DNA of 64,000 nucleotides from Orbicella franksi. Its lineage: Eukaryota. Location of the stretch: NCBI GenBank assembly GCA_964199315.1, contig OZ116707.1:4836001-4900000 (forward strand), in the 5' to 3' direction. The position numbers and the translations under genes were made by a program. Of this stretch, positions 1 through 64,000 are shown in pieces. The notes under the pieces are model-generated. The model was given only the letters and a program-made list of their open reading frames with translations. It had not been told where the DNA came from and ran no database searches. Each line of letters starts with the position of its first letter. The first letter of the stretch is position 1.

Positions 1-26732: not shown

Positions 26733-28018
26733 TTGCACTCGTTTTTGATCTATTACATCTCAATTTAGAACATATCAGACTTTGTGTTTAATTTTTGGAC
26801 AATGGCACACCGTTTATGGGCATTTTTTATTGTTTGCAGCTTGAAAGGCGCTATTGTTTCTAGAACAAAGAACCGACTCTCAGCCAATTTCTGAGCGCGA
26901 GATTCAAAATCTTCGCTGACGACCAGATGCTGACAATATCACCCTTCTCGTGGTGGGGTAGGGGAAATGTCGCTCAGTACAGCGACATTTTTCCGGGGTA
27001 CGGAAGGGAAAATTTGTTACATGAAGCGCGGGCTGTAGAAGTTATTTCTTTCTTGTTGCAAACCGGCGAACGCCAACGTTCAGAAACGCACGCTTAAATT
27101 GCCAGGGTGTGTATTTTAAAATACAAATGAAAAAGCGAAAAATAAACTGCAAGTAAAACCCAGTCATCGGCAAAGAAAAGTGAAGCGAAGAAATAAGCCT
27201 TTTTTTCTGGTCTGTTTAATGCTCTGCAATAGGCCAGCCGCTAGTAAGCCAAACACGCTGCGTGGAAAGTAGCCTACTTGCAGCGACGAACTGCCGTAGT
27301 TTCCGCCACTATCAATTATGTTCGAAATATCAGTAAACTCTTGGGAGGGTTAAATTGTCATGATAAAATTATTGAATGTCTTTAAGTATAAGAAAACAAA
27401 AGCGCCTTTCGTGTTATTTAAAAACACAATTGCGCTATTAGTGCTGTTACTCCCCCAATTCAAACTAATCGATTTTTACTCTTTCCAAACATATTAAAGT
27501 TTATAATTAGTCAATCTAAGAAATGGTGACAGGATTCTTGGGGAATTTAGTTACCAAACACTTTCATTGCATTAGTTCCACTAAAGTATTCATAACTTGA
27601 ACGCTTTCGTGGCTAGTTGTGTATTGTTTTATCGTCTTTGTCTCTTAATCGTCAACAAACCATTAATTGACAAAAACTTTACTTTCCATGTAGAAGCGCG
27701 TGCCGCTAACCATTATCAGGTCTTGTGCACAACATGAATAAAGTTCTAATGAAGACCTCTATTCAGCTTGTTCTCCGAATTGGTTATTTAAAAAAGTTAC
27801 CGGCGTATAACATGTTTTGAGTGCAGCTGAGCGTCTTTGAAATTCGCGCTTAGTTGACACCATTGTTTTCTTGTTGTCATGAATGGTCATTGAGTTCTAG
27901 TTATTCTAATGAGGTAAATGGTTATAGAGACGCGTGCTTGACAACAATCATTTCGCTATTGTCACTTGACAACAACCATTTTGCTCGTGTTTAGATCGTC
28001 GAAAAAGTTTTCTAGGCA

Positions 28019-31000
28019 ATGTTTTCCAAGTTTAAGATAGAGAAGGCGCCAAACGTCCTCTACAAACGCGGACCGAGGCATTTTGAGGTAGAGCAGTCTG
28101 CTATCTCTTTGCCACTCCTTGAGGCGTACGACCAGCATATTCGCCAACTGCAGGCTGACGTTCAGCAGCTACGAGCCGAAAATAATGGCCAGGCGGTGGA
28201 ATTGGCAGGGAGAAGAGCGGAGAATTTCCAGCTTCGCCAGGAACTTCAGCTTCTAAGACAGGAAGTTGACCAAAGTCGCCTTGCAGTTGACCCTGTAAAG
28301 AACACAGTAAAATTTAACGTCAGCCGCAAAAGCTTTTGGGACGTGGACAGGGCTGCGCGGTCTTTGAAGAGAAAAAAAATCGGAGCCTTCCTCCGAAATG
28401 CTGTAGAGATTTTACCAGCAGAATTTAAACCAATCGAGGTACGTATCATTTCGAAAATTTATTGGTAATTACTCAGTGTTACATTCACCTGTCGCTGTTT
28501 ATTCCTTTCACGCTATAACCAAAGATTCTTAGTGAGCGCGTCTGAAATAAAACTTTTTATGCAGGCGATACCACGTGAAGACAAAACAGCTTGGTTACTA
28601 TTTTTTGCCAGAGTTTACTGCAATTATTTACCTCTGATTTAAAACTCAAATATATTTTCTTTGCTTTTAATTCGCTTTGCGGCAAATTGTTCTTATGAAG
28701 AAGCTACGTAGCCATATGATGAGATATGATGCCATCGCTGTACAAGCTGAAAGGGTGACGTATGTAGTGTGCCCACGGTATATCGATAACTTTCAGCGGG
28801 CTTTGAGCTGAAACCGCTGAAAAAAAGATGGCTGACAACATGGCGGCTAATTACACGCAGTTGCTGTTTCGTTGCTGTTGTTTACACGTTTATATTCCTA
28901 ACATTTAATCCTCATTGCCGCATCTGTTTCCTTCTTGCCGACCTCAGAGTCATTTATTTTGCGATTTTTTGTTGATTAACGTAGTTTACCTGATTTTACT
29001 CGTGCAGACGAACGTAAGCGTAGTTATTAAGATGCTCTGTTTATTTTTTCACACAGGTTAAATTTTATGTTAGCGGCCGTGAACTTGTAATCCCACTATC
29101 TGACAACCAACATGACGGCGATGATGACGAGGGCTACGCTCACGAAGTCGTACAAAGGATCTTGGCGGCGAAGGATGAAGGACTTGTAAGTGACAAAGCC
29201 TTCCACGAACTCAGGATGGCGCTCCCTGAAAAAGTTAGAAGTCACGTCCCGCCACTGTCCGCAGTCAAACAGGAAAGGAAGTCCCAAAACAAGGAGATCC
29301 AAGTAATTCAAATCCCGGAGGTAAATTAATTATTAGAGAACACGACCATTCATATCCCATTTATATTTGGCATTTGCTGATGAGCAACCTTATCATCAAA
29401 AGTCTTTAATAATCATCTTTGATAATCATAATTATTATGACCATCCATGGCTCTTGTTGGCCTTTCTATGTTTGTTTTTAGTGTTTTTACCGTTTTAAGC
29501 TGTCAATTTGATATTTCTGTTTATTTAATGACAATTTGGTCAGTGCTGAAATTGCCTTAAATTGTGTGATCTGGTTCCTTGAACTAATATATTAGAGTAA
29601 GTTTATTTTGATTTGTAGTGTTCAATACGTGTGCGACTGTGGCAAGCATAATAATTTGCAATTTATTTTTTTTTGGTCATAAATAATTGCAGGCCAAACA
29701 AGCTGATGGTGCCCGGAGGAGTATTCGTGATGTTTTGCAGTATTTAGTCGCAATACCGGAAGTTAAGGATGCCATCAAAAAAGATGGTTCCAAAATTAAA
29801 CTCCGATTCGCAGCTGATGGGAGGAGGACAAGCAAAAGGATTGGCACAGTTATGGCTGTGTTCAACATTCTGTGTGAAAATAAAGCTACTTACGAATACC
29901 AGTATACTCTGGCACTCTACAATGGTAAGTGCAGAGATTTTAATATCTTAACATTTTAATTCCTGTCGCATAGATGCCAAGCTTCAATACCAGGTTTCTC
30001 TTTAAGGGGTGGTAAATGGTCTCTGAAACAAATATGTCTCACGAGAGTTTAGTCAAATCTTAGTCTCCCATAGAAAAACACCTTGTCTTGCTCTCTAGTT
30101 AAGTCTGCATTTACCATTTGCAAACCCTTTGCCTTCATATGCAAAGCCTTCAAACACATTTAACCAAGAGTCATTATATTAATTAAAAAAAAACAGTTCC
30201 CAATCTTTCTTGTTAATTTTGCTTTGGTGCTCAAAATATGTCACAGTCAGTGAATCATGCCTATTACCATTCCATAGGTAAAGAAGACTATGAAGAATTG
30301 AAAGCTTGCCTTGGGCAGACCTTCCAAGAAATCGATGATTTGAAAGCAGAAGGAATATCAATTGATGGCGAACACTTTGATGTTGAGTGGTGAGTGTTGT
30401 CTTTTCTCTAAGATTAACTGATCACTCCTTTCTCTTTAAAAGCCTCAGATGAATAAGTCCTAAATCATGTTTTCATATTGGCTTGACAATGCCGATTGCT
30501 GACTTAAACACAGACATTTAAAATCAGCTTCATGCATTCTAAACATAAACAAAACACCTCAGATACTAACAAATAATGACCTTAAAGGTGTTTACTGGTT
30601 AATTTACGTTTAATAATTTGTTTATTAACAGGTATTGTTGTTCCGACTGGAAGTTTCTGGCTCTTGTTTATGGACTAAATGGAGCTAGCTCCAAATACTT
30701 TTGTATTTGGTGTTATTGCTGCAAGGATCAAATCAACAACCTTGATAGTAAGTAGGGAGAATTTCTTTTTGACATTTTGTATTTTAATTTCATATGCATC
30801 ATCACAGAGCCAACAACAAGCAAGGCGATAATAGAAATATAGAAGTACTAGTAGACTGACTAAATATTCTCTAACAACATACAAAAAATGCACATCTACA
30901 TTCAGACAGTCTATATCAGAATCTAATTATATTATGTGAATCTTTTTCCAGTTGATGAGTGGCCAATTGAGAGAAAGCTGTCAGAGTGCACTGGGTTGTG

Positions 31001-33360
31001 CCAGCGCTCCACCACTGCTGCAAGGAAAGGATGCAAAATGCCTCCTCTTCTTAACATCCCTTTTGAGTTTGTTGTGGTGGACACATTACATTTATTTTTA
31101 AGAATAATGGGACTGCTATTCCATCAGGTGAGCCTACAAGTATCATATAGTATATAGAGAAATGCCATTTTCTTATGCGCATTTTGAATTTTGGAGTTAC
31201 GGCGGTGCGTGACATGAAGCCAAGATCGCTTTAGCCATTTTAGGAGTTAAAGTATTAGGAAAAGTGTTTTTGTAAATATTTTTTGGTTCGGTTCTGATAA
31301 TCAGTCGTCCGAGAGCCAAAGTAAGTTCCAGATGTTAACACTATTTTCCGGCCGCCATATTGGAGGAGTAAGGAGGTCCTCCAACATGGCGGCTCCATAC
31401 TAGGCTCTATAATTTTGCGCAGAACATTTCGACGAATAGCTCAACTTTGGGACAGCGCACACCCCTTAAACTTGGTGAACTGCCTTCTTTATTTATCGTC
31501 TATAATATTACAATTTCTTGACTTTATCCACTGAATGGTTTTCGATTTTATTTTTTATTACACGACAATGCACACACTCCATTACCTCTACATAAAACAT
31601 ATATCAAATGAATGAGAAAACAGACACTTATTAATTTTGTGTTGTTTATTGTCTCAATATAGGTTGTTGAGGTTGTTATCAACAACGATTGCCCAGACAT
31701 TCTTACAGAAGAAATGGAGAGAATTCAAGTGGAATTCAAATTTTTTGAAGAATATAACCAACTCGCAGAAAAAGTAGAAACAAAGTGGACAAGTCTAAAT
31801 GGTAATAAGTTAACAATATATCTACATGATGTAATGTATATGAAATGATATATCTACATTTGTTAATAACATAGTTGGCATGGCTACACAATCAAATTCA
31901 GTATGCATTTATAACCTATGATTTCCTGAGCAAGTCTTATGCGCTCCAAACTTATCACTAGCCACAAGACTAAGAAGTTAAAAATTTAAACCCTGTTTTT
32001 TATTCATAATTCTAAATATTTATATTTTCTTTGAACATCAGGAAAAGAATTGCAAAACGTTTTGGAGAAACTGAACATTAAAAATGTTATGGAAGCTGTG
32101 GGTACCGAAGATGCAGAGGGCATAGATGATTTGTGGAATGTAAGTTGCTTGCAAGCACAAGCTCTATCCACCTTTTGCTATTGACTTCTTTGGAATTAAG
32201 CTGCAAATATCAGGCATCAGTTTTATTGAACAATTCCCCAACTATCCAAAAACACTTTGGAGAAAAGGCAGAAAATTTTTATTTTTCTGTCAAGTGGCAG
32301 CCCTTTTTTAGTACAGACAATTAATAATGATGTTTAATTGTTATCTGCATTTGCTTTTTGTTGTAGGGTTTTAAGACTTTGATGCGGGCACTGCAGGTTC
32401 AAGAAAATGATCCTGACTACCTTCAGCCTCAGAGCTTTAAGAAACATGTGCGGGAGTGGGGAAAGCTCTTTCTTGAAATTTACTATGATGACGACATCAC
32501 CCCCTACATTCACAGTACGTCAACAAAAATTATCCTCTTAACAAATGTCTTTCTGGATGGAAGTAATGATGATGAAATTAAATAATAATTTCACAATGCA
32601 TCTAGTTTTTATTATTAGCAGATAGATAGGCCTGAAAGTGATTGTACTTATATAAGTAGGTAGCTTCTAAGTGAAACTTTGTGGTATAAAAATAAATTTA
32701 GTATTTTTTTTTCAGCATTTGTATATCATGTACCACAGTTTCTGGAGATGCATGGTACTTTGATGCAGTTTAATTGCCAGCCTGTGGAAAAAAAGAACCA
32801 TTGGCAATCCCAGGCATTCCATCGTGGATCACAAAAAGGAGGAAAAAACTCAAAATACACAGTTCAGGTAGGCAAAGCATTTAACGTTATCTACCTGTAA
32901 CAAAATTCTTGGTTTGTAAATATAAATTTCGACATTTTTTCCATAAAAGAGTCTCTTGATGTCCTCCTACTCTAAAAAAATTGCTATCTATTGATACTAT
33001 AAATGTTTGCGATAGGATTAATCGTTGTAGAATTCATCTTGTAATTTCAAAATACTTGCATGATTACTCCCTGAATTTTACTTGACTCAGTATTATAACC
33101 ATCACAAATTACAAGGGATAAATAACTTATAAGCTGCTACATTTTTAAATCAAAACAATAAGTGTTGTCTTTTCTTAAAGGTCATGGAACAAGAAAACAG
33201 GATGATGTTTGCCCGATGCCACAACCTCAAAAGAAAACGGAGAAGTTACGTGAAGTCGAACGTGCCTGCCAGTCCAGACAGCTCAGATGAAGAAGAAGCC
33301 CCTGACAGCCAGATAGGGAGCATGCATGTTTACAACCACCACGAAGAACAAGAGGGCTGA
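28019..33360 (+). CDS. Intact 11-exon RAG1/Transib-clan DDE transposase, about 678 aa
   Basis: Exons 28019-28438, 29057-29320, 29693-29924, 30278-30389, 30632-30747, 30952-31127, 31663-31801, 32042-32139, 32367-32514, 32716-32867 and 33181-33360. All introns are GT-AG and phase-consistent, totalling 2037 bp with no internal stop. Motifs RFAADG, CCSDWKFLA, YFCIWC, VVDTLHLFLRI, WTSLNG, ITPYIHTFVYHVP and QPVEKKNH. An additional 5' exon is possible. Confidence 0.88.
31285..31572. repeat. Interspersed repeat inserted in intron 6 of the RAG1-like gene; ends approximate
   Basis: GC-rich hairpin GCCGCCATATTGGAGGA (31351-31367) / TCCTCCAACATGGCGGC (31377-31393) inside an otherwise AT-rich intron. Confidence 0.5.
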
Positions 33361-33552
33361 AGTTCACATTACAGAACTTGTCCAAAAAACAAAAACGGCT
33401 CCTTTAGGAGCCACCAAATTTGCAAAAGCAATGACCACACAAAGTTTATTTAATCCCTGTTATATTATTTTCTTAGTAATAAAAAATAAATAATATTTAC
33501 AAAGAAAAATTATAGTAATAACATATACTAATTACATTAAAATTAACTGTCA

Positions 33553-36217
33553 CTAAAAAAAATTTTTAACCACAAGTTTGATTTTTTTCCAGCACACAGG
33601 GCATCTTTTTCTTTCATTTTTTAATTTTGTTGCACATTCAAAGCAACAAACTTGATGCCCTGTGTCGCCATGAATAAAACTTGCATTCCGTGGTCTGGTT
33701 ACACAGACCACGCAAAGGTCGGTCAGGACACCTCCTCCCAGTTCCTCCTCGTCTTCTTCCTCCTCCTCCTCTTCCTCCTCCTCCTCATCGTCAGCGTCTT
33801 CGTCTTCTTCCTCCTCATTATCGTCATCATCCTCCTCATCTTCCTCATTCTCTTCATTTTCTTCCCACTGCTCCCACTCCTCCCACTCCTCTTCGCTCCA
33901 AACGGCCTCTCCCTCTTCCTCCTCATCCACCTCCTCTGCTCTCTCGTCATTTTCTCTGGGCAACACTTCTGAAAATGTAAAAATATGTTTGTCACCTATC
34001 AACAGTATAAAAATTTTGTTGGTTAATTGCCTTGATCCTGAACTTTGTTATTAAATATGATTTAGATACAATGACAAGTGGTTGCTAACTCACCATCTAA
34101 AAAGAAGAGGTCATCTTCGGAATCCGAGATGACCTCGGTAACAGCTGAATGGTAATTGCGGTCAGGGTCTTCAGAGTCAGGGTCTTCAGAGTCAGGGTCT
34201 TCCGAGTCAGGGTTTTCCTCTGTGGTGATGGGGCCACCAATGAACCCACAGCCCCATTTTAATTGTTCTAAATAAAATAATTGAAAAAAGTAGTATGTTA
34301 AATGGAATACTCAAATTTCTTCTTTTTTTAAACTGTTCAAACTCCACCTTGAAAAGTAATATTTACCATGTGAATCCCTTTTTCTCTTAACTCCTGTGAA
34401 TTTAGAAATAATTTGATAAATTATAAAATCTTATCAATTACCATGTCAAATTTTCAACATTATTATATGCCATTTACTTAGGGCATAGAGTAGTAGTTTA
34501 CCTTGACCCACTCCACCTAGTCCAGAGCTTCCTGGAACTGGAAATATCTCACTAATAAAATAAGATAAAAAGAAATGTCAGTGATGAGTTTGGACAATTC
34601 CAGAAACTAAATTGGAGAGGAATGGAAGGGCTTGACTTGACTTTTTTTTCTTTTTCTTCTGACAATGTGAGAATCATTTCACCAGGTCTGAGAGCAAGAA
34701 GCAGTCCATTTAATAAATTGTTGTCAGCGCGAGTGTAACACGAGTAGAGTATTTTGATATCCTGAATTTGGTCATATATATTTTTGGCATTAGATTTCCA
34801 TAGCATGCTAAACCGATGAGATTTATAGTGCAGCATTCTTATCCATCAGTGTGATATCTATTTGAGGTGTATTTTGTGGTCCGTCGCTCAACAGGCACTT
34901 CAAAATCTACACTAATACTTTCTGTTGTTGTGTGTAATCCGTCAAGTTGGAAACGGCAGCTATTTCATCGAGAATAAATTTAGCTCATTTCACTGAACCA
35001 CCGGCGGATTTATGAGCTTTTACTGTGAGCTTTGATGTGCTGTTTGACTAAGAAATACTTTCGCGTTTGCAAACGGAGATAGGTCGCAGGCAGAAGTACT
35101 TAATACGGATGCATTAACTTCTCACTTACCAAGCCTCGTGCCCTGCTTCCTCCATGATTGATGAATAGACCACGCTTTTGACAGTGCCAACTGGCATCGG
35201 TGTCAAATTACCAGGCTAGTTCAAAAGGGCGACTGGGTTAAAGGTCACTGAATAAAGCCCATTTTAGTATGATTATTTCAGTGATACCAACCCCGGGGAT
35301 GCACGCGACTAGCGCGATCTAAAAAGTGAGACGTATGGAGCTTTCCGTTCAAATCGAGGTGGATTGAATGCTGAGCTTTTTTTTAAGGCAAATAATTTAA
35401 TGAATACAAAAAAGGACCAGAAAAGAGAAATAGAAAAGTATCACACACTCGAGTTGGTCAATGCTTTCTTATATTTGGTGGCTCCTAAAGGAGCCGTTTG
35501 TTTAAGTGACTACCCAGCGGTAGGTCACTGTTGTTCACTTGGCGACTGATCTTGGCTTCGCCCAGGTTAGTCTCGTGCGCTCCTTGGGCTTCCGCTCGGC
35601 TTGCTTGTTCCGCTCACGGTAGAATGAGACCTTTAAAAGAGTTGAACCGAACACTACTTTCCGTACCACGTCTTTGCAAGCGACGGGGGCTCCATTCCCG
35701 CCTTGACAGCGCAAACACCCCGAATGATCAAAAAACACTTTTTTACGCTCTAAGAGAGCAATCTCGACAGGCTTGCCGGGCTGCAACCGACAAGTCGTAG
35801 AGGTTTTAAAAGTGTTTAGTGACCATCCGGCAGGCATTATGGCGCAAGCTCGTGAATGGGCACAGAAAACTTCATCGCTCGCAAGAGATTTGGCACGGAA
35901 GGAAGTCCACCGAACAACTCTTTAAAGGTCTCGGCATCCATCGGCATGGTAACGGACGCACGTCTCACGATGCTGGTTGTTGGTGGTTTCTTCATGTTCA
36001 GCTTCTCTGCAACTAACACAGCCAAGGTCTGCAGCAAGCCTGGAGTTCCTTGGTGGCATGTCCTAAAGACTTGTTTTAGGCGCTCGTTTGTATCGGCTTC
36101 ATCCACCCAGCTATCGTTCTTCTTTCCATAGCCACGCCAGCGAACAAGATACTGAACACGACCGTGAGCGTCCGTGCGCTTATCGAGCACTTTCGACACT
36201 TCATAAAACTTACTCAT
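33553..36217 (-). pseudogene. Chromodomain + unknown domain + acidic tract + MDM2-type RING gene, lightly damaged
   Basis: Exon 1 36217-35618 (MSKFYEVSKVLDKR...QYLVRWRGYGKKNDSWV, 1-bp frameshift near 35843). Exon 2 35247-35130 (in-frame TAG 35218-35216). One or two unresolved exons at 34959-34680. Phase-1 exons 34537-34502, 34393-34367, 34267-34094 and 33968-33553, the last with poly-E/D and CVVC...HGDTGHQVCCFEC...CPVC. Confidence 0.75.
34161..34219 (-). repeat. 15-bp coding tandem repeat x4 (DPDSE)
   Basis: TCAGGGTCTTCAGAG units on the + strand, read as ENPDSEDPDSEDPDSEDPD on the minus strand. Confidence 0.85.
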
Positions 36218-36530
36218 TTTCCTTAGCTCTTCTCTCAATCAGGGATTGTCTAAAGTGATTATGGCTTGCGTTTACGAGGCTATTTATGCAAGTATCATTG
36301 ATAAAATTTGAGCTTTTCAACTGCAGAACAATACCCCAAATTAGTGAATGGCCCGCCTTCGTTTATATTTGAGCGGCGTCGCGTGGGCAGAAACAAATCG
36401 GCGACAAACATGAGCGCGTGCGAGGTAGGGAGTCGTCACGAAAAAAGGAATAAGGAATAAAAAAACAACGGTTTGCCCAAGCAATTCCAAACAAGTCACA
36501 CTATTTTTTTTTCGCTCACCTAATGCGACA

Positions 36531-36945
36531 ATAAAGATTTTTGTTTGAGAATTTTTGGCTAACCGGAGAATAAAATTACTGAAACGGAAAAAGGTGCGAA
36601 AATCGCACCTTTTGTCTTGTCTTCAACAACGATATTTACTTGCTTCAATAGGCCAAAAAACAAAAATCGAGCGTTGTGTCTTCACTGTATTCTTTTCTCT
36701 TCTGAGTTTTGAGTTTCTGAGTTTTCTGAGACCAAAAAAGAAAAATCGAGCGGTGATGATAAAGATTTTTGTTTCAGAATTTTTGGCCAACCGGAGAAAA
36801 AAATCACTGAAACGGAAAAAGGTGCGAAATCGCACGTTTTGTTTTGCCTTCAACAACGATGTTTACTTGCTTCAATAGACCAGAAAACAAAAATCAAGCG
36901 GTGTGTCTTCACTGTATTGTTTTTTTCTTTTCTGAGTTTTTTTTA
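36531..36945 (+). repeat. 228-bp diverged tandem duplication
   Basis: ATAAAGATTTTTGTTT...ACTGAAACGGAAAAAGGTGCGAAA...TCTTCACTGTATT starts at 36531 and again at 36759. Confidence 0.9.

Positions 36946-64000: not shown

Follow-up and report, generated by a model that had tools for sequence, protein, structure and literature searches.

The 64-kb stretch of Orbicella franksi DNA analysed here (GCA_964199315.1, contig OZ116707.1, positions 4,836,001 to 4,900,000 of the forward strand; hereafter the window, to which all coordinates refer) raises the question of which genes can travel with a transposase that resembles RAG1, which cuts antibody genes. An earlier note had described a two-gene unit, in which an intact transposase of the RAG1 clan lies tail-to-tail with a single chromodomain-acidic-RING gene. 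The convergent, linked arrangement was found, but the genes number three, namely a RAG1-like transposase gene (plus strand), a convergent gene for an acidic MDM2-type RING protein (minus strand) and an intronless chromodomain gene (minus strand), and all three are multi-copy. With a probability of roughly 0.72, the segment at about 27864–37529 is a single copy of a composite, multi-copy cut-and-paste DNA transposon of stony corals that carries these three genes and whose transposase is of the RAG1/Transib fold class. A RAG1-like coral element is here paired with genes for a histone-mark reader and an MDM2-type RING protein in place of RAG2. The earlier observation is thus partly confirmed, and its interpretation is partly supported.

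Transposase gene

The RAG1-like DDE transposase gene at 28019–33360 (plus strand), recognised by gene model, RNA-seq, profile and fold match, has 11 exons (28019–28438, 29057–29320, 29693–29924, 30278–30389, 30632–30747, 30952–31127, 31663–31801, 32042–32139, 32367–32514, 32716–32867 and 33181–33360). As had been claimed, the reading frame is uninterrupted; all introns are GT-AG, and translation without an internal stop gives 678 aa. Seven of the ten splice junctions (4/5, 5/6, 6/7, 7/8, 8/9, 9/10 and 10/11) were seen in polyA RNA-seq, junction 9/10 in just 4 reads. The transposase gene of the window copy is intact and transcribed. In the upstream region (27864–28018, plus strand), similarity to the Pocillopora copy L003 begins at about 27864, and a 26-nt direct repeat is located at 27937–27962 and 27965–27990.

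A 48-sequence profile of the transposase family, for which 4123 clusters were found (E≤1e-3), matched zebrafish RAG1 (E 2.9e-14), mouse RAG1 (3e-11) and BbRAG1L (5e-8) among PDB sequences. HzTransib chains were absent among the best 60 PDB matches listed (E up to ~1), RAG1 being matched at 1e-14. The alignment with RAG1 consists of two stretches, which cover D708–CxxC and HxxxxH–E962. Structural comparison made use of the AF2 model (pLDDT 92.8) of a relative, P0008, which is 40% identical to the window transposase and is not the window protein itself. In a Foldseek search of the PDB, this model matched RAG1 best (E 5e-16, TM 0.67–0.69), followed by BbRAGL (3.5e-10) and HzTransib (8.6e-10, TM 0.56). 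On the profile matches and this modelling, the transposase is assigned to the RAG1/Transib fold class, with a predicted RNase-H-like DDE core and an inserted ZnC2/ZnH2 module, in agreement with the earlier note.

The motifs AADG, SDWKF, FCIWC, YIHTFVYH and VEKKN of the window transposase fall in invariant or nearly invariant columns of the family, as do the positions aligned with RAG1 D708, C727/C730, H937/H942 and E962. The first invariant Asp, that of the AADG motif, is the putative counterpart of RAG1 D600, assigned by motif order alone and outside the stretches aligned with RAG1. With D600 matched in this way, the catalytic D, D and E and the four zinc ligands are all kept. The N-terminal ~270 residues are cysteine-free and are predicted to form a coiled coil.

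Minus-strand genes

The chromodomain, acidic tract and RING reported earlier are all present, but they are spread over two genes, and this copy of the chromodomain gene carries a frameshift. The RING gene at 33553–35155 (minus strand) encodes 230 aa in five exons (35155–35130, 34551–34502, 34393–34367, 34267–34094 and 33968–33553), in a model based on GT-AG sites and on exons that six other copies conserve. It starts from a conserved ATG exon of its own, with a splice donor, and, judged by the gene model, is intact in the window copy; none of its junctions was supported in polyA RNA-seq. The protein combines a short N-terminus, a KRKR motif and a long acidic tract with a C-terminal RING (Pfam zf-C3HC4_3, 2.8e-11) that carries an MDM2-like tail. 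The RING E3-type zinc finger proposed earlier is specifically of MDM2/MDM4 type: in a phmmer search of the PDB, MDM2 (E 1.3e-17) and MDM4 (6.8e-15) were matched in an alignment that reaches the last residue, and the next family followed at 6e-4. The C-terminal C2H2C4 RING and dimerisation tail that characterise MDM2/MDM4 are thus present. No Pfam match to a SWIB/p53-binding domain was found in the last coding exon, and just 33 residues precede the acidic region in the 230-aa model.

The intronless chromodomain gene lies at 35538–36217 (minus strand; Pfam Chromo 2e-10). ORFs of its family are of ~226–227 aa and combine a chromodomain at the N-terminus, where a Y/W/Y aromatic cage is found, and a conserved C-terminal domain of unknown fold. 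In the window ORF, 1 nt is deleted between 35846 and 35845, and the frameshifted ORF reads as 126 aa. In the polyA RNA-seq libraries, the chromodomain ORF had zero depth and no splice joints with the RING gene were detected. Upstream of the gene, subterminal tandem repeats of ~228 bp (36531–36940) are common to other copies. The partner genes showed no likeness to RAG2, and neither kelch repeats nor a PHD finger was matched in them, consistent with the earlier statement that the partner lacks kelch repeats and RAG2 homology.

3' ends of the genes

The stop codons of the transposase and RING genes are separated by exactly the 192 bp that had been noted (33361–33552). Poly(A) signals were again found on both strands of this gap, AATAAA at 33478 and 33485 (plus strand) and ATTAAATAAA at 33454–33445 (minus strand).

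The transposase and chromodomain genes each finish in a putative histone-type 3' UTR stem-loop with a downstream element. One, which the earlier note missed, is located 32 nt past the transposase stop (33392–33437, plus strand), and the other 37 nt past the stop of the intact chromodomain frame (35455–35500, minus strand). Both score 35.4 bits with Rfam RF00032, above its gathering score of 34. The transposase stem-loop (33392–33437) and 35455–35499 form a 45-nt inverted repeat, 89% complementary. Of the 38 other loci that carry the chromodomain gene, 24 have the stem-loop pattern 3' of it, among them copies whose chromodomain protein is only 50–54% identical to that of the window; a weak counterpart after the transposase stop was seen at locus L041 (24.5 bits). 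Depth of polyA RNA-seq drops about three-fold or more past 33434, and no end cluster was reported in these runs, all of them polyA-selected.

Copies and termini

The order chromodomain gene, RING gene, convergent transposase gene was found in ~12 other coral contigs. Locus L006 is collinear with the window from the chromodomain gene and its stem-loop through the acidic exon and the RING to the convergent transposase. Among 35 metagenome loci fetched using the chromodomain protein as query, the RING gene lies downstream of the chromodomain gene on the same strand at L008, L009, L010, L015, L016, L033/34, L035 and L039/40/41. L009, L022, L027, L033/34 and L041 carry transposase pieces in convergent orientation, each differing in its internal deletion. 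At least six different forms of internal deletion were distinguished; many copies have such deletions of microhomology type, and some are transcribed; the joint 32442|34140 was covered by 20 RNA-seq reads and is also present in the DNA of L009. Several coral holobionts contributed the metagenome contigs, so that orthology, and not separate insertion, may account for some of the loci.

The terminus of the element is located at 37480–37529 (minus strand), where the inward minus-strand read begins CGTATCAAGCTTTGCCTATTGT. At eleven loci similarity breaks exactly at window position 37529, with unrelated flanks beyond. The terminus starts with CGTATC, or with the variants CATATC and CACATC. In the Stylophora locus L004, the same 50-nt terminus stands ahead of a sense-oriented transposase fragment, as a terminal inverted repeat (TIR) would predict. 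The convergent co-occurrence at several loci with a shared end that the earlier note had proposed to look for is thus found, as are the multiple copies with a common end, unrelated flanks and internal-deletion derivatives that generally mark a cut-and-paste element.

A left terminus matching the right end was not found anywhere in the 64-kb window, and with blastn the two end regions of the window copy showed no inverted-repeat similarity to each other, nor did those of L006. No target-site duplication was readable at the window copy or at L043, nor were both TIRs together with such a duplication found on the window copy. Having no recognisable left end and a broken reader gene, the window copy has probably lost its autonomy, while the transposase and RING proteins that it encodes could still act in trans.

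Two distant relatives, both intronless, carry reader genes. L043 is a complete 4.68-kb element with 39-bp TIRs, which begin with CATATC as do terminus variants of the window family, and has a convergent PHD-finger gene; in L044 a chromodomain ORF lies directly upstream of the transposase. These genes strengthen the case for a histone reader as recurrent partner of the transposase.

Alternative explanations

The partner genes might be there by historical adjacency, an independent chromodomain cassette, with or without the RING gene, having landed beside the transposase; the composite would then have spread by segmental duplication or as a passenger, with the partners idle in transposition. This is improbable, and it draws on several observations. 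At five chromodomain loci with sufficient downstream sequence (L005, L007, L012, L018 and L025) the RING and transposase genes are absent, the chromodomain gene and stem-loop being found alone at four of these and on the 1395x-coverage 25.5-kb contig behind L007. Paralogous transposase loci of Porites, Exaiptasia and Pocillopora have no chromodomain or RING gene within ~10 kb, and the 45-nt inverted repeat brackets the RING segment as though this were an insertion that separated two older genes. However, gene order is maintained across copies whose chromodomain proteins are ~50–97% identical to that of the window. Furthermore, the common terminus sits beyond the chromodomain gene, which is therefore inside the mobile unit, and chance is a poor explanation for the PHD-finger or chromodomain gene that the distant intronless relatives independently have beside the same transposase. 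It is far less probable that the minus strand encodes a single multi-exon gene for one chromodomain-acidic-RING protein partnering the transposase, the reading of the earlier note. The chromodomain ORF and RING exons do share strand and order in ~12 loci, and alternative read-through or splicing may occur, but the intact ORF of the family is closed by a stop with the conserved stem-loop behind it, chromodomain copies exist without the RING gene, the latter has its own start exon, and no RNA-seq read joins the two genes, the chromodomain ORF itself being without reads.

A domesticated host locus would account for other features. In that case the transposase would belong to an exapted anthozoan gene family with the chromodomain and RING genes as ordinary neighbours, and the copies would be family members or pseudogenes, not insertions. 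Ten introns are unusual for an active DNA transposon, and together with the intact ORF, its transcription and the higher conservation of exons (91.0% identity) than of introns (84.5%) between the window transposase and the Pocillopora copy they favour a host gene, as do multi-exon homologues in Porites, Stylophora, Pocillopora, Oculina and Exaiptasia and the absence of a left inverted repeat from the window. Yet domestication is unlikely given the many copies with differing microhomology-type deletions, some of them transcribed, the one sharp terminus that 11 loci have in common although their flanks are unrelated, its inverted reuse beside a transposase fragment in L004, the resemblance of its start to the TIRs of the complete intronless relative L043, and the retention of all catalytic and zinc residues. 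A composite transposon of three genes is the preferred reading.

Proposed roles of the gene products

In such an element, the transposase would excise and insert the DNA via RAG1/Transib-type chemistry. A chromatin-targeting or regulatory role may be inferred for the partner genes. The chromodomain protein, supplied in trans, would be a methyl-histone-reading cofactor or regulator, analogous to the PHD finger of RAG2 for RAG1. The RING protein would be a ubiquitin ligase, or dimerise with one, and may modulate the stability of the transposase or the MDM2-p53 damage response of the host; the stem-loops would couple expression to S phase. As a tentative generalisation, RAG1-like transposases might recurrently, perhaps ancestrally, use a separate methyl-histone reader, the coral element having the DDE core, RING ligase and reader on three co-mobilised genes tied to S phase via borrowed histone-mRNA 3' processing. 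If so, the three modules of the vertebrate RAG recombinase (DDE core, RING ubiquitin ligase and histone-mark reader) would be spread over separate genes, and PHD-mediated chromatin gating by RAG2 would be one case of a general strategy of the clade, not a peculiarity of the vertebrate lineage.

Comparison with known systems

MDM2/MDM4 act as E3 ligase and regulator of p53. The coral C-terminal RING and tail match MDM2 far above other RING families, and an acidic region likewise precedes the RING. However, the coral protein lacks the SWIB/p53-binding domain and the RanBP2-type zinc finger, has just 230 aa, and is encoded by a multi-copy gene borne on a repeated element. As in histone mRNA 3' ends (RF00032), the coral stem-loops pair 6 bp around a loop of 4 nt, with an ACC flank and, downstream, a purine-rich block, and are placed 32–37 nt past the stop. 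Unlike these, they are located on transposase and chromodomain genes; the transposase mRNA turns up in polyA-selected libraries, and the histone-type signal is known here from sequence.

The Transib superfamily sensu Kapitonov and Koonin 2015 includes Transib, TransibSU, Chapaev and Chapaev3 as clades (PMC4411706). The coral transposase is in the same fold class as HzTransib, for which a structure has been solved, and cut-and-paste movement and terminal repeats would be shared, whereas a canonical Transib codes for the transposase only. In Chapaev, the transposase itself includes a Chapa zinc finger and in some cases a RING, whereas the coral N-terminus is cysteine-free and the RING is encoded separately.

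RAGL/ProtoRAG transposons carry convergent RAG1L and RAG2L genes and are known from amphioxus, echinoderms, molluscs, nemerteans and some cnidarians (PMC7204232). The coral element differs from them in that its partner has no kelch propeller and no RAG2 homology, its transposase starts with a coiled coil in place of the NZD/Chapa zinc finger or RING, and it includes a third gene, for the MDM2-type RING protein, and histone-type 3' ends on two genes. Its termini begin with CGTATC/CATATC, compared with the CAC heptamer of RAGL, and no 5-bp target-site duplication was read. Common to both are a DDE transposase of RAG1 fold whose catalytic and zinc residues agree, a partner gene arranged tail-to-tail, and a methyl-lysine reader module on the partner side, which in the relative L043 is a PHD finger.

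Transposase gene and transcripts

The transposase gene occupies 28019-33360 on the + strand. Its 11 exons, separated by canonical GT-AG introns, form an uninterrupted 678-aa ORF, in agreement with the uninterrupted 11-exon gene of the earlier note. Exactly 192 bp lie between its stop and that of the RING exon on the - strand, and poly(A) signals are present on both strands in this gap, again as described. Exon junctions were examined in polyA RNA-seq (two runs, same species label) over the window from 30450 on, i.e. from junction 4/5 to junction 10/11. Junctions 5/6, 6/7, 7/8, 8/9, 9/10 and 10/11 were confirmed, and junction 4/5 is confirmed by a loose end.

Both the transposase gene and deleted copies of it are transcribed. 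Two non-canonical joints, both with microhomology, are covered by more reads than the exon 9/10 junction of the full-length form (4 reads). One, from 32442 to 34140 with 4-nt microhomology, is represented by 20 RNA-seq reads, and an identical joint is present in the DNA of metagenome locus L009. The other, from 29706 to 32783 (37 reads), is an in-frame deletion form, the product of which would lack the catalytic core, with the N-terminal domain joined directly to the C-terminal tail, and could be repressor-like. Within intron 6, RNA-seq depth at 31246-31444 equals the exon level; loose ends are numerous at 31314-31316 and 31361-31363, and several base calls are mixed. The segment looks like a short repeat expressed from another place in the genome.

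Relationship of the transposase to RAG1

Direct searches for RAG1 gave weak results. In Pfam, exon pieces and full-length relatives matched RAG1 at sub-threshold level only (E 0.011, later 2.7e-4), and a PDB search with an 8-sequence profile gave no match. RAG1 was reached only by a 48-sequence profile, which matched zebrafish RAG1 (E 2.9e-14), mouse RAG1 (~3e-11) and amphioxus RAG1L (5e-8) in two stretches, the D708-CxxC region and the HxxxxH-E962 region. An exhaustive profile search indicated that the transposase family is very large (4123 clusters at E<=1e-3). The ESM Atlas feature search returned unnamed clusters from Mucoromycota and arthropods together with vertebrate RAG1.

An AlphaFold2 model from 7 sequences was unusable (pLDDT 54) and was dropped. 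The 48-sequence alignment gave a confident model (pLDDT 92.8, pTM 0.90) of P0008, a relative 40% identical to the window transposase. Foldseek comparison of the P0008 model with the PDB placed 43 RAG1 chains at the top (best 5e-16, TM 0.67-0.69), followed by BbRAGL (3.5e-10) and HzTransib (8.6e-10, TM 0.56), with the P element only at 7e-5; the alignment with the RAG1/Transib fold expected in the earlier note was thus obtained for this relative. All positions invariant in the family, namely two Asp, the Glu, CxxC and HxxxxH, are retained in the window protein. By profile match and by the modelled fold of P0008, the window transposase is RAG1-like.

Two genes on the minus strand

The - strand had been read as a single chromodomain-acidic-RING gene. 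This reading is replaced by two genes, as the chromodomain ORF has its own stop and stem-loop and the RING gene has its own ATG exon.

The chromodomain ORF starts with an ATG at 36217 (-) and has 110 database relatives (identity up to 94%), which define the family as an intronless ORF of ~226-227 aa. An A present between 35846 and 35845 in seven other DNA copies is missing from the window; hence the window copy is frameshifted and reads as 126 aa. The intact frame has its stop at 35538-35540. By inspection, the Y/W/Y cage of the chromodomain is intact. Read depth over this ORF was zero in polyA RNA-seq.

Further downstream on this strand, the RING gene is modelled with five exons encoding 230 aa. 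Its short first exon (ATG, GTAAGT donor) and small internal exons are kept in six other copies; RNA-seq depth in the region was 1-5x with no joints reported, and the model has no RNA-seq support. The last 75 residues match the RING of MDM2 (E 1.3e-17) and MDM4 (7e-15), aligned through the final residue, and the next RING family follows at 6e-4. A long acidic tract and a KRKR motif lie upstream of the RING.

Histone-type stem-loops

A histone 3' UTR stem-loop above the Rfam gathering threshold is located at 35500-35455 (-), 37 nt past the intact chromodomain stop. A second one is found at 33392-33437 (+), 32 nt past the transposase stop (35.4 bits, compared with the Rfam gathering score of 34). 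Together with their downstream elements, the two stem-loops make up a 45-nt inverted repeat, 89% complementary, that flanks the RING gene. RNA depth falls about three-fold or more directly past the transposase stem-loop; as the libraries were polyA-selected, this fall is no test of stem-loop use.

Recurrence of the three-gene unit

The transposase, chromodomain and RING genes are each multi-copy in coral-derived assemblies. An ENA coral contig, L006, shows collinearity with the window that starts ahead of the chromodomain gene and runs through this gene, its stem-loop, the acidic exon and the RING exon to the convergent transposase, which in L006 has lost exons 3-9. A metagenome scan with the chromodomain protein as query gave 35 loci, 12 of which carry pieces of the RING gene or of a convergent transposase downstream of the chromodomain gene. 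The RING gene follows on the same strand in L008, L009, L010, L015, L016, L033/L034, L035 and L039/L040/L041 (L033/L034, and likewise L039/L040/L041, may represent a single locus), and opposite-strand transposase pieces, each with a different internal deletion, occur in L009, L022, L027, L033/L034 and L041. Convergent co-occurrence of the genes at several loci, the check proposed in the earlier note, is supported; the gene order recurs in L006 and the metagenome loci, and 11 loci share one end next to unrelated flanks.

Partial arrangements were also found. Among all loci with at least ~1.5 kb downstream of the chromodomain gene, L005, L007, L012, L018 and L025 have neither RING nor transposase genes. 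No chromodomain or RING gene is present within 10 kb of the paralogous transposase loci of Porites (L001), Exaiptasia (L002) and Stylophora (L004). The close Pocillopora copy (L003; 81-91% DNA identity including introns) loses similarity at window position 33243 and has no chromodomain or RING gene.

In L033, two tRNA-like matches (45.6 and 31.9 bits) at 3238-3561 (-) fall in the stretch that separates the RING gene from the transposase remnant; an inserted SINE may be their source. L007 (ENA ERZ25067868, contig ctg70755_1395x_c, 25.5 kb), the name of which suggests a circular assembly at ~1395x coverage, includes a chromodomain gene at 5827-6429 and a histone stem-loop at 6546-6590; its other ORFs gave no Pfam matches. 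L007 may be a tandem repeat present in many copies, or else an extrachromosomal element. Elsewhere in the window, further long ORFs are densely packed and, by eye, look transposon-derived (19908-21668 (+), 12081-14320 (-), 22010-26327 (-), 43035-45544 (-) and 58864-59745 (-)). Examples include a pogo/Tigger-like 586-aa ORF, reverse-transcriptase-like ORFs, and a DUF3504-like ORF that resembles the sequence fused to the Pocillopora copy.

Ends of the element

Eleven loci stop matching the window exactly at position 37529, on the chromodomain side, and their flanks past this point are unrelated. Read inward, this right end is CGTATCAAGCTTTGCCTATTGT, and variants begin with CATATC or CACATC. The 50-nt terminus recurs in Stylophora L004 ahead of a transposase fragment in sense orientation, as would be expected if it were the opposite arm of a terminal inverted repeat (TIR). 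There, at L004:9942-10040 (Stylophora pistillata LSMT01000602.1), the terminus is joined straight to the middle of transposase exon 1, and the annotated protein P0005 begins within this deletion derivative.

Pattern searches of the 64-kb window gave the right end only, with no second copy of the terminus. No TIR features were found at ~27864, where similarity to the Pocillopora copy starts, and blastn of the two end regions against each other revealed no similarity. The window copy probably lacks the left end. A candidate left end shared by L006 and L027 was discarded, as the similarity runs on past this point and into a ~314-bp tandem repeat. A target-site duplication was not readable in the window copy, in L006 or in L043, a distant relative.

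Distant relatives

A complete element of 4.68 kb, bounded by 39-bp TIRs that likewise begin CATATC, occurs at L043:152-4832 in a JGI metagenome. Its intronless gene for an 829-aa RAG1-like transposase is tail-to-tail with a gene for a 325-aa PHD-finger protein, with 193 bp between the stops; the PHD finger reaches the Pfam threshold. In L044:1393-4457, only 12 nt separate the end of a 164-aa chromodomain ORF from the start of an 852-aa RAG1-like transposase that follows on the same strand; the pair may represent a single gene that is fused or carries a frameshift. Comparison of the coral chromodomain family with the L044 ORF by hhalign gave only a moderate match (probability 51%, E 1.6e-4) extending beyond the chromodomain, and the same comparison with the L043 PHD partner gave no similarity. 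Reader modules thus occur with the transposase clade in three layouts: a chromodomain gene in convergent orientation (window), a PHD-finger gene in convergent orientation (L043) and a chromodomain ORF upstream (L044).

Proposed mechanism and comparison with known systems

The PHD finger of RAG2 acts on RAG1 through reading of H3K4me3. By analogy, a methylated histone would be the target of the chromodomain protein, which would act in trans on the transposase. The RING protein would either ubiquitinate or form dimers with MDM2-type RINGs of the host, and its presence suggests that the element might alter ubiquitin signalling or the p53 response to damage. The stem-loops would confine the mRNA to S phase, a restriction established in histone mRNA metabolism, and cut-and-paste elements gain copies when they move during replication. 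To our knowledge, histone mRNAs alone undergo stem-loop-type 3' processing. If used, the signals would break this rule and would provide a simple mechanism for transposition timed to S phase. The window transposase and RING genes and the chromodomain copy of L009 offer natural intact material.

The literature searched describes no element of RAG1 or Transib type that is partnered by a chromodomain or MDM2-RING gene or that has 3' ends of the histone type, and it contains no earlier account of a transposon-borne MDM2-type RING. The coral protein shares the RING of MDM2; however, no p53-binding domain was found in the 230-aa model, unlike in MDM2. The first ~270 residues of the transposase are cysteine-free and have a coiled-coil look, so that neither the Chapa/NZD zinc finger nor the RING known from RAG1, RAG1L and Chapaev transposases is present (PMC4411706; bioRxiv 10.64898/2026.01.24.700457). 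Solitary RAG1L loci in cnidarians and a few RAG1L-RAG2L pairs in corals were reported by Martin et al. 2020 (PMC7204232).

None of the three readers is RAG2, and the arrangements are unrelated to one another. Why a RAG1-type transposase requires a chromatin-reading partner is a central puzzle of RAG origin. Because one clade is linked to three unrelated reader arrangements, it becomes directly testable whether histone-mark reading is a recurrent requirement of RAG1-like transposition.
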